64,000 nucleotides of DNA, taken from the IMG/VR virus record IMGVR_UViG_3300031758_000011, positions 62,001-126,000 of that record. The stretch is one strand, 5' to 3'. Positions 1 through 64,000 of this stretch are shown here, one piece after another. The first letter of the stretch is position 1; each line of letters opens with the position of its first letter. The notes below the pieces were generated by a model that saw nothing but the letters and a program-made list of their open reading frames with translations, was not told where the DNA came from and did not search any database. Made by a program: the position numbers and the translations under genes. This stretch comes from an uncultured virus (IMG/VR IMGVR_UViG_3300031758_000011) (lineage: Duplodnaviria; Heunggongvirae; Uroviricota; Caudoviricetes).

Positions 1-1978
1 TAACTTAAAATCGTTTATCCTACCTTCAACAACTTCTGACCCTTTACAAGTTGTTGACAGTTCAATTATTAGTGTTGTTAGGTCAGTAGTAAACAACCAA
101 GCAGACACAAAAGGTTTCTTTGATTATAGTGGTGGTACTTTTACAACCAAAACTGGTTCGACATATGTAAAATATACTTCGTTTAATGACCCTAGCGCAG
201 TAGGTAGCTCTATATTTAGTGGAACAACAAGACTTTACATTAATTCTACTGGTATAACAACTGGTGATTATGTATTGATTAAATATAGTAACTATAAAGG
301 AACACTTTCTGGTGGTACATTAACAGCAAATAGTAACGATAAACCATTACAAAACTTATGGTATAAGATTCAAAGTATGACAGCAGCCACTACTGGTTAT
401 TATGTTAATTTAGATAGACAATTACCAAACTTCAATTTAAGTAACTTTAGTGGTTATTCACAAATTTTTGTTTATGGTGGTGGTGAAGTTAATGATACGT
501 TTGGCGCTGAAACACAAACAGCATATTGGGATTCTAACACATTATCATTTGATTCGTTATGTCCAGTTAACTGTGAAGAAGTTCCAGTTTGGAATATGAA
601 TAATGTATGGTGTGAAACGTTGGCTGGTGTAACTGGTTTATCAACAACAAACTTATACGAAGATTATACAAAATATGGTTCTTATAGTTATTTAGGTAGC
701 AAATACCCTTATTTTAATTTACCTTGTATTTCTTCAGCTAACGCAATACAATTAACGAACCAAGCTTGTGATACTCCAGGTAAAAGCGTGTTGGATGATG
801 TAACGAAATCAATCTCAATCATTCACTATACCAACAATATGGTGTCTAGTATTTACGGTGAGTTTTTCTACACTGATATAGTAAACAACAAATATCTTTA
901 TTTAGATTTACCAGATTTGATGTATCACAGAAGAGATTTTGCTTCTGGATTTGGTACTCAAATGGGTATGAGATTTATCGGTAGTGGTATTACAAACGCT
1001 ATGGATAACGGTTTAGAATACATTGATTTAATAGAAGACCCAACAAGAATTCCATCAAGTGAAACTCCTTTGGTTGTAGGTAAAATATTCCCACAACTTA
1101 AAACAGTTGTTTTCCATGACGATGAGATTGTTGCTGCAATGTCTTATAAATCAAATAGAAACTGGACGTTACCAGAATTAACAGCAACATTATCGGCACC
1201 AAGTGGTGGTACATCAACTGGTATTTTAGGTGTTAACGAAACAATGTATTTAACTTATTCATTGGACAATTTAGGTGTATCATCTGGATTTACTTCAGCG
1301 TTACCTTGTCAAAAATACATTAAAATCACCAACACAACATCAACAGCTAAAGATGTTCAGTTTATGATTAATAGTGTTGATTTATTACCATATATGAGAA
1401 AATTAGAAGATGTTTCATATGATGGTTATGGATTCCATGCATATAAATTTAAATTATTATATCAAATAGTAACAAACATTAATGACAGACCAGATTCTGG
1501 CCTTTGGAAACAATTAGATTACACATCAACAGCAATTACTGGTGTGTCTGGAGAAACAATTAACCCTAGTTTATTAGAGGTTCAAATACCATTAACAAAT
1601 GGTTTCGTATTAGATTTAATAAAAGATGCTTCTTCATCAATATTTGCATTAAATGGTTTAGTTAGTTATGTACCAAACATAAGCCCAAGTAACTTACAAT
1701 TTGGTGATGAAAGATTCTTTTACGGTAATTTAAACACACACATTGGTGCGACTATCTTTAAGACAATTTTTGATATCAGAGTTAATTCTAGCCAATTTAA
1801 TTCAACTACAAACATTACTAGAAGTAGTGACGTAACAACTAACCCACCAAATATTAAAGTAAGTGAAGTGGGTATTTATGATTCAGATAGGAATCTAGTT
1901 TGTATTGGTAAATTAAGCACACCAGTTGCTTTAGCCAATAATAATACAATAACATTAGAATTATCAATTGACTTCTAA
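1..1978 (+). CDS. Virion structural protein (baseplate/tail-associated), 5'-truncated by the window edge
   Basis: Frame is open from nt 2; Ser/Thr/Gly/Asn-rich; C-terminal 'VSEVGIYDSDRNLVCIGKLSTP' motif typical of phage baseplate/tail-collar proteins and shared with the next gene. Confidence 0.65.
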   Translation, partial: NLKSFILPSTTSDPLQVVDSSIISVVRSVVNNQADTKGFFDYSGGTFTTKTGSTYVKYTSFNDPSAVGSSIFSGTTRLYINSTGITTGDYVLIKYSNYKGTLSGGTLTANSNDKPLQNLWYKIQSMTAATTGYYVNLDRQLPNFNLSNFSGYSQIFVYGGGEVNDTFGAETQTAYWDSNTLSFDSLCPVNCEEVPVWNMNNVWCETLAGVTGLSTTNLYEDYTKYGSYSYLGSKYPYFNLPCISSANAIQLTNQACDTPGKSVLDDVTKSISIIHYTNNMVSSIYGEFFYTDIVNNKYLYLDLPDLMYHRRDFASGFGTQMGMRFIGSGITNAMDNGLEYIDLIEDPTRIPSSETPLVVGKIFPQLKTVVFHDDEIVAAMSYKSNRNWTLPELTATLSAPSGGTSTGILGVNETMYLTYSLDNLGVSSGFTSALPCQKYIKITNTTSTAKDVQFMINSVDLLPYMRKLEDVSYDGYGFHAYKFKLLYQIVTNINDRPDSGLWKQLDYTSTAITGVSGETINPSLLEVQIPLTNGFVLDLIKDASSSIFALNGLVSYVPNISPSNLQFGDERFFYGNLNTHIGATIFKTIFDIRVNSSQFNSTTNITRSSDVTTNPPNIKVSEVGIYDSDRNLVCIGKLSTPVALANNNTITLELSIDF

Positions 1979-1980
1979 AA

Positions 1981-3198
1981 ATGGGATTTAATAGTTCAGC
2001 AACATCGATTACATTAACTGCTAAGTTAACACCAATAGGTAGAGAGAAATTAATATCTACTAATAATAATTTAATTAAGTATTTCAGTTTAGGTGATTCT
2101 GATGCTAATTACTATACTAGTTTAACATTATCAACTGGTCAAGTACCATCTATAAATGGTAACATTGGTTATGGTAATACAACTAGTAATAGTACACCAC
2201 CAGTTGTAGGTATTAAAAGTTTTTTAGTTGTAAATCAAAATGGTGATTTAACTAAACCAGTTTCACCTCAATCAATCAATATCTTAACTGAAACTGCAAA
2301 TAATGGTTCAGTAACAATAAGTGGTGCTAATTTAACATATAACTTAGTAAATAGAAATAGCGTTAACTCAGACCCACTAGTTAATTTATTTAGTTCGTTT
2401 AACTTACCTTTAGACTCAATATCAGATATTAATTATACTGGTGTTACAGCACAATCTGGTGGTTATTCAGATACTTGTTTTAGTGGTTTCGCAACTAATA
2501 GAGTATTATTTATTGGAATAAACAATGCTACATATGGTGAAGTTATTGATGGTAAAACAGTTAAATTAGAGTTACCAACTAGTGCTGGTACATATACTTT
2601 ATATAGCACATTCCAATCTAATTCTGGTAGTGTAAATGAACTAGATGCTAATTACAGAGACGTTGCTAATAATGTTGTTTATTTTGGTTTAAATGTTGCT
2701 CCATTATTCAGCGACACAATCAAAAAACCTAACGGTGATTCATCATTAAGTTGGGCTACTGGTTATGGATTATCAAAACCATTTAGCAATAACAACAAAA
2801 GAGCATATAATTTACAAACAAACACAAATTTAGCAGCAACTGCTGACACAGCTGTTGGTATGGCTTATTTAGACAGTGGGTTTATAGCTATAACTAACCC
2901 AACAATTATAAATGATGTGTTAGTTTCTGGTACAACTTTATTTTCTGGTGTTACAGCAACAACATTAACGTTTGATAGTGTATCAACAAATGTAAGCCAA
3001 GTAATATCATGTATTGCAGAAAGAGGTGAATTTGGTGCATCAACTAGCATTTATTTTGGTAATGATGATATTCCAAAAATAACTGAAGTTGGGTTATATG
3101 ATGATTTTGGTAATTTGATTGCTTATGGTAAAACAGATAGACAAATCACTAAAAACGTTAACCAATTTTTAGCCTTATCAATAAAAATTACAATATAA
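1981..3198 (+). CDS. Virion structural protein (baseplate/tail-associated paralog)
   Basis: N-terminal 'LTPIGREKL..IKYFSLGDSD' and C-terminal 'ITEVGLYDDFGNLIAYGK' tail-collar-like motifs. Confidence 0.65.
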   Translation: MGFNSSATSITLTAKLTPIGREKLISTNNNLIKYFSLGDSDANYYTSLTLSTGQVPSINGNIGYGNTTSNSTPPVVGIKSFLVVNQNGDLTKPVSPQSINILTETANNGSVTISGANLTYNLVNRNSVNSDPLVNLFSSFNLPLDSISDINYTGVTAQSGGYSDTCFSGFATNRVLFIGINNATYGEVIDGKTVKLELPTSAGTYTLYSTFQSNSGSVNELDANYRDVANNVVYFGLNVAPLFSDTIKKPNGDSSLSWATGYGLSKPFSNNNKRAYNLQTNTNLAATADTAVGMAYLDSGFIAITNPTIINDVLVSGTTLFSGVTATTLTFDSVSTNVSQVISCIAERGEFGASTSIYFGNDDIPKITEVGLYDDFGNLIAYGKTDRQITKNVNQFLALSIKITI

Positions 3199-3246
3199 CT
3201 ATTTATTTTTTTTAATTTGATTTTAAATTAATACAAAATTAAAATC

Positions 3247-3894
3247 ATGAAAGAAAAACAAAGTTTTTTATTGGCGTTAGATGTTTCGACATCTACAATT
3301 GGTATTGCCTTATTTGAAGATTTTGGTAACAAAGGTGAATTAAGATTATTACACCATGTTTCACCAATAGTTAAACCAAAACCATCTAACAAGATGGAAG
3401 AGTTATTCAAAAAGGTTGAAATATTTGAAACAGAATTTTTATTTAAATACAAAGATATTGGTATTGATAAAGTTGTTATTGAAGAACCTTTATTACAATC
3501 AAACAACGTATATACAATTGCTACATTATTAAGATTTAATGGTATGATATCTAAATCAGTATATGATACTTTAGGTATTGTACCAGAGTTTATTTCATCT
3601 TATGACGCTAGACAATATTCATTCCCAGAATTAATGGCTGTTAGAACATTTAAAAAAGATGGAACTCCTTTGAATGAAAAACAAATTGCTAAGAACAAAC
3701 CAGTGTTATTTGGTGGTTATCCTTTTGACGTTGATAAAAAATATGTGCTTTGGGAAAAGGTTGCTGAATTAGAACCACAAGTAACTTGGTTCTATGACAA
3801 AAACAACAAACTTAAAAAAGAAACGTTTGACACATCAGATGCATATGTCGCTGGTATAGGGTTCATGTATAAAAATAATCTTTGGGATAGATAA
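3247..3894 (+). CDS. RuvC-like Holliday junction resolvase
   Basis: LALDVSTSTIG first strand, VVIEEP, C-terminal DTSDA acidic pair. Confidence 0.8.
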   Translation: MKEKQSFLLALDVSTSTIGIALFEDFGNKGELRLLHHVSPIVKPKPSNKMEELFKKVEIFETEFLFKYKDIGIDKVVIEEPLLQSNNVYTIATLLRFNGMISKSVYDTLGIVPEFISSYDARQYSFPELMAVRTFKKDGTPLNEKQIAKNKPVLFGGYPFDVDKKYVLWEKVAELEPQVTWFYDKNNKLKKETFDTSDAYVAGIGFMYKNNLWDR

Positions 3895-3946
3895 TTATTT
3901 TAAACAAATATTTGTAAATGGTTTATTATTTTTGTAATTTTGAACC

Positions 3947-4888
3947 GTGAACGAATATTTGGTATACATACTAGAAAGTTTTTTAGGTCCTCATAGAAAA
4001 TATAATGAGGAAACGGGGCAGATTGCCTTTGATTGTCCAGCATGCGCTGAAGACAAAGATATGCCAGAGGGTGACGGTAAAGGTAACTTAGAAGTTAACT
4101 ACGAAGAATCAGTTTTTAAATGTTGGTCATGTAAAGAAAAAAACAACATGTATGGTTCAGTATACAAATTACTTAAACGTTACGGTTCACCAAAAAACTT
4201 ACGTGATTATGTATTGATTAAACCAGATATCAGCATATCTGAAAAGGAAAAAAAGAAAATCATACTTACATTACCAGAAGGTTATAAAGAACTATCTAAA
4301 TGCAAAGGTAATGAATACAGATACAATCAAGCTATTGGATATTTACGTGAAAGAGGAATCACTGATGAAATAATCAAAGATTATAAAATAGGGTTTACTA
4401 CCAGCGGTAAGTATTTCAACAGAGTAATAATACCATCTTATGATTCAGAAGGTGAATTAAATTATTTTATAGCTAGATGGTTTCCAAAAGATTTTACTAA
4501 ACTTAAATATTTAAACCCAGATGTTGAAAAGCAAGAAATAGTTTTTAATGAAGGTAAAATAAATTGGGATTCTACAATATATTTGGTTGAAGGTGCAACA
4601 GACCATATAGTCACACCTAACTCAATACCGTTATTGGGGAAATACTTACCAGAACAATTATTGGACTTGTTACAAGAAAAAGCAAAAGCGTATGTTGTTA
4701 TCGTAATGGATGATGACGCTTATGACGATACTGTTAGGTTATACCATGAAATTAACTTTGGTGAGCTTAGAGGCAAAGTTAAGGTGGTTAAGTGTCCAGA
4801 GGGTTATGACCCATCTAAACTATTTGAAAAGTTTGGTAGTAAAGGTATTATTCAATTACTTAAAAGTGCGTATAAGTTAACTATTTGA
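3947..4888 (+). CDS. DNA primase (Zn finger + TOPRIM)
   Basis: CPAC...CWSC zinc finger, YLRERGI, RVIIP, KYLNP, LVEG, MDDDA. Confidence 0.9.
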   Translation: MNEYLVYILESFLGPHRKYNEETGQIAFDCPACAEDKDMPEGDGKGNLEVNYEESVFKCWSCKEKNNMYGSVYKLLKRYGSPKNLRDYVLIKPDISISEKEKKKIILTLPEGYKELSKCKGNEYRYNQAIGYLRERGITDEIIKDYKIGFTTSGKYFNRVIIPSYDSEGELNYFIARWFPKDFTKLKYLNPDVEKQEIVFNEGKINWDSTIYLVEGATDHIVTPNSIPLLGKYLPEQLLDLLQEKAKAYVVIVMDDDAYDDTVRLYHEINFGELRGKVKVVKCPEGYDPSKLFEKFGSKGIIQLLKSAYKLTI

Positions 4889-4889
4889 A

Positions 4890-5396
4890 TTATTTCATAA
4901 AATCAATTAACTGATTTTTAATAGGATTATCAATTAAAGTGACTAAAATACCTTTACTAGATTCAATACATTCTAATTTAGAATCAGTTTTACAGAACTT
5001 ATTAAACATACCAAATAAATTAGGGTTGATTGTTCTACCTTTGCTTAAATATGCATGACCAAATTCATAAATAAATTTTTTAAGTATCTTAGAACCTATT
5101 TTTTTATTTTCTAAATTTTTATTTAAGAAAATATGGGGATGATATATAAAATCTTTTATTATTTGAACATAAAATTGAATTGAATCAGATAATATTTCTA
5201 AACTTGGGTCGTTAAATTTAATTTTTAAATACATTTTATCGTTACCGTCATCACCATTTTCTAAAATTTCAAAATCGTTTAAACCTATTGTTGATATTTT
5301 AGTTAATAACTCAGAATCAATATCTATGTGTTTAGGTAACTCAAATGATTTATCATCTAACATCTCTTTTAATAATTTTTTAATAAATGTTTTCAT
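4890..5396 (-). CDS. Hypothetical protein with N-terminal 'MKTFIKKLLKE' motif
   Basis: ORF track 4890..5426; start moved to the ATG at 5396, 17 nt behind a TATTTAT motif on the minus strand. Confidence 0.65.
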   Translation of the reverse strand: MKTFIKKLLKEMLDDKSFELPKHIDIDSELLTKISTIGLNDFEILENGDDGNDKMYLKIKFNDPSLEILSDSIQFYVQIIKDFIYHPHIFLNKNLENKKIGSKILKKFIYEFGHAYLSKGRTINPNLFGMFNKFCKTDSKLECIESSKGILVTLIDNPIKNQLIDFMK

Positions 5397-5468
5397 TAAA
5401 TAAAGTTTATTGATAAATAGTTGCAAAGTGATTAAAAATATAGTATATTTGCATTAAAATAAAATAAA

Positions 5469-6251
5469 ATGAGTAAAGCAAGATTATGGGAAGGTCCAGT
5501 ATATCTAGAACCTATTGAACATAAATATCATCATAGAGTAACTGGTAAAATATATAAATCAGTTACTACTACTTTGACATCTATAGAACCACATTTTGAT
5601 TCAGAAGCGGTTTCTATGGCTATTGTCAATCAAGCTGATAATGTTAAACAAGAGAAATATATCGGTATGTCTCAACAACAAATATTAGAATATTGGCAAA
5701 TGTTAAATGATGAAGCGAACATTTACGGTTCTAAAGTTCACGACATCGTTGAAAGATATTTATTAGCAAACAAATGGTATTTCCCAGATGACACTGAAGA
5801 CGGTCAATTTGAACAAAAAGTTATTGATGGGTATGAAGCGTTAAAAATTGATGAAGGTGTTGCCATATGGCCAGAAAGAATATTATTTGCTGAACAATAT
5901 GAGTTAGCTGGTATGTCTGACCTTATTATTGATATTGATGATGTATATTTTGATGTTTGGGACTGGAAGACAAACCGAGAGTTTAATTTCTTTGACCCAT
6001 TTGGTTTTAAAACGCTTTTTAAGCCATTTGACCACATGCAAGCATGTCAATGGTCAGTTTATACATTACAGTTGTCTGTATACGCTTATATGTACGAATT
6101 AGAGTTCCCTAAAAGAAAATGTAGACAAATTAGAATTGGATATTGGGATAAAGAAAAAATGTCATTTGAAAAGATACAAATAATGTATATGAAAAACGAA
6201 GCTAAGAAGTTAGTTGAAATGCATTACTATAACTTAATGAAAAACGCATAA
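5469..6251 (+). CDS. PD-(D/E)xK exonuclease
   Basis: SVTT, GSKVH, E..L, AGMSDL, DWKT, QLSVY motifs. Confidence 0.85.
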   Translation: MSKARLWEGPVYLEPIEHKYHHRVTGKIYKSVTTTLTSIEPHFDSEAVSMAIVNQADNVKQEKYIGMSQQQILEYWQMLNDEANIYGSKVHDIVERYLLANKWYFPDDTEDGQFEQKVIDGYEALKIDEGVAIWPERILFAEQYELAGMSDLIIDIDDVYFDVWDWKTNREFNFFDPFGFKTLFKPFDHMQACQWSVYTLQLSVYAYMYELEFPKRKCRQIRIGYWDKEKMSFEKIQIMYMKNEAKKLVEMHYYNLMKNA

Positions 6252-6252
6252 T

Positions 6253-6612
6253 ATGATAAAGAATAAAGATAAGATAATTGAAAGTGATTTACTAACAGAA
6301 AATGAAAAGAAATTAATTTTATTTGTTTTGGGTAGACAATTTATAATGGGTGAATGTGTCGTAACTAATGAGGAATTAATTGAAGAATTAGAATTAACCA
6401 AATATCATTTATCAAAAGTTACAAAATCATTAAATGCTAAGAAATTTTTTAAAAGTGGTGGTGATGTAGCTGGTTATAGCCATATAAAACACTATGGTTA
6501 TAATGGTTTTAGAAATATTGGTAAAAATAAAAGAATAATAATAAATGAAATATTATTAGAAAGTTTTTTAGATGGTAAAGAATTAGAGATTGAAAAAATA
6601 CAAAAAAAATAA
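6253..6612 (+). CDS. Hypothetical protein, possible winged helix-turn-helix
   Basis: 'TNEELIEELELTKYHLSKVTKSL' HTH-like pattern. Confidence 0.5.
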   Translation: MIKNKDKIIESDLLTENEKKLILFVLGRQFIMGECVVTNEELIEELELTKYHLSKVTKSLNAKKFFKSGGDVAGYSHIKHYGYNGFRNIGKNKRIIINEILLESFLDGKELEIEKIQKK

Positions 6613-6618
6613 TTATAA

Positions 6619-7431
6619 ATGATAAAAAAAGTAGTACACTTAGCTGATATACATATCAGAACACTTAGAATGCATGATGAATACAAAGATGTGTTCAAAA
6701 CATTATTGGGTGATTTGAGAGAATTATTAGCTGATTATAGCAGAGAAGAAATTAGAATAGTTATTGCTGGTGATTTGGTTCACCAAAAGATTGTTATTTC
6801 TAATGAGATGTTAATTTTAGGTACATGGTTCCTAAGAAAGTTAGAAGAGATAGCACCAGTTATTATAATTGCTGGTAACCATGATTTATTAGAAAATAAC
6901 GCTAATCGTATGGATAGTATTTCACCTATGGTACAATTCTTGGGTGATAAAGAAATAAACTATTTCAAAGAATCTAAATGTTATTTAGATGACAATATTG
7001 TTTGGTGTGCGTATTCTATTTTTGAAGAAAACGCTAGACCAGACATTGAAGGTGCTAGAATTGAATTTGGAGATGACAAAACATATATCGGTTTGTTTCA
7101 TGCGCCAATAATCAACGCTAAAACTGATATTGGTTATGAAATCGACCATGGTGCTGAATTAGATATATTTGAAGGTTGTGATATTGCAATGTTAGGTGAT
7201 ATACATAAACGACAAATATTTAACCATAAAGGTATTATGATAGCTTACCCATCATCACTGATTCAACAAAATTTTGGTGAGAATGTTAGTAAACATGGTT
7301 TCTTATTATGGGATGTCGAAACTAAAACATATACTGAACATGATGTTGATAACAAATATCCATTCTATCAATTTAAAATAACATCATTGGAAGATATTGA
7401 AAATGGTGAAGAAAAACTAACTAATTTATGA
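6619..7431 (+). CDS. SbcD/Mre11-family nuclease (T4 gp47-like)
   Basis: DIH, GDLVH, GNHD, FH, GDIH metallophosphoesterase motifs; partner of the SbcC gene downstream. Confidence 0.9.
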   Translation: MIKKVVHLADIHIRTLRMHDEYKDVFKTLLGDLRELLADYSREEIRIVIAGDLVHQKIVISNEMLILGTWFLRKLEEIAPVIIIAGNHDLLENNANRMDSISPMVQFLGDKEINYFKESKCYLDDNIVWCAYSIFEENARPDIEGARIEFGDDKTYIGLFHAPIINAKTDIGYEIDHGAELDIFEGCDIAMLGDIHKRQIFNHKGIMIAYPSSLIQQNFGENVSKHGFLLWDVETKTYTEHDVDNKYPFYQFKITSLEDIENGEEKLTNL

Positions 7432-7658
7432 AACTAAGCGAATTAAAAGAGTTTATTAACTCTCTACCAGAAGAAATGAATGATTTCACCGTTGTTAATG
7501 GTGAATATGGGTTTGTAGACCCAGAAAACGAAGAAGGATTTATCTATAGAGTTGATAAACCAGTATTAGCAATAAATGTTGATGAGAAAGACCATGAAGT
7601 TGTGTTGCTACATCAAACACGTGAAGATTTAACAAAAGTGGACCTTGGAGATATCTAA
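7428..7658 (+). CDS. Hypothetical protein
   Basis: ORF tightly coupled within the operon. Confidence 0.6.
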   Translation: MKLSELKEFINSLPEEMNDFTVVNGEYGFVDPENEEGFIYRVDKPVLAINVDEKDHEVVLLHQTREDLTKVDLGDI

Positions 7659-8058
7659 ACAATTAAAAGATGAGATTTGGGATTATTGCAGAGCCAATAA
7701 TATAACCAATATTGACGAATTCACAATGAAAATTCTTAGACAAGGATTTACCGTTGAGAAATTTGGCGCTACACCACAAACTGTAGAGAAAGTGGTTGAA
7801 AAGGTAGTCGAAGTTCCAGTTGAAAAGATTGTTGAAAAAATAGTGGAAGTAAAAGTTGAAGTTCCAGTTGAAAAGGAAGTTTATATAACTGATAATTCTA
7901 ATAACGAAGAATTAGCGAACAAAATAAAAGACCTAGAAGCTGAACGTAACAAATACAAAGAAGAGTCTAAAGACTTTGAACAAAAATGGAACGATACTTT
8001 AGAAAAATTAAGAGAAGAGTTAAAAAAGAAAAACAAAAGAGATTTATATGGAGAATAG
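7645..8058 (+). CDS. Hypothetical coiled-coil protein with VEKVVEVP repeats
   Basis: ORF track; low-complexity VEK repeats. Confidence 0.65.
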   Translation: MEISKQLKDEIWDYCRANNITNIDEFTMKILRQGFTVEKFGATPQTVEKVVEKVVEVPVEKIVEKIVEVKVEVPVEKEVYITDNSNNEELANKIKDLEAERNKYKEESKDFEQKWNDTLEKLREELKKKNKRDLYGE

Positions 8059-10417
8059 TATTGTAGTATCAGATATCAAAGCGATATCACCTTATGCGAA
8101 GATAAAAGTTTATTGGGATGACCAACCACATAATTACAGCAGAGAAGCTAAAAACAAAATTAGAAATTACTTTGCTACTAAATATGGTGTTAACAAAAAC
8201 AACATAAACGTAATATATCGTCCAGTTAAAAAGACTGCCAATGGTGACCTTATTGAAATCACTGGCGCTGGTATTGAAAACATAATGGATGTTAACTATC
8301 AAAGAGCCCTTATGAAGGAGTTAATTGATAGAGATGGTAAGAATGTTGACTTTAATAGAATACTTGCGTTAGATGACAAAGTTAACGGTGAATTAAACGT
8401 TGATGTTAATGAAACACAACATAGAAGTTGGAGTGTTAAATGGTTAATGATTAATAACCTATTATCATTTGGTGAAGATAACTATATTCCATTTACAAAA
8501 TTAAGAGGGTTGAACATAGTAAATTCAATCCCATCTAACCAAGGTGGTAAAACTACAATGACTATTGACGCTATGAAGTTTTTGTTACATGGTAATACGA
8601 CAAAAACAGATACTAATGAACAAGTATTTAATCAATATAGTGACAAAAATGAATTGACTGTTCGTGGTATGATTGAAATCGAAGGTGAAGAAATCATCAT
8701 TGAACGTAAGATGAAAAGAACTGCTAAGAAAGGTGGTGGTTGGACTATTGTTAACAAAGTTAATTATTATGAGTTATTACCAGATGGTGAAGAAAAACAA
8801 TTAAATGAAGAAGACGCTACTAGAACAACCAAAAAGATAAAAGAAAGTATTGGTAGTGAAAAAGACTTTGAGATGCTTGTATTGGCAACTGAAAATAATC
8901 TAGATGATTTGATTGGTTTAACAACAACTGAATCTGGTAAAGTATTGACTAGACTTATTGGTTTAGAAATATTAGAACTTAAAGAAAAAGCTGTTAGAGA
9001 AATGTATAACGAATTCGCTAGAAAGAAAAAATCTAATGAATATGATGTTATTACACTTACTGAAGAAATAGATGACCATAATGAAAAGGGTCAATTGGCT
9101 GCTGAATTAGAAATTAGTTTAAATGAGAAGTTAGAAAAAGCTAAAACAGATATTGCTGATTTAAACGCTGAAAATGATAAATTAATAAACAGCAAAGAAA
9201 AAATAGATGTTACTATTTCTGAATTAAACCCATCTAACTTAGAAAAAGAAATTGCTGATTTGATTGAAAAAGGTGTTAAACTAAAAGAAAGTGTTGATGA
9301 ATATGTTGTTAAAATAAATGAGATTGGTGAGGTATCTTTTGATGAAGACCATCATCATGAGTTAACAAAAGAGTTATCATCACAAACATCTTCAAAGGCT
9401 GTTAAAGAAGCTGAAATAACTAGACTTGAAAAAGTTGTTACCGACTTAATTGCTGGAGGTATCTGTCAATCATGTAACAGAAAATTAGATGATGTTGATA
9501 ACTCTGAACACATTGCTAAACATGAATCAGATATTGAAAAAATCAAAAAAGAAGTTACTAAACTAGATGCTAGTATCAAGAATATAAATAAAGAATTAGA
9601 AACGTTAAATAAGACCAAAGAACTTATTGATGACAAAAACAAATATGAATTAAATAGAGATAGATTAGAAGTTCAGATTGGTTCATTAAAAAATGATATT
9701 GTCGCTAAACGTAATGATTTGAAAAAATACAAACTTAATTTAGATGCTATTGAATTAAACAAGAAAATTGATAGTGAACTATCTAAAATTAAAACAGATA
9801 TTTCTGTGTTGGAATTTTCTAAAGATGATATTATCGCTAAAATAGAACGTGTTAAAACTGAAATTAAAAACCACAAACTTGGTGTTGAAACTAAAACCAA
9901 ATTGATTGAGACTATTAAAAAAGAAGAAGAAATAGATAAGATTTTTAAAATCTATATTGATTTGGTTGGTAAAAAAGGAATTAGCAAATTAGTGTTGCGT
10001 TCTGTGTTACCAATTATAAATTCTGAAATACAAAGATTGTTAGATGAAGTTGTAGATTTCGATGTTGAGATATTTATTAATGATAAGAATGATGTTCAGT
10101 TTTTATTAGTTAAAGACGGTGTGTCAAAATTATTAAAATCTGGTTCTGGTTTAGAGAAAACAGCGGCTAGTTTAGCGTTAAGAGCTGTGTTAGGTAAACT
10201 ATCAACTCTACCAATGCCAAATTTTATAACGTTTGATGAAGTTTTAGGTAAAGTAGCACAAGACAACATTGAGAAGTTAAAAACGTTATTTGATAAAATA
10301 AAAGAAATGTATGAAATAGTGTTCTTTATAACACACAATGATATTGTTAAAGATTGGGGTGACAATGTAGTTACAGTAATCAAAAAAGATAACATATCAA
10401 AAATAACTATTAAATAA
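8048..10417 (+). CDS. SbcC/Rad50-family ATPase (T4 gp46-like)
   Basis: Walker A NQGGKTT, long coiled coil with CQSC zinc hook, signature SGLEK, Walker B FDEV, ITHN. Confidence 0.92.
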   Translation: MENSIVVSDIKAISPYAKIKVYWDDQPHNYSREAKNKIRNYFATKYGVNKNNINVIYRPVKKTANGDLIEITGAGIENIMDVNYQRALMKELIDRDGKNVDFNRILALDDKVNGELNVDVNETQHRSWSVKWLMINNLLSFGEDNYIPFTKLRGLNIVNSIPSNQGGKTTMTIDAMKFLLHGNTTKTDTNEQVFNQYSDKNELTVRGMIEIEGEEIIIERKMKRTAKKGGGWTIVNKVNYYELLPDGEEKQLNEEDATRTTKKIKESIGSEKDFEMLVLATENNLDDLIGLTTTESGKVLTRLIGLEILELKEKAVREMYNEFARKKKSNEYDVITLTEEIDDHNEKGQLAAELEISLNEKLEKAKTDIADLNAENDKLINSKEKIDVTISELNPSNLEKEIADLIEKGVKLKESVDEYVVKINEIGEVSFDEDHHHELTKELSSQTSSKAVKEAEITRLEKVVTDLIAGGICQSCNRKLDDVDNSEHIAKHESDIEKIKKEVTKLDASIKNINKELETLNKTKELIDDKNKYELNRDRLEVQIGSLKNDIVAKRNDLKKYKLNLDAIELNKKIDSELSKIKTDISVLEFSKDDIIAKIERVKTEIKNHKLGVETKTKLIETIKKEEEIDKIFKIYIDLVGKKGISKLVLRSVLPIINSEIQRLLDEVVDFDVEIFINDKNDVQFLLVKDGVSKLLKSGSGLEKTAASLALRAVLGKLSTLPMPNFITFDEVLGKVAQDNIEKLKTLFDKIKEMYEIVFFITHNDIVKDWGDNVVTVIKKDNISKITIK

Positions 10418-10464
10418 TTGCATATTTAATATTAAAATTGTACATTAGTTAAAAAAAAGGGGGT

Positions 10465-10998
10465 ATGGAATTTAAAAATTATTGTGTAATAATAATGGGT
10501 GATACTAAAAATGTTATCGCTGAGATAGAAAAAATCAGCGATAATAAACCCAATATATTGGATGCCAAAGGTATCATTATTGCTACACTATCATCAGCGT
10601 TAACGGTTGGCGAAATAAACGAGTGGTTTAAATTACAAAACAGAAGTTTTTTTGTTTTTGATTTAAATCCTAAATCTTCTGGATATCACATTGCAAAAGA
10701 AGAAATCCATGAAGGGTTATTTGGTTTTTTAAAAGAATCTGATTCTATCTTAACTAAAAGAATGAATGATTTATTAGATGCTATTGAAGACGCTAAAATC
10801 ATCAAAGAAAATAGTAAAAAAATAAAATTAGAAGTTAAAGAAGTTAAAGGTAGTATAAGACCAAGAAGGTTAACTGAAGAAGAAATTGAAAATATGACTC
10901 TTAAAGAAAAACAAGAAGCGATGAATAAAATCATAGATTCTGGGGTTGAAAAATTAACAGATTATGATAAAAAAATGTTGACCCTTTTGGCTAAATAA
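10465..10998 (+). CDS. Hypothetical protein
   Basis: ORF track. Confidence 0.6.
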   Translation: MEFKNYCVIIMGDTKNVIAEIEKISDNKPNILDAKGIIIATLSSALTVGEINEWFKLQNRSFFVFDLNPKSSGYHIAKEEIHEGLFGFLKESDSILTKRMNDLLDAIEDAKIIKENSKKIKLEVKEVKGSIRPRRLTEEEIENMTLKEKQEAMNKIIDSGVEKLTDYDKKMLTLLAK

Positions 10999-11074
10999 AG
11001 GATATAAAGTATTGACTTTTAAGAAAATATCCTTATATTTAAAAAGAATAACATGAAGAGTAACAATAGTATTA

Positions 11075-11896
11075 ATGAATAAAAAGTTTGTAAATTTTGA
11101 AAACAACGACAGCATATCAAAATATTTTAAGGAAGTAAGAAAATCAGTAGTTTTAACTAAAAACGAAGAAATAAGTTTAGCGAAAAGAATTAAAAAAGGC
11201 GACACAAAAGCGATTGAGACTTTGGTTAAAGCAAATTTAAAATTTGTTGTGTCAGTAGCTAAAGAATATCAAGGGCAAGGTTTGCAATTGCAAGATTTAA
11301 TAAATGAAGGTAATTACGGATTAGTTAAAGCAGCAACAAGATTTGATTACAAAAAAGGTTTCAGATTCATCTCTTATGCAGTATGGTGGATAAGACAATC
11401 TATTATTCAAAGTCTAAATGATAACGCTAGAATGGTAAGATTACCTTCAAATGTTATTAATAAGATTTCTAAGTTAAATAAAGAAATATCAAAAATTGAA
11501 TTATTAGACGATGCTGATTTCACAGTTAATGATATTGATAACTTTGATTTAAACTTAATTAATTACCCAAAATGTACATCACTTAATGAACACATCAATG
11601 AAGAAGGTGACGAGTTAATAGAACTAATACCTTTTGATAATGGTGATGAAGACAAATTAATCATTGACGAAAGAATCAAAAATCAAATAGATATAACGTT
11701 ATCTATTTTAAGTGAAAGAGAAAAAGAAATTATAAAATGTTATTTTGGTATCGATACAAATTGCGAAGCTATGACTTTAGAAGCGATTGGTGATAGATAC
11801 GGTTTAACAAAAGAAAGAATTAGACAAATAAAAGAAAAAGCTATTAGAAAATTAAGACATAATGCTCATGATTTATTTGATTTAATAAATGAATAA
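11075..11896 (+). CDS. RNA polymerase sigma-70 family factor
   Basis: NLKFVVSVAK, DLINEGNYGL, RFISYAVWWIRQ (region 2); TLEAIG..LTKERIRQI (region 4). Confidence 0.95.
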   Translation: MNKKFVNFENNDSISKYFKEVRKSVVLTKNEEISLAKRIKKGDTKAIETLVKANLKFVVSVAKEYQGQGLQLQDLINEGNYGLVKAATRFDYKKGFRFISYAVWWIRQSIIQSLNDNARMVRLPSNVINKISKLNKEISKIELLDDADFTVNDIDNFDLNLINYPKCTSLNEHINEEGDELIELIPFDNGDEDKLIIDERIKNQIDITLSILSEREKEIIKCYFGIDTNCEAMTLEAIGDRYGLTKERIRQIKEKAIRKLRHNAHDLFDLINE

Positions 11897-11899
11897 ACT

Positions 11900-11921
11900 A
11901 AGGGTCTATGACCCTTTTTTT
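11900..11921 (+). terminator. Intrinsic terminator
   Basis: AAGGGTC-TAT-GACCCTT followed by a T run. Confidence 0.75.
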
Positions 11922-11950
11922 AGTTTTTAGTATTTATAAAATAAAAGTAT

Positions 11951-13273
11951 ATGAAAGTAAAATTTAGTTACATAATGTTAATTTTAGCACTAACCGTTGC
12001 TGGTTGTGCTGCTTATTTTTCTGTGTGGGGTTTAAGTCAGTTATTTGCTGGCGCTAGCACAGCTGTAATTATAATGGCCACAACATTAGAAGTTGGTAAA
12101 GTGGTTACGACAACTGCGTTACACACATATTGGCATAAACTAGCCAAAGGGTTAAAGTTTTATTTAACAATTAGTGTTGCGATTCTTATGGTTATAACGT
12201 CTGTAGGTATTTACGGTTTCTTATCTAACGCTTATCAATCGACAGCAAATAAGTTAGAGATACATGAAGGTCAATTAGGTGTGTTAGAAGCGAAAAAACA
12301 AACGTTTGAAAAGACTATTGCTGATAATACAAAAATCATTGAAACTAAAACTAAACGTGTTGACCAATTAAACAACCTTAGAGGTAACCAAGAAACTCGT
12401 TTAGACAACTCAACTGATAATAGAAATCAAAGAAACGCTAGACGTGATATTGAGAGTTCAGATAAACAAATTCAACTATTGAACGCTGAGATAGACGCTA
12501 TCAACGCTAAGAATATTGTTTTGTCAGATTCAGTTAACGCTTATAACGTTAAAGCTATTGAATTAAAATCTGGAAGTGAAATTGCTGGTGAAGTTGGTCC
12601 TCTTAAATACATATCAGAGTTGACTGGCATTCCTATGGCTAATGTTGTTAACTATCTTATTTTGTTACTTATATTCGTATTTGACCCATTGGCAATTGCG
12701 TTAGTGTTAGCAACAAATAAAGTGTTTGAATTGGAAGGTAAACAAACACCATTAGAACCTAAAATAAATCACGTACCATCTGGTGAAACACCAACAACTA
12801 TTATCGAAATGATTAAAGAAAAAAGTAACGATGAGGGAATAACTGAGGGTGTAAATGAGGGTGTAAATGAGGGTGTAAATTTTGATGAAGACCATGCGTT
12901 AAGTGAAGTTATGAATCAGATGGTTGAAGATTTGGAAATAGAAGATATCATTATACCAATTGAAGAAGAACATGATGACACTGTAAATGACACTGTAATT
13001 GAGGCTGTAAATGACCAAATAACTGATGCTGTAACTCAAGTAGAACCATCAACAACTGTTAGTGAAAAAAATATTGAAGTACCAGTTTATAAAAAACAAC
13101 CAGTAATACCAACTGGTAAAGTTAATTTAGAAGACATAAGAGAAATTAAAGAAGGTAGAGGGTTTTCTGTTGACGTTCCAAAACCTAAAACTAGCAACAC
13201 GATAGAAAGAATAGGTTCAAATAAAATAATCAAAAATGGTGATGATAACAAAATATTTTATAAACGTGGTTAA
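11951..13273 (+). CDS. Membrane protein with coiled coil and acidic tail
   Basis: Three N-terminal hydrophobic segments, coiled coil, a further TM segment, EGVN repeats. Confidence 0.65.
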   Translation: MKVKFSYIMLILALTVAGCAAYFSVWGLSQLFAGASTAVIIMATTLEVGKVVTTTALHTYWHKLAKGLKFYLTISVAILMVITSVGIYGFLSNAYQSTANKLEIHEGQLGVLEAKKQTFEKTIADNTKIIETKTKRVDQLNNLRGNQETRLDNSTDNRNQRNARRDIESSDKQIQLLNAEIDAINAKNIVLSDSVNAYNVKAIELKSGSEIAGEVGPLKYISELTGIPMANVVNYLILLLIFVFDPLAIALVLATNKVFELEGKQTPLEPKINHVPSGETPTTIIEMIKEKSNDEGITEGVNEGVNEGVNFDEDHALSEVMNQMVEDLEIEDIIIPIEEEHDDTVNDTVIEAVNDQITDAVTQVEPSTTVSEKNIEVPVYKKQPVIPTGKVNLEDIREIKEGRGFSVDVPKPKTSNTIERIGSNKIIKNGDDNKIFYKRG

Positions 13274-13881
13274 TGGTAATAGAAGATAAAAAATATTCAT
13301 TAGAAGAAAAACATTACATACCTATAGAATGTATAAAAAAACAAATAGTTATTGGTAATACTTATAGTAACAATATGAACCATGTTATAGGTTGGAAAAC
13401 TAGGTTAAATGGGAATAACAAAAAGACTGCTGCGTTTACCATAGATAAATCTGGTGTAATACATAAACATTTTGAACCTTCGTATTTATCAAAGTATTTT
13501 CCAAAGTTAGAGCAAAACACAAAATCGATTGTTATTTTATTGGAAAATGAAGGGTGGTTAACTAGAAATTTACCAGATGAACGATTTTATGATTGGAAAG
13601 GTAATATTTATAATGGTATAGTCTTAGGTAGAAATTGGAAAGGTCACAATAAATGGGCTGTTTATACACAAGAACAAATGGACGCTTGTGTTGAACTAGT
13701 TAACGATTTATGTGAAGAATTCTTTATACCAAAGATAGCTATGAGCCACAACACAAAATTGGATGATACTAGTAGTTTTAATGGTGTATTATACAAAAGT
13801 AATTTGAATAAACACTATTTTGATGTATCACCAGCATGGAACTGTGAAGAATTTAAAAATAAACTAGAAAGTAAAAACTAA
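13273..13881 (+). CDS. N-acetylmuramoyl-L-alanine amidase-like protein, possibly degenerate
   Basis: Amidase_2-like pattern (FTIDKSG.I, SIVILLEN.G, YTQEQ, DVSP), but the first Zn-His position reads IVIGNT. Confidence 0.55.
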   Translation: MVIEDKKYSLEEKHYIPIECIKKQIVIGNTYSNNMNHVIGWKTRLNGNNKKTAAFTIDKSGVIHKHFEPSYLSKYFPKLEQNTKSIVILLENEGWLTRNLPDERFYDWKGNIYNGIVLGRNWKGHNKWAVYTQEQMDACVELVNDLCEEFFIPKIAMSHNTKLDDTSSFNGVLYKSNLNKHYFDVSPAWNCEEFKNKLESKN

Positions 13882-13885
13882 ACAA

Positions 13886-14416
13886 ATGAAAGAAAACATC
13901 AACGAACACGACATGACAAAAAAAATGATGTCTGTAATTAGAGGGTTTAAACAACAATTAATAAAAGAAGATGATGCACCAGTAACTGCGTCAGTTCCTA
14001 AATTTGAAAAAGGGGATGATTTACCAGATACAGAAAATACTGAATTACCAAAAGATGGTCCAACACCTTTATTCCCAATTGAAGGTTATAAAAAATTAGA
14101 AAAACCCGATGAAAGGCTTGAAAAAATATCTACAGCTATAGGTGGTATAAAATTAGGTATTAGAGTTACTAGTGTTTACGTTAAACCAAAAACAGAAGAT
14201 TTTAACGGTGATATCATTATTACTGGTGAAAAAATAGTTGATGATGAAAATAAAATTGAATTTTCTTTATCATTTACACAAGGTTCTAAATTTAACTCGA
14301 CTAGTGATGATAAATTAAATGAAGAAGAAATAAAAAATGGGTTAAAGGGTTATTTAGTTAATCTACAAAATGAACCTAAAGTAGAAGAAGAGTATTTTTA
14401 TGATGTTAAAAAATAA
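13886..14416 (+). CDS. Hypothetical protein (late-gene block)
   Basis: ORF track. Confidence 0.6.
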   Translation: MKENINEHDMTKKMMSVIRGFKQQLIKEDDAPVTASVPKFEKGDDLPDTENTELPKDGPTPLFPIEGYKKLEKPDERLEKISTAIGGIKLGIRVTSVYVKPKTEDFNGDIIITGEKIVDDENKIEFSLSFTQGSKFNSTSDDKLNEEEIKNGLKGYLVNLQNEPKVEEEYFYDVKK

Positions 14417-14966
14417 AATATTAATTGGATTAGTTTTATTAGTGATGTTTTTATTTACATCATTAGCTTTTTTATTTAAGTTATATAAAAATGAAAAAGA
14501 AGAAAGAACTAGATTTAGCAACAACATGGTTGCTTTAATCAAAAATAAATCTATGCAACAAGAATTAACTTTTAGAGAATTAAAAGACTTATACCCAAAG
14601 TATGATTCAATTGCAAAAGTTTTAAATATAAAAACAAAATACATAACAAATATTGTTGACACAAAATATAGATTCAAAGATTCAACGTTATCTGTTACAG
14701 TTTTAAAAAAAGATAGCGTTTCAGAAAAAAGTTATTTTAACTTAACTGAAAAATGTTATAGTCTTTCTGGTTACATTAAGAAAGACTCTATATCATTTAC
14801 AAAAAAAGAAGTTAATGATAAGTTAACTACTTTTTTATATAAAGATTGGCATAAGAAATATTTATGGGGATTGTTAAAATTCAAACCATATTATAATGCC
14901 AAAGTTTATAGTGAATGCATGAAGGACACTATGAGCGTCATAAATAACATAAAGATTAAAGAATAG
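14400..14966 (+). CDS. N-terminally anchored membrane protein, possibly spanin-like
   Basis: Single N-terminal TM helix then a basic domain; ends TAG-TTT-TAA. Confidence 0.5.
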   Translation: MMLKNKILIGLVLLVMFLFTSLAFLFKLYKNEKEERTRFSNNMVALIKNKSMQQELTFRELKDLYPKYDSIAKVLNIKTKYITNIVDTKYRFKDSTLSVTVLKKDSVSEKSYFNLTEKCYSLSGYIKKDSISFTKKEVNDKLTTFLYKDWHKKYLWGLLKFKPYYNAKVYSECMKDTMSVINNIKIKE

Positions 14967-14971
14967 TTTTA

Positions 14972-15688
14972 ATGAGCGAACCTAAACCAATTCAAGAAGG
15001 AACAACAAAATCAAACAAAAAGAATTATAAACCTAGAACTAGGAGAAAAGCGCAACCACCAAAAGCGATTATATCTAAACCTTTACCAAAAGAGTATGTA
15101 GAACAAAAGAAAAATGAGATTCCTATGTATGACCCTTTCACTGGTGAAGCTAACCCATATTATGAGGAATTAACTGGTAAAAAGAATCCATTGTTAGAAA
15201 AACCAAAAGACGCTTTATCTGACACTAAAAATGGTACTAACCATAGAGTACCAACACTTAAATACGGTAAAGAAGTAGTAGCGCCAGAATTTGTTAGAAA
15301 CAACAGATTTTTAGTAATATTACCAAAAGAATTGGGTATTGAACCTTTCTTTGTTTCATCTATAAGTGGACCAAAAGTTATTTTTGAAAATGTTAAAGTG
15401 TTGGGTATAAATACACATATAAAAAAATATGTTATTGAAGATATTGTTTTGAGATTTAAACCAACGATAACTAACAATATTAACAAGAAACTATTTGATA
15501 TGGGTTATAATCAAAAATATTTTGGTATGAAAATCGAAATGTTAGACCCAACTGGTGTTGTTTTTGAAACATGGTTAATGACTGGTTGTCAAATCAAATC
15601 TGTTGATTTAGGAACTTTTGACTATTCAAATAGTTCATTATCAGAATGTGAGGTGGTTATTTCATGTGGTGATTATATGATTAAATAA
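14972..15688 (+). CDS. Protein with C-terminal T4 gp19-like tail-tube domain
   Basis: NRFLVILP..GIEPF, MLDPTGVVFETW.MTGC, VDLGTFDYS resemble tail-tube proteins; the first ~100 aa are unrelated and basic. Confidence 0.6.
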   Translation: MSEPKPIQEGTTKSNKKNYKPRTRRKAQPPKAIISKPLPKEYVEQKKNEIPMYDPFTGEANPYYEELTGKKNPLLEKPKDALSDTKNGTNHRVPTLKYGKEVVAPEFVRNNRFLVILPKELGIEPFFVSSISGPKVIFENVKVLGINTHIKKYVIEDIVLRFKPTITNNINKKLFDMGYNQKYFGMKIEMLDPTGVVFETWLMTGCQIKSVDLGTFDYSNSSLSECEVVISCGDYMIK

Positions 15689-15708
15689 TATTTATAGAAT
15701 TAATAAAT

Positions 15709-15734
15709 AAAGCCCTAAGTTTAGGGCTTTTTTT
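15709..15734 (+). terminator. Intrinsic terminator
   Basis: AAAGCCCTAA-GT-TTAGGGCTTT followed by Ts. Confidence 0.8.
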
Positions 15735-15767
15735 GTTTATTTACCATATTTATAATTAAAAGTCTAA

Positions 15768-16010
15768 ATGAGGGATATAATTAAAGAAGAGCTATCAAAA
15801 ACAGATGTCAATAAACAAATTAAAGGTTATATTGATGGTGCTGAGTTCAAAAATAAAATAGAAAAGATAGTTAAAGAAAAATTAAAAAACGAAAAAGAAT
15901 TAGAAGATAAAGTTGTTGAAATAACTAAAAATGTTTTGACACAACTTTACAAAACTCTTTGGCTAAAAAGAAATACATGGATTGATAACCTTTCAAATAA
16001 AAATAATTAA
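15768..16010 (+). CDS. Hypothetical late protein
   Basis: ORF preceded by TATTTAT motif. Confidence 0.65.
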   Translation: MRDIIKEELSKTDVNKQIKGYIDGAEFKNKIEKIVKEKLKNEKELEDKVVEITKNVLTQLYKTLWLKRNTWIDNLSNKNN

Positions 16011-16012
16011 TA

Positions 16013-17509
16013 ATGAGAAAACTAATTTTAACCAAAAACCAATATAAAACATTATTAGAATCTCTAAACCAAGAACCTATAGTTAAAGGAGGGTTAGATA
16101 GAGTTGATGATATGGCTAAAAAATATAACTTAAAAGAAGAATACAAAAACCTATTAGAATACCTATATGGTAAAAGTAAAAACCTATCAGAATTTTGGAA
16201 TGAATGCAGCGTTAATTATGAATCAATTCTAGAAGGTTTAAAAGATATCTTAGTAAAAGAAAAAGACGGTTATAAATTGTCAAAAAAATTAGGTTCACCA
16301 CAAGATGCATTAAAAATATACGAAGAAAGATTAAATGAAATTGTTGGTGGAATAACTGAAGGTGATTGGTTTGATAATCACCCAGACAATCCAATTAACC
16401 AAGAACCTAATAAATTCCCAAGACCAACAGCGCAAGAAAGCGATATTGATATTAAATATAACAATGGTGAAATAGCTATAGTATCATCTGGGGATGAACA
16501 ATTATTATTTGATTTAGACGATTATAATAGTGAATTCATGAAAGCTGTTAGTGGTGATGAATCTGAGTTGAGTAGTATTGCTACTGAACTAGGTTATGCT
16601 GACGATAACAAGGATGGTTATTGGACTAACAATGATGAACAAAGCAAACAAGTATTAAAAAACTACATTGAATCAAACTCTGATAAATTAAAATCTATTA
16701 CCGATGAAGTTAAAAATGATTTGTTAGATTTTTATTCACATGATGAAAAATTGATAAAAGCGTTAAATGGTGAAGAAGAAGAATTAAATGAAATAGATAA
16801 CGAAACGGCTAAAAACCAATTAGCTAAACAATTTCCACAAACACATAGAAAAAGTGATAAAACACCAGAAGAAATGAAAGCGGCATTAGACGCTAGAAAA
16901 AATATTACTGGTGACCATGAAACTGGTGGTTTTGGTGGTAATTATTTAAATAAAAATAAAAAAGTTTTACCTAAAGTTCAACCACAATCTAAAAACCCTC
17001 CTTCTACACAAACTAGACTACCTTTTGATGAAACAATGTCACTTGGTGGTGTTGGTGGTGGTGTTAGTGTTTTTGGTGGTGGTAAGTCTGGTGAGAGATT
17101 AAATATGCCAGTTGGTAAATATAATGAACCACTTAAAAAAACTTTTAAAGAAGGGATAAAAGAAACTACACAAGGTGAAGGGTCGATAGGCGCATACGAT
17201 GCAAACGCACTACCAATCGGTAGAAATGGTGAATTTAAAAATGTTGGTAAAACAAAGGCTGAGAAAACACCACAATATGCTGGAGGTGCATTTGTTGAAT
17301 TTAACGATTGTACAAAACTTAATAATAAACCAGCTGGTTCTGGTTGTAGTACTGGTGCTGTAGATGGTGTTGTTAAACTAAAAAAAGCTAAAGGAAGTGT
17401 AAACGCACCTTCATTAGGTGAAAACAAGATTTATGAAACGATAGCTAAAAAGACTGGTAAAACAATCGATGAAGTTAAAAGAATAATTGAATCAAAAAAC
17501 AATAAGTAA
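16013..17509 (+). CDS. Hypothetical late protein (candidate head/internal protein)
   Basis: Low-complexity charged protein with many L/I-x-E sites. Confidence 0.6.
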   Translation: MRKLILTKNQYKTLLESLNQEPIVKGGLDRVDDMAKKYNLKEEYKNLLEYLYGKSKNLSEFWNECSVNYESILEGLKDILVKEKDGYKLSKKLGSPQDALKIYEERLNEIVGGITEGDWFDNHPDNPINQEPNKFPRPTAQESDIDIKYNNGEIAIVSSGDEQLLFDLDDYNSEFMKAVSGDESELSSIATELGYADDNKDGYWTNNDEQSKQVLKNYIESNSDKLKSITDEVKNDLLDFYSHDEKLIKALNGEEEELNEIDNETAKNQLAKQFPQTHRKSDKTPEEMKAALDARKNITGDHETGGFGGNYLNKNKKVLPKVQPQSKNPPSTQTRLPFDETMSLGGVGGGVSVFGGGKSGERLNMPVGKYNEPLKKTFKEGIKETTQGEGSIGAYDANALPIGRNGEFKNVGKTKAEKTPQYAGGAFVEFNDCTKLNNKPAGSGCSTGAVDGVVKLKKAKGSVNAPSLGENKIYETIAKKTGKTIDEVKRIIESKNNK

Positions 17510-17555
17510 TAAACTTTATTAAAAACTAAGATATTTATAATTAAATCAATTTAAA

Positions 17556-19292
17556 ATGGATAAAAATATAATTAAAAAACATCTAGTAAACAAATTTGTT
17601 AATGAGGCTGAAACTCCAGGTATTGCAGTTACAGCAGCAGCTCAAAAAGCTTCTGAAAAAATTAACAAACAAGCAATAAAAGATGTTGATAAAGATTTAA
17701 ACGGTTATGATAAAAATTTGAACAAAGGTATGGAAGTTACTGATGTTAACAACAAATTTAATTATAACAGTAACGAAGAAAAAGAATATCATGACCAAAT
17801 GGAAATCATGAATGGTCAAGAGATGATTCAATATGATAGAAATCCAAATAAAGAATTTAGTGATAGAGCTAAAGAAGCTATTGTTGGTTCTAGTAGAATG
17901 GGTAACAATCCAGAATGGGCTAATGTTATTCCAGCACAACAAGGATTTACTGGTCCAGATTTTGGAAAAAATCTAGCAGCGTCAATTGAAAAGTCACAAG
18001 AAATTAGAGCTAAAGAAACACCAACAACAAAAATGTTTGGTGATGACTGGGAAGTTACGCCAGATAAAAGTCATAAGGCTTATGCATTTGAGAATAAAGA
18101 TAACAATAAACCACAAATAAAAGAAGGAATGAAAAGACTTAAATTCAAAAAAGAGTTTAACGGTGTTGGAAATGCACTTAAAATGATACCAGAATCTTAC
18201 AAAGTAGATAAAAAAGTATTTGAAATGACTGATGGTGTTGAAAACTATAAAATCCGTTGGGAAGGTTCATTAACTGAAGGTAAAGCAGTTGTTCTTATGG
18301 CAGCTGACAAAAACATGGTTAATGAAGACATGCAAAAAATGAAACACCTAATGGGGTACAAATCTCAAGAAACATTAGGAACTGTAAAAGGTAGAGCTAG
18401 ATTAGATGAAAACTCAACGTTTAACGATATTTGGAAAAAAACAAAAATGTTAATGGAGATGGAAGACATCGAAGATGCTGATGCTAAAGAAGGTAACTGG
18501 GATGAAATCAAAGTTCCTCATGCTGCTGATGCAAAAAAACATGTTGAAGGTTCTGTAGCATCTGAAAAGAAAACTGAAGCGCCAAATCCAAAAACTGGTG
18601 AATTTGAAAAAATTAAAAAACATGCAGCTGAAGCTACTAAACATGTAACAATGAAAGAATCTGTTGAAGAAGAAGAAGTTGTTAAAGAAGAAGAAGAAGT
18701 AAAAGAAGAAACTACTAAATCAACAGAAACAGCATCTAAAGGTGGTAAAAATATCGAAGATGTGACAGCTAAAGAAGGTAACTGGGATGAAATCAAAGTT
18801 CCTCACGCTGCTGACGCTAAAAAACACATTCACATGGGTAAAGAATCAACTGCAAAAGTTGAAACTGAAGCTAAAGAAAACGAAGAAGGTTTATCTGAAG
18901 GTGTTGTAATTGGTGGAATTAAATTTGAACCAATCAACGAATCATGGATGGGTGAAGGTATGTATGAAGAAGGTATGTATGAAGAAGGTATGTACGAAGC
19001 TGAAGGTCTTAAAATAGGTTTTAATGATTTCAGAGATATGATTAATAATAAATTAAGAAGTGTTTTTGGTAAAATAGCTGCAAACGAAAGAGTTACTTTA
19101 TACAATATATTTGATAAATTAATTTCAGTATTTGATAATCCAGGTAATCAAGATACTGGTAAATTAGGTACACTTTTAGATAAATTTGATATGGTTGTTA
19201 GTGATATGAACGCTAAACAACCAGACGCACAACAAAATATGGGTGCTGATACTAATATGGCGATGGGTGAAGGTATGAATGAAGAATACTAA
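17556..19292 (+). CDS. Hypothetical late protein with internal repeats (candidate head/internal or scaffold protein)
   Basis: TATTTAT upstream; duplicated AKEGNWDEIKVPHAADAKKH; EGMYE x3. Confidence 0.65.
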   Translation: MDKNIIKKHLVNKFVNEAETPGIAVTAAAQKASEKINKQAIKDVDKDLNGYDKNLNKGMEVTDVNNKFNYNSNEEKEYHDQMEIMNGQEMIQYDRNPNKEFSDRAKEAIVGSSRMGNNPEWANVIPAQQGFTGPDFGKNLAASIEKSQEIRAKETPTTKMFGDDWEVTPDKSHKAYAFENKDNNKPQIKEGMKRLKFKKEFNGVGNALKMIPESYKVDKKVFEMTDGVENYKIRWEGSLTEGKAVVLMAADKNMVNEDMQKMKHLMGYKSQETLGTVKGRARLDENSTFNDIWKKTKMLMEMEDIEDADAKEGNWDEIKVPHAADAKKHVEGSVASEKKTEAPNPKTGEFEKIKKHAAEATKHVTMKESVEEEEVVKEEEEVKEETTKSTETASKGGKNIEDVTAKEGNWDEIKVPHAADAKKHIHMGKESTAKVETEAKENEEGLSEGVVIGGIKFEPINESWMGEGMYEEGMYEEGMYEAEGLKIGFNDFRDMINNKLRSVFGKIAANERVTLYNIFDKLISVFDNPGNQDTGKLGTLLDKFDMVVSDMNAKQPDAQQNMGADTNMAMGEGMNEEY

Positions 19293-19313
19293 ATATTTAA
19301 TTAATTAAAATAT

Positions 19314-19344
19314 AAAAAAGGTACTCATATGGGTACCTTTTTTT
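19314..19344 (+). terminator. Intrinsic terminator
   Basis: AAAAAAGGTAC(T/C)CAT stem followed by a T run. Confidence 0.75.
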
Positions 19345-19372
19345 ATTGATACAATATTTATGAATAAAAGTT

Positions 19373-19486
19373 ATGGAAAAGATTACAAAAACTGGTACAA
19401 AAGGTATCGAACTAATCAAGAAATTTGAAGGTTTCAGTGCAAAACCTTATAAATGTCCAGCTGGTGTACCAACAATAGCTAATTAA
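19373..19486 (+). pseudogene. Orphaned 5' fragment of a GH24 lysozyme gene
   Basis: Translates MEKITKTGTKGIELIKKFEGFSAKPYKCPAGVPTIAN*, homologous to the N-terminus of 20175..20636. Confidence 0.85.
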
Positions 19487-19489
19487 TTA

Positions 19490-20188
19490 ATGGCGGTAGT
19501 ATATAGACATAGACGATTAGATACTAATGAAATTTTTTATATTGGTATTGGTGTAAAAGAAAAAAGAGCATATGAAAAACGTTCTAGAAATAAATTATGG
19601 GAAAATATAGTTAATAAAACTGAATATAAAGTTGAGATAATAGTTAAAGATATTGATTATGAATCAGCAAAAGAACTTGAAATATTATTAATAGAAACAT
19701 ATGGTAGACGTGATTTAGGTTTAGGTAGTTTAGTTAACATGACCAATGGTGGTGATGGTAATAAAGGTATGAGTCAAGAACAAAAAAATATAATCTCAGA
19801 AAAACTAACTGGTAAGAAACAATCTGAAGAAACAAAGAAAAAACGAAGTGAAACTTCAAAAAAAACTTGGTCGGACCCTAAATTAAAAGAACTTAAAAGT
19901 AAACAAACTTACGAACTAAACAAGTTAGGTGTTATTGGAACTAAAGGTAAAGAGTCAAAAAAGAAGGGTATTAAATTAAGTGAAGAAACGAAAGAAAAGA
20001 CTTCAAAAGGGCTTAAAAAATATTATGAGAATAACAAACCACATAATTTTAAAATAATAGAAGAAAATATAAAAAATGATATAATTATAGATTATAATAA
20101 TGGTATAAATAAATTACAATTACATAAGAAATATAATTTATCTAGAAACATAATAAATAGAATAATTAAAGAATATGAAAATAACTAA
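19490..20188 (+). CDS. GIY-YIG homing endonuclease (NUMOD3-like tail)
   Basis: VVYRH..FYIGIG..R, E..LI..YGR, NMTNGGDG, SEETKKK repeats. Confidence 0.85.
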   Translation: MAVVYRHRRLDTNEIFYIGIGVKEKRAYEKRSRNKLWENIVNKTEYKVEIIVKDIDYESAKELEILLIETYGRRDLGLGSLVNMTNGGDGNKGMSQEQKNIISEKLTGKKQSEETKKKRSETSKKTWSDPKLKELKSKQTYELNKLGVIGTKGKESKKKGIKLSEETKEKTSKGLKKYYENNKPHNFKIIEENIKNDIIIDYNNGINKLQLHKKYNLSRNIINRIIKEYENN

Positions 20189-20636
20189 AATTAGTGAAAA
20201 TGGTATAAACTTAATAAAAAGTTTTGAAGGCTTTTCTAGTAAGCCTTATTTATGTCCAGCAAAAATTTGTACTATCGGATATGGCGCAACTTTTTACCCT
20301 AATGGTAAGAAAGTTACTATGGCTGACAAAGCTGTAACAGAAGCTGAAGGTGTTGAATTGTTAAAATCTATGTTAATAAAATTTGAACAATATGTTGATT
20401 CATACTGTATAGACAAAATAACACAAAATCAGTTCGATGCGTTGGTGTCTTTTTGTTATAATTTAGGACCAGCAAATTTAAAAGCGTCAACATTATTAAA
20501 AAAAGTTAATAAAAACCCTAACGATGAAACAATCAGAGCAGAATTTATGAAATGGACAAAAGCTTCAAATAAAGTATTAAAAGGTCTAGTTGTTAGACGA
20601 CAAGCGGAAGCTGATTTATATTTTAAAAAGGATTGA
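20175..20636 (+). CDS. Lysozyme/endolysin (GH24)
   Basis: LIKSFEG..PY.CPA..CTIGYG, QNQFDALVSF.YNLG, GLV.RR.AEA. Confidence 0.95.
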   Translation: MKITKISENGINLIKSFEGFSSKPYLCPAKICTIGYGATFYPNGKKVTMADKAVTEAEGVELLKSMLIKFEQYVDSYCIDKITQNQFDALVSFCYNLGPANLKASTLLKKVNKNPNDETIRAEFMKWTKASNKVLKGLVVRRQAEADLYFKKD

Positions 20637-20637
20637 A

Positions 20638-21303
20638 ATGGCGGTTGTTTATAGACATGTACGTTTAGATACTAACGAAGTTTTTTATGTTGGTATTGGT
20701 AAAACTATAGCTAGGGCTTACCAAAAAAGTAAAACAAAACGTTCAATTTTTTGGTTAAACATTATAAATAAAACTAATTATAAAGTTGAAATATTAGCTG
20801 AAGATTTATCATGGGAAGAAGCTTGTGAGATGGAAAAAAAATTAATTTACGAATATGGTAGAAAAGATTTAGGTACTGGCACTTTAGTTAATTTAACTGA
20901 TGGTGGTGAAAATCCACCATTGATGTTAGGTGATAAGAACTATTCTAAAACTATTGAAGGTAGGAGAAAAATTTCAGATAGAATGAAAGGTAAGGTAATG
21001 TCTGATGAAACTAAATCCAAATTATCAAAAAATGCGAAAGAAAAAGGTTTTGTACCACCATCACAAAAAGGTAAAACTAAAAGTATTGAAACTAAAATAA
21101 AACATTCAAATTCAATTAGTGGTGGTAAACATTGTAATGCTAAAAAAATTATTTGTATTGAAAACGGTAAAATTTGGGATTCAATTAAAGAATGTGCTAA
21201 AGATACTAATATAAGTTATAGTACTTTAGTTAATAAATTAAATGGCTTTAGAAAGAATGATACTACGTTTAAGTATTTGTCGAACATTGAAAGGTTTAGT
21301 TAG
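20638..21303 (+). CDS. GIY-YIG homing endonuclease (paralog of 19490..20188)
   Basis: MAVVYRHVRLDTNEVFYVGIG; NLTDGGE; C-terminal NUMOD1-like HTH; start refined to the ATG at 20638. Confidence 0.85.
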   Translation: MAVVYRHVRLDTNEVFYVGIGKTIARAYQKSKTKRSIFWLNIINKTNYKVEILAEDLSWEEACEMEKKLIYEYGRKDLGTGTLVNLTDGGENPPLMLGDKNYSKTIEGRRKISDRMKGKVMSDETKSKLSKNAKEKGFVPPSQKGKTKSIETKIKHSNSISGGKHCNAKKIICIENGKIWDSIKECAKDTNISYSTLVNKLNGFRKNDTTFKYLSNIERFS

Positions 21304-21343
21304 AAGAAGAACAGCAGAAGCTGATTTATATTTCACAAAATAA
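21281..21343 (+). pseudogene. Orphaned 3' fragment of the lysozyme gene
   Basis: Reads RTLKGLVRRRTAEADLYFTK*, versus KVLKGLVVRRQAEADLYFKKD in the intact gene. Confidence 0.85.
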
Positions 21344-21365
21344 AATTATAAACAAAAAAACAATA

Positions 21366-21392
21366 AAAACCCTGGCAATTGCTGGGGTTTTT
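21366..21392 (+). terminator. Intrinsic terminator
   Basis: AAAACCCTGGC-AATT-GCTGGGGTTTTT. Confidence 0.7.
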
Positions 21393-21429
21393 CAGTTTTT
21401 TTTAAATATTTATATTAAAAACTTACAAC

Positions 21430-23193
21430 ATGGATAAACTTAACAAATTATATATCGGTATTGGTTCTATTATCATGATGCTTTATATTTTAACACATAC
21501 CTTTATAATGTTAGATTATATTCCATTATGTAAAGAGATTGCAATATTCAATTATTTATCAATTATCCTTTTTTCTATCCCAGCAGTATTATTCGTAAGA
21601 AACTATATAAAGAAAAGCAAACAATCAGAGAATTTAAATTATTACGCTAAATCATTAAACGAAACGTTAATACATCAATCACACAATCAATTGTTTTATG
21701 ATGGGAATATTGTTGATGGTGCCAAACTATTAACCAAAGAAGTGACGTTATGTGCAAATGTTGATAGATGTTCTATTTGGTTATACAACAACGATAAAAC
21801 AAGTATCATTTGTCAACAACTATACATTAAAAGTGATGATAAATGGATTGAAGGGTTAACATTAAATAAAAAAGATTATGAACCTTATTTTAATGCGCTA
21901 AGTGTTAATCCAATTATTGTTGCTGATGACGCTGAAACACATCCATCAACAAAATGTTTTAAAGATGGTTATTTGATTCCATTAGGTGTTAAATCTATGT
22001 TAGATGTTCCAATACTTTATAAAGGTAAAGTAATAGGTGTAATTTGTATTGAATCATTAACACCTAGAGAATGGCATAAAGTTGAAATTAATTTTGCCGA
22101 AATGTTATCTTCATTATATTCTTTTATGTATTCAGTAAAAGAAAATAAAATGGTTGAACAAAATCTTGTTGATTTCCAAGATTTCATAAATGAAACAGCG
22201 TTGGTTTCAAAAACAGACAAACATGGTAAAATAACATACGCCAATAAAAAATTTTCAGAAGTATGTGGTTACACAAAAAGAGAATTAATTGGTAAAGACC
22301 ATAATTTGGTTAATTCTGGTTTCCATGATAAAAAATTCTGGGCTAAGATGTATAAAACTACAGTCAACGATAAGAAGATTTGGCATAGTTTGGTTGTGAA
22401 TAAAAGAAAGAATGGTAGTTTATATTATGTTGATACATATATTAAAGCAGAGTTTGACCATGATACGAATGAATTAATCGGTTTCTCATCAATAAGACAA
22501 GATATGACTGAGTTATATGAATCATTGAATGAGTTAAACAAAAAGAACACCTATTTAGAGCACGCTGCGAAGATTCTAAGACACGATATGCATTCTGGTA
22601 TAAATACATATATCCCAAGAGGAATTAATTCATTACAACGAAGATTAACACCAGAAATAATTGAAGTAAATAAATTAGAAGCACCATTGAAGATGCTTAA
22701 AGAAGGTTTGAAACATACACAGAAAGTTTATAAAGGTGTTTATGAGTTTACAAATTTGGTTAAAAAAGACGCTGTGTTAGCTAAAGATTATCATAACTTA
22801 AAAGAAATTTTAACAACCTTTTTAAAATCAACAGCATATTTCAGTCAAGTTAAAATACATGATTTACCTAATTTTGAAGTTAACGAATCATTGTTTTGTA
22901 CAGCAATTGATAATCTTATTAGAAATGGTTTAAAATACAATGACTCAAGCAATAAATTGGTCAACATTTACATGGAAGATGATGAAACGCTAGTTGTTGA
23001 AGATAATGGTAGAGGATTAACACAAGACCAATTTGAAGAATATTCTAAACCATATAATAGAAATAAAAACCAAAAAGAACCTGGTACGGGGTTAGGGTTA
23101 AATATTTGTATAGCAATACTTAAAGAACATGGTTTTGAAATTTTTTCAGAAAAAATTGTTAATGGTACTAAAATAAAAATAAAATTAAAATAG
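21430..23193 (+). CDS. Sensor histidine kinase (2 TM, GAF, PAS, HATPase)
   Basis: GAF (RCSIWL, SMLDVPI), PAS (ITYAN, ELIGK), H-box LRHDM, N-box NLIRNGLKY, DNGRG, GTGLGL. Confidence 0.92.
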   Translation: MDKLNKLYIGIGSIIMMLYILTHTFIMLDYIPLCKEIAIFNYLSIILFSIPAVLFVRNYIKKSKQSENLNYYAKSLNETLIHQSHNQLFYDGNIVDGAKLLTKEVTLCANVDRCSIWLYNNDKTSIICQQLYIKSDDKWIEGLTLNKKDYEPYFNALSVNPIIVADDAETHPSTKCFKDGYLIPLGVKSMLDVPILYKGKVIGVICIESLTPREWHKVEINFAEMLSSLYSFMYSVKENKMVEQNLVDFQDFINETALVSKTDKHGKITYANKKFSEVCGYTKRELIGKDHNLVNSGFHDKKFWAKMYKTTVNDKKIWHSLVVNKRKNGSLYYVDTYIKAEFDHDTNELIGFSSIRQDMTELYESLNELNKKNTYLEHAAKILRHDMHSGINTYIPRGINSLQRRLTPEIIEVNKLEAPLKMLKEGLKHTQKVYKGVYEFTNLVKKDAVLAKDYHNLKEILTTFLKSTAYFSQVKIHDLPNFEVNESLFCTAIDNLIRNGLKYNDSSNKLVNIYMEDDETLVVEDNGRGLTQDQFEEYSKPYNRNKNQKEPGTGLGLNICIAILKEHGFEIFSEKIVNGTKIKIKLK

Positions 23194-23195
23194 TT

Positions 23196-23633
23196 ATGAT
23201 AGATTCAATATTATTAGTGGATGATGAAGATTTATTTCACTTAGTTTTCGAAGACGCATGTAGTCTTTTAGATATAACACTTTCTTTACAAAGCGTTTCT
23301 TCAGCAGATGAAGCTGAAAAAATGTTTAAGAAATGGTATGAAACAAATAAAACAGATGAACGACCAGAATGTGTGTTCGTTGATTTAAATATGATAGGTT
23401 CTACTTTTGATGGGATTGAATTGGTTAGAAGAATTAATTTTGAATATGGTAACCATGTTGTTATAGGAATTATTTCATCAAGTGACGAAGCAGAAGAACA
23501 AGCAAAAGCGGTAAAAGCTGGAGCGCAATTTTGGATTGTTAAATCAGATGAGATTGAACCTAGGTTAGAAGATTTCAAAAAAGATTTTGAAAACTATAAA
23601 AAAGGTAAAGGAAAATTTAGAGTGTATAGATGA
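23196..23633 (+). CDS. Single-domain response regulator
   Basis: ILLVDDE, phospho-acceptor VFVDLNM, DGIEL, ISSS, conserved K. Confidence 0.9.
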   Translation: MIDSILLVDDEDLFHLVFEDACSLLDITLSLQSVSSADEAEKMFKKWYETNKTDERPECVFVDLNMIGSTFDGIELVRRINFEYGNHVVIGIISSSDEAEEQAKAVKAGAQFWIVKSDEIEPRLEDFKKDFENYKKGKGKFRVYR

Positions 23634-24184
23634 TAAAATTAGATAAAAATACAATGGAGCAATTAATCCATCTTTATGAAACCAGAAAAATAGGTTTGGA
23701 GGGTAATATTGCTAAATTGATTGAAACTGATGACGATAATTTTCAACAATATCTTAGAACATGTATATCTAACGACAACGATAATAGAAGAAAAAGATTA
23801 ACAATAACCAAACAAGTTCAATCACAAAACACTGAATTAAAAAAAGCTAAAGAAGAAAACGAAAGAATAAACGCAGAATTAAAAATAGCGTTGGATGTTG
23901 CTGAAAAAGCTAGAGAAAATGCTGAAAATGATTTAGAACTTCTTCAAAAGAAAACACAATTTGAGTTAATAGGGTTGATTGTTAAAATTTCTTTATCTAT
24001 AATTATTGGTGTAGGTTTATTTACTAGCTTTATGTATTTATATGTAATATATTTAGGTGGCGACACTACAGTTATACAATCAACATGGGCTAACATATTT
24101 GGTATATTATTAACAAATAGTTTTAGTATAATAGGAACAATAATGGGGGTTAAATATGCCTCTGATAAAAATAAAAAAAGATAA
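23630..24184 (+). CDS. Coiled-coil protein with two C-terminal TM helices
   Basis: Overlaps the regulator stop (ATGA); hydropathy pattern. Confidence 0.65.
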   Translation: MIKLDKNTMEQLIHLYETRKIGLEGNIAKLIETDDDNFQQYLRTCISNDNDNRRKRLTITKQVQSQNTELKKAKEENERINAELKIALDVAEKARENAENDLELLQKKTQFELIGLIVKISLSIIIGVGLFTSFMYLYVIYLGGDTTVIQSTWANIFGILLTNSFSIIGTIMGVKYASDKNKKR

Positions 24185-24187
24185 AAT

Positions 24188-24799
24188 ATGAGTTACACAA
24201 GAGAACAGATTAAAGCTGCGGTTGAATCAAAAGGTTACAGATGGTTTAACGATGACGCTAATAAAACTTATGATGTAAATATTGTAGGTATTCGTAATGC
24301 AGCAACTGGTAAAAAAGTTACAAACGTATTTGATGACATTCTTACTATTTCATTTAAAGATGAAAAAGGCGCTTGGCAATTTTATGCATGGGCGGCAACA
24401 ACAGACCCAGGTAAAAAATCCATGTTAGAATGGAATAAAATGGGTATTAAAGGTGGTTGTGCAAGATTAGTACCAAATCAATATAGAAGTGTTTGGAGAA
24501 TAGATAAACATCAAGGAAAATATGATGCGTTATGTCAAAGAAATGGAAACGTAAGAGTTTACCGTGATGCTGACTTTGATTTAGAATATGATGAAAATAA
24601 AATCACTGAAGGTATGTACGGAATTAACATACATAAAGCTGGTAGAGATTCTACATGGGTGGAAAACTGGTCAGCTGGTTGTCAAGTATTTAAAAGAGTA
24701 ATGGATTTTGATGCGTTTATGAGTATAGTTAGAAAAGCGGCTAAAATACATGGTAATTCATTCACTTACACATTATTAAATTCAACTGATATTAAATAA
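24188..24799 (+). CDS. Putative murein L,D-transpeptidase (YkuD)-like enzyme
   Basis: GINIHKAG...WSAGCQV His/Ser-x-Gly-Cys catalytic pattern. Confidence 0.6.
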   Translation: MSYTREQIKAAVESKGYRWFNDDANKTYDVNIVGIRNAATGKKVTNVFDDILTISFKDEKGAWQFYAWAATTDPGKKSMLEWNKMGIKGGCARLVPNQYRSVWRIDKHQGKYDALCQRNGNVRVYRDADFDLEYDENKITEGMYGINIHKAGRDSTWVENWSAGCQVFKRVMDFDAFMSIVRKAAKIHGNSFTYTLLNSTDIK

Positions 24800-24804
24800 T
24801 TATA

Positions 24805-25275
24805 ATGAGCAATAATTTTAATAAATTAAATTTATTGGCTTATATTCATAACCCAGTAAGTTTTGATACTATGTTAAAGATATATAAAACACATAATATC
24901 TTATTTGATAAATGTGAGTTATATGGAGATTTTACATTATCTCTTATCGAATTAGTGTTCACAACTTACTTGGGTGATGATTTAACGACAGATGAACAGC
25001 GTTTTAAACATTTTGAATGGTGTTGGAAAAAGACTGTTGACAATTTTGAAAAAGAAGACATAACTATCAACAGCGACAAGTTATATCAATATTTTTTAGA
25101 ATTTGTGTTAGAGTTGTATTATTCAGACCCAAATAAAGATGAAAACTTAAACAAAACTTTATTGGTGATATGGACCAATATTTTTGATTATGAGAGAGAA
25201 AAGACAAACGCTGACATTGATACATTATTAGAATTATACAAAATATTTGAAATTTCGCTAAAAAAAACGTTTTAA
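24805..25275 (+). CDS. Hypothetical protein
   Basis: ORF track. Confidence 0.6.
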   Translation: MSNNFNKLNLLAYIHNPVSFDTMLKIYKTHNILFDKCELYGDFTLSLIELVFTTYLGDDLTTDEQRFKHFEWCWKKTVDNFEKEDITINSDKLYQYFLEFVLELYYSDPNKDENLNKTLLVIWTNIFDYEREKTNADIDTLLELYKIFEISLKKTF

Positions 25276-25313
25276 CTATTTATTTTTAGAAAAAATGCAT
25301 TAGTTTTAAAAAT

Positions 25314-25541
25314 ATGAATACTGAAAGAATTATTAATTTGGTCATGATGGAAATGACCATGGATAAAATGAAACTCGAAGATGACATCGAAAGTGCCATC
25401 AACCGAAACGATATTTCTATTGAAGAAAGGACTAATACACTTAAATCTTTAGTATATAGACTTTCAACAGTAGAAAACGCTATTGCTACGTTTAGCAATA
25501 TGTTAAATAATAATAATAACACAAAAGAAAAAGAAAATTAA
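25314..25541 (+). CDS. Hypothetical protein
   Basis: ORF track. Confidence 0.6.
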   Translation: MNTERIINLVMMEMTMDKMKLEDDIESAINRNDISIEERTNTLKSLVYRLSTVENAIATFSNMLNNNNNTKEKEN

Positions 25542-25543
25542 AA

Positions 25544-25726
25544 ATGGAAAAGTACGAAGAATTAAAAAACTTGGTAGCATCTATGGAAGATGACGCAACA
25601 AAATTTTACGAAAAAGGTAACAAAGCTGCTGGTGTAAGATTAAGAAAATCATTACAAGATGTTAAAACTTTAGCACAAAACATTCGTTTAGATGTTTCTA
25701 CAAAAACTAAAACAGTTAAAGCTTAA
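25544..25726 (+). CDS. Histone H1-like (Hc1-family) small nucleoid protein
   Basis: KFYEKGNKAAGVRLRKSLQDVKTLAQNIR matches the Bacteroidota/Chlamydia Hc1 N-terminal pattern. Confidence 0.8.
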   Translation: MEKYEELKNLVASMEDDATKFYEKGNKAAGVRLRKSLQDVKTLAQNIRLDVSTKTKTVKA

Positions 25727-25737
25727 AAAATAAAAAT

Positions 25738-25950
25738 ATGTTTATAGTTATACTTAATAAATTACTTATCGTTTTATTCATGTTAGCATGTTTAAACGTG
25801 GTTAGACACGCTTATTACTTTATTCAAGCTGTTGTAACTTCAACCGAAGAAGAACCTAAGAAATATAAAATGCCTAAATTACAGTTAAATTTATTAGGTA
25901 TATCTATAGCATATATTTTATCAGTGCTTATTACTGGAATCACAATTTAA
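25738..25950 (+). CDS. Small 2-TM membrane protein
   Basis: Two hydrophobic segments. Confidence 0.6.
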   Translation: MFIVILNKLLIVLFMLACLNVVRHAYYFIQAVVTSTEEEPKKYKMPKLQLNLLGISIAYILSVLITGITI

Positions 25951-25959
25951 ATTATTAAA

Positions 25960-26652
25960 ATGTCAAATATACAAAAAACATTAGATTCTTTACAACCATA
26001 TGTTATAGGTATAAGATATCTAGAAGGGACACCATTAGTTGATGCTGTGTTCAAAGAAGGTTGGACTGTACCAGATGACAATAAGGTTAAAAAAGTCAGA
26101 GGTAACGAAGAAATGAATTACTATATGCTTTTTAGTGAAGTTGCTGGTGTTGGTTTGGATGATTTATTAGATTATGTTAAGAAAACAATTGATTTAAATA
26201 TTGAGCGTGAAAAGAAACATGATTTACTAAAGGAAAAAGTTAATGAGTTAAAAGAAATTTTTAAGAAAACTAGTTTAGATAAATTAAAAAGACTTAAATT
26301 TAATTTTAGCGAAGAAGACTTAGTTCCTAGGTTAGATGATTTTGACGCTGAAATAGAAGAAGCATTAAACGAAGACGCTATAATTGATGAACCAATACAA
26401 ACAACCAACCCATCTGATTTTTATCCAGAAAATGTTGAAGAATATGCGACATCTGGTGAGAAAGAATTTGAAGAAACAATTATCCCATCTTATTTAGACG
26501 AAAATGGTAACCCAATTGAGTTAACTGAAGAAGAAATGGAAATGATTGAAGAAGAAAAAAGAGCATTACGAAACATGGAATTGCTAAAAAACAAAAAACA
26601 AAGTGAAAAACTAAAAGCAATATCTAGTAAAGTAGAATTACCACCTAGATAA
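25960..26652 (+). CDS. Hypothetical protein
   Basis: ORF track. Confidence 0.65.
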   Translation: MSNIQKTLDSLQPYVIGIRYLEGTPLVDAVFKEGWTVPDDNKVKKVRGNEEMNYYMLFSEVAGVGLDDLLDYVKKTIDLNIEREKKHDLLKEKVNELKEIFKKTSLDKLKRLKFNFSEEDLVPRLDDFDAEIEEALNEDAIIDEPIQTTNPSDFYPENVEEYATSGEKEFEETIIPSYLDENGNPIELTEEEMEMIEEEKRALRNMELLKNKKQSEKLKAISSKVELPPR

Positions 26653-26667
26653 TAAACAACAACAAAC

Positions 26668-26695
26668 AAAAAAAGCCCCTTAATGGGGCTTTTTT
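26668..26695. terminator. Bidirectional terminator
   Basis: A-run-GCCCC-TTAAT-GGGGC-T-run between convergent genes. Confidence 0.8.
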
Positions 26696-27032
26696 ATTTT
26701 GAGAAAGCTCGTTCAAAAGCTTCTTGTACTGTATGTGTTAACCACACGCCAGCTGCGGAAATTAATCCATTAAAAAAAACGATTAAAATAGGTGATTCTA
26801 CACCCAAACTACCCATAGGGGTTAATTTACTGTATCCAAAATAAATCATAATTCCAGAAACCGCAAAACCCATCCAAGTACCCAAACACATAAAACACGT
26901 GAATAGTTTATGAATACTGTAACCGCCAGTACCCATCTTTGCTAGAAAGTTTCTCCAACCTTCAAAAACAGAGCCATAAATTAAATTGTTACAAGCCCCA
27001 TAACAAATAAGAATAAAAATTAATGTTGTCAT
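26694..27032 (-). CDS. Membrane protein with CxxC motif (DUF1360-like)
   Basis: LFTCFMCLGTW plus TM helices. Confidence 0.6.
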   Translation of the reverse strand: MTTLIFILICYGACNNLIYGSVFEGWRNFLAKMGTGGYSIHKLFTCFMCLGTWMGFAVSGIMIYFGYSKLTPMGSLGVESPILIVFFNGLISAAGVWLTHTVQEAFERAFSK

Positions 27033-27094
27033 AAGTTTTTATTTAAATATAATATTTATAGCGCATATAGTCAATATTTATAATAAAAAAGAAT

Positions 27095-27364
27095 ATGAAA
27101 AAATTCATAAAATATAAATTAAATGTTTTGCTTACCGAAAGTAAAAAAGATGAGTATCAATATCAAATGAGAGATATTGGTGGTTCTAACGTTTATTATC
27201 GAAAAAAGAAAAAAGACAAACATTGGACTATTATTGATGAAAAAGAATTTGAAATTACTTGTAAAAAATGTGATTGGCATTGGTTAGCGTCTGAATCAAA
27301 TAAATCTGATTTATTTGTTTGTCATAAATGTGACCATGACAATGAATCTTCTTATGTTAAATAA
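27095..27364 (+). CDS. Small late protein with C-terminal zinc ribbon
   Basis: CKKC...CHKC; TATTTAT upstream. Confidence 0.6.
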   Translation: MKKFIKYKLNVLLTESKKDEYQYQMRDIGGSNVYYRKKKKDKHWTIIDEKEFEITCKKCDWHWLASESNKSDLFVCHKCDHDNESSYVK

Positions 27365-27409
27365 TTTACAATGTAAAAACTAATACATATATTTGATAAA
27401 AAGAAAAAT

Positions 27410-27628
27410 ATGAACGATAAGATGATTAACCGTGAAATTCAGATGATTGAAAACGAAATGGTGGCTGATAAATTAATCACCGACATCAAAAAAAAGAATT
27501 TCATTAATGACATAAAAACTAACTTGGGTACTGAAATTAAGAAAAACCCAAATAAAGTTAAAGTGATAACAAAATCAAAAAAAGAAAGATTTTTTGATTT
27601 TATAAAAAGTTTATTTACAAAGTTTTAA
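27410..27628 (+). CDS. Hypothetical protein
   Basis: ORF track. Confidence 0.6.
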   Translation: MNDKMINREIQMIENEMVADKLITDIKKKNFINDIKTNLGTEIKKNPNKVKVITKSKKERFFDFIKSLFTKF

Positions 27629-27629
27629 T

Positions 27630-27851
27630 ATGAAATACGAAGACTTAATAGAAACAGTTTCAGAAATAATCAATAATGAAAAAATTAATAAAAATGGGTT
27701 AATTATTACTTATGTTTTAGACGAAGAAAAACATAATAAAATGAATGAACATCTTTATTATCTGTCTAACCCTAATGGAACTGATTATGAAAAAAACAAT
27801 GAGTTTGAAGTTGAAATAGATGGACTAATTGTTAAATTTATTAAAAAATAA
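27630..27851 (+). CDS. Hypothetical protein
   Basis: ORF track. Confidence 0.6.
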   Translation: MKYEDLIETVSEIINNEKINKNGLIITYVLDEEKHNKMNEHLYYLSNPNGTDYEKNNEFEVEIDGLIVKFIKK

Positions 27852-27896
27852 TTTGTTACGTAATTATCTTTTTGTACATTTGTAAAAAAAAGACAA

Positions 27897-28505
27897 ATGG
27901 CTAAAAAATTATTAGAAGAATATGGTGACTATAAATTAGTCGCTGGGTTAGATGAAGTTGGTAGAGGCTGTGGTGCTGGACCAGTTGTAACAGCAGCTGT
28001 TATATTACCAAAAGGTTTTAATTCACCACTTATCAGAGATTCAAAGAAACTATCACCAAAACAAAGAGATGAAGCATACACATTGATAATGGAAAATGCT
28101 ATTGCTGTATCATGCCACGCTGGTTCAGTGAAAGAAATTGATGAAATAGGTATCAACCCATCAACATTTAATACTATGTATAAGTGTCTAGATGAATTAT
28201 CAGTTAAACCAGAACATATATTAATAGATGGGACTGTTTGGACTGAACGTGAACAAGACGCTGAAGTAACATTAGTACCAAAAGGTGATGATACATATAC
28301 ATGCATTGCTGCCGCTGCTATCGTTGCTAAAGTAAGACGTGACGAATATATGTGTAAATTACATTTATTACACCCACAATACAATTGGTGTAAAAATAAA
28401 GGTTATTTAACGCCAGACCATATTGAAGCGTTGAAAGAACATGGGTCAAATAAGTATCACAGAAAACAATATGTGAGAAATTTTGTAAAAAATTTGGTAG
28501 ATTAA
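27897..28505 (+). CDS. rnhB: Ribonuclease HII
   Basis: GLDEVGRG..AGPV, DSKKL, LIDG, KGD, AAAIVAKV.RD, KGY. Confidence 0.95.
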   Translation: MAKKLLEEYGDYKLVAGLDEVGRGCGAGPVVTAAVILPKGFNSPLIRDSKKLSPKQRDEAYTLIMENAIAVSCHAGSVKEIDEIGINPSTFNTMYKCLDELSVKPEHILIDGTVWTEREQDAEVTLVPKGDDTYTCIAAAAIVAKVRRDEYMCKLHLLHPQYNWCKNKGYLTPDHIEALKEHGSNKYHRKQYVRNFVKNLVD

Positions 28506-28528
28506 AAAATTATACTTACATTTGTAAT

Positions 28529-29041
28529 ATGAAAACAGAAACTAAAATATCATTATTTATAATTTCGCTTTGTGTAGTGACTTGCTTGTTTTTAGCGTCA
28601 TGTAAGAAAATAACTCCAGGTAGTTACGCTCAGAATGAACCTAAACCAGAAGACACGACAACATGGGAGTGGAAATATACATACAAAGGAACGTTACCTA
28701 ATTGGGGTGGTTCTACAAATAATGAATTAGTAGGTACAAGATGGGTATTAACAAAAGTAGTAACTGCATTTGCAACGTCATATCCAAATGACACGATTGA
28801 ATTTGTTTCAAACAATCAATATAAGTGTAATTTCTATGCGTTAAGAACATATACATTAACTGCTGGTGTTGCATCAACAAATAAGACTTTGACATTAAAT
28901 TATTTTTTACCTTTTGGCGGTAGCCATTATAGTGGCGAAGTTGGACAATACTTTGTTAGTGATGGACAAATAAACAACGCTGAGTTTAAGAATATACAAA
29001 ACTCTACTGCAACAGTAAGGGCATGGTTTTTAAAATTATAA
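28529..29041 (+). CDS. Putative lipoprotein
   Basis: Signal peptide with lipobox FLASC. Confidence 0.7.
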   Translation: MKTETKISLFIISLCVVTCLFLASCKKITPGSYAQNEPKPEDTTTWEWKYTYKGTLPNWGGSTNNELVGTRWVLTKVVTAFATSYPNDTIEFVSNNQYKCNFYALRTYTLTAGVASTNKTLTLNYFLPFGGSHYSGEVGQYFVSDGQINNAEFKNIQNSTATVRAWFLKL

Positions 29042-29052
29042 ATAAAAATAAA

Positions 29053-29529
29053 ATGAAAAGAAGTAAATTTTTAGTGTTAGGATTAATATTATCCTTAACT
29101 AGTTGTGCCGATACTGAAATCGAAACAACACCTATTTTAAGAGAAAAAGCAGTTGTGGTGACAACATTATATACACCATCAGAACATCGTACTGAAATAA
29201 GACGAACAATGGTTGACCATGGTGGGTTTACTGGTACTGATTATAACGGAAATACTGGTGTTAAAGTAGGTAGAAACCATCAATTAACAACAACTACTAT
29301 ACCAGAACGTTTTGGTGTTGCTTTTCAATGTGAGCATGGCACGTTTACAGTTGAAGGTAAAGAAACTAAACATAGAGTACTTCATGATAAACTAATAGCG
29401 TCTATTGGTGACACTGTAACGATTCTTTATCAAGAACATTACATTAGAACTTATGAGAAAGTAAACGGTATTAGAAAACTAGTTAAACGTGAATTATATG
29501 ATATGGATTTCTTAGATGCACAAAAATAA
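29053..29529 (+). CDS. Putative lipoprotein
   Basis: MKRSKFLVLGLILSLTSC lipobox; start refined. Confidence 0.7.
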   Translation: MKRSKFLVLGLILSLTSCADTEIETTPILREKAVVVTTLYTPSEHRTEIRRTMVDHGGFTGTDYNGNTGVKVGRNHQLTTTTIPERFGVAFQCEHGTFTVEGKETKHRVLHDKLIASIGDTVTILYQEHYIRTYEKVNGIRKLVKRELYDMDFLDAQK

Positions 29530-29581
29530 TTAGATAAAAATCAACAAATTAAAAAATAATTTAAAAAAAGTTTAAAAAAAA

Positions 29582-29613
29582 CTTGCAAAAACAAAAAAGT
29601 GTTCGTACATTTG
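29582..29613 (+). promoter_or_regulatory. Bacteroidota-type housekeeping promoter (example of a recurrent motif)
   Basis: TTG...TACATTTG; the same -7 box occurs at about 27875, 28517, 35545, 37084, 41116, 42676, 45720, 49070, 51247, 54028, 57368 and 62808. Confidence 0.8.
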
Positions 29614-29648
29614 CAACACTTAATTATAAATCTTAAAAATAAAATATT

Positions 29649-31088
29649 ATGAGCACATTTTTAAAAGCAATGCAAACAGCGGATTCGTTAACTGAAAACG
29701 GAATGGCTACAAACTCATCATCTTTGAACCACTGTGTAGATTTATTCTTCCAAATCGGTGCAATGAGAGGTCAAGACAAGCAAAGATTAATCAATGCTTT
29801 CACGAAAGCTTTTGCTGAGAATCCATTACATGCAATGAAATTGTTATTTTGGGCTCGTGACGTAAGGGGTGGTGCTGGTGAAAGACAAATCTTTAGAGAT
29901 ATTGTTGCTTACTTAGCTGAGAACCGTACAGAGATATTAAGTAAAAACTTACACTTGTTTAACGAGTATGGTCGTTGGGATGATTTACTAACTCTTGTTG
30001 GTACACCATTACAAACTACAGCGTTGAACTTAATCTCAGCAGCGTTAGATAGAAAAGATGGTTTGGCAGCTAAATGGATGCCACGTCCAAACGTATCTAA
30101 CCGTGAGAAGAAAAGATGGGCGAATGCTTTAAGAAAGCATTTGGGGTTAACACCAAAGCAATACCGTAAGTTATTGACTGAAAACTCTAACACAGTTGAG
30201 CAATTAATGTGTGCTAGAGAATACTCTAAAATCGAGTACTCTAAATTGCCATCAAAAGCGATGAGTGATTACATGAAAGCGTTCTCTAAGAACGATTTAG
30301 AGAGATTCCAAGCGTATTTAGCTTCTCTTGAAAAAGGTGAAACTAAAATCAACGCTGGTGCGGTGTACCCATATGACATCGTTAAAAACTTGAAACATGG
30401 AAATGCTAAAGGTGCTAACGAACAATGGAAAGCGTTACCAAACTACATGGAAACTAACGAAGAGTATGTTTTACCAGTAGTTGACGTTTCTGGGTCAATG
30501 TCATGCCCAGCTGGTGGTAACCCTAACGTTACTTGTATGGATGTAGCAATCTCATTGGGATTATACATCTCTGAAAGAAACGTTGGTCCTTTCCAAGATG
30601 CTTTTGTTACTTTCTCTGAAAGTCCAAAATTACAAATCTTGAAAGGTAATTTAAATGAGCGTTACAATCAACTTCAAAGAGCTGATTGGGATATGTCAAC
30701 AAACTTGGAAGCTGTATTTAAGGTAATACTTAAACAAGCTAAACAGTCTAACGTTCCTCAATCAGAAATGCCGACAATGATTTTAATCTTGTCAGACATG
30801 GAGTTTAATTCTGCTTTAAGAGGTAGAGGTTGGAACCCAACTGCTCAAAAAATGATTGAATCAATGTATGCAGAAGCTGGATATAAAACTCCAAAAGTTG
30901 TATACTGGAACATTCAATCAAGAGGTGATAACAACAAACCAGTACACTTTGATACAAATGGTACTGCATTGGTATCTGGATTCTCACCAGCCTTGTTAAC
31001 AAACTTGTTAGCTGGTCGTGATTTAAACCCAATATCAATGATGTTGAGTGTTATCGACTCTGAGCGTTACTCACCAGTAACAATCTAA
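29649..31088 (+). CDS. DUF2828-type TROVE/Ro60-like helical + vWA protein
   Basis: TENG..T, LFWARDVRGGAGER..FR, YGRWDD, AAKWMPR; vWA MIDAS DVSGSM, ILSDMEF, VYWN. Confidence 0.8.
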   Translation: MSTFLKAMQTADSLTENGMATNSSSLNHCVDLFFQIGAMRGQDKQRLINAFTKAFAENPLHAMKLLFWARDVRGGAGERQIFRDIVAYLAENRTEILSKNLHLFNEYGRWDDLLTLVGTPLQTTALNLISAALDRKDGLAAKWMPRPNVSNREKKRWANALRKHLGLTPKQYRKLLTENSNTVEQLMCAREYSKIEYSKLPSKAMSDYMKAFSKNDLERFQAYLASLEKGETKINAGAVYPYDIVKNLKHGNAKGANEQWKALPNYMETNEEYVLPVVDVSGSMSCPAGGNPNVTCMDVAISLGLYISERNVGPFQDAFVTFSESPKLQILKGNLNERYNQLQRADWDMSTNLEAVFKVILKQAKQSNVPQSEMPTMILILSDMEFNSALRGRGWNPTAQKMIESMYAEAGYKTPKVVYWNIQSRGDNNKPVHFDTNGTALVSGFSPALLTNLLAGRDLNPISMMLSVIDSERYSPVTI

Positions 31089-31123
31089 GAGGTTGGGGTG
31101 TAAAAGCCCCAATTTTCTTCAAA

Positions 31124-31313
31124 TGTTTGTATAGAAAAATGCATTCTGCAACTTAAAAAAATTTATACAATTAATATAGTTCAGTAACAACCTTAAAATT
31201 AACACCTTCGGGAGATTTTAGGGTAAAAATAGGAGTCAAAGCCTAATAAAAAAATTGACACTTCTTTATTGAGTTTAGAAGGTTAAAACTACTCCAGCAT
31301 TTTGTTACAAACA
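31124..31313 (+). ncRNA. Putative structured ncRNA, 'TTCWGCAA' element 1
   Basis: Ends pair (TGTTTGTA/TACAAACA, AAAATGC/GCATTTT); ATTCTGCAAC follows the 5' strand; no ORF; terminator immediately after. Confidence 0.6.
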
Positions 31314-31319
31314 CTAATT

Positions 31320-31347
31320 AAAAGGACTCATTTTGGGTCCTTTTTTT
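31320..31347 (+). terminator. Intrinsic terminator
   Basis: AAAAGGACTCA-TTT-TGGGTCCTTTTTTT. Confidence 0.75.
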
Positions 31348-31423
31348 GTTTTTATGCTTTACAATGTGAAAAAAAATCGATAAACTTAAATTAAATAATA
31401 ATAATTTAATATTTAAAGTATAA

Positions 31424-31696
31424 ATGAAAAGAATTGTTGTAAAAGAAATTGATAAACTAAAAAGTTCTACGTTTGATGATAAATCGATTAGTGAATACCT
31501 AATCTATCTGATTCTAAATCTAGGTGAAGGTGATATAATACTAAATGGTTTTACTGAGTATGGTAGTAAAAACAAAGACGCTAAAGTTGATGAATTAATA
31601 ATAGAACATTTTGTTACAAATGAAAGTTTAGAAACGATTGATAAACAAAACATAATCGAAGAAATAAGTTTCTCCGAATACATTAAAAACAAATAA
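31424..31696 (+). CDS. Hypothetical protein
   Basis: ORF track. Confidence 0.55.
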   Translation: MKRIVVKEIDKLKSSTFDDKSISEYLIYLILNLGEGDIILNGFTEYGSKNKDAKVDELIIEHFVTNESLETIDKQNIIEEISFSEYIKNK

Positions 31697-31698
31697 AA

Positions 31699-32049
31699 AT
31701 GAGTGAAAATTATCCGTTGATTATAGTGTTCTATTTGGACGCTGAGATGATGAAAATTAAAGAAATCATCCAACCATTCACAGAATCAGTTAACATGATG
31801 TTAAATCAAAAAAAAGCTAACGCTATGGCATTCTTCTTACCGACAAACGGTGAAGAAAGAGTTGAATGTATCAACCCTTTGGTAGTTCCAAAAGATGAAA
31901 TGGAAAAAATAAACAAAATAATTGAAGACGTTAAAAATAGTTTCTCAATTGGTGAAGATATTGATATCCCAGAAGAAATCATTGAATTAGAAGAAAAACC
32001 ATGTGACTGTGGTAATAACCCAGATGGTAAATGCAAATGTAATGAATAG
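31699..32049 (+). CDS. Hypothetical protein with Cys-rich C-terminus
   Basis: ORF track; CDCG...CKC. Confidence 0.6.
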   Translation: MSENYPLIIVFYLDAEMMKIKEIIQPFTESVNMMLNQKKANAMAFFLPTNGEERVECINPLVVPKDEMEKINKIIEDVKNSFSIGEDIDIPEEIIELEEKPCDCGNNPDGKCKCNE

Positions 32050-32233
32050 AGAAGACAAAGCTAGATTATACGATGAATACGTAAGAGAAAGTGATATATT
32101 ACAAAGAGAAATATCTAAAATAAAATCTGAATACGTATTTGAGATTCCTACAGATAAACAAGAAATTATAGATAGGAATAACGCTAGAATAGAAGTTCTA
32201 GTTAAAAACTTAGAAAGACTGTATATTGATTAA
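32042..32233 (+). CDS. Hypothetical protein
   Basis: Start refined to the ATG overlapping the upstream stop. Confidence 0.55.
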   Translation: MNREDKARLYDEYVRESDILQREISKIKSEYVFEIPTDKQEIIDRNNARIEVLVKNLERLYID

Positions 32234-32883
32234 GGTCTAGTACTAGTCCTTCTTATTTTGGTGTATGGCCAACCAGTTTCTTCATGTATGATATCATACA
32301 TTCGACCAATCTGTGCTGGTTGCGCTGTACCCATAAATAATAAACTTTTAATTTTTTGTTTTTTAACAATTTTTGCCAGCGTATGATGTAATCTTTGAGC
32401 GTCCTCTAAATTTTTACAAATAATCATATCAAACTGGTCTTCATTATAAATTACAAGTTTATTATAAACAACCAATACTTGTTTAACCATTTTTTTAGCG
32501 TGAGCACCTAACATAAGTCGTTTAACAACTTCTCTTATTGTTGGTCGTTCATCACCTTCATAACCATAGATATAAAACGTTTCTTCAATATTATATTCAT
32601 CAGAAACTAATATTGTCCAATCGCCCAAAGGTTGTTCAGTGTATAATTTGCCATAATCATCCCTTAACAATCTAAAAGTATCATCTTCTTCAGTAGGTTT
32701 AGTAACACAAATTTCATATTTAACTTTTTTAATTCCGTTTGTGTTTAAAAATCTTTTTGGATAAAGGACATTATTTTCTTCTTTCATTTTGTGAAATTTA
32801 AGAAAAGCGTTTTGTTTGGTTTTACATTTATATAACGTTTTTTTATATTTTCCATTTGATAATAACACAATTCTATAACTCAT
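32230..32883 (-). CDS. Hypothetical protein
   Basis: 217-aa ORF, divergent from dnaJ. Confidence 0.7.
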   Translation of the reverse strand: MSYRIVLLSNGKYKKTLYKCKTKQNAFLKFHKMKEENNVLYPKRFLNTNGIKKVKYEICVTKPTEEDDTFRLLRDDYGKLYTEQPLGDWTILVSDEYNIEETFYIYGYEGDERPTIREVVKRLMLGAHAKKMVKQVLVVYNKLVIYNEDQFDMIICKNLEDAQRLHHTLAKIVKKQKIKSLLFMGTAQPAQIGRMYDIIHEETGWPYTKIRRTSTRP

Positions 32884-32937
32884 ATACTTGCTTTTTTATA
32901 TAAAAATATGTAGTTTAGACAAAAAATAAAGATTAAC

Positions 32938-33960
32938 ATGAGTAAAAGAGATTATTACGAAGTATTAGGTGTTAAAAAAGGTGCTAGTGCTGATGAAATT
33001 AAAAAAGCGTATAGAAAACTAGCAAAAGAACATCACCCAGACAAAGGCGGTGACGAACAAAGATTCAAAGAGATATCAGAAGCATACGAAACATTGTCAG
33101 ATAGCAGCAAAAAGGCTAATTATGACCAATTTGGTCATTCTAGTGGTAGACAAGGTTTCGACCCATTCGGTGGATTTAGAAATCCGTTTGGTGGAAGAAA
33201 CCCATTTGGTGGGTTTGACCAACCTAGATATGGTTCAAATATTTCGTTAGTCGTTAAACTAACGTTAGAAGATATTTTTAATGGTGTTAATAAGAGCTAT
33301 AAATACACTAGAAAAGCCAAATGTGGTACGTGTGATGGTCATGGTGGTGAAAACACTGTAGATTGTCACGTTTGTGGTGGTTCTGGTCAAATGGTTCACG
33401 TTATGAAGACACCTATGGGTATAATTCAGCAAATGACTGCTTGTAATCATTGTTCTGGCACTGGTAAAACATACACAAAAGAATGTGGGAAGTGTAAAGG
33501 AAATGGTGTTGTTGATAAAGAAGAAATGGTTGAAGTTGAAGTTCCATCTGGTGTTATTGATGGTATGTCATTTGTTATGGAAGGTAAAGGTCATTGTGTT
33601 AAAAATGGTGAGGAAGGTGATTTAATAATAAAGATTTTAGAATTACCACATAAATTATTCACTAGAAACGGTAAAGATTTAAAATTAACGTTAAAAGTAC
33701 CTTTTCCAACAATGGTTTTAGGTGGTAAGATGGAAATACCTACAATTGAAGGTAACAACATTAGAATAACTATCCCAGAACATAGTGAAGTAGGACAAAC
33801 GTTAAGAATTCCATTCAAAGGTATTAAAGTGTATGGTGATGATGGTAGAGGTGATATTTTTGTTAACCTATCTGTTGACATACCTAAAGAGATTGATGAT
33901 GAAACAAAATCTGTTATCATTGATTTAAAAGAAAAATTACTTGCAACACAAAATTCTTAA
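32938..33960 (+). CDS. dnaJ: DnaJ chaperone
   Basis: J-domain with HPD, G/F region, four CxxCxGxG repeats. Confidence 0.97.
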
Positions 33961-34030
33961 TTTGCTTGTAATTCATATAATAAAATTGTATATTAGGAAA
34001 AATAAAGTAAAATAAATAAAAAAGTAAATT

Positions 34031-34483
34031 ATGGCAAAATTTGAAGAACCATTTGAAGACACGTTGGATTTATACAACGAAGTAATTAAAAATGTTGGTT
34101 TAGACCAATATGTTAATATCAGTGTATTGGTTAACAACAAATCTAAAGAATTGTTTAAAGTTAACAAAGCAAATGAATTGTTAAAATACAAAACTGGTGA
34201 CGACATAATCATCGTTATCAATGAAAGAATTTTTGAACAATTAACTGATGAACAACGCAGAATTGTTGTTGAGGAATCTTTATCTAGTATCCATTATGAT
34301 ATGGAAAATGATAAATTAATTATCAGCAAACCAGATGTTGTAACATTTAGTGGTGTATTATCTAAACATACGTTTGATAAATGGAATACATTACGTGAGT
34401 CTATTAAATCTTTATACGAAGCTGAAAAACAAGCTGAAGATGAGGCTGCTAATGCTACTAGTAAAAAAGCAAAAGCATACTAA
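34031..34483 (+). CDS. Hypothetical protein (phage metallopeptidase-like pattern without HExxH)
   Basis: DIIIVINE..F..L..EQR..VVE..L...PDV..F pattern; recognition tentative. Confidence 0.5.
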   Translation: MAKFEEPFEDTLDLYNEVIKNVGLDQYVNISVLVNNKSKELFKVNKANELLKYKTGDDIIIVINERIFEQLTDEQRRIVVEESLSSIHYDMENDKLIISKPDVVTFSGVLSKHTFDKWNTLRESIKSLYEAEKQAEDEAANATSKKAKAY

Positions 34484-34791
34484 TGAGTAGAGAAGAAGTA
34501 GAAGAACTATTGGCTGAGTCAAACCCAGAAGCGTTATTCATGGATGGGTTTGACGATGCTATAATAGGTATAGCTGAAAGACCTAATTTTGGTCCTATAG
34601 TAGCTTACGATGAAGAAAAAATAATTGAGATTCTATTCCATCAAATGGAAGCATCACCAGAAGATTTAGTTGATAGAACCAAAGATGAAGTTTGTTTAGA
34701 AATGGCTTTAGAATACTATTACTACAACGTAAAATCAACATGGATGGGTGAAAACACACCAATTATTATAACGACAAAATTTTATGAATAA
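34483..34791 (+). CDS. Conserved phage hypothetical protein
   Basis: DGFDDAIIG...EYYYYNV...MGENTP pattern. Confidence 0.65.
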   Translation: MSREEVEELLAESNPEALFMDGFDDAIIGIAERPNFGPIVAYDEEKIIEILFHQMEASPEDLVDRTKDEVCLEMALEYYYYNVKSTWMGENTPIIITTKFYE

Positions 34792-35509
34792 TATGAATTT
34801 AACTAATGAATTTAGAGATTATGCTATTAAGCATATGGGTGTTTCATCTTTAGAGTTTCACCAATGGGAACAAATGCAAGAAAAGCTTTATGGTTCTCAA
34901 GCGTCATTAATGGTGCCATCAGCATCATTAACGCCTTACATTCTTGAAGAAAGAGAATTAAGAGCAACACAAATGGATATCTTTTCAAGAATGATGATGG
35001 ATAGAATCATTTGGTTAGCTGGCCCAGTTAACGACAGAATGAGCACAGTTGTACAAGCACAACTTATGTTTTTGGATAACTTAGAAACAAAAGATATTAC
35101 TTTACATGTCGATTCTCCAGGTGGTTCAGTAAAATCTGGTTTATCAATCGTTGACGTAATGGATTATATCACATCTGATTGCGTAACAATTAACACTGGT
35201 ATGGCTGCAAGTATGGGAAGTATCTTATTGGGTGCTGGCACAAAAGGTAAACGTTATACATTACGTTTCAGTAGAGTAATGCTACACCAAGTTTCGACTG
35301 GAGCTCAAGGTAACATCCAAGACATTAGACGTTCAATTGCTGAAGGTGAAAAGTATAATGACATTTTATTTGGTTTGTTAGGTCAATATACTGATAAAGA
35401 CCCAAAACAAGTAATGGAAGATGCAAGTCGTGATTTATGGTTAAATGCTGATGAAGCTTTAGCTTATGGAATCGTTGATAACATTATTACAGCTAAAAAG
35501 AAAAAATAA
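34784..35509 (+). CDS. clpP: ATP-dependent Clp protease proteolytic subunit
   Basis: DIFSR, SPGGSV, GMAASMG (catalytic Ser), MLHQ, RDLWL.A.EAL.YG. Confidence 0.96.
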   Translation: MNNMNLTNEFRDYAIKHMGVSSLEFHQWEQMQEKLYGSQASLMVPSASLTPYILEERELRATQMDIFSRMMMDRIIWLAGPVNDRMSTVVQAQLMFLDNLETKDITLHVDSPGGSVKSGLSIVDVMDYITSDCVTINTGMAASMGSILLGAGTKGKRYTLRFSRVMLHQVSTGAQGNIQDIRRSIAEGEKYNDILFGLLGQYTDKDPKQVMEDASRDLWLNADEALAYGIVDNIITAKKKK

Positions 35510-35612
35510 TTGCAAAATTACTTGCATTATTTAAAAAATGTTTGTACATTTGTAATAAGAAAATAAATAAGTGGGTTTTTTAACAGAAACCCACATATTT
35601 ATAAAACACATT

Positions 35613-35747
35613 ATGAATACAATAAAAATAATTAACAATTCAGTTTTCTTAATATATGAAAACGAAACTTTAGAATTTTCTAAGTCATCAAAAATTTTTA
35701 ATTATTTTATTAAACTTAATGGTGAAATTTATTATTTAGTAAAATAA
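35613..35747 (+). CDS. Small hypothetical protein (44 aa)
   Basis: Below the ORF-track cutoff; TATTTAT 17 nt upstream. Confidence 0.4.
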   Translation: MNTIKIINNSVFLIYENETLEFSKSSKIFNYFIKLNGEIYYLVK

Positions 35748-35766
35748 TACACGTTCTTTAATTTAT

Positions 35767-36126
35767 GGGGTATTTAAGGTATTGACTGGGTATAGTCGTA
35801 GGTAGTAAGCATGTAGTGCTAGATTGGAAGCACTTTAAACTGTCTATTAGAACAAGAATTGACAACGATTTAATCGTATCAGAAAATTTCCTTGATGAAG
35901 CGACATTCGTTTCTAACGGAGAGCTTGCAGTAGCCTAATATTGCATATGGTAGTAACCTACCGATGGTGGTAATCCACTAAGATAATGGTAATCCATCTG
36001 GTGTGAAGCTTAAATTACACGGTAAAAAGAGGTAGCGAAATTTCGGATAGTTTGAAAACTATGTCCTAAACATGTAGAAAGCATTGAAGAATATTCAACA
36101 CACGGGTTCGATTCCCGTATACTCCA
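35767..36126 (+). ncRNA. ssrA: tmRNA
   Basis: GGGGTAT/ATACTCC-A acceptor with G3-U70, GAC in the D-loop-like segment, T-arm ACGGG-TTCGATT-CCCGT, internal tag ORF 35861..35938 ending ELAVA*. Confidence 0.93.
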
Positions 36127-36242
36127 CTCTTAACAGATTCATTCTCAAACAAATATCCGTGAGTAATGAAATTATTACCCTCAGTAAGTCGCTTTACTGG
36201 GGGTTTTTTATTTTTTAGCATATTTATATTAAAAACAAAACT

Positions 36243-36608
36243 ATGGAAAAAATAAAACAATTTTTATTAAAAGCTTTAAGTTCAAAAAGTGATGTATCTA
36301 GTAAAAGATTAATTTCATTTTTAGCGTTTACAATGATGTCAATTGGTTTTATAAGCAATTTATATTTTGGGTTAAAAGTTGAAGAACACATGTTTAAATC
36401 AATGGAATGGATAGTTGAAATAGGTATGGGTACTGTACTATTAGACCCTTTGACAAGAAGATTTGGAAGTAATAATTTAGGTGGTGAACCGCAACCACCA
36501 CAACCTCAAACACCAACAAGTGGAGGTACTCAAACACAAACAGTATCTACTGGTGATACGCAAACCCAATCAGTAGATATGCCAACTGGACCAGACCCAG
36601 TAGAATAA
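36243..36608 (+). CDS. Small membrane protein, holin-like
   Basis: SSKRL followed by two hydrophobic segments and a P/T/Q-rich tail; TATTTAT upstream. Confidence 0.5.
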   Translation: MEKIKQFLLKALSSKSDVSSKRLISFLAFTMMSIGFISNLYFGLKVEEHMFKSMEWIVEIGMGTVLLDPLTRRFGSNNLGGEPQPPQPQTPTSGGTQTQTVSTGDTQTQSVDMPTGPDPVE

Positions 36609-36610
36609 AA

Positions 36611-36635
36611 AAAGGACTCTAAATTAGAGTCCTTT
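36611..36635. terminator. Bidirectional terminator
   Basis: AAAGGACTCT-AAATT-AGAGTCCTTT. Confidence 0.75.
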
Positions 36636-36654
36636 ATTTTTTATAACCACCATA

Positions 36655-36729
36655 TTATTTACTAGTTGGTGTAACTGGTGGTGGAGTAGTAGTTTCTACT
36701 GTTCTTGGTTTTCCGCATCCGCAACCCAT
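36655..36729 (-). CDS. 24-aa microprotein MGCGCGKPRTVETTTPPPVTPTSK
   Basis: Own TATTTAT motif (36766-36772, minus strand), A at -3, codon-like GC-richer island, terminator downstream. Confidence 0.6.
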   Translation of the reverse strand: MGCGCGKPRTVETTTPPPVTPTSK

Positions 36730-36806
36730 AGTTTCTAAGATTTAATTAATTGTTATTTTATAATAATAAATATTGACTATAAAGAAAAATAATCATATAT
36801 TTAAAT

Positions 36807-37037
36807 ATGTTTTCGACTAAATATAATGCGACATTATTGGATAGTAAATGGAATCCAATAAAAAATAACGTTAAATTTAACGTTATACCTAGAAAAAATG
36901 AATATATCTATTATATTGATAGATATTATCATGTTGTTAATGTGATTCATGATTTAACGACTAAACATAACGTTTTAGTTGTTTTAGAGGAACTTACAAA
37001 CGATAAACAGAATGAAATGGGTGGTACAAAAAAATAA
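36807..37037 (+). CDS. Hypothetical protein
   Basis: ORF track. Confidence 0.55.
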   Translation: MFSTKYNATLLDSKWNPIKNNVKFNVIPRKNEYIYYIDRYYHVVNVIHDLTTKHNVLVVLEELTNDKQNEMGGTKK

Positions 37038-37131
37038 ATTAAAAATATTTTTGATTTTACTTGACAAACCACATATTTATTAGTACATTTGTAATATAAT
37101 TAAAAACAACGTTCTTTACATATTAAAAATA

Positions 37132-37427
37132 TTATCTAAAAAGATGGGTTCTGCAACCAAAACAGATACAATTACTATGAGAGTTTAGTTGGTATGCCAG
37201 AAAGACAATATGACCTTTGAAAGAAGGACTCGGATGGTTTTTACTGCAACGGAATTAAACAAAATTGGTTAGGTTTCCAATTAAAACAAAAACCACGTCA
37301 CAACCACCCCAATAGGTGCAAGTAGGATGTAGTCGAATAACAGTAGACTCTCGCCAAAGCGTAGCCGAAGACGTAAAAAGGGTTAATCCGCTGGGATGAA
37401 AAAACACAAAAAACCATCTTGAGATAA
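37132..37427 (+). ncRNA. Putative structured ncRNA, 'TTCWGCAA' element 2 (contains nested element 37235..37295)
   Basis: TTATCT/AGATAA and AAGATGG/CCATCTT terminal stems; GTTCTGCAAC after the 5' strand; GC-richer non-coding DNA behind a promoter and boxA. Confidence 0.6.
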
Positions 37428-37432
37428 ACTTA

Positions 37433-37507
37433 TTGGCAGAAAGAATCTATTCAGCAATTTAACTATACTATATTCTAAGCAAAGTAAAAAAAACAGATTC
37501 TGGCCAA
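37433..37507 (+). ncRNA. Putative structured ncRNA, 'TTCWGCAA' element 3
   Basis: TTGGC/GCCAA and AGAATCT/AGATTCT stems; ATTCAGCAAT. Confidence 0.6.
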
Positions 37508-37511
37508 CTAT

Positions 37512-37589
37512 GCTCTAGAAGTTTAGACTTTATCAGATGGGTATCGAAAGATATCTATGGGATAACTGGTTCGTAGCCAGTCTAGGGCA
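37512..37589 (+). ncRNA. tRNA-like RNA without a canonical anticodon arm
   Basis: GCTCTAG/CTAGGGC-A acceptor, ACTGG-TTCGTAG-CCAGT T-arm, central arm capped by a GAAA tetraloop. Confidence 0.55.
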
Positions 37590-37594
37590 CACAT

Positions 37595-37666
37595 TGCGGA
37601 GTAGAGCAGAGGTAGCTCGCAAGGCTCATAACCTTGAGGTCGGGGGTTCGATTCCTTCCTCCGCTA
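37595..37666 (+). tRNA. tRNA-Met(CAT), initiator-like
   Basis: Full cloverleaf; CAAGG-CTCATAA-CCTTG; 1:72 mismatch. Confidence 0.9.
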
Positions 37667-37753
37667 GATAACCGAAATTAACTCACTTGCACGTAGTGGT
37701 TATTGCACACCTAAATGGTGACTAAGAAGTTAATAAATTTTAAAAGTATTTGT

Positions 37754-38260
37754 ATGAGTATTGAAGTAAGCAAACAAGAGTTAATAACCAAATTAAGTGT
37801 TGATAAAGGTTATTCAGTTGATAAAGATGGTAAAGTCTTTAATAAAGATGGTCAAGAAATCTCAATTGGAAAATCTAAAAAAGGTTATTTATCTTTTAAC
37901 ATTAGAGTAGAAAAGGGTTCAAACCCAACTAGGTCTTTTGTTCACAGATTACAAGCTTATCAAAAATTTGGTGATAAAATTTTTGAAACTGGTATTGTTG
38001 TCAGACATTTAAACGGAATATCAACGGATAATTCGTATGATAATATAGGGATTGGTACATATAGTGAAAATTCTTTAGACGTACCTAAAGAAAAAAGAAT
38101 TAAGTTATCTAGTAAAGCTAACTTAAAATATAACCATGAAGCTATTATCAATGATAAAAAGAATGGTTTAAGTTTTAGTGAAATAATGGCTAAACATGGG
38201 ATATCTTCTAAAGGGACAATCTCATTTATACTAAAAAAGTCACTAGAATCCACCAAATAA
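37754..38260 (+). CDS. HNH homing endonuclease
   Basis: VHRL, VVRHLNG..TDN...NI..GT.SEN; start refined. Confidence 0.85.
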   Translation: MSIEVSKQELITKLSVDKGYSVDKDGKVFNKDGQEISIGKSKKGYLSFNIRVEKGSNPTRSFVHRLQAYQKFGDKIFETGIVVRHLNGISTDNSYDNIGIGTYSENSLDVPKEKRIKLSSKANLKYNHEAIINDKKNGLSFSEIMAKHGISSKGTISFILKKSLESTK

Positions 38261-38265
38261 TATAT

Positions 38266-38335
38266 TGCGTTATGGTGTAAGAGGTTGCACACGAGGCTCA
38301 TAACCTTGAAGGGTGGTTCGATTCCGAGTTCGCTA
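38266..38335 (+). pseudogene. Degenerate tRNA-Met(CAT) copy
   Basis: D and anticodon arms intact (CGAGG-CTCATAA-CCTTG); T and acceptor stems poorly paired. Confidence 0.65.
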
Positions 38336-38341
38336 CTAAAA

Positions 38342-38421
38342 AGAATAGTTTCAGCAATCTTCTGGATGAAAATTAAATTTGCAAAATTCGATTAGTGGTT
38401 CAATTCCACAAAGACTATTCT
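38342..38421 (+). ncRNA. Putative structured ncRNA, 'TTCWGCAA' element 4 with internal T-arm
   Basis: AGAATAG/CTATTCT stem, TTTCAGCAAT, internal GTGG-TTCAATT-CCAC. Confidence 0.6.
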
Positions 38422-38433
38422 GAACTTATTAAG

Positions 38434-38459
38434 AAGCCATCTAAATGATGGCTTTTTTT
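38434..38459 (+). terminator. Intrinsic terminator ending the RNA array
   Basis: AAGCCATC-TAAAT-GATGGCTT followed by Ts. Confidence 0.8.
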
Positions 38460-38575
38460 ATTTGCATATATGAATAATATTTAGTAAATTTGTAAAAGAT
38501 GACGGTATTAGCAATTATTGTGTTTTTATTAGTTATTTTATTTTCCGCAAAAGGTAAAATTAAAAATAGAAGAAA

Positions 38576-38836
38576 ATGGTAAAAAAATTAACTAGCGAAA
38601 ATTTAGAGTTATTTATCGACACTTATAAAACCAAACATAAAGAAGGTTTTACTGGTTATGAAATCGTGACCATATTAGAAAAATACAAAATCGATAAAGA
38701 TAAGTTTTATGAAGCGTTAGGTGTTAACACATGTATGAATATTGGTGGTGATTTTATCACTTATCATTGTGACGTTGAAAAAGGGTTACGTTGTGTTATT
38801 GAAGACCGTGACCAAAATATTTTAGAATGGGATTAA
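38576..38836 (+). CDS. Hypothetical protein
   Basis: ORF track. Confidence 0.6.
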   Translation: MVKKLTSENLELFIDTYKTKHKEGFTGYEIVTILEKYKIDKDKFYEALGVNTCMNIGGDFITYHCDVEKGLRCVIEDRDQNILEWD

Positions 38837-38847
38837 ATATAAATTAT

Positions 38848-39393
38848 ATGGATGCAGAAACAAAAATGTTAGAAAGACTAACTGGTAAAACAAGAAAACC
38901 TAAGTTACTAATCATAGGTAACATGAGACATGGGAAAGATACATTAGCTGAAATCTTCAATGAAGAATTTGGTTATACGTTTGAATCATCATCTCAATCA
39001 GCAGCAAATATCTTTTTGTATGACTTATTAAAAGACAAATATGGTTATTCAACACCAGAAGAATGTTTTGAAGATAGAGTTAACCACAGACAAGAATGGT
39101 ATGAAGCTATTTGTGATTATAACAAAGATGATAGAGCTAAATTAGCTAAAGGTATCTTACAACGTTCAGATTGTTATGTAGGAATGCGTGACAGAGATGA
39201 AATTGAAGAATGTTTAAGACAAGGTATTTTTGATTTGGTTATTTGGGTGGATGCATCTGAAAGACTACCAAACGAAGACGCTAGTTCATTCAACATTGAT
39301 AGAACATGTGCAGACATTGTTATTGAAAACAATGGTACTTATGAGCAATTTAAAGCAAGTGCGTTAAGATTAGGAAAAATTTTATTCAAATAA
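38848..39393 (+). CDS. P-loop kinase, probable deoxynucleoside monophosphate kinase
   Basis: IIGNMRHGKDT, GMR...E, ADIVIENNGT; start refined. Confidence 0.75.
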   Translation: MDAETKMLERLTGKTRKPKLLIIGNMRHGKDTLAEIFNEEFGYTFESSSQSAANIFLYDLLKDKYGYSTPEECFEDRVNHRQEWYEAICDYNKDDRAKLAKGILQRSDCYVGMRDRDEIEECLRQGIFDLVIWVDASERLPNEDASSFNIDRTCADIVIENNGTYEQFKASALRLGKILFK

Positions 39394-39480
39394 AAAATAT
39401 AGGGATAAAATAAATATTATAAAAAAAAAAGCATAGACATTATCTATGCTTTTTTTTATTTTCATTAGATATTTATTTAT

Positions 39481-41100
39481 ATGAAACAGTTAATTAAAAA
39501 ATTATTTAAAGAATCTATAAAAAATATAAAAAATGATAAATTAATAATTGAAAGGCAAAAAATTGTTAATTTAAATAAATTATTTTTAATATTGGAAAAA
39601 GAAATCAAAGTTGGTGATAATTTAACTAAAAAATTAAATATCATTAACACACCTTTATCTAAAAAATTATTAGCGTTTTTAAATAGTGATAAAATAAAAG
39701 ATGACGCTAATGTCGAATATGTTGATTATGACAAAAAAAATGAAAAATTAATCACTTTAGGATATACTGATATTAATGGTAATACTAAAGAAAGATTGTT
39801 TAAGATTAATAAACTTCTCAATTATCTAGGTAGTAACATAAAAGATATTAAAGACTATGAAATAGAAGACCTTATTGGTCATCTTAAAACAGCTGATACA
39901 TCACAATTAAAAATGGTTGAAGGTGATGATATTCTAAAAGCATATCACTGTGGTAATTATGAAGATGGTGAAACTATGGGTTCATGTATGAGATTTAGTA
40001 GAGCGCAAGAATATCTTAAAATTTATACTGATAACCCTAATGAAGTTAAATGTCTTGTATTATTAAATCCAGAAACAAAAAAAGTTAGAGGTAGAGCGCT
40101 TATTTGGCATATGGATAACGACCAGTACTTTATGGATAGGATTTATACAACAAATAAAGAATTTAACACATTCTTCAACAATTATGCTGAAGAACATGGT
40201 TTTAGTAATAGAGCTAATTCGACAGTAACGCTTGAGAATGGTGGTGAATATGACACATACCCATTTATGGATACATTTGAGTATTATAATCCAGAAACTA
40301 GCACATTAGCGACTAGTGGAGAACAAGGTTGGATTCGATTACAAGACTCTCATGGTGGTCATTCAGAGGCTGGGGTTTATATTGAATATGGTGACCATGA
40401 AGGTGAGACTGTAGATGAAGATGAAGCGTTTTATTTATCATATAGAACACCAAATGGGTATGTAGAAGGTTACGCACACCAAGATGATATAGTATCAATA
40501 GATGGTGGTGTATACTTAATTGATGACTGTATTAAAACATATGACCATGAATGGATATATAAATATGATGATGATTCAGTACACGTAGAATTAACCTATG
40601 GTAGATACGAAGGCGAATATGCTAAATTAGATGATACCATAGAATTAGAACCAAATTACTATGGTGAAAATCAATATATAACAACTGATGACGACTATGT
40701 AACGTTAGATGACGACATTTATGAAATACCATATGCTTTTAGTGATGATACTGTAGAAACATATGATGAAAAAACAATATTAAAATCTGACGCTGTTGAA
40801 TTATACAGAGCACATTATGGTGAGGCAATGTTTGCACACCCAAATGACGCAACAAAAGTAAATACGAATGATTACGGTGACGTATGGGTGTTGGATACTG
40901 ATTTAGATGAGTTCGAAGAAAAGGAAAGAGAACGAGAAGAAAGGGATAAAAACATAGATTTAGAAAATTTGGCACAAAACCTTAAAAATGGTCTTATCAC
41001 ACAAAGCGAATACGATGAATTTGTTAGAAGAAAATCAAAACATAATGTTACTGAGAATAAAAAATTAATAAAAAAATTATTAAAGAATAAATTTGCATAA
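39481..41100 (+). CDS. Conserved phage protein (SCMR / GRALIW / DRIY / YPFMDT motifs), late class
   Basis: ORF track; IKKL(F/L)K motifs at both termini; TATTTAT upstream. Confidence 0.7.
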   Translation: MKQLIKKLFKESIKNIKNDKLIIERQKIVNLNKLFLILEKEIKVGDNLTKKLNIINTPLSKKLLAFLNSDKIKDDANVEYVDYDKKNEKLITLGYTDINGNTKERLFKINKLLNYLGSNIKDIKDYEIEDLIGHLKTADTSQLKMVEGDDILKAYHCGNYEDGETMGSCMRFSRAQEYLKIYTDNPNEVKCLVLLNPETKKVRGRALIWHMDNDQYFMDRIYTTNKEFNTFFNNYAEEHGFSNRANSTVTLENGGEYDTYPFMDTFEYYNPETSTLATSGEQGWIRLQDSHGGHSEAGVYIEYGDHEGETVDEDEAFYLSYRTPNGYVEGYAHQDDIVSIDGGVYLIDDCIKTYDHEWIYKYDDDSVHVELTYGRYEGEYAKLDDTIELEPNYYGENQYITTDDDYVTLDDDIYEIPYAFSDDTVETYDEKTILKSDAVELYRAHYGEAMFAHPNDATKVNTNDYGDVWVLDTDLDEFEEKEREREERDKNIDLENLAQNLKNGLITQSEYDEFVRRKSKHNVTENKKLIKKLLKNKFA

Positions 41101-41136
41101 TTAAAAAATCTTTTGTACATTTGTACTATAAGATTT

Positions 41137-41207
41137 GGTCTTATGATGTAACGGCAGCGTAACGGTCTCTAAAACCGATAGTGAGGGTTCGATTCCCTCT
41201 AAGACCA
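41137..41207 (+). tRNA. Amber suppressor tRNA (anticodon CTA)
   Basis: GGTCTTA/TAAGACC-A acceptor, CGGT-CTCTAAA-ACCG anticodon arm (CTA at 41169-41171), GAGGG-TTCGATT-CCCTC; own TACATTTG promoter at 41116. Confidence 0.9.
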
Positions 41208-41259
41208 CAAATAATGTTTACTTTGGCATTATTATTGATATATTTATTAAAAAAAAGTT

Positions 41260-41610
41260 ATGAAATAGGTTAACGAAAAATTAAGAGTTGTCACAAGACG
41301 CGACTTATCATTACCGACACAAGCGGTACAATCGGCACATGCTGCCATAGATTTCCAACACGCTCATCCTATAGAAGCGACAGAATGGCAATCAAAATCA
41401 AATTATCTGGCATTATTGACAGTCGCTAACGAAGAAGAATTAGTTAGACTATCAGAGAAAGCTGATTCTAGAGGAATCAAGTACACAATATTTAGAGAGC
41501 CAAACATCAACAATGAAATAACAGCAATAGCATTTGAACCTTCTGATTCTAGCAGAAGACTAACTAGTTCTTTTCCATTATTGGGAAGGGAGATAAATAA
41601 CAACGTTTAA
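41260..41610 (+). CDS. Peptidyl-tRNA hydrolase 2 (Pth2)-like protein with in-frame TAG at codon 3
   Basis: ATG-AAA-TAG-GTT... continues in frame as KLRVVTRRDLS...QAVQSAHAA...YLALL.V.NEEEL...FREP....ITAIAFEP; the ORF track caught only the 3' half. Confidence 0.8.
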
Positions 41611-41621
41611 ATTTTAATACT

Positions 41622-41651
41622 ATGATGTAGATATACAGAGCTCCACCTTAA
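41622..41651 (+). CDS. Mini-ORF MM(TAG)IYRAPP*, candidate arrest peptide
   Basis: ATG ATG TAG ATA TAC AGA GCT CCA CCT TAA, 11 nt after the pth2 stop. Confidence 0.55.
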
Positions 41652-41729
41652 ATTTATTTTAACATAGACAATAACATAGACACAGTGTCTATGTATAAAA
41701 ATAATAACTAAAAATAAAATAAATTTAAT

Positions 41730-42149
41730 ATGAAAACAGTAGAGCAAAAACAATTAGAAGTTAAAAATTATTTAACTAAAACAGAATTACACTTATTCAA
41801 AAATAAAAAAAGTGAATTATTCAAAATAATACCATTTGAAGTTGATGGTGAATTATATGTTACTAAAATAACTATAAAAAGTGATAACACTGTTGAATCA
41901 AAAGTAAGAAAAGTATTTAGAAATGAATATTATGATTTAAAAAGTGTTTGGAAATACATATTCTTTCCTTCATCAATTTATGAAAAAGAAAATGTTATTG
42001 CAATAAAACACTTTAAAACTATAAATAAATTTTTTGGTCTTTTACATGGTAATTTGACGATAGATGATGTTAAAAATGTTGAATATATGAATAAAATTAT
42101 TGACGCTTATAAATTAATTTTAAATTTTGTTGACAAAACGAATAATTAA
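41730..42149 (+). CDS. Hypothetical protein
   Basis: ORF track. Confidence 0.6.
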   Translation: MKTVEQKQLEVKNYLTKTELHLFKNKKSELFKIIPFEVDGELYVTKITIKSDNTVESKVRKVFRNEYYDLKSVWKYIFFPSSIYEKENVIAIKHFKTINKFFGLLHGNLTIDDVKNVEYMNKIIDAYKLILNFVDKTNN

Positions 42150-42189
42150 TAGTATATTAGTAAAAATAATTTAAATTTAAACATAAAAT

Positions 42190-42606
42190 ATGGTAATTAC
42201 AGAAAACAGTACTGTAAAAGTACATTACACTGGTAGATTAGATGATAACACAGTTTTTGATTCTTCTGCTGACAGAGAACCTCTATCTGCTGAATTAGGT
42301 AAAGGTATGTTAATCCCTGGATTTGAACAAGGATTACACGGAATGAAAGTAGGTGATAAAAAAACTATCACAATTCCAGCTGAACAAGCTTATGGTCCAA
42401 TTAGACCAGAAATGACGCAAGAAATCGAAAGAACATTTGTTCCAGAAGGTGTTCAAGTTGGTCAACAATTGGTTTCAGAAGGGCCAAAAGGGCAAATGGT
42501 TGTAACAGTTGCTGAAGTTAAAGAAGAAACTGTTGTGTTAGATGCTAATCACCCTTTAGCTGGTAAAGACTTAATCTTCGATTTAGAAGTAGTTGAAATA
42601 GCTTAA
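42190..42606 (+). CDS. FKBP-type peptidyl-prolyl isomerase (SlyD/SlpA-like)
   Basis: VHYTG.L.D..VFDSS, IPGFE, AYG, DANHPLAGKDL.F. Confidence 0.95.
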   Translation: MVITENSTVKVHYTGRLDDNTVFDSSADREPLSAELGKGMLIPGFEQGLHGMKVGDKKTITIPAEQAYGPIRPEMTQEIERTFVPEGVQVGQQLVSEGPKGQMVVTVAEVKEETVVLDANHPLAGKDLIFDLEVVEIA

Positions 42607-42687
42607 TTAAAAAAAATAAAAATATAAAACCCAGATTTACGTCTGGGTTTTTTTGTTTTATTAAAATTTTATTATTACATTTGTACT

Positions 42688-43818
42688 ATGGAAAAGAGAA
42701 TTATATTTGATATGCCAATACCAAAAGACATTTTACAAATAAAAGATGTTTTTAAGCAAAATGGTTTTAACCTATATGTTGTAGGTGGTGCAGTGCGTGA
42801 TGCGTTGTTAGGTAAAACACCTAAAGATTACGATTTGGCAACCGATGCTATCCCAGACCAAGTGGAAGACATAATGGCTAAAGGTGGTTTTAGAACTTTA
42901 CCAACTGGTAAAGCATTTGGTGTTATCAACGTCTTTACTGATATGGGTGAATACGAAATCGCAACTTTTAGGGAAGACTTATCTAGCGGTAGAAGACCAG
43001 ATGGTGTTAGTTTTACAGATATAGTAGGTGACGTTAAAAGACGTGACTTAACAATCAACGCATTATTTTACGATATAGACACGTCAGAAGTTGTTGATTT
43101 GGTTGATGGTATAGAAGACCTTAAAAACAGTGTTGTAAGGACTGTAGGTGCAGCTGAAGATAGATTTGGTGAAGATAGATTACGTATATTAAGAGCAATT
43201 AGATTTGCTGGTAGATTTGGTAGTGAATTAGACCCATCAGTTGACGCTGCATTGCAAAAAGATGCTAGTTTGGAAGGTATATCTGGTGAAAGAATCAGAG
43301 ATGAGTTTTTGAAAGGTATCAAATCAGCAAAATCTGTAAAATCGTTTTTAAAAATGATTGACAAATACAATTTATTTGATTGGGTTTTTAAAGATGTTAA
43401 TGTTAATAAAAATTTCATTGAAGATAATGATATAATTATTGTTTTAGCAATGTTGTTAAAGAATAATAAAGTTGATTTATTAACAAAACAATTGAACAAA
43501 TTAAAATACTCAATTGATGAAATAAGAGCTATTACATTTTTGATTAGTCTATTGAATTTGTCGATTGATACAGCTGTAACGCTTAAAAAAGCTGAAAAGA
43601 CATCTGGTGTAACAGCAGAACAAATAACTAGATTTGCTCAATTAAGTGGTATTGATGTAAAGATTATAGATACATTTTTATTATTTAAATTAACGGTTAA
43701 TGGTTCAGACCTAATGACAAAGATGGGGTTAAAACAAGGACCAGAATTAGGTAAAGAAATACAAAGACTAGAAACTGATAATTTTAAAAAACTTTATCTA
43801 GATATATTTATTTTTTGA
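42688..43818 (+). CDS. cca: tRNA nucleotidyltransferase (CCA-adding enzyme, class II)
   Basis: VGGAVRD, KDYDLAT, EIATFR, RRDLTINA, EDRLRILRAIRF; the window's tRNA genes lack encoded CCA. Confidence 0.88.
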   Translation: MEKRIIFDMPIPKDILQIKDVFKQNGFNLYVVGGAVRDALLGKTPKDYDLATDAIPDQVEDIMAKGGFRTLPTGKAFGVINVFTDMGEYEIATFREDLSSGRRPDGVSFTDIVGDVKRRDLTINALFYDIDTSEVVDLVDGIEDLKNSVVRTVGAAEDRFGEDRLRILRAIRFAGRFGSELDPSVDAALQKDASLEGISGERIRDEFLKGIKSAKSVKSFLKMIDKYNLFDWVFKDVNVNKNFIEDNDIIIVLAMLLKNNKVDLLTKQLNKLKYSIDEIRAITFLISLLNLSIDTAVTLKKAEKTSGVTAEQITRFAQLSGIDVKIIDTFLLFKLTVNGSDLMTKMGLKQGPELGKEIQRLETDNFKKLYLDIFIF

Positions 43819-43853
43819 TATTATAATATTATATTTATTTTTTATTAATTAAT

Positions 43854-44249
43854 ATGGCAAAATTTATAGCGATTTTTAATGATACCATTAGTGATGTAGA
43901 AGTGAATGGTTTTTCTGTAATGACAGATAAAGAAGTTGATGAATATGAAGAATTAGCTTACAGCATTACATGGCCATTCACTTACAAAATTGGTGATTAC
44001 GAATTAGAGTTTTCAGATGGTGAAGATTTATTATCTAAAATAGAATTTAAAGAACTAACGTTTGACGATTCCAAATCTTTAAAAAAAGTCTTTAACAATA
44101 AGTTTGGATTTTTCATTGATTTAGATTATTTAGAAACAATCGTTGACGAAGAAGATGATTTAGATTCTGATGATGAATTTGATGACGATGGTTATGATGG
44201 GTATGGTACTAATTTTTACGATGACGATGAGTACGATGAAAACTATTGA
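43854..44249 (+). CDS. Acidic hypothetical protein
   Basis: ORF track. Confidence 0.6.
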   Translation: MAKFIAIFNDTISDVEVNGFSVMTDKEVDEYEELAYSITWPFTYKIGDYELEFSDGEDLLSKIEFKELTFDDSKSLKKVFNNKFGFFIDLDYLETIVDEEDDLDSDDEFDDDGYDGYGTNFYDDDEYDENY

Positions 44250-44718
44250 CGTTAAATATTTTAAACAGACAAGCGGTAACACATGTGGTCCAGCATGTAT
44301 TTACATGGCTTGGTATCATTCAGTAAACAAAGACAATATGATTCAATTCGATATTGATATGAAATATAGTATTGAAGACATTGCAAAGTTATGTGGTACT
44401 GATTGGGTTGTAGGCACACCGCCAGAAAGATTAGCAAACGGTTTAAACATGTTAAATTTAAAATATGTTGAATACATATCATCACCACACCCTTTTGATT
44501 TATTAAAAACAATTATTGATAACGGAAACTTACCAATAATTAGAACGATAACGCAAGGTATTCCACATTGGATAATAGTTAATGGTTATGATGATAACTT
44601 TTTTCACATTAAAGACCCATGGTTAGGTGAAATTAAATATAATCAATCTGATTTAGATTATATATGGGAAGTTAGACAGTATCAATTTTTTGAAATTTTA
44701 ATGAATGAAAATAATTAA
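44236..44718 (+). CDS. C39-like cysteine peptidase
   Basis: Q....CGPAC, HWIIV, DP triad; start refined. Confidence 0.8.
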   Translation: MKTIDVKYFKQTSGNTCGPACIYMAWYHSVNKDNMIQFDIDMKYSIEDIAKLCGTDWVVGTPPERLANGLNMLNLKYVEYISSPHPFDLLKTIIDNGNLPIIRTITQGIPHWIIVNGYDDNFFHIKDPWLGEIKYNQSDLDYIWEVRQYQFFEILMNENN

Positions 44719-45148
44719 AGGAGTTACAGATGAATACATCGACCCAATATTAGATTGGGGTATTCATTTTGAACATGTAATGGATAAAGAATATTTTAAA
44801 TATTACATATCATGGACAGTAAACTTTGAAAACTCATTAATGTTATTGGATGACGATGACAAAGTTGTAGGTGCTTATTTGTTTTCTGAAAATCAAATAA
44901 CCGATTATTTCAAAAACACAGATAAGTTCAAAGGATTACATGGCGTTGAAGGTATCTTATTATTCATAGAAGAAAAACATAGAGGTGATGGTTGGGGTAA
45001 TAAGTTAAAAGACATGTCCAAAGAATTAGGATATGATTATATATGGGGGCAACAATTCAAAGGGTTGAATAATTTGCAAGATTGGTTGAAGCGAAGAGAG
45101 TTAATAACTGAAACTGATAACATCTATATAACAGCACAGATTTTTTAA
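44705..45148 (+). CDS. GNAT-like acetyltransferase
   Basis: LFIEEKHRGDGWG acetyl-CoA motif A. Confidence 0.6.
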   Translation: MKIIKGVTDEYIDPILDWGIHFEHVMDKEYFKYYISWTVNFENSLMLLDDDDKVVGAYLFSENQITDYFKNTDKFKGLHGVEGILLFIEEKHRGDGWGNKLKDMSKELGYDYIWGQQFKGLNNLQDWLKRRELITETDNIYITAQIF

Positions 45149-45182
45149 TGTTTTCTATATATTTATAGTTAAACTTTATTAT

Positions 45183-45665
45183 ATGAAAAAGAAAGAATTT
45201 TTAACTGAAACTAAAAGAAAAGCAATCATTGCTGATAAAGAAAAAGCAATCCTAGAATCGTTTGCAAAAACGTTTAACAAAATCAAACGTATTGATGAGA
45301 ATGAAGTTCCTATTATGGGTATTGATGAGAATGAAATCAGTAAATTTAAAGTTGGGGATATCGTCATTTGGAGCCCAAAAAAATCAAGATGGAATAATGA
45401 TTATTCAGTAAGATATGGTGCTAAAGCAAAAGTTATTGAAGCGTCAAGAGACATGTTAAGAATAGAGTGGTTAAAAGACCCTCGTAATTTAGAATTAGTT
45501 GGAGGGCAAATGGATGGAAATTATTTTACAGATGATTTTGAATTATCTAATGAAGATGGTGTTAACGCTAATAACGCTGAAGATTGGGAAAAAGAATCTA
45601 GAGCTCAACAAAATAAAAATGCATATCAAGATTTTGACCCAAACGACTTTAATCAAGGTTATTAA
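45183..45665 (+). CDS. Hypothetical late protein
   Basis: TATTTAT upstream; IDENE duplication. Confidence 0.6.
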   Translation: MKKKEFLTETKRKAIIADKEKAILESFAKTFNKIKRIDENEVPIMGIDENEISKFKVGDIVIWSPKKSRWNNDYSVRYGAKAKVIEASRDMLRIEWLKDPRNLELVGGQMDGNYFTDDFELSNEDGVNANNAEDWEKESRAQQNKNAYQDFDPNDFNQGY

Positions 45666-45775
45666 GAAAAAATTAAAAAAATAATTACAAAAACACTTGA
45701 CAAATAGAAAAAAAGTTTGTACATTTGTAGTATAAATTTAAACTTTTTAGAAAAAACGATATATTTAATATAAAA

Positions 45776-45871
45776 ATGAGAACAATTAACATACATATGA
45801 TTTCGATTAATAATTGGAGACGCAATAGTTTCCATAACGGTCAAGGTATGTTAAATAACATCATAGAATAG
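45776..45871 (+). CDS. Leader peptide MRTINIHMISINNWRRNSFHNGQGMLNNIIE (31 aa)
   Basis: Between the promoter (45720) and a terminator; contains the antiterminator segment GGTCAAGG. Confidence 0.75.
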   Translation: MRTINIHMISINNWRRNSFHNGQGMLNNIIE

Positions 45872-45929
45872 TAAAACATTTTATGAAGTAATCAACAAAA
45901 AGCCTTGACCACAAATCAAGGCTTTTTTT
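45839..45929 (+). promoter_or_regulatory. Transcription attenuator (terminator/antiterminator pair)
   Basis: Terminator AAAAAGCCTTGA-CCACAAA-TCAAGGCTTTTTTT (45897-45929); GGTCAAGG (45839-45846) is the exact complement of CCTTGACC (45903-45910). Confidence 0.75.
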
Positions 45930-45941
45930 ATGCTTATAACT

Positions 45942-46133
45942 ATGGAAGAATTAGTAAGACCACTCGGAAAAGTAAAAGTAAAAAAGTTTAACGAAAACTT
46001 TGATGAAATAGTTGACGAGTATAAAGAAAAAGCAAAACAAATGGGTTACAACGGTGACCTAAGATTTAAAAAAGAAAACGGTAACATAATAATATTTGTT
46101 ACAATAGACGGTGGCGTTAGCTCAGTTGGTTAG
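45942..46133 (+). CDS. Small hypothetical protein
   Basis: ORF track; its 3' end runs into the tRNA-His half gene. Confidence 0.5.
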   Translation: MEELVRPLGKVKVKKFNENFDEIVDEYKEKAKQMGYNGDLRFKKENGNIIIFVTIDGGVSSVG

Positions 46134-46144
46134 AGTGCTAGATT
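46110..46144 (+). pseudogene. 5' half of a tRNA-His gene truncated at the anticodon
   Basis: GGTGGCGTTAGCTCAGTTGGTTAGAGTGCTAGATT stops just before the expected GTG. Confidence 0.75.
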
Positions 46145-46201
46145 TTTAAAGTGATATTTACTTTTTGAACTATTATTCTATATTTATATAAAAACATAAA
46201 T

Positions 46202-46780
46202 ATGGAAAAAATAGAATTAGAAAAACTTCTTAAAGAAGGTTTATCTTTAAGACAAATAAGTAAAAAAACTAATAAATCATTAACGACTATAAGATATTGG
46301 GCAGATAAATATGGTCTTAAACCTAAAAAATATTATCATAAATGGAGTTTTGAAGAATTAAAACCTTTAATAGAATCTTCAAATTCTAAAGCTGAAGTGT
46401 TAGAAAAAATGGGTTTAACACTAAAAGCTGGTAATTATAGAACGTTAAAAAGGTATTTTGATTTATATGGAATAGATAATGATTTATATAAAGGTAACCC
46501 TAGAAGAAACGTTACTAAGGTAAAATATAGTGATTCTGAAATATTTTGTGAAAATTCACAATATAATTCTGGTCATTTAAAGAATAGAGTGTTAAGAAGT
46601 AATTTATTAGAGTATAAATGTGTAAGTTGTGGTAATACTGGTGAATGGATGGGTGGTAAACTAATATTACAAATAGACCATATTAACGGTATAAATAATG
46701 ATAATAGAATAGAAAATTTACGTTTTTTATGTCCTAATTGTCATTCACAAACTGAAACATACGCTGGTAAGAATAAATAA
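46202..46780 (+). CDS. HNH endonuclease with N-terminal HTH
   Basis: CVSCG...LQIDHING...DNRIENLRFLCPNCH. Confidence 0.9.
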   Translation: MEKIELEKLLKEGLSLRQISKKTNKSLTTIRYWADKYGLKPKKYYHKWSFEELKPLIESSNSKAEVLEKMGLTLKAGNYRTLKRYFDLYGIDNDLYKGNPRRNVTKVKYSDSEIFCENSQYNSGHLKNRVLRSNLLEYKCVSCGNTGEWMGGKLILQIDHINGINNDNRIENLRFLCPNCHSQTETYAGKNK

Positions 46781-46782
46781 AT

Positions 46783-46855
46783 GGTGGTTATGGTGTAACG
46801 GTTAACATGATAGATTGTGATTCTATTGATACCAGTTCGATTCTGGTTAATCACC
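46783..46855 (+). tRNA. tRNA-His(GTG)
   Basis: G-1, C73, ATAGA-TTGTGAT-TCTAT. Confidence 0.9.
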
Positions 46856-46895
46856 CTTGAACTGTAAGTTCTTTGACATGTTGGTAAATTAATAC

Positions 46896-46966
46896 ACAAG
46901 TATAGTTCAGTGGTAGAATAGCGGTCTCCAAAACCGTTGACGGGAGTTCGAGTCTCTCTACTTGTG
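46896..46966 (+). tRNA. tRNA-Trp(CCA)
   Basis: Cloverleaf; GCGGT-CTCCAAA-ACCGT. Confidence 0.92.
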
Positions 46967-46998
46967 CAATTAACTGAATATTAGTTAATTATAAATAC

Positions 46999-47085
46999 GG
47001 AGAGGTAAGCAGAGTTGGCCTAACTGCAACCGCCTTGAAAGCGGTAGGCCCTAGAGGTGTGTGGGTTCGAGTCCCACCCTCTCCG
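46999..47085 (+). tRNA. tRNA-Ser(TGA)
   Basis: ACCGC-CTTGAAA-GCGGT, long variable arm, G73. Confidence 0.92.
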
Positions 47086-47155
47086 CTAAAATTTAATTTT
47101 ATGAAAAAAGAATTTGATATGTTGTAAGGTCTGCTATTCACAGACTCACAACATT

Positions 47156-47344
47156 ATGAGTAAAAACGTAAACAGAGCAAAACTGAACAAAGCACAAAAT
47201 GGTAGACAATACCGAATCATGTTAATCAATGATTTCTACCCAATTTATTGGGATGAAGGTATTCGTTTCTATGGAAACAAAATGAGTTATCAAGTTAGAA
47301 TGTATAAAACTTGGAAACACTACCGAAAAACACAGTGGAAGTAA
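47156..47344 (+). CDS. Small basic protein within the tRNA array
   Basis: Start refined; ends YKTWKHYRKTQWK. Confidence 0.6.
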   Translation: MSKNVNRAKLNKAQNGRQYRIMLINDFYPIYWDEGIRFYGNKMSYQVRMYKTWKHYRKTQWK

Positions 47345-47355
47345 TTCCACAATTT

Positions 47356-47427
47356 TGTCTAATGGTGAAATGGTTATCACGCTGCTCTGATACGGCAGTA
47401 TTTCCAGTTCGAGTCTGGGTTAGACAA
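47356..47427 (+). tRNA. tRNA-Ile(GAT)
   Basis: Cloverleaf; CTGCT-CTGATAC-GGCAG. Confidence 0.85.
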
Positions 47428-47433
47428 CAAGAT

Positions 47434-47510
47434 GCAGATGTATCCCCTCAAGCTTATATCTTGTAGAAAGGGTAGTTGGTCACATGTGAGTTCGAATCTC
47501 ACCTTCTGTA
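47434..47510 (+). tRNA. Non-canonical tRNA-like gene, anticodon TAT (Ile)
   Basis: Acceptor and T-arm present; CAAG-CTTATAT-CTTG hairpin; no D-arm at the normal place. Confidence 0.55.
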
Positions 47511-47520
47511 CAAAATATAT

Positions 47521-47594
47521 TCTCCTTTAGCTCAGTAGGTTAGAGCAACGCACTGTTAATGCGTGGGTCCTAGGTTCGAATCCTAGAGGGAGAG
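47521..47594 (+). tRNA. tRNA-Asn(GTT)
   Basis: Cloverleaf; ACGCA-CTGTTAA-TGCGT. Confidence 0.93.
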
Positions 47595-47604
47595 CAACAA
47601 ATAT

Positions 47605-47706
47605 TCACCCATAGCTCAGTGGTAGAGCAAACGGCTAGGTATGATAAGTAAGTTCATACAAGGAGTGTTAACCGTTAGGTCCTAGGTTCGAATCCTAGTG
47701 GGTGAG
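47605..47706 (+). tRNA. tRNA-Asn(GTT) with 30-nt insertion in the anticodon loop
   Basis: AACGG-CT-[47637..47666]-GTTAA-CCGTT; all other arms perfect. Confidence 0.8.
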
Positions 47707-47712
47707 CAAAAT

Positions 47713-47782
47713 GCCGACACTTAGTGGAAAAGGACCGTCCCTCATATGGATGGTTAAGTGAGTTCGAACCTCACAGTCGGTA
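47713..47782 (+). tRNA. Atypical tRNA(CAT), probably Ile2 (or Met)
   Basis: CGTCC-CTCATAT-GGATG, normal T-arm, shortened D region. Confidence 0.65.
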
Positions 47783-47788
47783 CAACAT

Positions 47789-47861
47789 GCACTTATCGTT
47801 CAACTGGATAGGACAATCGCCTACGAAGCGATAAATCGGAGTTCGAATCTCTGTAGGTGTA
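47789..47861 (+). tRNA. tRNA-Arg(ACG)
   Basis: Cloverleaf; ATCGC-CTACGAA-GCGAT. Confidence 0.93.
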
Positions 47862-47870
47862 CAACAATCT

Positions 47871-47943
47871 GCCCCTATCGTTCAACTGGATAGGACATGG
47901 CCCTTCTAAGGCCAGTATCGGAGTTCGAATCTCTGTGGGGGTA
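47871..47943 (+). tRNA. tRNA-Arg(TCT)
   Basis: Cloverleaf; TGGCC-CTTCTAA-GGCCA. Confidence 0.93.
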
Positions 47944-47949
47944 CAAAAT

Positions 47950-48034
47950 GGAGAGTAATCCTTGATGGCGATAGGGTCCGACTGCTAATCGTGACGTACC
48001 TTTTTGGTATGAGGTTCGATTCCTCTGCTCTCCG
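47950..48034 (+). tRNA. tRNA-Ser(GCT)
   Basis: CGA-CTGCTAA-TCG, long variable arm, G73. Confidence 0.85.
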
Positions 48035-48090
48035 CAAAATGTTATCTTTATTAGTATAGTTTTATATATTTATTAATGTAAAACTTAACT

Positions 48091-49026
48091 ATGAAAACAA
48101 TACTATTTTTAATCCTATTTTTACCAACATTGTTATTATCACAAACAACTTTGGTTGATGAAGATTTTTCTCCACCAACAACTTCTGGTTGGTCATCAAC
48201 ACCATCTGGGTGGATGTTAAACAACTATGGTTCTGGTAATGCATTATCTGGCACATGGGCGTTAAGATTAACTAGTTGGTCAGCTAGTTCACCAAAATAT
48301 GTTTATTTTCCAGTTACAGTACAATCAAATAAAAATTATATTATAACATTTTGGACAAAAAGGGTTTGTAGTTTAACAGTTAACGTCAACGAAACAGCCA
48401 ATCAAACAACATTAATTCAAAGTTATTCATCAACAAATCCAGATTGTTCGTCAAATTGGACAAATTGGTATCAATGGACTGATGTTTATTCATCAAACTA
48501 TGATGGAACTGTATATTTTCAAATATTGGTTAATTCAACTTACTTTTCGACTACTTTATATATTGAGGACGTTAAAATTGTTGAAATGGACCCAACGCCA
48601 TTACCAATAGAATTGATATATTTTAAAGGTAAAAATGTTAACGACTATAATCTTTTATTTTGGTCAACAGCGACTGAAATAAATAATGATTATTTCACGA
48701 TTGAAAAAAGTTATGATGGTTATAATTTTCATGTTATTGACAATATTGAAGGTGCTGGCTATTCAACACATCAATTGTATTATGAGTATCATGATTATAA
48801 TTTACAACCATTTATAACATACTATCGTTTAAAACAAACTGATTACGATGGTAAAAAAGACGTTAGTGATATAATATCAATAGATAATAGAAATGATAAA
48901 GGTGATAAAGCAAAACTAGTCAATATAATTAACATATTAGGGCAAACAGTTAACGCTGATTATAATGGATTAATAATTTACCGTTATAGTGATGGTAGCG
49001 TTATGAAAGTAAATAACCAACATTAA
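48091..49026 (+). CDS. Secreted Bacteroidota-type protein (signal peptide, beta-sandwich/CBM-like domain, 'PLPIEL' Ig-like module)
   Basis: Signal peptide; PLPIELIYFKG..W.TATE.NN.YF.IEKS.DG..F, YYRLKQTDYDG, NILGQ. Confidence 0.75.
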   Translation: MKTILFLILFLPTLLLSQTTLVDEDFSPPTTSGWSSTPSGWMLNNYGSGNALSGTWALRLTSWSASSPKYVYFPVTVQSNKNYIITFWTKRVCSLTVNVNETANQTTLIQSYSSTNPDCSSNWTNWYQWTDVYSSNYDGTVYFQILVNSTYFSTTLYIEDVKIVEMDPTPLPIELIYFKGKNVNDYNLLFWSTATEINNDYFTIEKSYDGYNFHVIDNIEGAGYSTHQLYYEYHDYNLQPFITYYRLKQTDYDGKKDVSDIISIDNRNDKGDKAKLVNIINILGQTVNADYNGLIIYRYSDGSVMKVNNQH

Positions 49027-49082
49027 TAAGATATTTATCAATAAATTTGGTTAATAAAAATTAATTCTGTACATTTGCCAAT

Positions 49083-49979
49083 ATGAAAAAAAATGTTTTA
49101 AATATCGAAATAACTAGACCATCACAAAAATTGTTTGTGATGCGTGGTATTCCTGGGGCTGGAAAATCAACAATGGCGAAATCACTAATGGGTGAAGGGA
49201 TAATTCATTCAACAGATGATTTAATTGAAGCTACTGGTGACTACAGAGGTTTCTTTGCTAAAATGATAGAGTCTGGAGACTTTAAAGATTTGTCTAGAAT
49301 GCACTCTAAGAACTTATCTAACGCAATCAAATCTATGAAAGATGGTATTAGTCCAGTTGTAATAGATAACACGAATATCAAAGCCAATGAGGCTAAAGCA
49401 TATGTTGTTGCAGCGTTGGAAATGGGATTTGATGATAACAACATACAAATACATGATGTTGGCACTCGTAACTTGACTGCTGAGCAATTAGCTGAGTCAA
49501 ATACACATGGAGTTCCATTAGATAAAATAAAAATGATGATGGATTCACATAAATCTGTTGGGCCATTGACTGTTAAAAAAATAGTTGAATCTAAAGATAT
49601 GTATAAACAATCAGATGTGTTATATTCTTGTGTTTTGTTGGATGGACAATCCAAAGGTACGTTATTGGATAAACTTGGTATATGGATACCAAAAGATTGG
49701 ACTGTGATAACACATCATATGACAATAAATTTGGGTGAACTTAAAGATAAAACTGATTTAGGTAAAGAAGTTACATTGACAGTTGAAGCGTTAGGTCTTT
49801 CAGATAAAGCTATGGCTGTAAGAGTTAGCGGTTATCCATCAAAAAATGAAATTCCACATATAACTATTGCGATTAACCCAGATGGTGGTAAACCAGTTAT
49901 GAGCAATCAAATAACAAAATGGCAAGACATTAAATCATTTATGATAAGTGGTATTGTCACTGAAATAAAAAAACAATGA
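49083..49979 (+). CDS. P-loop polynucleotide kinase fused to a 2H phosphodiesterase (RNA end-healing)
   Basis: GIPGAGKST, IDNTN, HGVP; 2H motifs HMTI and HITI. Confidence 0.8.
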   Translation: MKKNVLNIEITRPSQKLFVMRGIPGAGKSTMAKSLMGEGIIHSTDDLIEATGDYRGFFAKMIESGDFKDLSRMHSKNLSNAIKSMKDGISPVVIDNTNIKANEAKAYVVAALEMGFDDNNIQIHDVGTRNLTAEQLAESNTHGVPLDKIKMMMDSHKSVGPLTVKKIVESKDMYKQSDVLYSCVLLDGQSKGTLLDKLGIWIPKDWTVITHHMTINLGELKDKTDLGKEVTLTVEALGLSDKAMAVRVSGYPSKNEIPHITIAINPDGGKPVMSNQITKWQDIKSFMISGIVTEIKKQ

Positions 49980-50185
49980 GCGAAGTTAAATTAAATTTAA
50001 AAGGGTGGGGTTTTGTATATTCAGAAATTCTATGGATAGAAGGACCCCTTTACAAAATAAAATTTGTGCCAGAAGATAATTTATTGGCAGATATGAGAAC
50101 TGAAGTATTTCACGTCAAAGAAATATTAAACATAAATGATATTTTTATTGACAAAAATTTAAAGATAACAAAATATGAAGATTGA
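49976..50185 (+). CDS. Hypothetical protein
   Basis: ORF track. Confidence 0.5.
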   Translation: MSEVKLNLKGWGFVYSEILWIEGPLYKIKFVPEDNLLADMRTEVFHVKEILNINDIFIDKNLKITKYED

Positions 50186-50822
50186 TAAGGATATTAAAGT
50201 TTCAGCACAAGTTGTGCTAATTAATCCAGAAGGTTACATTTTAGGTGTTTCTAGAAAAGATGACCATAATGATTTCGGATTACCTGGAGGAAAAATGGAC
50301 CCAGAAGACAATGGTGACCCTAAAACCACAGCGATACGTGAAACAAAAGAAGAAACTGGATTAGATGTCACTAATCTAAGACTTATTTTTGCTATCCATA
50401 AAGATGGGTTCATGGGTTTCACATATCTAGCTGATTATTCTGGTAATATAGAACATAACGAACCACATGTTGTTAAATGGCAACCAATGGAAGTATTGGT
50501 TAATGGTAGATTTGGTAAATACAACAAACTAGTATCGGAATCAATGAATGATATGGGTATTCAATACAAATATAACGTTGACGCTAAAGCAATCAAAGAA
50601 GATGTTTCTAGAGTTATTGATGAATACTTTAAAGGTGAGTTAAAAGTTGAGTTTATTAGAAAATCATGGAATGATAATTCATACATTGTTTATTTTGTTG
50701 ATGAAAAGGGCGAGTTGGAAGAAAGTTTTGGTTTTGACAAGAAGTTAGACGCTAGATTTGATGCGTTATCTAGGAAATATGGTGTTACTATCAGAATTGA
50801 TTCAAGTTATTATTGCAAGTAA
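50175..50822 (+). CDS. NUDIX hydrolase
   Basis: PGGK...AIRETKEETGL Nudix box. Confidence 0.9.
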   Translation: MKIDKDIKVSAQVVLINPEGYILGVSRKDDHNDFGLPGGKMDPEDNGDPKTTAIRETKEETGLDVTNLRLIFAIHKDGFMGFTYLADYSGNIEHNEPHVVKWQPMEVLVNGRFGKYNKLVSESMNDMGIQYKYNVDAKAIKEDVSRVIDEYFKGELKVEFIRKSWNDNSYIVYFVDEKGELEESFGFDKKLDARFDALSRKYGVTIRIDSSYYCK

Positions 50823-50857
50823 TTGTTTTATTTAGTATATTAGTTAAAAATAGTTTT

Positions 50858-51211
50858 ATGAACAGAAAAGAAATCGACAGAAGATTGGATTTAAGTACCA
50901 AATTTATGAAAATGGGCCAATCTCTTATTACTGAAGGTAAAGAAGAAGGTGATATAGCTTTAGCTCAATTTGGTACAATTATGGTTTTTATGAGTGGTTT
51001 ACTCATAGGTGGTGATGATGATATATTTAAATTTTCTGACTTATGCTCAATGTTTTCATCAAAGAAGATATTAGACGCTATGCAAGATGAAAACCCTATT
51101 GCTGATTTATTTAACAATAAATTGGATGATAAAACTTATGATGAGTTTATCAAAAAAATAAATAGCCTAAGAGATAAAAACAATGGTAAAAACGATGATG
51201 AAATAAATTAA
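50858..51211 (+). CDS. Hypothetical protein
   Basis: Start refined. Confidence 0.6.
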   Translation: MNRKEIDRRLDLSTKFMKMGQSLITEGKEEGDIALAQFGTIMVFMSGLLIGGDDDIFKFSDLCSMFSSKKILDAMQDENPIADLFNNKLDDKTYDEFIKKINSLRDKNNGKNDDEIN

Positions 51212-51276
51212 TCATCGTTTTATTTGTTTTATTAAAAATTTATACCTACATTTGTCTAACATTAAAAAATTAACGC

Positions 51277-52401
51277 ATGTTAGCTATACAAAAATATTTA
51301 AGAACACACGGTTTAGAAAAAACAATCAAAGACTTTTCTTTAAAAACTAGAGAGTATGAACACAAAATACTCTTGAAGTATGACCAATTAGTGTCACCAA
51401 CACTTATGTCATTGCCAGAGATGCAAGATTGTCGTGGAATCATCCTTGAAAAAGGTACTTGGAACGTAATGTCTTTGGCGTTTAGAAAATTCTTCAACTC
51501 TGAAGAAGGTAACGCTGCTAAAATAGATTGGAATACTGCACAAGTACTTGAAAAATTGGATGGTACTATGATACAAGTGTATTATGATTGGCACGACATG
51601 ACATGGTATGCTGGTACTACTGGTACTGCAAACGGTGAAGGTGAAGTTAACAACAAAAATGGTACTAAATTTAACGAATTGTTTTGGGATACTGTTAACA
51701 ACAAATACACATTCAATGCATGTTTGTTAAATTATGATTATATCTATGTGTTTGAGTTAACTACACCATATAACATAGTAGTAAAACCACATGGTGAATC
51801 ATCAGCGACTTTGTTGGCTGTTAGAAACAGAAAAACACTTGTTGAGTTGTCTGGGAGAGACTTGGAAATGACTGCGGTATCATTGGATATACCATTGGTA
51901 AAATCTTTTGATTTAAACGCAAAAAATGTTGGTCACTTGTTGAAAACATTTGAAGGTATGCCATGGTCTGAAGAAGGTTATGTTGTACGTGATGGTAATG
52001 ACAATCGTGTTAAAGTGAAAAATCCAGCATATGTTGCGGTACACCACTTGAAAGGTAAAACTGCTGAACACAACATATTAACTATTGTAAAAACTAACGA
52101 GATAGAAGAATTTGCTGCTACTTTCCCAGAAAGAACAGAAGAATTAAATCGTCTTAAAGAGTCTTACGATGCGTTGGTTGCAAAATTGAATGTTGTATGG
52201 GATGAATTAAAGTTGCGTAAACCAAAAAACGTAACAAAACCAGAACAAAAAAAGTTTGCTGCTGCTGTGTTTGAAGTTTGTGAGAAATATGATTTAAAAA
52301 ACTTTACTGGGTTGTATTTTGGGTTGAAAGATTACAAAATAGCATCAGTTGAAGAATATATGTTTAACTATGACGATAAAACGTTATATAAAATGTTGTA
52401 A
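51277..52401 (+). CDS. RNA ligase 1 family (T4 RnlA-like)
   Basis: CRGII, KFFN, EKLDGT, FEL, EGYVV, VKVK. Confidence 0.9.
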   Translation: MLAIQKYLRTHGLEKTIKDFSLKTREYEHKILLKYDQLVSPTLMSLPEMQDCRGIILEKGTWNVMSLAFRKFFNSEEGNAAKIDWNTAQVLEKLDGTMIQVYYDWHDMTWYAGTTGTANGEGEVNNKNGTKFNELFWDTVNNKYTFNACLLNYDYIYVFELTTPYNIVVKPHGESSATLLAVRNRKTLVELSGRDLEMTAVSLDIPLVKSFDLNAKNVGHLLKTFEGMPWSEEGYVVRDGNDNRVKVKNPAYVAVHHLKGKTAEHNILTIVKTNEIEEFAATFPERTEELNRLKESYDALVAKLNVVWDELKLRKPKNVTKPEQKKFAAAVFEVCEKYDLKNFTGLYFGLKDYKIASVEEYMFNYDDKTLYKML

Positions 52402-52402
52402 T

Positions 52403-52714
52403 ATGTTAATTGATGGAGGACCAGAAGGGTTTCAATGGTTTAGAAGTGAAACAAAAAAAGAAAAAATGGAAAATAACGAAATAACAGCGGATTGGGCTAG
52501 AAAAACAGCCCAATCTATTTTAGGTGAAAAAGTGCGAAAAGAAGTTGATGTTTGCTTAAATGGGGTTAAAAAAGCTGTAGAACAGAATAAATTAAGCACT
52601 ACTATTGCTATATATGTTGATGATTTAACCAAAAAAGAGTTAGAAAACAGAGGTTTTATAGTAAACAAATATAGCGACCAACGTGATGGTAGTTATACAA
52701 CAATATCTTGGTAA
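52403..52714 (+). CDS. Hypothetical protein
   Basis: ORF track; start uncertain. Confidence 0.5.
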   Translation: MLIDGGPEGFQWFRSETKKEKMENNEITADWARKTAQSILGEKVRKEVDVCLNGVKKAVEQNKLSTTIAIYVDDLTKKELENRGFIVNKYSDQRDGSYTTISW

Positions 52715-52715
52715 T

Positions 52716-52940
52716 ATGACTAGAGAGTTTTACACAGAATTAGCTGAACTAATTAAGAAACATAAGATGACATTAGTTACTGGCACACATCAAGGTTTAG
52801 AATCATTTACTAAATCATTTGAAGGTCGAATGTTCTTTGTTACTGATGGGACGAAGAGTCATCATTTACAAGGTGGTGAAAGTATGTTGCATGAAGCATC
52901 AACTATTATTAAATTAGAAAAAAATAGATATCGTGGATAG
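52716..52940 (+). CDS. Hypothetical protein
   Basis: Start refined. Confidence 0.5.
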   Translation: MTREFYTELAELIKKHKMTLVTGTHQGLESFTKSFEGRMFFVTDGTKSHHLQGGESMLHEASTIIKLEKNRYRG

Positions 52941-53157
52941 AGAAGCGTTAAAGAAAGAAGTGATGGGTAAGGTTGTTAAAAAATCTTACCCAGAACTAGA
53001 AAAAGGTGGTCAACATTGTGGTGTGCCAAGAGGTGTCAGTTTGTATTGTGAAGAATTTGATATTGAAATCAGAATGCAAGCTCATAGGTCTCAATATAGA
53101 AATTTAGAATTGGCAGCAACACTTATGGAGTTGGCTATCGATGAATTAATAAAATAA
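52933..53157 (+). CDS. Small protein resembling the GGQ domain of peptide release factors
   Basis: KGGQHCG....V.L......I.I.....RSQYRN.ELA matches the RF domain-3 pattern GGQHVN...RSQ..N...A. Confidence 0.6.
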   Translation: MDREALKKEVMGKVVKKSYPELEKGGQHCGVPRGVSLYCEEFDIEIRMQAHRSQYRNLELAATLMELAIDELIK

Positions 53158-53160
53158 AAT

Positions 53161-53445
53161 ATGAAAGAAATATTAGCAAATCCGTATTTATCAGCATTTG
53201 TTGTGTTGATTAGTCAAATCATTTTCATTTATTTGAGAACAATAAATGTTATTTATACTGCTGAACGTAAAATGGTTCCAGCAATCATAAGTGGTAATGG
53301 GATTGGGTTAGCATGGTTAGTATCGATATCTATCGGTGGTAATTCAATAATGCATGGTGAGTTCTTACCAATATTAGCATTTTTAATTGGTGGTACGTTA
53401 GGTACTTATTGGGGTATTAAAAAAGAAATGAATAAACATGAGTAA
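53161..53445 (+). CDS. Small 3-TM membrane protein (DUF5698-like)
   Basis: Hydrophobic; IYLRT, G..LGTY.G. Confidence 0.6.
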   Translation: MKEILANPYLSAFVVLISQIIFIYLRTINVIYTAERKMVPAIISGNGIGLAWLVSISIGGNSIMHGEFLPILAFLIGGTLGTYWGIKKEMNKHE

Positions 53446-53620
53446 AGATAGTATACAAAATGATTCTCGTATTGAAGAGGAAAACAAACCTAAAGTTTAT
53501 ACAGAAAGGGATGTTATCGAATTATTAATAGCTTGTAAAGATAGATTTGGTGGTTCAGAGTTATATGACTACACTAGCGATTCTGAAGTTATTGAATGGT
53601 TTAATCGAATTAAAAAATAA
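53438..53620 (+). CDS. Hypothetical protein
   Basis: ORF track. Confidence 0.5.
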   Translation: MSKDSIQNDSRIEEENKPKVYTERDVIELLIACKDRFGGSELYDYTSDSEVIEWFNRIKK

Positions 53621-53622
53621 AC

Positions 53623-53988
53623 ATGAGTAGAGAAGAATTTGAACAATATCTTATTTCCATTGGTGGTGTTTATAATTGGAAAGGTGCTAACCTTACCAAC
53701 CCATCTATGTTTGGTGTTGGTGAAGGTTGGTTTCAGTTGTTAAAGAACCTCATAGACGAACTTTTATCGTTAGGTTGGGATAGAACTATGATTCAATCAA
53801 AAGAGAAGTTTGGTGGGCTTAATTTCTACGTAAAAGACCCAACACCAGAGATGCATGACATAATATTAACATATGAAAAGTTATCATATGAAATATGTGA
53901 AGTTTGTGGTGACCATGGCTATCCTAGAAAGTTGGATTGGATAAAAAGTTTGTGTGATAAACATGCTGCTGAAAAAGGAATTGATTAA
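53623..53988 (+). CDS. Conserved phage protein (KEKFGGL / CEVCG motif)
   Basis: GW..L, Q.KEKFGGL.FY, ICEVCG, LC..H. Confidence 0.7.
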   Translation: MSREEFEQYLISIGGVYNWKGANLTNPSMFGVGEGWFQLLKNLIDELLSLGWDRTMIQSKEKFGGLNFYVKDPTPEMHDIILTYEKLSYEICEVCGDHGYPRKLDWIKSLCDKHAAEKGID

Positions 53989-54054
53989 AAATTTTAAATT
54001 AGATTTGGTGGATTCAATTTAAATTCGTACATTTGTAAAACAAAAGAAAAAAAT

Positions 54055-55449
54055 ATGACTATTAAACAGATTTTTGACGAGATTGCATCAACTAGTGGTA
54101 ACAACGCTAAGATTGAAATCCTTAAAAAATACTCAGACAATGAGTTATTGAGAAGAGTGTTATATATGGCTAACTCTAAACGAGTTAAGTTTTATATTAA
54201 ACGTGTACCAGAATACACTCACAACCAAGTTGATTGGACGTTAGAACAAGCGTTGGGTATGTTGATGCAAATCGCAAACCGTGACTTCACTGGTCAACTA
54301 GCTATTGATAAACTAACTATTTGGTTAGAAAACGTATCAGCTGACGATGCTTACATTATTGAACGTATTATCGATAAAGATTGTAAGATTGGTATGGGTA
54401 CAACTTTTATCAATAAAGTTTTCAAAGACTTAATCGAAGATACGCCATATATGGGTGCTGTATCATTTGACGAAAAGAAAGCACGTAAAATTTTTGAGAA
54501 AGGTGGAAGAGGTTATTCACAAGTTAAAATGGATGGTCGTTATTGTAACGCAGTTATTCGTAATGGTGAAGTTGAACTAGAAAGCCGACAAGGTGAAGCA
54601 ACTATTCTTACTGGTGCTAAATTTCTTTCAGAACTAAGTAATTTTGAAGATTGTGTGTTAAATGGTGAATTAACAATGGATGGGATTCCACGTTATGAAT
54701 CTAACGGTATTATTGCATCATTGATTGATATTTGTGGTAAGAAAGAAAGTCGTTCTGAAAAAGAAAATGAAAAGAAAATTGCTGCTTTTGAAGAAAAACA
54801 CGGTGAATTACAAGAAGCGTTAGATAAAATTCGTTACACAGTTTGGGATACTATATCAATTGATGAATATTTCGAGAAAGGTTCTAAAACACCATATAAT
54901 GAAAGACTTGAATTTGCTGCTAGTTATGTATCTGTGGCTAATGCAACAATGATTTCAGTTGTTGAATCAGTAATTGTTGAAACATATGAAGATGCGATTA
55001 AACACTTCCAAGAAATATTAGGTAGAGGTGAAGAAGGTACTATTCTTAAAGCATATGATGGTAGTTGGAAAGATGGTAAACCAACACATCAAATCAAAAT
55101 GAAGTTGGAATTAACGTTGGATTTGGTTATCACTGGGTTTAACTATGGTACAAAAGGTACCAAAAACGAAAATGTAATCAGTTCATTCAATGCTGAGACA
55201 TCATGTGGTAAATTAAAAACAAGACCACAAGGGTTAACAGAGTCTTTGATGGCTGAAATTACAGAGAATCAAGACAATTTGTTAGGTACTATCATCGAAG
55301 TTAAGTGTTCTGGGTTATCTTTTGACCACACTGGTGCATACTCATTGTTATATCCAGCGTTTAAACACTTTAGAGATGACAAATCAGAGGCTAACTCACT
55401 TGACGAGTGTATAGAAATACAAAATGCAGCAATAGGTTTAACAGTATAA
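54055..55449 (+). CDS. ATP-dependent DNA ligase (T4 gp30-like)
   Basis: KMDGRY motif I, SRQG, NGEL, EGTILK, K.K, OB domain. Confidence 0.93.
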   Translation: MTIKQIFDEIASTSGNNAKIEILKKYSDNELLRRVLYMANSKRVKFYIKRVPEYTHNQVDWTLEQALGMLMQIANRDFTGQLAIDKLTIWLENVSADDAYIIERIIDKDCKIGMGTTFINKVFKDLIEDTPYMGAVSFDEKKARKIFEKGGRGYSQVKMDGRYCNAVIRNGEVELESRQGEATILTGAKFLSELSNFEDCVLNGELTMDGIPRYESNGIIASLIDICGKKESRSEKENEKKIAAFEEKHGELQEALDKIRYTVWDTISIDEYFEKGSKTPYNERLEFAASYVSVANATMISVVESVIVETYEDAIKHFQEILGRGEEGTILKAYDGSWKDGKPTHQIKMKLELTLDLVITGFNYGTKGTKNENVISSFNAETSCGKLKTRPQGLTESLMAEITENQDNLLGTIIEVKCSGLSFDHTGAYSLLYPAFKHFRDDKSEANSLDECIEIQNAAIGLTV

Positions 55450-55451
55450 GT

Positions 55452-55646
55452 ATGGTAGCAGTATTAGTAGTAGCATTGGGTATTTTATTGGTAGTAATAG
55501 CATTTGCCATATTATTTGTTGTTTATAAAGTAAATAAATTAAAAAATAGAGTAGAAGACACGGTAATTGATAGTGTAAAACAAGTAATTGTTGAACATGG
55601 TCCAGAAGCTGTAAAGTATGTTAAAAATAAAGTAGATAAAAAATGA
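55452..55646 (+). CDS. Small single-TM protein
   Basis: Start refined; N-terminal hydrophobic helix. Confidence 0.55.
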   Translation: MVAVLVVALGILLVVIAFAILFVVYKVNKLKNRVEDTVIDSVKQVIVEHGPEAVKYVKNKVDKK

Positions 55647-56101
55647 GAAAATTAGTATTATTAGTAATGTGTATGTGGGCGGTTAGCACTTTCGCACAAG
55701 ATTCAACAAAATGTAATGTTGGAAAGTATGTATCATGGGGTGTTTCATTATCAAACAATTCAGATTTTAACACTGGTTCATATAGTTCATTAGAATTTGG
55801 TGTTGTGTGTAACGATGTAGCTTTTGGGTTAGCGTTAGGTAGAGGTAGTTTAGATGGTATTTTTAAGAATGATGATATTAGAAACTATTTCTATGAAGTT
55901 AAAGTAGCACCATCATTCCCTATTGGTAAAGTATATGGTAATATCATATTGGGTGTCGGTAGTTACATTGATACTAAACATAATTTTATTGAATACGGAT
56001 TAGGTGTATCATATACACATAATAAGATAGGATATGGCGTGTCTTACACAAACTGGGATGGTGTCGATTACGTAACACCAAGTATTAGTTACAATTTTTA
56101 A
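55643..56101 (+). CDS. Small outer-membrane beta-barrel protein
   Basis: Signal peptide (TFA-Q), alternating beta strands, C-terminal ISYNF. Confidence 0.7.
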   Translation: MRKLVLLVMCMWAVSTFAQDSTKCNVGKYVSWGVSLSNNSDFNTGSYSSLEFGVVCNDVAFGLALGRGSLDGIFKNDDIRNYFYEVKVAPSFPIGKVYGNIILGVGSYIDTKHNFIEYGLGVSYTHNKIGYGVSYTNWDGVDYVTPSISYNF

Positions 56102-56116
56102 AAAAAAAAGAATAAC

Positions 56117-56488
56117 ATGAATAAAAATAAACGATTAATCAAGTTCCCGTCTATTGAACAATTTAGAACAGTTGTTTCTAATGTCAACAGACATTTCAAC
56201 TTTGTTGGTTTGGATGAAAATGGTGAGGCGATTTATGACCCAACATTACCAAAACCAACAATTACGTTCAAAGGTGCTATAAAATTACATGGTACCAATG
56301 CTGGTGTGTCTTTTAACGCACTAAGCGGTATGTGGGCTCAATCTCGTGAGAATATTATCACACCAGCACCTTCAAAATTAATAGAAATTGAGTTTGAAGA
56401 TGGTTCAAAACAATTATTTGATGAAAATGCGATTATTAATGGTAAAGTAATTAATGATTATAAAATAGGTGAGATTATTGTTTTATAG
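56117..56488 (+). CDS. RNA ligase 2 family, N-terminal fragment
   Basis: FPSIEQF, motif I KLHGTN, QSRE; then a 40-aa non-ligase tail. Confidence 0.85.
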   Translation: MNKNKRLIKFPSIEQFRTVVSNVNRHFNFVGLDENGEAIYDPTLPKPTITFKGAIKLHGTNAGVSFNALSGMWAQSRENIITPAPSKLIEIEFEDGSKQLFDENAIINGKVINDYKIGEIIVL

Positions 56489-57305
56489 CATACCAATTTT
56501 TATATTTGTAAAAATCTTTATTGGTTAATATAGTAATAATTCGTTTATCAGTAATATTTTCATAAAGTTTGATGTTGTTTCTTTTTGAATTATATAATTC
56601 AGTATATGGTAATTTATGTTCCTTACAAAATTTTCTTAAATTTATTGTTACTACATAAATTAATTCATTGTTGTTGTTATATATGTGGATAATTTCAGCC
56701 TCTTTTTGGTAATTTGTTTTATCTTTTTTAGGTTGTTTTAATTTGTCTCTAGTAGACATTGTTTCACCATCTTTAATAACGTCCAAACGTTCTTTATATT
56801 TTTTAGCTGCTAATTGATGGATATTTAACCCATCAGATGTGATAGTGTTTCTTTTTGTCTCATCACCTTTTCTAGCGGCTAAATTATATAGATTTTGACC
56901 ATTATTGTTAATAGTTGTTTTCATAGTATTAACTTTTTTTGTTATTGCATTTTTGCGTGATTCTGGGTTGTGTTTTTTACCAAGAAAACCGTAAATAAAA
57001 CCAGTTGTTGTTACGTTTGATTTATTATAAAATTTATCATTTTTAGCAACATTGAATTTAGCATGTAAATGCGACTCAAATAATAAAGCTTCATTTCTAG
57101 AATTAAAAACTCTAACTATAACATATTTGTAATTGTGTGTATTTAATTTTTGGTCGTTAATAAATTCTTTGTCAGAGCTAGAACTAAAATAACTCACACC
57201 TAAATCATATTTAGGTTCTATTTTTGATGTTCTAGAACCATAGTAATGTTTTTTATTTAGTTTATTAGTAATTCTATAAACATAATGGTAATTTTGTTTT
57301 TTCAT
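56475..57305 (-). CDS. GIY-YIG homing endonuclease (Seg-like)
   Basis: YVYRITN...HYYGSR, Y.SSS, A...E, FYN, GKKH. Confidence 0.88.
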   Translation of the reverse strand: MKKQNYHYVYRITNKLNKKHYYGSRTSKIEPKYDLGVSYFSSSSDKEFINDQKLNTHNYKYVIVRVFNSRNEALLFESHLHAKFNVAKNDKFYNKSNVTTTGFIYGFLGKKHNPESRKNAITKKVNTMKTTINNNGQNLYNLAARKGDETKRNTITSDGLNIHQLAAKKYKERLDVIKDGETMSTRDKLKQPKKDKTNYQKEAEIIHIYNNNNELIYVVTINLRKFCKEHKLPYTELYNSKRNNIKLYENITDKRIITILTNKDFYKYKNWYAIKQ

Positions 57306-57388
57306 AATGCTGGTTTATCGTTTTTTAATAAATATCTATAAAATTTGGAAAAGTTAAAAAAATGTCGTACATTTGTAAAAAATAAAAA

Positions 57389-57649
57389 ATGGAAAAGTTA
57401 GTTTTTGATTATACATATTGTTCCGAACCAGAGTGTTGGGAGTGGAATATACCATTTGAATATGAATCTAAAGAGAAATTCATACTTGATGTTTTAGAGA
57501 ATCCTATGATTTTAGATGAACTAGGTATAACATCCGTATATGTATGGCAAATAGTGGAAAAAACTATATTTGAAGAAGATTACGTCAAAAATGTAGATGA
57601 ATACGTATTCACTTTAGATGAATGGTTTGAAAAAAATAAAAAAATATAA
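57389..57649 (+). CDS. Hypothetical protein between the ligase fragments
   Basis: ORF with its own TACATTTG promoter. Confidence 0.6.
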   Translation: MEKLVFDYTYCSEPECWEWNIPFEYESKEKFILDVLENPMILDELGITSVYVWQIVEKTIFEEDYVKNVDEYVFTLDEWFEKNKKI

Positions 57650-57657
57650 ACATAAAA

Positions 57658-58494
57658 ATGGAAAAGAAAATAAAAAATATTAGAGAAATTAAAACATCTG
57701 ATAACGCTGGATTTGCATTTTTTGTGCATTCACATAAAGAAATTTTTGAAGCTATGATTAATGCTGTGTTGTTAAACAATGGTTTAGACGGTGATAAAAA
57801 TACTGTAACAATCTACGGTGAATGGGCTGGTGGTAATATTCAAAAAGGTGTTGGTGTTTGCAATTTACCTAAATCTTTCTTTATCTTTGGTGTTAAAATC
57901 ACACCACATACTGAAACTGAAGAAGAGTTAAAAGCTAATCCAGCATATTGGGTTGATTACTCTTATTTAAGAGCACCAGAGCAGAATATTTACAATATTG
58001 ACGATTACCCTACATATTCAATCGATATTGATTTTAACATGCCACAATTGGTACAAAATCAGTTGTCTGAGTTGACTATCAAAGTTGAAGAAGAATGTCC
58101 AGTAGCAAAAGCTTTTGGTTACTCTGGAATTGGTGAAGGTATTGTATGGACTGCTGATTTTAAAGGTGTTGTTCATCGTTTCAAGGTAAAGGGCGAACGC
58201 CACTCTAGTTCTAAAGTAAAAACACTTGCAGCTGTTGATGTTGAGAAATTAAATTCTATTAAAGAATTTGTTGATTATGCAGTATCTGAAAGTCGTTTTA
58301 ACCAAGCGTTAGAAAACATTTTCCCAAACAACGAACCTATTGATGTTAAGAAAATGGGTGACGTTATCAGATGGGTTGTTAATGACGTTATCAAAGAAGA
58401 AATGGATACAATGGTAGAGAACCAATTGGAACCAAAAGAAATAAATAAATACATTTCATCTAAAGTAAGAGAAATGTTCTTTAAAATGGCTTAA
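57658..58494 (+). CDS. RNA ligase 2 family, C-terminal fragment
   Basis: DNAGF, YGEWAG..IQKGV, FIF, GEGIVW, FKVKG motifs III-V. Confidence 0.85.
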   Translation: MEKKIKNIREIKTSDNAGFAFFVHSHKEIFEAMINAVLLNNGLDGDKNTVTIYGEWAGGNIQKGVGVCNLPKSFFIFGVKITPHTETEEELKANPAYWVDYSYLRAPEQNIYNIDDYPTYSIDIDFNMPQLVQNQLSELTIKVEEECPVAKAFGYSGIGEGIVWTADFKGVVHRFKVKGERHSSSKVKTLAAVDVEKLNSIKEFVDYAVSESRFNQALENIFPNNEPIDVKKMGDVIRWVVNDVIKEEMDTMVENQLEPKEINKYISSKVREMFFKMA

Positions 58495-58495
58495 T

Positions 58496-58696
58496 ATGAA
58501 CGGAACTGTTTATAGATTAAAACAAGATGTAACTGTCGCTAAAGGTATGGACCTTAAAGCTGGACAAGAATTAGAAGTGGTAATGGGAGTTGTCTACATG
58601 GGTGGTTTCCCATTACCCTTCGAAATGCAACAATTATTTGTTAAATTCATTGATAACAACAAAAATTTGTTTGTAGATGATACTAGAACGTGGTAA
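58496..58696 (+). CDS. Hypothetical protein
   Basis: ORF track. Confidence 0.6.
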   Translation: MNGTVYRLKQDVTVAKGMDLKAGQELEVVMGVVYMGGFPLPFEMQQLFVKFIDNNKNLFVDDTRTW

Positions 58697-59168
58697 AAAG
58701 AAATGTGATTGTGGTAATGTAGCTGTATGGTTATACATGCCAGGTTATGCCAATAATGATAACCCATATATCTGTGATGATTGTATTGGTACACCAGATG
58801 ATATTGGTTGTTCATGCAACTGGCATTATGGTTTACCACAAGAAGGATTACCAACAGATGAACCAGAAGGTATTGAAAGTAAAGATTGGCGATGGGTTGA
58901 ATACGAAGGTGATGAATATACTGATAAAATAACCAAAGAAGAAGATGGTTATTGGCAGTATATTGATGAACGTGGTAGACCATATCCATGTAATGAGTAT
59001 GAATATGATGAAGATGGTTTCACAGATTACACATGGTTGGGTGAAAAAGTTGCTAATTTAGATATGCGATTCTATTTTTTTAAAGAAAGAATAAAACGTA
59101 AGTTTAAAAATTGGTGGAAAAGAAATATTGCTGATTATATACCAAAACATTTGGAAGATAATTTTTAA
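58677..59168 (+). CDS. Cys-rich hypothetical protein
   Basis: CDCG, CDDC, GCSC, PC. Confidence 0.65.
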   Translation: MILERGKKKCDCGNVAVWLYMPGYANNDNPYICDDCIGTPDDIGCSCNWHYGLPQEGLPTDEPEGIESKDWRWVEYEGDEYTDKITKEEDGYWQYIDERGRPYPCNEYEYDEDGFTDYTWLGEKVANLDMRFYFFKERIKRKFKNWWKRNIADYIPKHLEDNF

Positions 59169-59197
59169 ATTAGTAAATTTGTATAAAATATTGAAGT

Positions 59198-60505
59198 ATG
59201 ATAGTAAAAGAGAACGGTTTAAGATACGCAAAACTGATACATGTATCAGTTGATAATGGTTTGACCAGCCAAAGTAATAAAGTTTATATTATGGAAGAAT
59301 TATCAGATGGCCGTATCAAATGTGAATATGGTCGTGTTGGCAAGTCTTTAACAACTGAATATAAACCTAGTTCAAAATGGGATAGTGTGTTGAAACAAAA
59401 ACTATCAAAAACAAAAGGTTATACAGATGTAACTGATTTGTTGGCTGAACCAGTTGTGGATGAATCAAAACCAGTTGATAATAAAGTTGCAAATATCAAA
59501 GATGAGATTGTGCGTAAATTGGTTGATGAATTGATGTCATTTGCCAACAAATCAATCCAACGTAACTATAAGGTAACGCAAGAAGCTGTATCGGAACAAC
59601 AAGTTACCGCTGCACAAGAGATTATCACTAACATTAGTGGATTGATTGCTATTGGTGTAGATATCAAACATATCAATGATATGTTATTGAAACTTTATAC
59701 AATTATCCCTAGAAGAATGGATAACGTAAAAGACCATTTGTTTAGAGAGATTAGTAATGATGTTAGTTTGACTAACGCACAAAGATTGATTGATAACGAA
59801 CAATCAGCGTTGGATACAATGGCTGGTCAAGTTGAGTTGATTAAACAACAAAGAGAAGCTGCTAAGAAAGCTGCTGAGGCTGAAGCTGAAGGTAAAAAAG
59901 AAGAAGTATCTGAAGTTACTATCTTAGACCAAATGGGATTATCTATTGAGGTTGAAAATGATACTGAAACGCTTGAACTTATCAAAAAATTGATGGGTCC
60001 AAATGTGAATCAAATGAAACGTGTGTTCAAGGTTGTTAACAACAAAACACAAAAAATATTTGATAAACACATGGATAAAGTTGAAGTTAAGAAACGTAGA
60101 CTATACTGGCATGGGTCAAGAAATGAGAACTGGTTTAACATTTTACAAACTGGGTTACTTATCAGACCATCTGGTGCGGTACATACTGGGTCAATGTTTG
60201 GTGATGGTATCTACTTTGCTGACAAAGCACAAAAATCTATTGGTTACACATCGTTAAGAGGTTCTTATTGGGCTCATGGTGGTGATAACAAAGCGTTTTT
60301 GGCATTGTTTGATGTGCATTTGGGTAAACAAAAAGAAATATTGCACCATGACTCAAGCTGTTATAAGTTATCTAAGAAAGTGTTAGATAATGAAGGATTT
60401 GATAGTGTGTTTGCAAAAGGTGGCGCTGACCTAAGAAATAACGAATATATAGTATATAACTCAGCACAATGTACTGTATCACATTTAATTGAAATAGGAA
60501 ATTAA
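59198..60505 (+). CDS. PARP-like ADP-ribosyltransferase (WGR + regulatory + catalytic domains)
   Basis: YGRVG (WGR), YTIIP, LYWHGS, GSMFGDGIYFA, KSIGY, NEYIVY (H-Y-E triad). Confidence 0.92.
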   Translation: MIVKENGLRYAKLIHVSVDNGLTSQSNKVYIMEELSDGRIKCEYGRVGKSLTTEYKPSSKWDSVLKQKLSKTKGYTDVTDLLAEPVVDESKPVDNKVANIKDEIVRKLVDELMSFANKSIQRNYKVTQEAVSEQQVTAAQEIITNISGLIAIGVDIKHINDMLLKLYTIIPRRMDNVKDHLFREISNDVSLTNAQRLIDNEQSALDTMAGQVELIKQQREAAKKAAEAEAEGKKEEVSEVTILDQMGLSIEVENDTETLELIKKLMGPNVNQMKRVFKVVNNKTQKIFDKHMDKVEVKKRRLYWHGSRNENWFNILQTGLLIRPSGAVHTGSMFGDGIYFADKAQKSIGYTSLRGSYWAHGGDNKAFLALFDVHLGKQKEILHHDSSCYKLSKKVLDNEGFDSVFAKGGADLRNNEYIVYNSAQCTVSHLIEIGN

Positions 60506-61218
60506 TGGAAAAGATATTAAAAACTGGATATGAATGGTGTTTAGATGCAAATGTTAGAATATTAGACATTTCATCATGGGACACATCTATGGCATTTTAC
60601 GAAGAATCGTATTATGAAGAAAAAATTGATGTGCAAGAGTTTTACAGACGTTTAGGGTTATGTAAAGTTAAAGCTGATTCAACACCACGTAAGAGTGAAA
60701 TGTACTTAGAACGTAGAATGTATGGGTTGGTTCCGTATAACATGTCCCCGATTCAACAAGGAATCCAATTTGGTCACGCTGTCGTTGATTATGGTAGAAC
60801 TGTTGAAGGGTTAAAACCACATCAACAAATATATAACAAATGGGCTGATAAAGATAAAACATTTATTATTCTTAACGGTGGTACAACAAACAACAACCCA
60901 GAAAGATTGGGAACTTTGAATAGACACATGCAAACTATGCGTGAAGCTGGTGTGTTGTTGCAAGAGTTTCATGAACCAGATTTGGGTGACCAATTAACAG
61001 CGTTTGTTTTCTTAGTTGATGAAAGGGTGTTTAACAGAACGTTATATCCAGACTTTGTACCAGAAACGTTACCATGGAGTAGACACAAGCCATCAGAGAA
61101 AGCTTTATCTCAATTGGAAGAGAAAAATGCTAAGAATTATAAACAATGGGAAGAAAAAATTGGTGGACCAGTTAATGCGTTCCTAAGAGAATATTTAAGA
61201 CCATTGAAATTAGCTTAA
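60505..61218 (+). CDS. Second Pth2-like protein with N-terminal extension
   Basis: RMYGLV...S.IQQGIQFGHA, TFIILNGG, FHEPDL..QLTA. Confidence 0.65.
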   Translation: MEKILKTGYEWCLDANVRILDISSWDTSMAFYEESYYEEKIDVQEFYRRLGLCKVKADSTPRKSEMYLERRMYGLVPYNMSPIQQGIQFGHAVVDYGRTVEGLKPHQQIYNKWADKDKTFIILNGGTTNNNPERLGTLNRHMQTMREAGVLLQEFHEPDLGDQLTAFVFLVDERVFNRTLYPDFVPETLPWSRHKPSEKALSQLEEKNAKNYKQWEEKIGGPVNAFLREYLRPLKLA

Positions 61219-61230
61219 TTTTTAAAGTAT

Positions 61231-61710
61231 ATGATAAAAGTAGTAGAAAAAAAGAAAAAGAAGAAAAAACAAAATCCATGTTATTTATTGGAGTTTAGTT
61301 ACATGATTGGTGATGGTAGAGGTCACACTGAAGAAGAAATGACGGCATCAATAGAAGATGCAGATATTGTTGAGCGTTTTGTAACATTAATAAACAAACT
61401 TACACCAACAAAAGGTCACTGGGGTGTTATGTTAGAAGATGATAGAATTTATAAACATTTTGAAGAAGGACAAATCACTGAAGATGATTATAAATTTTTA
61501 ACTACGGTTATGTTTGATGACTATTATGATGAAGACGATGAAGAAGAAAATGATAACACTGAAGAAGAAAACGAGTATAAAAAATATAGTGGTTATTTTT
61601 CTGAATGTGTAATGTCTGTTACTGAATATTCGTTCTTGGTTTTTGAAGGTGTTGATTTATACTATTATGATGAGTATGGTATAAAACATGAAACAGAGAT
61701 TATTAACTAA
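61231..61710 (+). CDS. Hypothetical protein
   Basis: ORF track. Confidence 0.6.
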   Translation: MIKVVEKKKKKKKQNPCYLLEFSYMIGDGRGHTEEEMTASIEDADIVERFVTLINKLTPTKGHWGVMLEDDRIYKHFEEGQITEDDYKFLTTVMFDDYYDEDDEEENDNTEEENEYKKYSGYFSECVMSVTEYSFLVFEGVDLYYYDEYGIKHETEIIN

Positions 61711-61750
61711 AAACTATTGATTTTTCTCAAAATCTTCTTTATAATTAAAC

Positions 61751-62323
61751 ATGGAAGATTTTGAGAAAGAACAAGAAATTACTAGGTATTTAGATAAATA
61801 TTATCACGTAAAAGAAGGTGTCTTTATAATCAAATATGATGACACTCAAGAATGGGGTTTTAATTTATTACAATATCTAGTTAAAATATTTAACCATGAA
61901 GTAGACTTTACTCAAGAAGTAATCAAAAAATGGTATTTTTCAAAAGGTTATGATGAAAACGCATATAAGCTATCACTTGGAACTAAAAGGATAAATGCTG
62001 TATGGTCAGAAGAAAGAATAACTGATTTACAACGATATGGTATCATGGATGCCGAAGCTGAACTTATCAAATTATTAAGTGATGAGATAGCTAAAGAGAT
62101 TGATGCACAAATACTTAAAGATTTAAGAGGTCAAATTAAAAAGAAAGATGAATTTTTTGAGTTATTGGAATGTGTTGGTTTGGAACCAACACAAACAATC
62201 TATAATCCAATGAATTTTTCACCACAAAAAGGATTTATAACCACAAGTTATGAACGAAGAGAAAATGCAAGGAAGAATAACATTATCTGGAACTATTGGG
62301 TTCGAGCCAGAGGACCGAACTAA
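61751..62323 (+). CDS. Hypothetical protein containing a T4 gp23-like capsid segment
   Basis: R.INA.WS.E...DL....DAEAEL...LS.EIA.EID..IL. Confidence 0.55.
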   Translation: MEDFEKEQEITRYLDKYYHVKEGVFIIKYDDTQEWGFNLLQYLVKIFNHEVDFTQEVIKKWYFSKGYDENAYKLSLGTKRINAVWSEERITDLQRYGIMDAEAELIKLLSDEIAKEIDAQILKDLRGQIKKKDEFFELLECVGLEPTQTIYNPMNFSPQKGFITTSYERRENARKNNIIWNYWVRARGPN

Positions 62324-62792
62324 GAAACATTCTAACCAATCTTCTTGGAAGAAGATTGCTATGGTATTTTTTGATGGTGACGTTGCTGAATATTATGCAT
62401 GGTTCATCAAGAAAAGATACAATCTTATATTAAACAAACCGCTACGTGGTGCTCACATTTCATTTATCAACGATAGTATGAAAGATTTATCACAAAACGG
62501 TGTGTTGTCAGCAGAAGAAGTTGAAGCTAAATGGGAAGAAGTTAAGAAAAAATGGGATGGTAAAAAAATTGATATAGTCTTAGACTTAGACCCTAGAACC
62601 AACTCAGAACATTGGTGGTTAAACATTCCACATGAAGAAAGAGAACAACTCCAATCAATTAGAGATGAATTAGGTTTGGGTAGACCATATTTCGGAATGC
62701 ACATGTCAATTGGGTATGCAAATGAGAAAAACATTCACCATTCATCATATATTCACGATTTAATTAAAAAAGGTTTCATAAAATTTGCATAA
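62265..62792 (+). CDS. 2H phosphoesterase family protein
   Basis: Two HxS motifs (AHISF, MHMSI); start refined. Confidence 0.7.
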   Translation: MQGRITLSGTIGFEPEDRTKKHSNQSSWKKIAMVFFDGDVAEYYAWFIKKRYNLILNKPLRGAHISFINDSMKDLSQNGVLSAEEVEAKWEEVKKKWDGKKIDIVLDLDPRTNSEHWWLNIPHEEREQLQSIRDELGLGRPYFGMHMSIGYANEKNIHHSSYIHDLIKKGFIKFA

Positions 62793-62839
62793 GTCAAAAA
62801 TGATTTATACATTTGTATTATAAATTTAAAAATTAAATA

Positions 62840-63736
62840 ATGAGTAGTTCAAATTCAACAAAAGCGGTGATGGTTGCTTTAACTGGTAACGGTTTAATTA
62901 CTATCTTAAAATTTATTGCAGCGTTTTTCACTAAAAGTGCGTCAATGATGGCTGAAGCTATCCACTCTAGTGCAGATTGTTTAAACCAAATATTTTTATT
63001 GATTGGTAATAAAAGAACCAAAAAAGAAAACGATGAGTTACACCCGTTTGGTTATGGTCGTGAAGAGTATTTTTGGGGGTTTATGGTTGCAATATTATTG
63101 TTTTTTGGTGGTGCTGCATATTCATTTTATGAAGGGATTCATAAAATTGGTAATCCAGAACCAGTACAACATGTTACATGGGCGTTAGCTGTATTAGGTA
63201 TATCATTAATAATTGAAGCTAAATCTTTTTATGTTGCATTAAAAGAATTGCGTAAAACATCCAAAGCGTCATTTTTTAAAGCAATAAAGAAATCAGTTGA
63301 TATTAACTTAATAGTGATACTATTGGAAGATGCAGCGGCATTGATTGGTTTAGCAATAGCGTTTATTTGTACGTGTTTAGCTATTTGGTTACCAATATTT
63401 GATGGTATAGGTAGTATAATGGTAGGTATGACGTTGTGTTATGTTTCATACTCGTTAGTGAATGAATTACGTAAGTTGATTATTGGTGAAAGTATGCCTA
63501 GAAAAGATAGAGTGCGTATCAAAGAAATAATTAGCGATTTTGAGTTGGTAACACATGTAAATAGAATAAAAACAATGACGATGGGTAAAAATAACTATTT
63601 GTTATTGATATCAATAAATGGTGATGACTTTATGAAAGTATATAACGTTGAAGACACTGTTGAAGAAATGAAACGTGATATAATGAAAGAGTTTAAACAA
63701 ATTAGTGAAATATATATCGAAATAAGTGAAAATTAA
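62840..63736 (+). CDS. Cation diffusion facilitator transporter
   Basis: S.SMMAEAIHSSAD, HPFGYGRE, EDAAA, 6 TM plus C-terminal domain. Confidence 0.93.
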   Translation: MSSSNSTKAVMVALTGNGLITILKFIAAFFTKSASMMAEAIHSSADCLNQIFLLIGNKRTKKENDELHPFGYGREEYFWGFMVAILLFFGGAAYSFYEGIHKIGNPEPVQHVTWALAVLGISLIIEAKSFYVALKELRKTSKASFFKAIKKSVDINLIVILLEDAAALIGLAIAFICTCLAIWLPIFDGIGSIMVGMTLCYVSYSLVNELRKLIIGESMPRKDRVRIKEIISDFELVTHVNRIKTMTMGKNNYLLLISINGDDFMKVYNVEDTVEEMKRDIMKEFKQISEIYIEISEN

Positions 63737-63737
63737 T

Positions 63738-64000
63738 ATGGAAGATAAAGTAAAAGAAATTATTGATTTTGATGATTACAAATCAACAATGTTTGATAAA
63801 ATAAGATGGTGGTTACAAGACCTTAGATATTACCCACGTAACTTTGTGATTAGCGTTAAAAATTTGATATCGTGGTTTCCAATTATATGGAAAGACAGAG
63901 ATTGGGACGACCATTATATCTTTGAGGTTTTAAAATTTAAAATCAAAAGACAAGCAAAATATATTGCTGAAAGAGATTTCCATACTAGTGCAAAACGTGA
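63738..64000 (+). CDS. Hypothetical protein, 3'-truncated by the window edge
   Basis: ATG at 63738, frame open to the end (WFPIIWKDRDWD). Confidence 0.6.
   Translation, partial: MEDKVKEIIDFDDYKSTMFDKIRWWLQDLRYYPRNFVISVKNLISWFPIIWKDRDWDDHYIFEVLKFKIKRQAKYIAERDFHTSAKR

What the first reader, a model, noticed from the sequence alone, without database searches (positions are those of the whole stretch)
41622..41700. Second codon-3 amber: mini-ORF MM*IYRAPP-stop with a ribosome-arrest motif
Seen: 11 nt after the pth2 stop lies ATG ATG TAG ATA TAC AGA GCT CCA CCT TAA, again with TAG as the third codon. A repeated AACATAGACA and the hairpin ACATAGACA-CAG-TGTCTATGT follow, before the next gene. Established: RAPP/RAGP is the arrest motif of ApdA/ApdP/SecM-type peptides, and Pro before a stop codon impairs termination. 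Inference: only amber readthrough produces a stalling peptide, which could regulate the downstream gene or generate the peptidyl-tRNA substrate for the adjacent Pth2. GC-rich RAPP codons in this position seem unlikely by chance in such AT-rich DNA.
Basis: partly seen in the sequence, partly recalled or inferred. Interest (0 to 1): 0.85.

Follow-up and report, generated by a model that had tools for sequence, protein, structure and literature searches.

The report
Amber-gated ribosome-arrest leader peptide in phage
A nine-codon reading frame behind the phage's pth2 gene can only be read past its third codon by the phage's own amber-suppressor tRNA, ends in a known ribosome-stalling motif, and overlaps an RNA helix that hides the start of the next gene, so it looks like a natural switch that turns a gene on only when the suppressor tRNA works.

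Summary
The mini-ORF ATG ATG TAG ATA TAC AGA GCT CCA CCT TAA lies at 41622-41651. It is 11 nt after pth2 and 414 nt after a tRNA(CUA). Equivalent mini-ORFs occur in 43 of 46 related viral contigs and give 30 distinct DNA versions. All share M-x(1-4)-TAG-[I/V]-...-[R/K]-x-P-[P/T/N]. Arg and Pro use synonymous codons, which points to selection on the peptide downstream of the TAG. The sequence from the stop codon onward (41648-41661) is a perfect 14-nt complement of 41715-41728, directly before the next gene's ATG. This helix recurs with compensatory changes in 24 of 24 loci tested. It tracks the R-x-P motif rather than the stop codon. The best reading is as follows. Without suppression, ribosomes stop at TAG and the helix hides the start region of the next gene. 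With suppression, ribosomes reach the RAPP-type arrest site, cover the 5' arm and free that start region. Stalling, suppression and the direction of control are inferred, not shown. The device works like SecM- or Apd-type arrest peptides, but its input is amber suppression, which six library searches did not find described in nature.

The parts
41116..41123 (+). TACATTTG promoter-like -7 box upstream of the tRNA; likely start of the operon
   Evidence: The sequence is. The same TAcaTTTG motif sits upstream of at least 8 other gene starts in this genome. That it matches the Bacteroidota consensus TAnnTTTG is recalled, not tested.
41137..41208 (+). tRNA with anticodon CUA (amber suppressor)
   Evidence: ARAGORN finds it. 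Rfam tRNA scores 60.1 bits, E 5e-12. A tRNA(CUA) lies within about 1 kb of pth2 in 41 of 46 related loci. One more, in L022, was seen by eye.
41260..41610 (+). pth2 (peptidyl-tRNA hydrolase 2 family) with in-frame TAG at codon 3 (41266-41268)
   Evidence: Pfam PTH2 E 1.9e-9, with the match starting at residue 7. No ATG, GTG or TTG occurs for 49 codons after the TAG, which is unique among the genome's + strand frames. An early in-frame TAG is present in 33 of 33 homologues inspected.
41622..41651 (+). mini-ORF MM-TAG-IYRAPP-stop: TAG at 41628-41630, RAPP at 41637-41648, stop at 41649-41651
   Evidence: Searches show the sequence. Homologous mini-ORFs with 30 distinct DNA sequences show synonymous Arg and Pro codon variation.
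41648..41661 (+). 5' arm of the masking helix (TTAAATTTATTTTA); it overlaps the stop codon
   Evidence: It is paired in the MFE structure. Ungapped 14-bp helix. On the alignment, 90.6% of cells are paired and 5 of 14 pairs show changes on both sides.
41662..41670 (+). direct repeat 1 (ACATAGACA); it can pair with the inverted copy and stack on the masking helix
   Evidence: DR1:IR is 82.5% paired on the alignment.
41674..41682 (+). direct repeat 2 (ACATAGACA); 5' half of the local hairpin
   Evidence: DR2:IR is 81.5% paired, and 6 of 9 pairs show changes on both sides.
41686..41694 (+). inverted repeat (TGTCTATGT); 3' half of the hairpin
41715..41728 (+). 3' arm of the masking helix (TAAAATAAATTTAA); it ends 2 nt before the ATG of the next gene
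41730..42149 (+). downstream gene (139 aa, unknown function); the presumed regulated gene
   Evidence: ORF. No Pfam or PHROG match. AF2 model pLDDT 82.6, with no clear fold match. Homologues follow the mini-ORF in 13 other loci.
42190..42606 (+). FKBP-type peptidyl-prolyl isomerase gene; last gene of the presumed operon
   Evidence: Pfam FKBP_C E 3e-23. It is followed by a terminator-like hairpin at 42626-42651.

Best explanation
The mini-ORF is a translated regulatory leader peptide. Its output depends on the phage's own amber-suppressor tRNA.

Without a working tRNA(CUA), ribosomes that start at 41622 or 41625 terminate at TAG (41628-41630). They never reach the 3' part of the ORF. The helix 41648-41661 : 41715-41728, extended by DR1:IR, then keeps the start region of the next gene (ATG 41730) paired, and that gene stays off.

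With the suppressor, ribosomes read through and arrive at R-A-P-P. There they pause or arrest as RAPP-type peptides do, with the first Pro codon (41643-41645) in the P site. The ribosome then covers about 11 of the 14 nt of the 5' arm. The inverted repeat falls back on DR2, the 3' arm is freed, and the 139-aa gene is translated.

pth2 is gated directly by its own early TAG. Together the two gates make this operon's proteins conditional on suppressor activity.

Shown: the conservation of the ORF, its TAG and its motif; the link to tRNA(CUA); and the covarying helix and its geometry. Inferred: suppression, arrest, the on/off direction and the purpose.
For: 1. Conservation at the peptide level beyond the TAG. 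There are 30 distinct DNA versions and 26 distinct peptides. ATG and TAG are invariant and always in frame, although 1-4 codons separate them. Arg at position -2 is encoded by AGA 13, AGG 4, CGA 3 and CGC 1. The P-site Pro is encoded by CCA 14, CCG 10, CCT 5 and CCC 1.

2. Linkage to the suppressor tRNA.
- A tRNA(CUA) is found by ARAGORN in 41 of 46 pth2 loci.
- A scan of 2.9 million viral contigs for a 30-nt degenerate mini-ORF pattern gave 10 hits. All 10 have a tRNA(CUA) within 1 kb: the five new loci, and the five on contigs already held. Pth2 was found by tblastn in 4 of the 5 new loci; the fifth is cut by its contig end. The other 5 hits lie on pth2 contigs already held.
- The same pattern gave 0 hits in 596 Gb of prokaryote genomes.

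3. Motif.
- Among the 21 versions with Arg at -2, the middle residue is A, G, P or S in 19.
- That is the set reported as compatible with RxPP arrest (PMC12992588 section 7).
- RAPT and RGPT occur among natural ApcA-cluster uORFs (PMC10987492 Methods).
- 'I-R' precedes the motif in many versions, as in ApdP (QSKCI-RAPP).

4. Helix.
- The MFE structure pairs the stop codon and spacer with the sequence just before the next ATG.
- Duplex energy beats shuffles (at most 4 of 300 as good) in 22 of 24 non-redundant loci.
- An uninterrupted helix of 10-15 bp is present in 24 of 24 loci tested. The position 3 nt after the start of the stop codon shows A-U 5, G-C 11, G-U 2, U-A 2 and C-G 2.
- On an unfitted MAFFT alignment of 14 loci, 86.8% of cells are paired, against 79.7 +/- 1.2 in shuffles (0 of 500 as high) and 29-48% when partners are slid. 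Eleven of 23 pairs change on both sides.

5. Geometry.
- The 5' arm starts 0-11 nt after the first base of the presumed P-site codon.
- Where the ORF continues beyond R-x-P (L041, L042), the significant 5' arm follows the motif, not the stop.
- In L027 the best duplex also starts after the motif, but it is not significant (22 of 300 shuffles as good).

6. Constrained folding. Mean unpaired probability of positions -14 to +5 of the next gene is 0.49 with no ribosome, 0.52 with a ribosome at TAG and 0.76 with a ribosome at the arrest site. In the window the values are 0.27, 0.25 and 0.88.

7. TAG context. The read-through TAGs are followed by A in 27 and G in 3 of 30 versions. The genome's 9 gene-ending TAGs are followed by T 6, A 2 and C 1.
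Against: - There is no direct evidence of translation, suppression or stalling. The RNA contigs laid on the region do not cover the mini-ORF.
- Nine of 30 versions lack Arg at -2 (K 4, N 2, I, V, S). Arg was irreplaceable in ApcA, ApdA and ApdP, and earlier in SecM. Those versions may only pause at Pro-Pro, or may work differently.
- In 15 of 30 versions the A-site residue is T, N or V rather than P.
- The nascent chain is only 8 residues at the presumed arrest. The known RAPP peptides cited here span roughly 100-130 or more residues, and residues upstream of the motif modulate arrest.
- In 13 of 24 loci the 3' arm ends 11-14 nt before the ATG, so the start codon itself is not paired. A gain above 0.3 in start-region accessibility was seen in only 11 of 24 loci.
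- The helix is almost pure A-U, with energies of -8 to -20 kcal/mol.
- L022 has a mini-ORF but no helix. L019 has no mini-ORF in the 3 kb examined.
- The role of the three repeats is unexplained, and they are absent in some lineages (L020, L023, L035, L042).
- The patterns used for counting were defined after seeing the data.
Confidence: 0.6

Rival explanations
1. The leader is translated and suppressor-dependent, but it acts on transcription or RNA processing rather than on translation initiation. In this reading the ribosome's position decides which of DR1 or DR2 pairs with the inverted repeat. That would control a terminator, a Rho entry site or an RNase cleavage site between pth2 and the next gene.
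For: The arrangement of two direct repeats and one inverted copy allows two alternative hairpins. Both are supported about equally (81.5% and 82.5% paired). The repeats covary between phages. The synthetic UAG-in-leader switch reviewed in PMC6412442 acts on transcription.
Against: No U-run follows the hairpin on the + strand, and the scan found no + strand terminator there. Lineages without the repeats keep the mini-ORF and the long-range helix (L020, L023, L035, L042). The long-range helix always ends at or near the next start codon.
Confidence: 0.12
2. No true arrest takes place. Any ribosome that translates through to the stop codon melts the 5' arm while terminating, and this is enough to couple translation of the next gene to read-through. 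The Pro-rich end only slows termination.
For: The stop codon is itself part of the helix in 17 of 24 loci. Nine of 30 versions lack the Arg held to be essential for RAPP-type arrest.
Against: There is strong peptide-level conservation of [R/K]-x-P, with Pro two codons before the stop even when the last residue is T or N. In the long versions the arm follows the motif and not the stop.
Confidence: 0.15
3. This is a minigene or substrate generator. ATG-x-TAG would act like a lambda bar minigene, or the stalled short peptidyl-tRNA would drop off, producing peptidyl-tRNA that the adjacent Pth2 handles.
For: The ORF lies next to pth2. In the unsuppressed state it is a two-codon ORF. Short peptidyl-tRNAs are prone to drop off (recalled, not tested).
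Against: It does not explain selection on the peptide after the TAG, nor the covarying helix to the next gene. In many loci the mini-ORF is separated from pth2 by another gene and a tRNA.
Confidence: 0.04
4. This is a non-coding conserved element, for example an operator or protein-binding RNA, and the small reading frame is accidental. Alternatively, the 9-residue peptide itself acts in trans.
For: The GGACA/TAGACA repeats look like binding sites. A fourth copy sits just before the ATG in L002-L004 and L015.
Against: The frame is kept despite length changes on both sides of the TAG. Synonymous Arg (AGR/CGN) and Pro codon variation is seen. The pattern gave 0 hits on minus strands and 0.1 per shuffled replicate.
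Confidence: 0.06

Closest known systems
RAPP-like arrest peptides: ApdA, ApdP, ApcA, SecM and the 'RQH family' (PMC7897499 seen in listing only; PMC10987492, PMC10951233 and PMC12992588 read in part)
   Same: The core is R-[A/G/P/S]-P-x near the C-terminus of a small upstream ORF. An Ile often precedes the Arg. An RNA helix involving the start region of the next gene would be opened by a ribosome held at the motif. SecM is described this way in PMC10951233.
   Different: The peptide has 9 codons instead of roughly 100-200 residues, and it has no signal or membrane segment. The downstream genes are not sec or yidC; they belong to at least 4 unrelated families of unknown function. The signal is whether an in-frame TAG is read, not a pulling force. 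It is found in phages. Nine of 30 versions lack the Arg.
Short drug- or metabolite-dependent leader peptides (ErmCL/ErmBL, TnaC); recalled, not read here
   Same: A very short leader ORF holds a ribosome, and that ribosome remodels a downstream hairpin to switch on the next gene.
   Different: No small-molecule ligand is implied. Access to the stalling site is gated by a stop codon and a tRNA.
tRNA-sensing attenuation leaders (trpL, hisL and others); recalled, and mentioned in PMC6412442
   Same: Codons in a short leader report the availability of one particular tRNA and set expression of downstream genes.
   Different: The reporting codon is a stop codon, and the sensed tRNA is a phage suppressor. 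Lack of the tRNA gives termination, not stalling. No terminator with a U-run is present.
Engineered UAG-in-leader-peptide switches (PMC6412442 section 6 and Figure 8 legend)
   Same: An amber codon placed in a leader peptide makes downstream expression depend on an amber-suppressor tRNA.
   Different: Those switches are man-made and act on transcription through a rut site. The element here is natural and most likely acts on translation initiation.
Stop-codon-recoded (code 15) phages and their 'code change modules' (bioRxiv 10.1101/2021.08.26.457843, passages)
   Same: A phage-encoded suppressor tRNA is expressed from standard-code genes and is proposed to gate the translation of other genes.
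   Different: Here the genome otherwise uses the standard code. TAG ends 9 of 107 genes. Only pth2 needs read-through among frames of 70 codons or more. The gate is one early codon plus a leader peptide, not many in-frame TAGs in late genes. That preprint contains no occurrence of 'hydrolase' or 'leader'.

Membership tests
RAPP-like ribosome arrest peptides (ApdA/ApdP/ApcA/SecM, RQH family) | R-(A/G)-(P/G)-(P/G)-type core near the C-terminus | tested here: met
   The window encodes R-A-P-P directly before the stop. Across the 30 versions, 21 have R at -2, and 19 of those have A, G, P or S at -1.
RAPP-like ribosome arrest peptides (ApdA/ApdP/ApcA/SecM, RQH family) | Arg of the motif is indispensable | tested here: inconclusive
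   Nine of 30 natural versions have K, N, I, V or S at that position. Three of those nine have R one place later (xRPP).
RAPP-like ribosome arrest peptides (ApdA/ApdP/ApcA/SecM, RQH family) | Upstream ORF whose stalled ribosome opens a helix that hides the start region of the next gene | tested here: met
   The helix is predicted and covaries. A ribosome at the motif would cover the 5' arm. That it opens the helix in vivo is inferred.
RAPP-like ribosome arrest peptides (ApdA/ApdP/ApcA/SecM, RQH family) | N-terminal signal or membrane segment, and a downstream Sec/YidC gene (monitoring substrate) | tested here: not met
   The peptide has 9 codons. The downstream proteins have no Pfam or PHROG family.
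RAPP-like ribosome arrest peptides (ApdA/ApdP/ApcA/SecM, RQH family) | Demonstrated translation arrest with the third motif residue in the P site | not testable with these tools
   This needs toeprinting or in vitro translation.
tRNA-sensing attenuation leaders | Regulatory codon(s) in a short leader ORF read by the sensed tRNA | tested here: met
   TAG is invariant in all 30 versions, and tRNA(CUA) is linked.
tRNA-sensing attenuation leaders | Terminator/antiterminator alternative with a U-run | tested here: not met
   No + strand terminator-like site lies between 41651 and 41730.
lambda bar-type minigenes | Two- or three-codon ORF whose effect needs nothing beyond its stop | tested here: not met
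   ATG ATG TAG would qualify by form. However, the frame after the TAG is under peptide-level selection.
Code 15 (TAG-recoded) phages | Many genes with in-frame TAG; low coding density in code 11 | tested here: not met
   Among the + strand frames of 70 codons or more that follow a TAG, only pth2 lacks a canonical start codon within 10 codons after the TAG. TAG ends 9 of 107 genes.

The most novel reading that the evidence does not exclude
In these standard-code freshwater phages the amber-suppressor tRNA may not be a tool for changing the genetic code. It may instead be a dedicated trans-acting translational activator with a tiny regulon. pth2 would be gated directly by an early TAG. A second gene would be gated indirectly through an amber-gated arrest leader that converts the ratio of suppressor to release factor 1 into unmasking of a start site. 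Such a circuit would report that phage tRNAs have been processed, CCA-tailed and charged. It could also be the kind of stage from which full TAG reassignment evolved.
Probability: 0.35. Interest if true: 0.9.

Novelty: new variant of a known kind. Interest (0 to 1): 0.85.

Why it matters
Suppressor tRNAs are common in phages, and some of those phages otherwise use the standard code. Why they carry them is an open question. This element gives a concrete and testable client for such a tRNA. It is a natural counterpart of the amber-codon leader switches that synthetic biologists built. It combines a stop-codon gate with a RAPP-type arrest motif in only nine codons. If confirmed, three things follow:
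- Arrest peptides would extend to phages, to an 8-residue nascent chain, and to a new kind of input (stop-codon read-through).
- It would offer a compact part for orthogonal control of translation.
- It would show, together with the equally conserved early TAG in pth2, that a phage can make a small set of genes conditional on its own tRNA.

Tried and rejected
- **Phage genome search.** blastn of 39400-43900 against 50,697 phage records gave no match.
- **Earlier scan notes.** None exist for this genome.
- **Repeat as a genome-wide motif.** The ACATAGACA repeat is not enriched: 20 matches against 22.9 expected.
- **Function of the downstream 139-aa protein.**
  - No Pfam or PHROG match.
  - A profile search of PDB sequences gave a best E of 0.36.
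  - Foldseek against PDB found nothing at E 0.001 or better.
  - VIA-align gave a best Z of 5.2 to an integrase catalytic core, which is too weak to use.
- **Downstream genes in other lineages.** They belong to at least 4 families, none with a significant Pfam or PHROG match.
- **Which amino acid the suppressor carries.** This could not be settled.
  - The anticodon arm equals that of the phage's tRNA-Trp except for the anticodon C-to-T change, but the rest of the tRNA differs.
  - The 26 distinct suppressor tRNAs resemble no single isoacceptor; best identities are about 0.7 to Met, Trp, His, Arg and others.
- **Expression evidence.**
  - Sixteen runs, all of DNA kind and from 11 studies of lake, river, freshwater or 'fungus' metagenomes, hold from 0.48 to all of the stretch's sampled words.
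  - Contigs of the four runs filed as RNA-Seq (two of them probably DNA) cover only parts of the tRNA, pth2, the 139-aa gene and the FKBP gene, and not the mini-ORF. This is uninformative.
- **Rfam.** Only the tRNA is found. No known family covers 41611-41729.
- **First accessibility window.** Positions -14 to +5 captured the effect in only 11 of 24 loci, because in the others the 3' arm lies at -27 to -12.
- **Codon after the TAG as an alternative start.** Rejected, because GTT, GTA, CTT, ACA and AAA occur there.
- **First MAFFT alignment (A1).** It was out of register in the 3' arm, so a second alignment (A3) was made of 14 loci trimmed at the arm ends.
Full report
**What is there.** The window is bases 62001-126000 of a single 126,523-bp contig with 30% G+C. 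Nearly all long frames are on the + strand, and the content is phage-like. At 41137-41208 lies a tRNA with anticodon CUA (ARAGORN; Rfam tRNA 60.1 bits).

Fifty-one nt further on, a PTH2-family frame starts with ATG AAA TAG (41260-41610; Pfam E 1.9e-9, with the match starting at residue 7). After that TAG there is no ATG, GTG or TTG for 49 codons. Every other + strand frame of 70 or more codons that follows a TAG has a start codon within 0-9 codons.

Eleven nt after the pth2 stop comes the finding itself: ATG ATG TAG ATA TAC AGA GCT CCA CCT TAA (41622-41651). It is followed by AACATAGACA twice, then the inverted copy, and then a 139-codon gene at 41730.

**Conservation.**
- Searching viral contigs with Pth2 returned 46 loci at 48-99% protein identity.
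- In 33 of 33 loci inspected, the pth2 frame begins M-x(1-6)-TAG. Examples are MK*, MKN*, MTH*, MKQH*, MKDT* and MKKPFYY*. The other 13 are duplicates or truncated and were not inspected.
- ARAGORN finds a tRNA(CUA) within the 3-kb flanks of 41 of 46 loci. In L022 a tRNA(CUA)-like sequence that ARAGORN missed is visible directly upstream of pth2.
- A mini-ORF of the same design lies 10-1100 nt downstream of pth2 in 43 of 46 loci. Of the other three, L019 shows none in 3 kb, L046 ends just after pth2, and L044 has only a dubious hit.
- Together with five further loci there are 30 distinct DNA versions and 26 distinct peptides. Examples are MM*IYRAPP, MM*ILRAPP, MK*IIRAPP, MR*IARAPT, MK*IIRGPT, MT*VIRGPT, MM*IARPPN, MK*IRRKPP, MN*IKAPP, MKH*INRPP, MKKHN*VRPP, MK*IKIRGPTYVVFN and MKH*IHIRSPVSRF....

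**Is the part after the TAG translated?** Four observations point to selection on the encoded peptide in the frame set by ATG and TAG.
- ATG and TAG are invariant and stay in frame, although 1, 2 or 4 codons separate them.
- The distance from TAG to the Pro varies from 2 to 7 codons.
- Arg at -2 uses AGA 13, AGG 4, CGA 3 and CGC 1. The Pro uses all four codons (CCA 14, CCG 10, CCT 5, CCC 1). Ala uses GCA, GCT and GCC, and Gly uses GGT and GGA.
- The post-hoc peptide pattern gives 0 hits on the minus strands of the 46 loci (257,691 nt). In the whole genome it finds only the mini-ORF itself. It gave 2 hits in 20 shuffled replicates.

The codon after TAG cannot be a hidden start. It is ATT, ATA, ATC, GTA or ACA in the 30 counted mini-ORF versions, AAA in L022's mini-ORF, and also GTT or CTT in pth2. 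Together with the linked tRNA(CUA), read-through is the economical explanation.

The base after these TAGs is A in 27 and G in 3 of 30 versions. The nine gene-ending TAGs of this genome are followed by T 6, A 2 and C 1. That a purine at this place favours suppression is recalled from the E. coli literature, not tested.

**An independent check.** A 30-nt degenerate pattern for the RA/RG versions was scanned through 2.9 million viral contigs without reference to pth2.
- It gave 10 hits, 5 of them on contigs not seen before.
- All 10 have a tRNA(CUA) within 1 kb (for the five new loci, for the five already held).
- pth2 was found by tblastn in 4 of the 5 new loci. The fifth is cut by a contig end 851 nt upstream. 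The other 5 hits lie on pth2 contigs already held.
- The same pattern gave 0 hits in 596 Gb of prokaryote genomes.

**The helix.** Folding 41605-41745 pairs the sequence from the last base of CCT through the stop codon and ten more bases (41648-41661, TTAAATTTATTTTA) with TAAAATAAATTTAA (41715-41728), which ends 2 nt before the ATG. DR1 pairs with the inverted repeat and stacks on top. The z-score is -2.5, and 1 of 200 shuffles folds as well.

The same complementarity recurs with different sequences in other phages. Examples are gttttg/caaaac in L009, gattatttctta/taagaaataatc in L035 and ctttaaattttat/ataaaatttaaag after a TGA stop in L018.

The supporting counts are:
- Duplex energy between the 30 nt from the presumed P-site codon and positions -45 to +8 of the next gene beats shuffles (at most 4 of 300 as good) in 22 of 24 non-redundant loci. 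L027 gives 22 of 300, and L022 has no helix.
- An uninterrupted helix of 10-15 bp is present in 24 of 24 loci of a partly overlapping set. The fourth base from the start of the stop codon shows five pair types: A-U 5, G-C 11, G-U 2, U-A 2 and C-G 2.
- On a MAFFT alignment of 14 loci of similar layout, chosen from those 24 and trimmed at the arm ends but not fitted to the structure, 86.8% of cells pair. Shuffles give 79.7 +/- 1.2% (0 of 500 as high), and sliding the partners gives 29-48%. Eleven of 23 pairs change on both sides, against 5.5 expected.
- The tool's own caveats apply: the sequences are related, and the structure was derived from them.

**Geometry.**
- The 5' arm begins 0-11 nt after the first base of the Pro codon that would occupy the P site.
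- A bacterial ribosome shields roughly 15 nt downstream of the first P-site base (recalled from toeprinting practice).
- A ribosome held with 41643-41645 in the P site would therefore cover 41648-41658, which is 11 of the 14 arm bases.
- A ribosome terminating at TAG would reach only about 41640.
- In two of the three lineages where the ORF runs on for 3-13 sense codons after the residue that follows R-x-P (L041, L042), a significant 5' arm follows the motif, not the stop. In L027 the best duplex also starts after the motif but is not significant (22 of 300).
- In all short versions the Pro sits two codons before the stop, whether the last residue is P, T or N.
- This fits arrest at R-x-P with the next codon in the A site, as shown for the RAPP-like family (PMC10987492 passage; PMC12992588 section 7). 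It fits better than slow termination after a C-terminal Pro.
- Constrained folding gives mean unpaired probabilities for -14 to +5 of the next gene of 0.49 with no ribosome, 0.52 with a ribosome at TAG and 0.76 with a ribosome at the motif. For the window the values are 0.27, 0.25 and 0.88.
- The gain exceeds 0.3 in only 11 of 24 loci. In the rest the 3' arm lies 11-14 nt or more upstream of the ATG.

**Comparison with known arrest peptides.** I read the abstract and sections 7 and 10 of PMC12992588, and passages of PMC10987492 and PMC10951233.
- In ApcA, ApdA and ApdP the R-A-P core is highly specific. Arg cannot be replaced. Ala-to-Gly is fully permissive or better, and Ser, Asp or Pro at that position are partly permissive. 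RxPP with x = G, A, S or P was selected from random libraries.
- The motif lists for natural uORFs include RAPT, RGPT and RAP-stop.
- The five residues before RAPP tune the arrest, and the minimal RxPP motif was reported as sufficient.
- The phage family matches this closely. Of the 21 versions with Arg at -2, 19 have A, G, P or S next, and an Ile often precedes the Arg as in ApdP.
- It departs in four ways: nine versions without that Arg, a non-Pro A-site residue in half of the versions, only 8 nascent residues, and no signal peptide or Sec/YidC gene.
- It therefore works like these peptides but is not a member of the monitoring-substrate families.

**What is regulated.**
- In the window the operon appears to run from a TACATTTG promoter-like box (41116-41123) through the tRNA, pth2, the mini-ORF, the 139-aa gene and an FKBP isomerase gene to a terminator-like hairpin at 42626-42651. 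A tRNA nucleotidyltransferase gene follows.
- The gene directly behind the mini-ORF belongs to at least four unrelated families in different lineages, all without known function.
- Further downstream lie a CCA-adding enzyme, TROVE/Ro60-like proteins, or a TonB-dependent receptor with PnuC.
- The leader-plus-helix cassette is therefore modular. Its biological purpose is not established.
- A timer or checkpoint that waits for functional phage tRNA is my inference.

**The repeats.** DR1, DR2 and the inverted copy covary between phages (ACATAGACA, ACTTGGACA, ACTAGGACA). DR2:IR is 81.5% paired and DR1:IR is 82.5% paired, so the two are supported about equally. This allows a two-state picture: in the masked state DR1:IR stacks on the masking helix, and in the open state DR2:IR forms a local hairpin. 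Some lineages lack the repeats altogether, so they are accessory and remain unexplained.

**Novelty.** Six searches of the held library turned up no description of a natural amber-codon-gated leader or arrest peptide, or of an early conserved TAG in a phage pth2.
- The stop-codon-recoding preprint has no occurrence of 'hydrolase' or 'leader'.
- Engineered leader peptides carrying UAG are reviewed in PMC6412442.
- Rfam has no family over the element.
- Subscription-only papers and supplements were not seen.

**Verdict.** The element is real, conserved and very probably functional. I put about 0.85 on it being a translated, suppressor-dependent cis-regulatory leader, and 0.6 on the specific mechanism of arrest-driven unmasking of the next gene's start. 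It is a new variant of arrest and leader-peptide control with a new kind of input.

Noticed in passing
41260-41268 and loci L001-L045: The pth2 gene starts ATG-x(1-6)-TAG in 33 of 33 homologues inspected, at 48-99% protein identity. It nearly always lies beside a tRNA(CUA). This conserved early amber gate in a peptidyl-tRNA hydrolase deserves a report of its own.
   Followed up: partly
35767-36127: ARAGORN calls a tmRNA gene with tag peptide VSENFLDEATFVSNGELAVA. If real, this is a phage-borne tmRNA close to the suppressor tRNA and pth2.
   Followed up: no
46784-47944 and 37594-37667: A cluster of seven tRNA genes (His, Trp, Ser, Ile, Asn, Arg, Arg) plus a separate tRNA-Met. The anticodon arm of tRNA-Trp equals that of the suppressor except for one anticodon base.
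   Followed up: partly
whole genome, e.g. 27870-27896, 42670-42687, 21400-21429, 36215-36242: Two recurrent promoter-like motifs precede gene starts. One is TAcaTTTG. The other is ATATTTATAT(T)AAAAA, usually just after a G-rich hairpin with a T-run. They may mark two temporal classes.
   Followed up: no
32908-32940: ATG TAG lies in frame 10 codons upstream of the ATG of the 340-aa gene at 32938-33960. It is probably chance, because a normal start follows closely.
   Followed up: no
42688-43818, 42190-42606, 44170-44718: Genes for a CCA-adding enzyme, an FKBP-type isomerase and a C39-like peptidase lie next to the module. The CCA-adding enzyme is conserved downstream in the closest relatives (L058, L060-L062, L066).
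   Followed up: partly
L072, L074, L076, L079; L081, L088, L090, L100: Related phage contigs carry a TonB-dependent receptor and a PnuC-type NMN transporter, or a TROVE/Ro60-like protein, a few genes after the mini-ORF.
   Followed up: no
L002:3440-3465, L003, L004, L015:3795-3810: A fourth copy of the GGACA/TAGACA motif lies between the 3' arm of the helix and the ATG of the downstream gene.
   Followed up: no
L016, L055, L056: These loci carry two tRNA(CUA) genes each. In L016 and L055 one of them lies 21-64 nt in front of the mini-ORF; in L056 the nearer copy is 177 nt upstream.
   Followed up: no

What the first reader, a model, noticed from the sequence alone, without database searches (positions are those of the whole stretch)
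45720..48034. Leader-peptide attenuator whose codons match the tRNA operon it precedes
Seen: promoter box TACATTTG (45720), an unannotated 31-codon ORF (45776-45871), a strong terminator (45897-45929), then the tRNA array. GGTCAAGG in the leader (codons 22-24) is the exact complement of CCTTGACC in the terminator's 5' arm, so the two hairpins exclude each other. Of codons 2-21, 17 of 20 encode His, Trp, Ser, Ile, Asn or Arg, exactly the six amino acids served by the array. The match extends to isoacceptors: AGA/Arg-TCT, CGC/Arg-ACG, TCG/Ser-TGA, AGT/Ser-GCT, ATT/Ile-GAT, ATA/Ile-TAT or CAT. Established: trp/his-type attenuators use ribosome stalling in a leader to select an antiterminator. Inference: the phage senses loss of any of these host tRNAs (for example by anticodon-nuclease defences or starvation) and turns on its replacement set. 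I know of no described multi-input attenuator for a phage tRNA operon.
Basis: partly seen in the sequence, partly recalled or inferred. Interest (0 to 1): 0.95.

Follow-up and report, generated by a model that had tools for sequence, protein, structure and literature searches.

The report
Codon-matched attenuator before phage tRNA genes
A tiny translated "test gene", written in the codons that the downstream phage tRNAs read and wired to a switchable transcription stop, most likely lets this lake jumbo phage make a tRNA set only when ribosomes run short of it, a control known for amino-acid genes that I did not find published for tRNA genes.

Summary
The promoter box, 31-codon ORF (45776-45871), GGTCAAGG/CCTTGACC pair and terminator are all there.

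- **Conservation.** The ORF, terminator and tRNA array recur in more than 50 jumbo-phage contigs.
- **Codon rule.** Codons 4-18 use only His, Trp, Ser, Ile, Asn, Arg or Met in 597 of 600 cells. The rule ends at codon 19, where the antiterminator segment begins.
- **Codon match in the window.** In the window 15 of 15 such codons have a cognate tRNA, and all 10 anticodons are represented.
- **Antiterminator.** The pairing covaries, with 10 of 10 pairs changed on both sides. On an unfitted alignment 89% of cells pair, and 0 of 500 shuffles reach that value.
- **Other clusters.** In complete relatives, three further tRNA clusters have their own leaders built from their own amino acids (Thr/Tyr/Gln/Lys/Pro/Gly; Leu/Val/Cys; Phe/Asp/Ala/Glu). 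The four sets together cover all 20 amino acids.

Best reading: a trp-type ribosome-mediated attenuator that gates tRNA genes (confidence 0.8). The trigger is untested. Seven literature searches found no description. This scan has noted similar elements on other DNA.

The parts
45697..45727 (+). Promoter: TTGACA (45697-45702), 17-nt spacer, and the TACATTTG box (45720-45727) of the Bacteroidota sigma-A type
   Evidence: The box is conserved in relatives. A 79% copy of 45680-45732 lies upstream of the tmRNA at window 35505-35557. TACATTTG occurs 14 times on the + strand of the window. Passages of PMC9723704 place the TAnnTTTG box at -12 to -5.
45731..45732 (+). Predicted transcription start
   Evidence: A box at -12 to -5 (PMC9723704) puts +1 at 45732. 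A 279-nt contig of a relative in an RNA library (X20) starts at 45731. This is a weak hint only.
45776..45871 (+). Leader ORF of 31 codons with a TAG stop, directly followed by TAA at 45872-45874
   Evidence: The ORF is conserved and open in 39 of 39 distinct relatives, with stops in both other frames in 39 of 39. The upstream region is A-rich like those of the phage's genes, which carry no Shine-Dalgarno signal.
45785..45829 (+). Regulatory codons 4-18: ATT AAC ATA CAT ATG ATT TCG ATT AAT AAT TGG AGA CGC AAT AGT
   Evidence: 15 of 15 codons have a cognate tRNA or tRNA-like gene in the array, and 10 of 10 anticodons are represented. The joint chance is about 2e-11. Family-wide, 597 of 600 cells fall in the set.
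45786..45809 (+). Region 1: the 5' strands of hairpin P1 (45786-45794 and 45798-45809)
   Evidence: MFE helices. 85.7% of cells pair in 39 sequences against 22-38% when the partner is slid, but no pair covaries.
45815..45834 (+). Inner hairpin UGGAGAC/GUUUCCA
   Evidence: It appears in the folds of relatives.
45835..45854 (+). Region 2: GGTCAAGG (45839-45846), complementary to the terminator's 5' arm, together with the 3' strands of P1 (45835-45843 and 45846-45854)
   Evidence: 2:3 duplex -16.0 kcal/mol. Covariation. Codons 19-23 differ almost only by nonsynonymous changes within two clades: 0 and 2 synonymous against 143 and 57 nonsynonymous.
45861..45886 (+). Small hairpin with the stop codon at the loop's edge
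   Evidence: Relatives carry a hairpin at the same place with different arms, by my reading of the folds.
45897..45929 (+). Intrinsic terminator: regions 3 and 4 (45897-45908 with 45916-45927) plus the T run
   Evidence: Terminator helix: 85.9% of cells paired, and 7 of 14 pairs changed on both sides.
45942..46133 (+). ORF-X, a conserved small protein of unknown family and the first gene after the terminator
   Evidence: 29 sequences. No significant Pfam or PHROG match. AF2 pLDDT 83.6, with no Foldseek match at E <= 0.001.
46202..46780 (+). HNH endonuclease gene inserted before tRNA-His, with a tRNA 5' fragment at about 46110-46145 just upstream
   Evidence: In relatives a tRNA-His follows ORF-X directly.
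46784..48034 (+). tRNA array: His-GTG, Trp-CCA, Ser-TGA, Ile-GAT, UAU-like, Asn-GTT, Asn with an insert in the anticodon loop, CAU-like, Arg-ACG, Arg-TCT, Ser-GCT

Best explanation
This is a ribosome-mediated (trp-type) transcription attenuator that gates a phage tRNA operon.

**Layout.** A host-type promoter starts an RNA at about 45732. Its first 200 nt hold a 31-codon ORF, three alternative pairings and an intrinsic terminator.

**Off state.** With no ribosome, or once a ribosome has run through unhindered, region 1 (within codons 4-12) pairs with region 2. Region 3 is then free to pair with region 4, and transcription stops at 45929.

**On state.** If the ribosome lingers on any of codons 4-18, it holds region 1. 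Region 2 (GGUCAAGG) pairs with region 3 (CCUUGACC) as soon as region 3 is made. The terminator cannot form, and RNA polymerase runs on into ORF-X and the tRNA genes.

**Logic.** Codons 4-18 are exactly the codons read by the operon's ten tRNA species. The switch is therefore an OR gate on shortage of any of them, and a negative feedback on the operon's own products.

**Shown:** the anatomy, conservation, codon rule, covariation of 2:3 and 3:4, and matching of leader to array across four operons.

**Inferred:** translation of the leader, the kinetic order of folding, the direction of the switch, and the natural trigger.
For: 1. **Coding.** The ATG and frame are kept in 39 of 39 distinct sequences, while frames +1 and +2 carry stops in 39 of 39. 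One-codon deletions keep the frame.

2. **Codon rule.**
 - 597 of 600 cells of codons 4-18 are H, W, S, I, N, R or M.
 - In the columns my search pattern did not fix, the figure is 317 of 320. Swaps such as M/I/R and N/M/S/I stay inside the set.
 - From codon 19 the composition becomes diverse.
 - Lys is absent from codons 4-18 although AAA is 75 per 1000 codons in phage genes.

3. **Same set, other order.** Leaders found without the pattern, through ORF-X, keep the set. Two lineages (L094/L154 and L144) keep it in a different order.

4. **Geometry.** In a footprint model of 39 sequences, 2:3 pairing is possible with the A site at codons 2-18 and abolished at 19-29. That is the same boundary as the codon rule.

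5. **Antiterminator.**
 - Own-pair duplexes average -13.7 kcal/mol against -9.1 for non-own pairs, and 0 of 20,000 permutations reach that.
 - Unfitted alignment A3 (25 sequences): 89.0% of cells paired against 20-54% when slid, 4 of 10 pairs changed on both sides, 0 of 500 shuffles.
 - Model-fitted A4 (53 rows): 10 of 10 pairs changed on both sides, and 73 such cells against 19.6 expected.

6. **Switch energetics in the window.** Before region 4 exists, the 2:3 state is at -31.8 and the P1 state at -26.0 kcal/mol. In the full transcript the terminator state is at -40.1 and the 2:3 state at -34.4.

7. **Link to tRNAs.** Among ORF-X loci with at least 2 kb downstream, 39 of 42 with a leader have 3 or more tRNAs, against 2 of 8 without one. 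In metagenome loci the figures are 22 of 23 against 1 of 13, by my count. Some records are shared between the two sets.

8. **Four operons.** In complete relatives, units B, C and D have their own leaders with 9-11 of 11 residues from their own cluster's amino acids and at most 6 from another's. Their terminators end 9-19 nt before the first tRNA in 7 of 9 cases.

9. **Promoters.** No other + strand promoter box lies between 45728 and 49041.

10. **RNA libraries.** Contigs from two studies bridge the terminator. This is weak evidence.
Against: - No experiment exists. Translation, stalling and read-through are all inferred.
- Hairpin P1 (1:2) shows no covariation: 0 of 15 pairs.
- At equilibrium, 2:3 forms even without a ribosome in the transcript cut before region 4 (median 8 pairs). 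The off state therefore needs a kinetic trap.
- The stop codon lies about 23-28 nt past region 2. A ribosome at the stop does not cover region 2, unlike in trpL.
- The C-terminal third of the peptide is more conserved than a pure sensor needs. About 40-50% of codon differences there are synonymous.
- L082 lacks the ATG and the first codons but keeps the rest.
- The contigs of L039, L048 and L062 have the leader but no tRNA within 3.4 kb.
- Sporadic extra tRNAs (Tyr, Thr, Pro, Lys, Phe, Gln) are not mirrored in leader A.
- With default ARAGORN calls, only 390 of 495 leader codons find a cognate in their own array, against 143 of 469 for codons 19 to the end.
- For units C and D the 2:3 complementarity is short (4-7 bp) and not specific in a cross matrix.
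Confidence: 0.8

Rival explanations
1. The switch is translation-dependent but not codon-specific. Any ribosome on the leader opens hairpin P1 and allows read-through, so the element reports general translation activity or transcription-translation coupling rather than the supply of particular tRNAs.
For: Region 2 is exposed again once the A site is at codon 30 or later, and 2:3 is the equilibrium fold before region 4 exists. P1 has no covariation.
Against: It does not explain why codons 4-18 are confined to the array's amino acids in 597 of 600 cells, with swaps staying inside the set. It does not explain why four operons have four different matching leaders, or why the rule stops at codon 18.
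Confidence: 0.07
2. The ORF encodes a functional micropeptide with its own promoter and terminator. It could also be a dual-function leader such as peTrpL. The tRNAs are then expressed by leakage or by other means.
For: C-terminal motifs (DIIE[WF], GGTEV, SFFDD[FILY]) are kept with synonymous changes. Dual-function leader peptides are known (abstracts of PMC7968998 and PMC7298713 in the listings).
Against: Inside codons 4-18, chemically unlike residues replace each other (M/R, I/N/H, N/M/S). Two lineages carry the same set in a different order. Region 2 evolves with the terminator, not with the peptide. The peptide matches no Pfam or PHROG family.
Confidence: 0.05
3. It is an RNA-only switch. 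A protein, a tRNA (as in T-boxes) or a small molecule binds the conserved leader RNA and selects terminator or antiterminator, and the ORF is incidental.
For: Many leader nucleotides are invariant and the RNA is strongly structured (z = -5.0). L082 keeps the RNA elements without the start codon.
Against: The frame is open in 39 of 39 sequences against stops in both other frames. Indels come in threes. The ATG is invariant. Paralogous leaders B-D change the codons but keep the ORF-plus-terminator layout. No Rfam family, T-box included, matches the leader.
Confidence: 0.05
4. It is a chance small ORF next to an ordinary terminator of the upstream gene.
For: The window is AT-rich, so Ile and Asn codons are common. 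Promoter-like sites are not enriched.
Against: Chance estimates are 1.2e-7 and about 2e-11. The element is conserved in more than 50 contigs, with covariation.
Confidence: 0.01

Closest known systems
Leader-peptide transcription attenuators of amino-acid operons (trpL, hisL, leuL, thrL, pheL, and the multivalent ilv and thr leaders)
   Same: A short translated leader rich in the sensed codons, with mutually exclusive 1:2, 2:3 and 3:4 pairings and an intrinsic terminator before the first gene. Multi-amino-acid input is known for the ilv and thr leaders (recalled). Passages of PMC9723704 report clues for such attenuators in a Flavobacterium.
   Different: The regulated genes are tRNAs, not biosynthetic enzymes. 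The inputs are 7 amino acids and 10 isoacceptors, used once to a few times each, rather than runs of one codon. The stop codon does not place the ribosome on region 2. The element is phage-borne and comes as four paralogous units that cover all 20 amino acids. No Rfam leader family matches.
pheST (pheM) leader attenuator of E. coli (recalled, not read here)
   Same: A leader-peptide attenuator that controls a gene of the translation apparatus according to the supply of charged tRNA.
   Different: It controls a synthetase, not tRNA genes, and has a single amino-acid input.
T-box riboswitches
   Same: They sense the tRNA supply and choose between terminator and antiterminator.
   Different: T-boxes bind uncharged tRNA directly, without translation. 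No T-box match was found, and here an ORF is conserved.
Phage-encoded tRNA arrays and tRNA repair as answers to tRNA-targeting defences or codon demand
   Same: A phage tRNA array sits next to a CCA-adding enzyme, a kinase/CPDase and an Rnl1-type ligase. The abstract of PMC12409363 (listing) states that some viruses encode tRNAs to counter tRNA-cleaving immunity.
   Different: Those accounts concern the tRNAs themselves. On-demand control by a codon-matched leader did not turn up in my searches.
Earlier notes of this scan on other genomes
   Same: Several AI notes describe codon-matched leader plus terminator elements before phage tRNA arrays, including a 'leader B' made of six amino acids in a lake phage.
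   Different: They concern other DNA: no look-alike of this window's leader was on record. They are mostly unchecked notes and are not independent evidence.

Membership tests
Ribosome-mediated (leader-peptide) transcription attenuator | A short ORF in the 5' leader with a usable start | tested here: met
   The ORF of 29-33 codons is open in 39 of 39 sequences while the other frames are closed. The ATG is invariant. The upstream region is A-rich like the phage's genes, which lack a Shine-Dalgarno signal.
Ribosome-mediated (leader-peptide) transcription attenuator | Regulatory codons for the amino acids or tRNAs relevant to the controlled genes | tested here: met
   597 of 600 cells fall in the set. 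In the window 15 of 15 codons are cognate and 10 of 10 anticodons are represented. Four leaders match four clusters.
Ribosome-mediated (leader-peptide) transcription attenuator | An intrinsic terminator between the leader and the first controlled gene | tested here: met
   (39 of 42 unique sequences; 2 of the other 3 were recovered by the model, and the third, L049, is cut by its contig end).
Ribosome-mediated (leader-peptide) transcription attenuator | An antiterminator that excludes the terminator, supported by covariation | tested here: met
Ribosome-mediated (leader-peptide) transcription attenuator | An anti-antiterminator (1:2) overlapped by the regulatory codons | tested here: inconclusive
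   It is conserved (85.7% of cells paired against 22-38% when slid), but 0 of 15 pairs covary.
Ribosome-mediated (leader-peptide) transcription attenuator | Read-through rises when ribosomes stall on the regulatory codons | not testable with these tools
   Only a footprint model and RNA-library contigs that bridge the terminator.
Rfam leader families (Trp_leader, His_leader, Leu_leader, Thr_leader) and T-box | A match to the family's covariance model | tested here: not met
   No match in 45680-45935 at E <= 1.

The most novel reading that the evidence does not exclude
The phage runs a decoding-capacity monitor for the whole genetic code. Four paralogous leader sensors split the 20 amino acids among them. 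Each switches on the matching replacement tRNA operon when any of its codons is read slowly. Together with the adjacent CCA-adding enzyme, kinase/CPDase and RNA ligase, this would be an inducible counter-measure against host tRNA loss, whether from anticodon nucleases, tRNA decay after shut-off, or the codon demand of an AT-rich genome.
Probability: 0.35. Interest if true: 0.95.

Novelty: new variant of a known kind. Interest (0 to 1): 0.9.

Why it matters
- tRNA genes are textbook examples of promoter-level (growth-rate and stringent) control. Here they would be governed by translation of a codon-matched leader, which is a direct feedback from decoding to tRNA synthesis.
- It would explain how large phages carry dozens of tRNAs without expressing them blindly. 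It would also give a sequence signature (leader composition equals array content) for finding such operons.
- The modular scaffold, with the same frame and swapped codons, is a natural multi-input sensor of aminoacyl-tRNA supply. It could serve as a reporter of tRNA-targeting defence or of codon-specific decoding speed.

Tried and rejected
- **Databases.** Rfam has no family for the leader. The GenBank phage collection holds no similar DNA.
- **RNAalifold** on the MAFFT alignment A1 predicted no pairs, not even the terminator, because of misregister. I therefore used per-sequence duplexes, named structures and a covariance model.
- **ORF-X.** No significant Pfam match (one weak sub-threshold row), no PHROG match and no Foldseek match at E <= 0.001. 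Its function is left open.
- **Host marker.** I expected a type-9 secretion tail in ORF 48091-49026, but Pfam gave nothing, so I dropped it.
- **Cellular genomes.** No ORF-X relative was found. Of 3 pattern hits, 2 are chance and 1 (L124) is a real copy on a 20.6 kb contig of a metagenome bin. This gives no host information.
- **RNA runs.**
  - The stretches without cover prove nothing.
  - Contigs cannot give transcript ends or levels.
- **tmRNA promoter copy.** The copy upstream of the tmRNA is followed by a hairpin and a 44-codon ORF with no similarity to the attenuator.
- **Extra tRNAs.** Sporadic extras (Tyr, Thr, Pro, Lys, Phe, Gln, Arg-CCT, Ser-GGA) show no matching leader codons.
- **Units without a match.** In G003, the small ORFs and hairpins before the Arg-CCT/Glu-CTC/Leu-CAG/Gly-CCC group (L181) and the Met group (L180) show no codon match.


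Full report
**Where the window lies.** It is bases 62001-126000 of a 126.5 kb virus record that CheckV rates 36% complete, at 30% G+C. The record has no near relative in the GenBank phage collection. DNA contigs of lake and other freshwater metagenomes from several studies hold it.

- The promoter box TACATTTG is at 45720-45727, with TTGACA 17 nt upstream.
- A 31-codon ORF runs from 45776 to 45871.
- GGTCAAGG starts at 45839 and CCTTGACC at 45903. Each occurs once in 64 kb.
- The terminator has 12 pairs, 45897-45908 with 45916-45927, followed by a T run.
- The stretch 45734-45935 folds at -40.1 kcal/mol, z = -5.0, and 0 of 200 shuffles fold as well.
- 17 of 20 codons at positions 2-21 encode His, Trp, Ser, Ile, Asn or Arg. 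These six make up 27.2% of the proteome, giving P = 1.2e-7. Only 2 of 252,928 20-codon windows in the record reach 17.

That stretch holds a conserved small gene (ORF-X, 45942-46133), a tRNA 5' fragment and an HNH endonuclease gene.

**The array**
- ARAGORN and Rfam call His-GTG, Trp-CCA, Ser-TGA, Ile-GAT, Asn-GTT, Arg-ACG and Arg-TCT. Rfam also calls a tRNA with a 30-35 nt insert in its anticodon loop, which ARAGORN (introns allowed) reads as a second Asn. ARAGORN calls Ser-GCT at a relaxed threshold.
- Two tRNA-like genes with UAU and CAU anticodon loops score 27.4 and 26.8 bits, against Rfam's cut-off of 29.
- Counting those two, all 15 codons at positions 4-18 have a cognate, and all 10 anticodons are represented.
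- Under the phage's codon usage, the chance is 3.8e-9 for the first property and about 2e-11 for both together.
- TCG (2.1 per 1000) and CGC (0.2 per 1000) are rare codons in this phage, yet the leader uses them.

**Relatives**
- A search with the upstream protein and a DNA pattern taken from the first alignment gave 56 copies, 44 of them unique, on jumbo-phage contigs of up to 368 kb.
- The frame from the conserved ATG is open for 29-33 codons in 39 of 39 distinct sequences. Frames +1 and +2 hold stops in 39 of 39.
- Codons 4-18 are H, W, S, I, N, R or M in 597 of 600 cells. In columns not fixed by my pattern the count is 317 of 320.
- Variable columns swap chemically unlike residues (M/I/R; I/N/M/H; N/M/S/I) without leaving the set.
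- From codon 19 on, Leu, Gln, Pro, Thr, Phe, Val, Glu, Gly and Ala appear.
- Because the pattern biases this sample, I searched again through ORF-X in viral contigs and metagenomes.
  - The leaders found that way keep the rule.
  - Two lineages, L094/L154 and the marine L144/L146, carry the same amino acids in a different order.

**The RNA switch**
- A terminator was found in 39 of 42 unique copies. The covariance model recovered 2 of the other 3. The third, L049, is cut by its contig end.
- In every copy a segment at about nt 62-71 of the ORF complements the terminator's 5' arm. The words differ between lineages:

| Leader word | Terminator 5' arm word |
|---|---|
| GGTCAAGG | CCTTGACC |
| TGAATCGG | CCGATTCA |
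| TGAGTCGG | CCGACTCA |
| AGAGTCGG | CCGACTCT |
| GTCGGGT | ACCCGAC |
| CTAGGTC | GACCTAG |
| GAATTCGG | CCGAATTC |
| GAGTCGAG | CTCGACTC |
| GAAGTGGG | CCCACTTC |

- Own-pair duplexes average -13.7 kcal/mol against -9.1 for non-own pairs, and 0 of 20,000 permutations reach that. Related sequences inflate this figure.
- On the unfitted MAFFT alignment A3 (25 sequences of two clades), 89.0% of cells pair, against 20-54% with the partner slid. 4 of 10 pairs change on both sides, and 0 of 500 shuffles reach the observed pairing or covariation score.
- The terminator helix itself gives 85.9%, with 7 of 14 pairs changed on both sides.
- On the model-fitted alignment A4 (53 rows, which leans towards the structure), 10 of 10 pairs change on both sides. 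73 cells do so against 19.6 expected.
- Within two clades, codons 19-23, which hold this segment, differ almost only by nonsynonymous changes: 0 and 2 synonymous against 143 and 57. The constraint there is on the RNA.
- The competing hairpin P1 (45786-45809 with 45835-45854, enclosing 45815-45834) is conserved, at 85.7% paired against 22-38% when slid. It shows no covariation, because its 5' strand hardly varies.

**Energetics and geometry**
- Before the 3' arm exists, the 2:3 state (-31.8 kcal/mol) beats the P1 state (-26.0). In the full transcript the terminator state (-40.1) beats the 2:3 state (-34.4). That is the profile of a kinetic switch.
- In a footprint model of 39 sequences, 2:3 can form with the A site at codons 2-18. 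It cannot at 19-29, and it can again from codon 30.
- The productive window therefore ends exactly where the codon rule ends.
- The same model shows two weak points. Without a ribosome 2:3 also forms at equilibrium, so P1 must act as a kinetic trap. And a ribosome at the stop codon does not cover region 2.

**What is controlled**
- A tRNA array of the same composition follows the leader in nearly all loci.
- Among ORF-X loci with at least 2 kb downstream, 39 of 42 with a leader have 3 or more tRNAs, 2 have 1-2, and 1 has none. Of 8 without a leader, 6 have none and 2 have 3 or more.
- In the metagenome set the counts are 22 of 23 against 1 of 13, by my count. Some records are shared with the viral set.
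- The leader therefore goes with the tRNAs, not with ORF-X.
- Exceptions:
  - The contigs of L039, L048 and L062 have the leader but no tRNA within 3.4 kb.
  - L082 has lost the ATG and the first codons.
- With default ARAGORN calls, 390 of 495 codons at positions 4-18 find a cognate in their own array. For codons 19 to the end the figure is 143 of 469. Arrays cut at 3.4 kb and odd tRNAs account for at least part of the misses.

**Does the leader co-vary with the array? Yes.**
- Complete relatives (368, 362 and 306 kb) hold 65, 45 and 40 tRNA matches in several clusters. Three further cluster types have their own promoter, small ORF and terminator:

| Unit | tRNAs in the cluster | Core of the leader (example from the calls) |
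|---|---|---|
| B | Gln, Lys, Pro, Gly, Tyr, Thr | TTTTTYQTQYQPKGGKP |
| C | Cys, Val, Leu isoacceptors | ILVLLSLCLLVV |
| D | Phe, Glu, Asp, Ala | FDFAFFAAEED |

- In a cross table of 12 leaders, each has 9-11 of 11 residues from its own cluster's set and at most 6 from any other set.
- The sets of units A, B, C and D have 7, 6, 3 and 4 amino acids, which adds up to all 20.
- In units B-D the terminator ends 9-19 nt before the first tRNA in 7 of 9 cases. No protein gene can be the target there.
- Unit B has a clear region 2 of 7 Watson-Crick pairs, with one compensating change between genomes (GCTGGGT/ACCCAGC against ACTGGGT/ACCCAGT). Units C and D have only 4-7 bp of complementarity, and it is not specific in a cross matrix.
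- Leaders A, C and D share their first codons, which suggests one scaffold recoded after duplication (inference).
- Within unit A, the L094/L154 leader lacks AGA and internal ATG codons. Its array, at a relaxed ARAGORN threshold, lacks Arg-TCT and CAT tRNAs and has Arg-TCG instead. That is one lineage only.

**Host and expression signals**
- The phage's genes have no G-rich Shine-Dalgarno signal (G <= 0.15 at -12 to -7). They have an A-rich stretch (0.62-0.68 at -13 to -10), as does the leader.
- Passages of PMC9723704 say that Flavobacterium sigma-A uses a TAnnTTTG box at -12 to -5. They also say that these bacteria lack Shine-Dalgarno sequences, and that clues for leader-peptide attenuation were seen upstream of amino-acid operons.
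- That puts the start at 45732. I infer a Bacteroidota host from this, and that is not proven.
- No other + strand box lies between 45728 and 49041.
- In an RNA library (X20), a 279-nt contig of a relative covers 45731-46007. In another (X16), a 187-nt contig identical to the window covers 45815-45978. Both bridge the terminator. DNA can be present in such libraries, so this is only a hint.

**Surroundings.** Nearby genes include a CCA-adding enzyme (42688-43815), a kinase plus cyclic-phosphodiesterase protein (49083-49976) and an Rnl1-type RNA ligase (51277-52398). A tmRNA, ClpP, DnaJ and an FKBP isomerase are also close by. The array thus sits in a tRNA-repair and translation-maintenance island. 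That fits a phage facing tRNA damage, though it does not show what triggers the switch.

**Verdict**
- The element works like a trp-type leader-peptide attenuator and meets four of the five sequence-level criteria I tested. The 1:2 hairpin is conserved but unproven by covariation, and the functional criterion cannot be tested here.
- It is not a member of any Rfam leader family.
- Unexplained features:
  - the conserved C-terminal motifs of the peptide;
  - the role of ORF-X;
  - the small hairpin at the stop codon.
- Seven searches of the paper library found no tRNA operon under leader-peptide control (passages in 93). Subscription journals are mostly not covered.
- This scan has noted like elements on other genomes, none of them a sequence look-alike of this one. 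I read those notes after my own analysis, and I do not count them as support.

Noticed in passing
window 42688-43815, 49083-49976, 51277-52398: A CCA-adding enzyme, a kinase plus tRNA-ligase-type cyclic phosphodiesterase protein and an Rnl1-type RNA ligase flank the array. These are the activities needed to repair cleaved tRNAs, or to splice them.
   Followed up: partly
window 47605-47706; also L007, L010, L011 and other loci: A tRNA (Rfam 58.4 bits) carries a 30-35 nt insert in its anticodon loop, too short for a group I intron. ARAGORN with introns allowed reads it as an Asn tRNA. Relatives have many tRNAs of 83-94 nt. With the kinase, CPDase and ligase nearby, this may point to phage tRNA processing by cut and re-ligation.
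   Followed up: no
window 47434-47510 and 47713-47782: Two tRNA-like genes fall just under Rfam's cut-off. One has a UAU loop and almost no D arm, and the other has a CAU loop.
   Followed up: partly
window 46110-46780: The 5' part of a tRNA is followed by an HNH endonuclease gene. In relatives a tRNA-His starts right at the end of ORF-X. This looks like a homing-endonuclease insertion into the array.
   Followed up: no
window 45942-46133: ORF-X is a conserved protein of about 56 residues (beta-alpha-alpha-beta-beta model, pLDDT 83.6) with no family and no fold match. It also occurs without a leader and without tRNAs in other phage contexts.
   Followed up: partly
window 45869-45874 and 41137-41208: The leader's TAG stop stands where relatives have TGG or TTC followed by TAA. 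The phage carries a tRNA with a CUA anticodon that has its own TACATTTG box 14 nt upstream. TAG may be read through at some stage.
   Followed up: no
window 35505-35557 and 14 + strand TACATTTG sites: A shared promoter type precedes the tmRNA, the CUA tRNA and the leader. Related promoters recur many times in the complete relatives.
   Followed up: partly
L021 (two matches 1560 nt apart): One contig carries two tandem units of leader A, ORF-X and tRNAs, with different terminator words.
   Followed up: no
leader codons 24 to the end (window 45845-45868): The C-terminal motifs of the leader peptide (DIIE[WF], GGTEV, SFFDD[FILY]) are kept with synonymous changes and all end in acidic plus hydrophobic residues. 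This is unexplained. They may tune release at the stop codon, or the peptide may have a second role.
   Followed up: partly
L180:1100-1385 (G003): About 280 nt of G+C-richer sequence that looks structured by eye (not folded here) lie between a promoter and the Met tRNAs of a complete relative. No ORF match was seen there.
   Followed up: no
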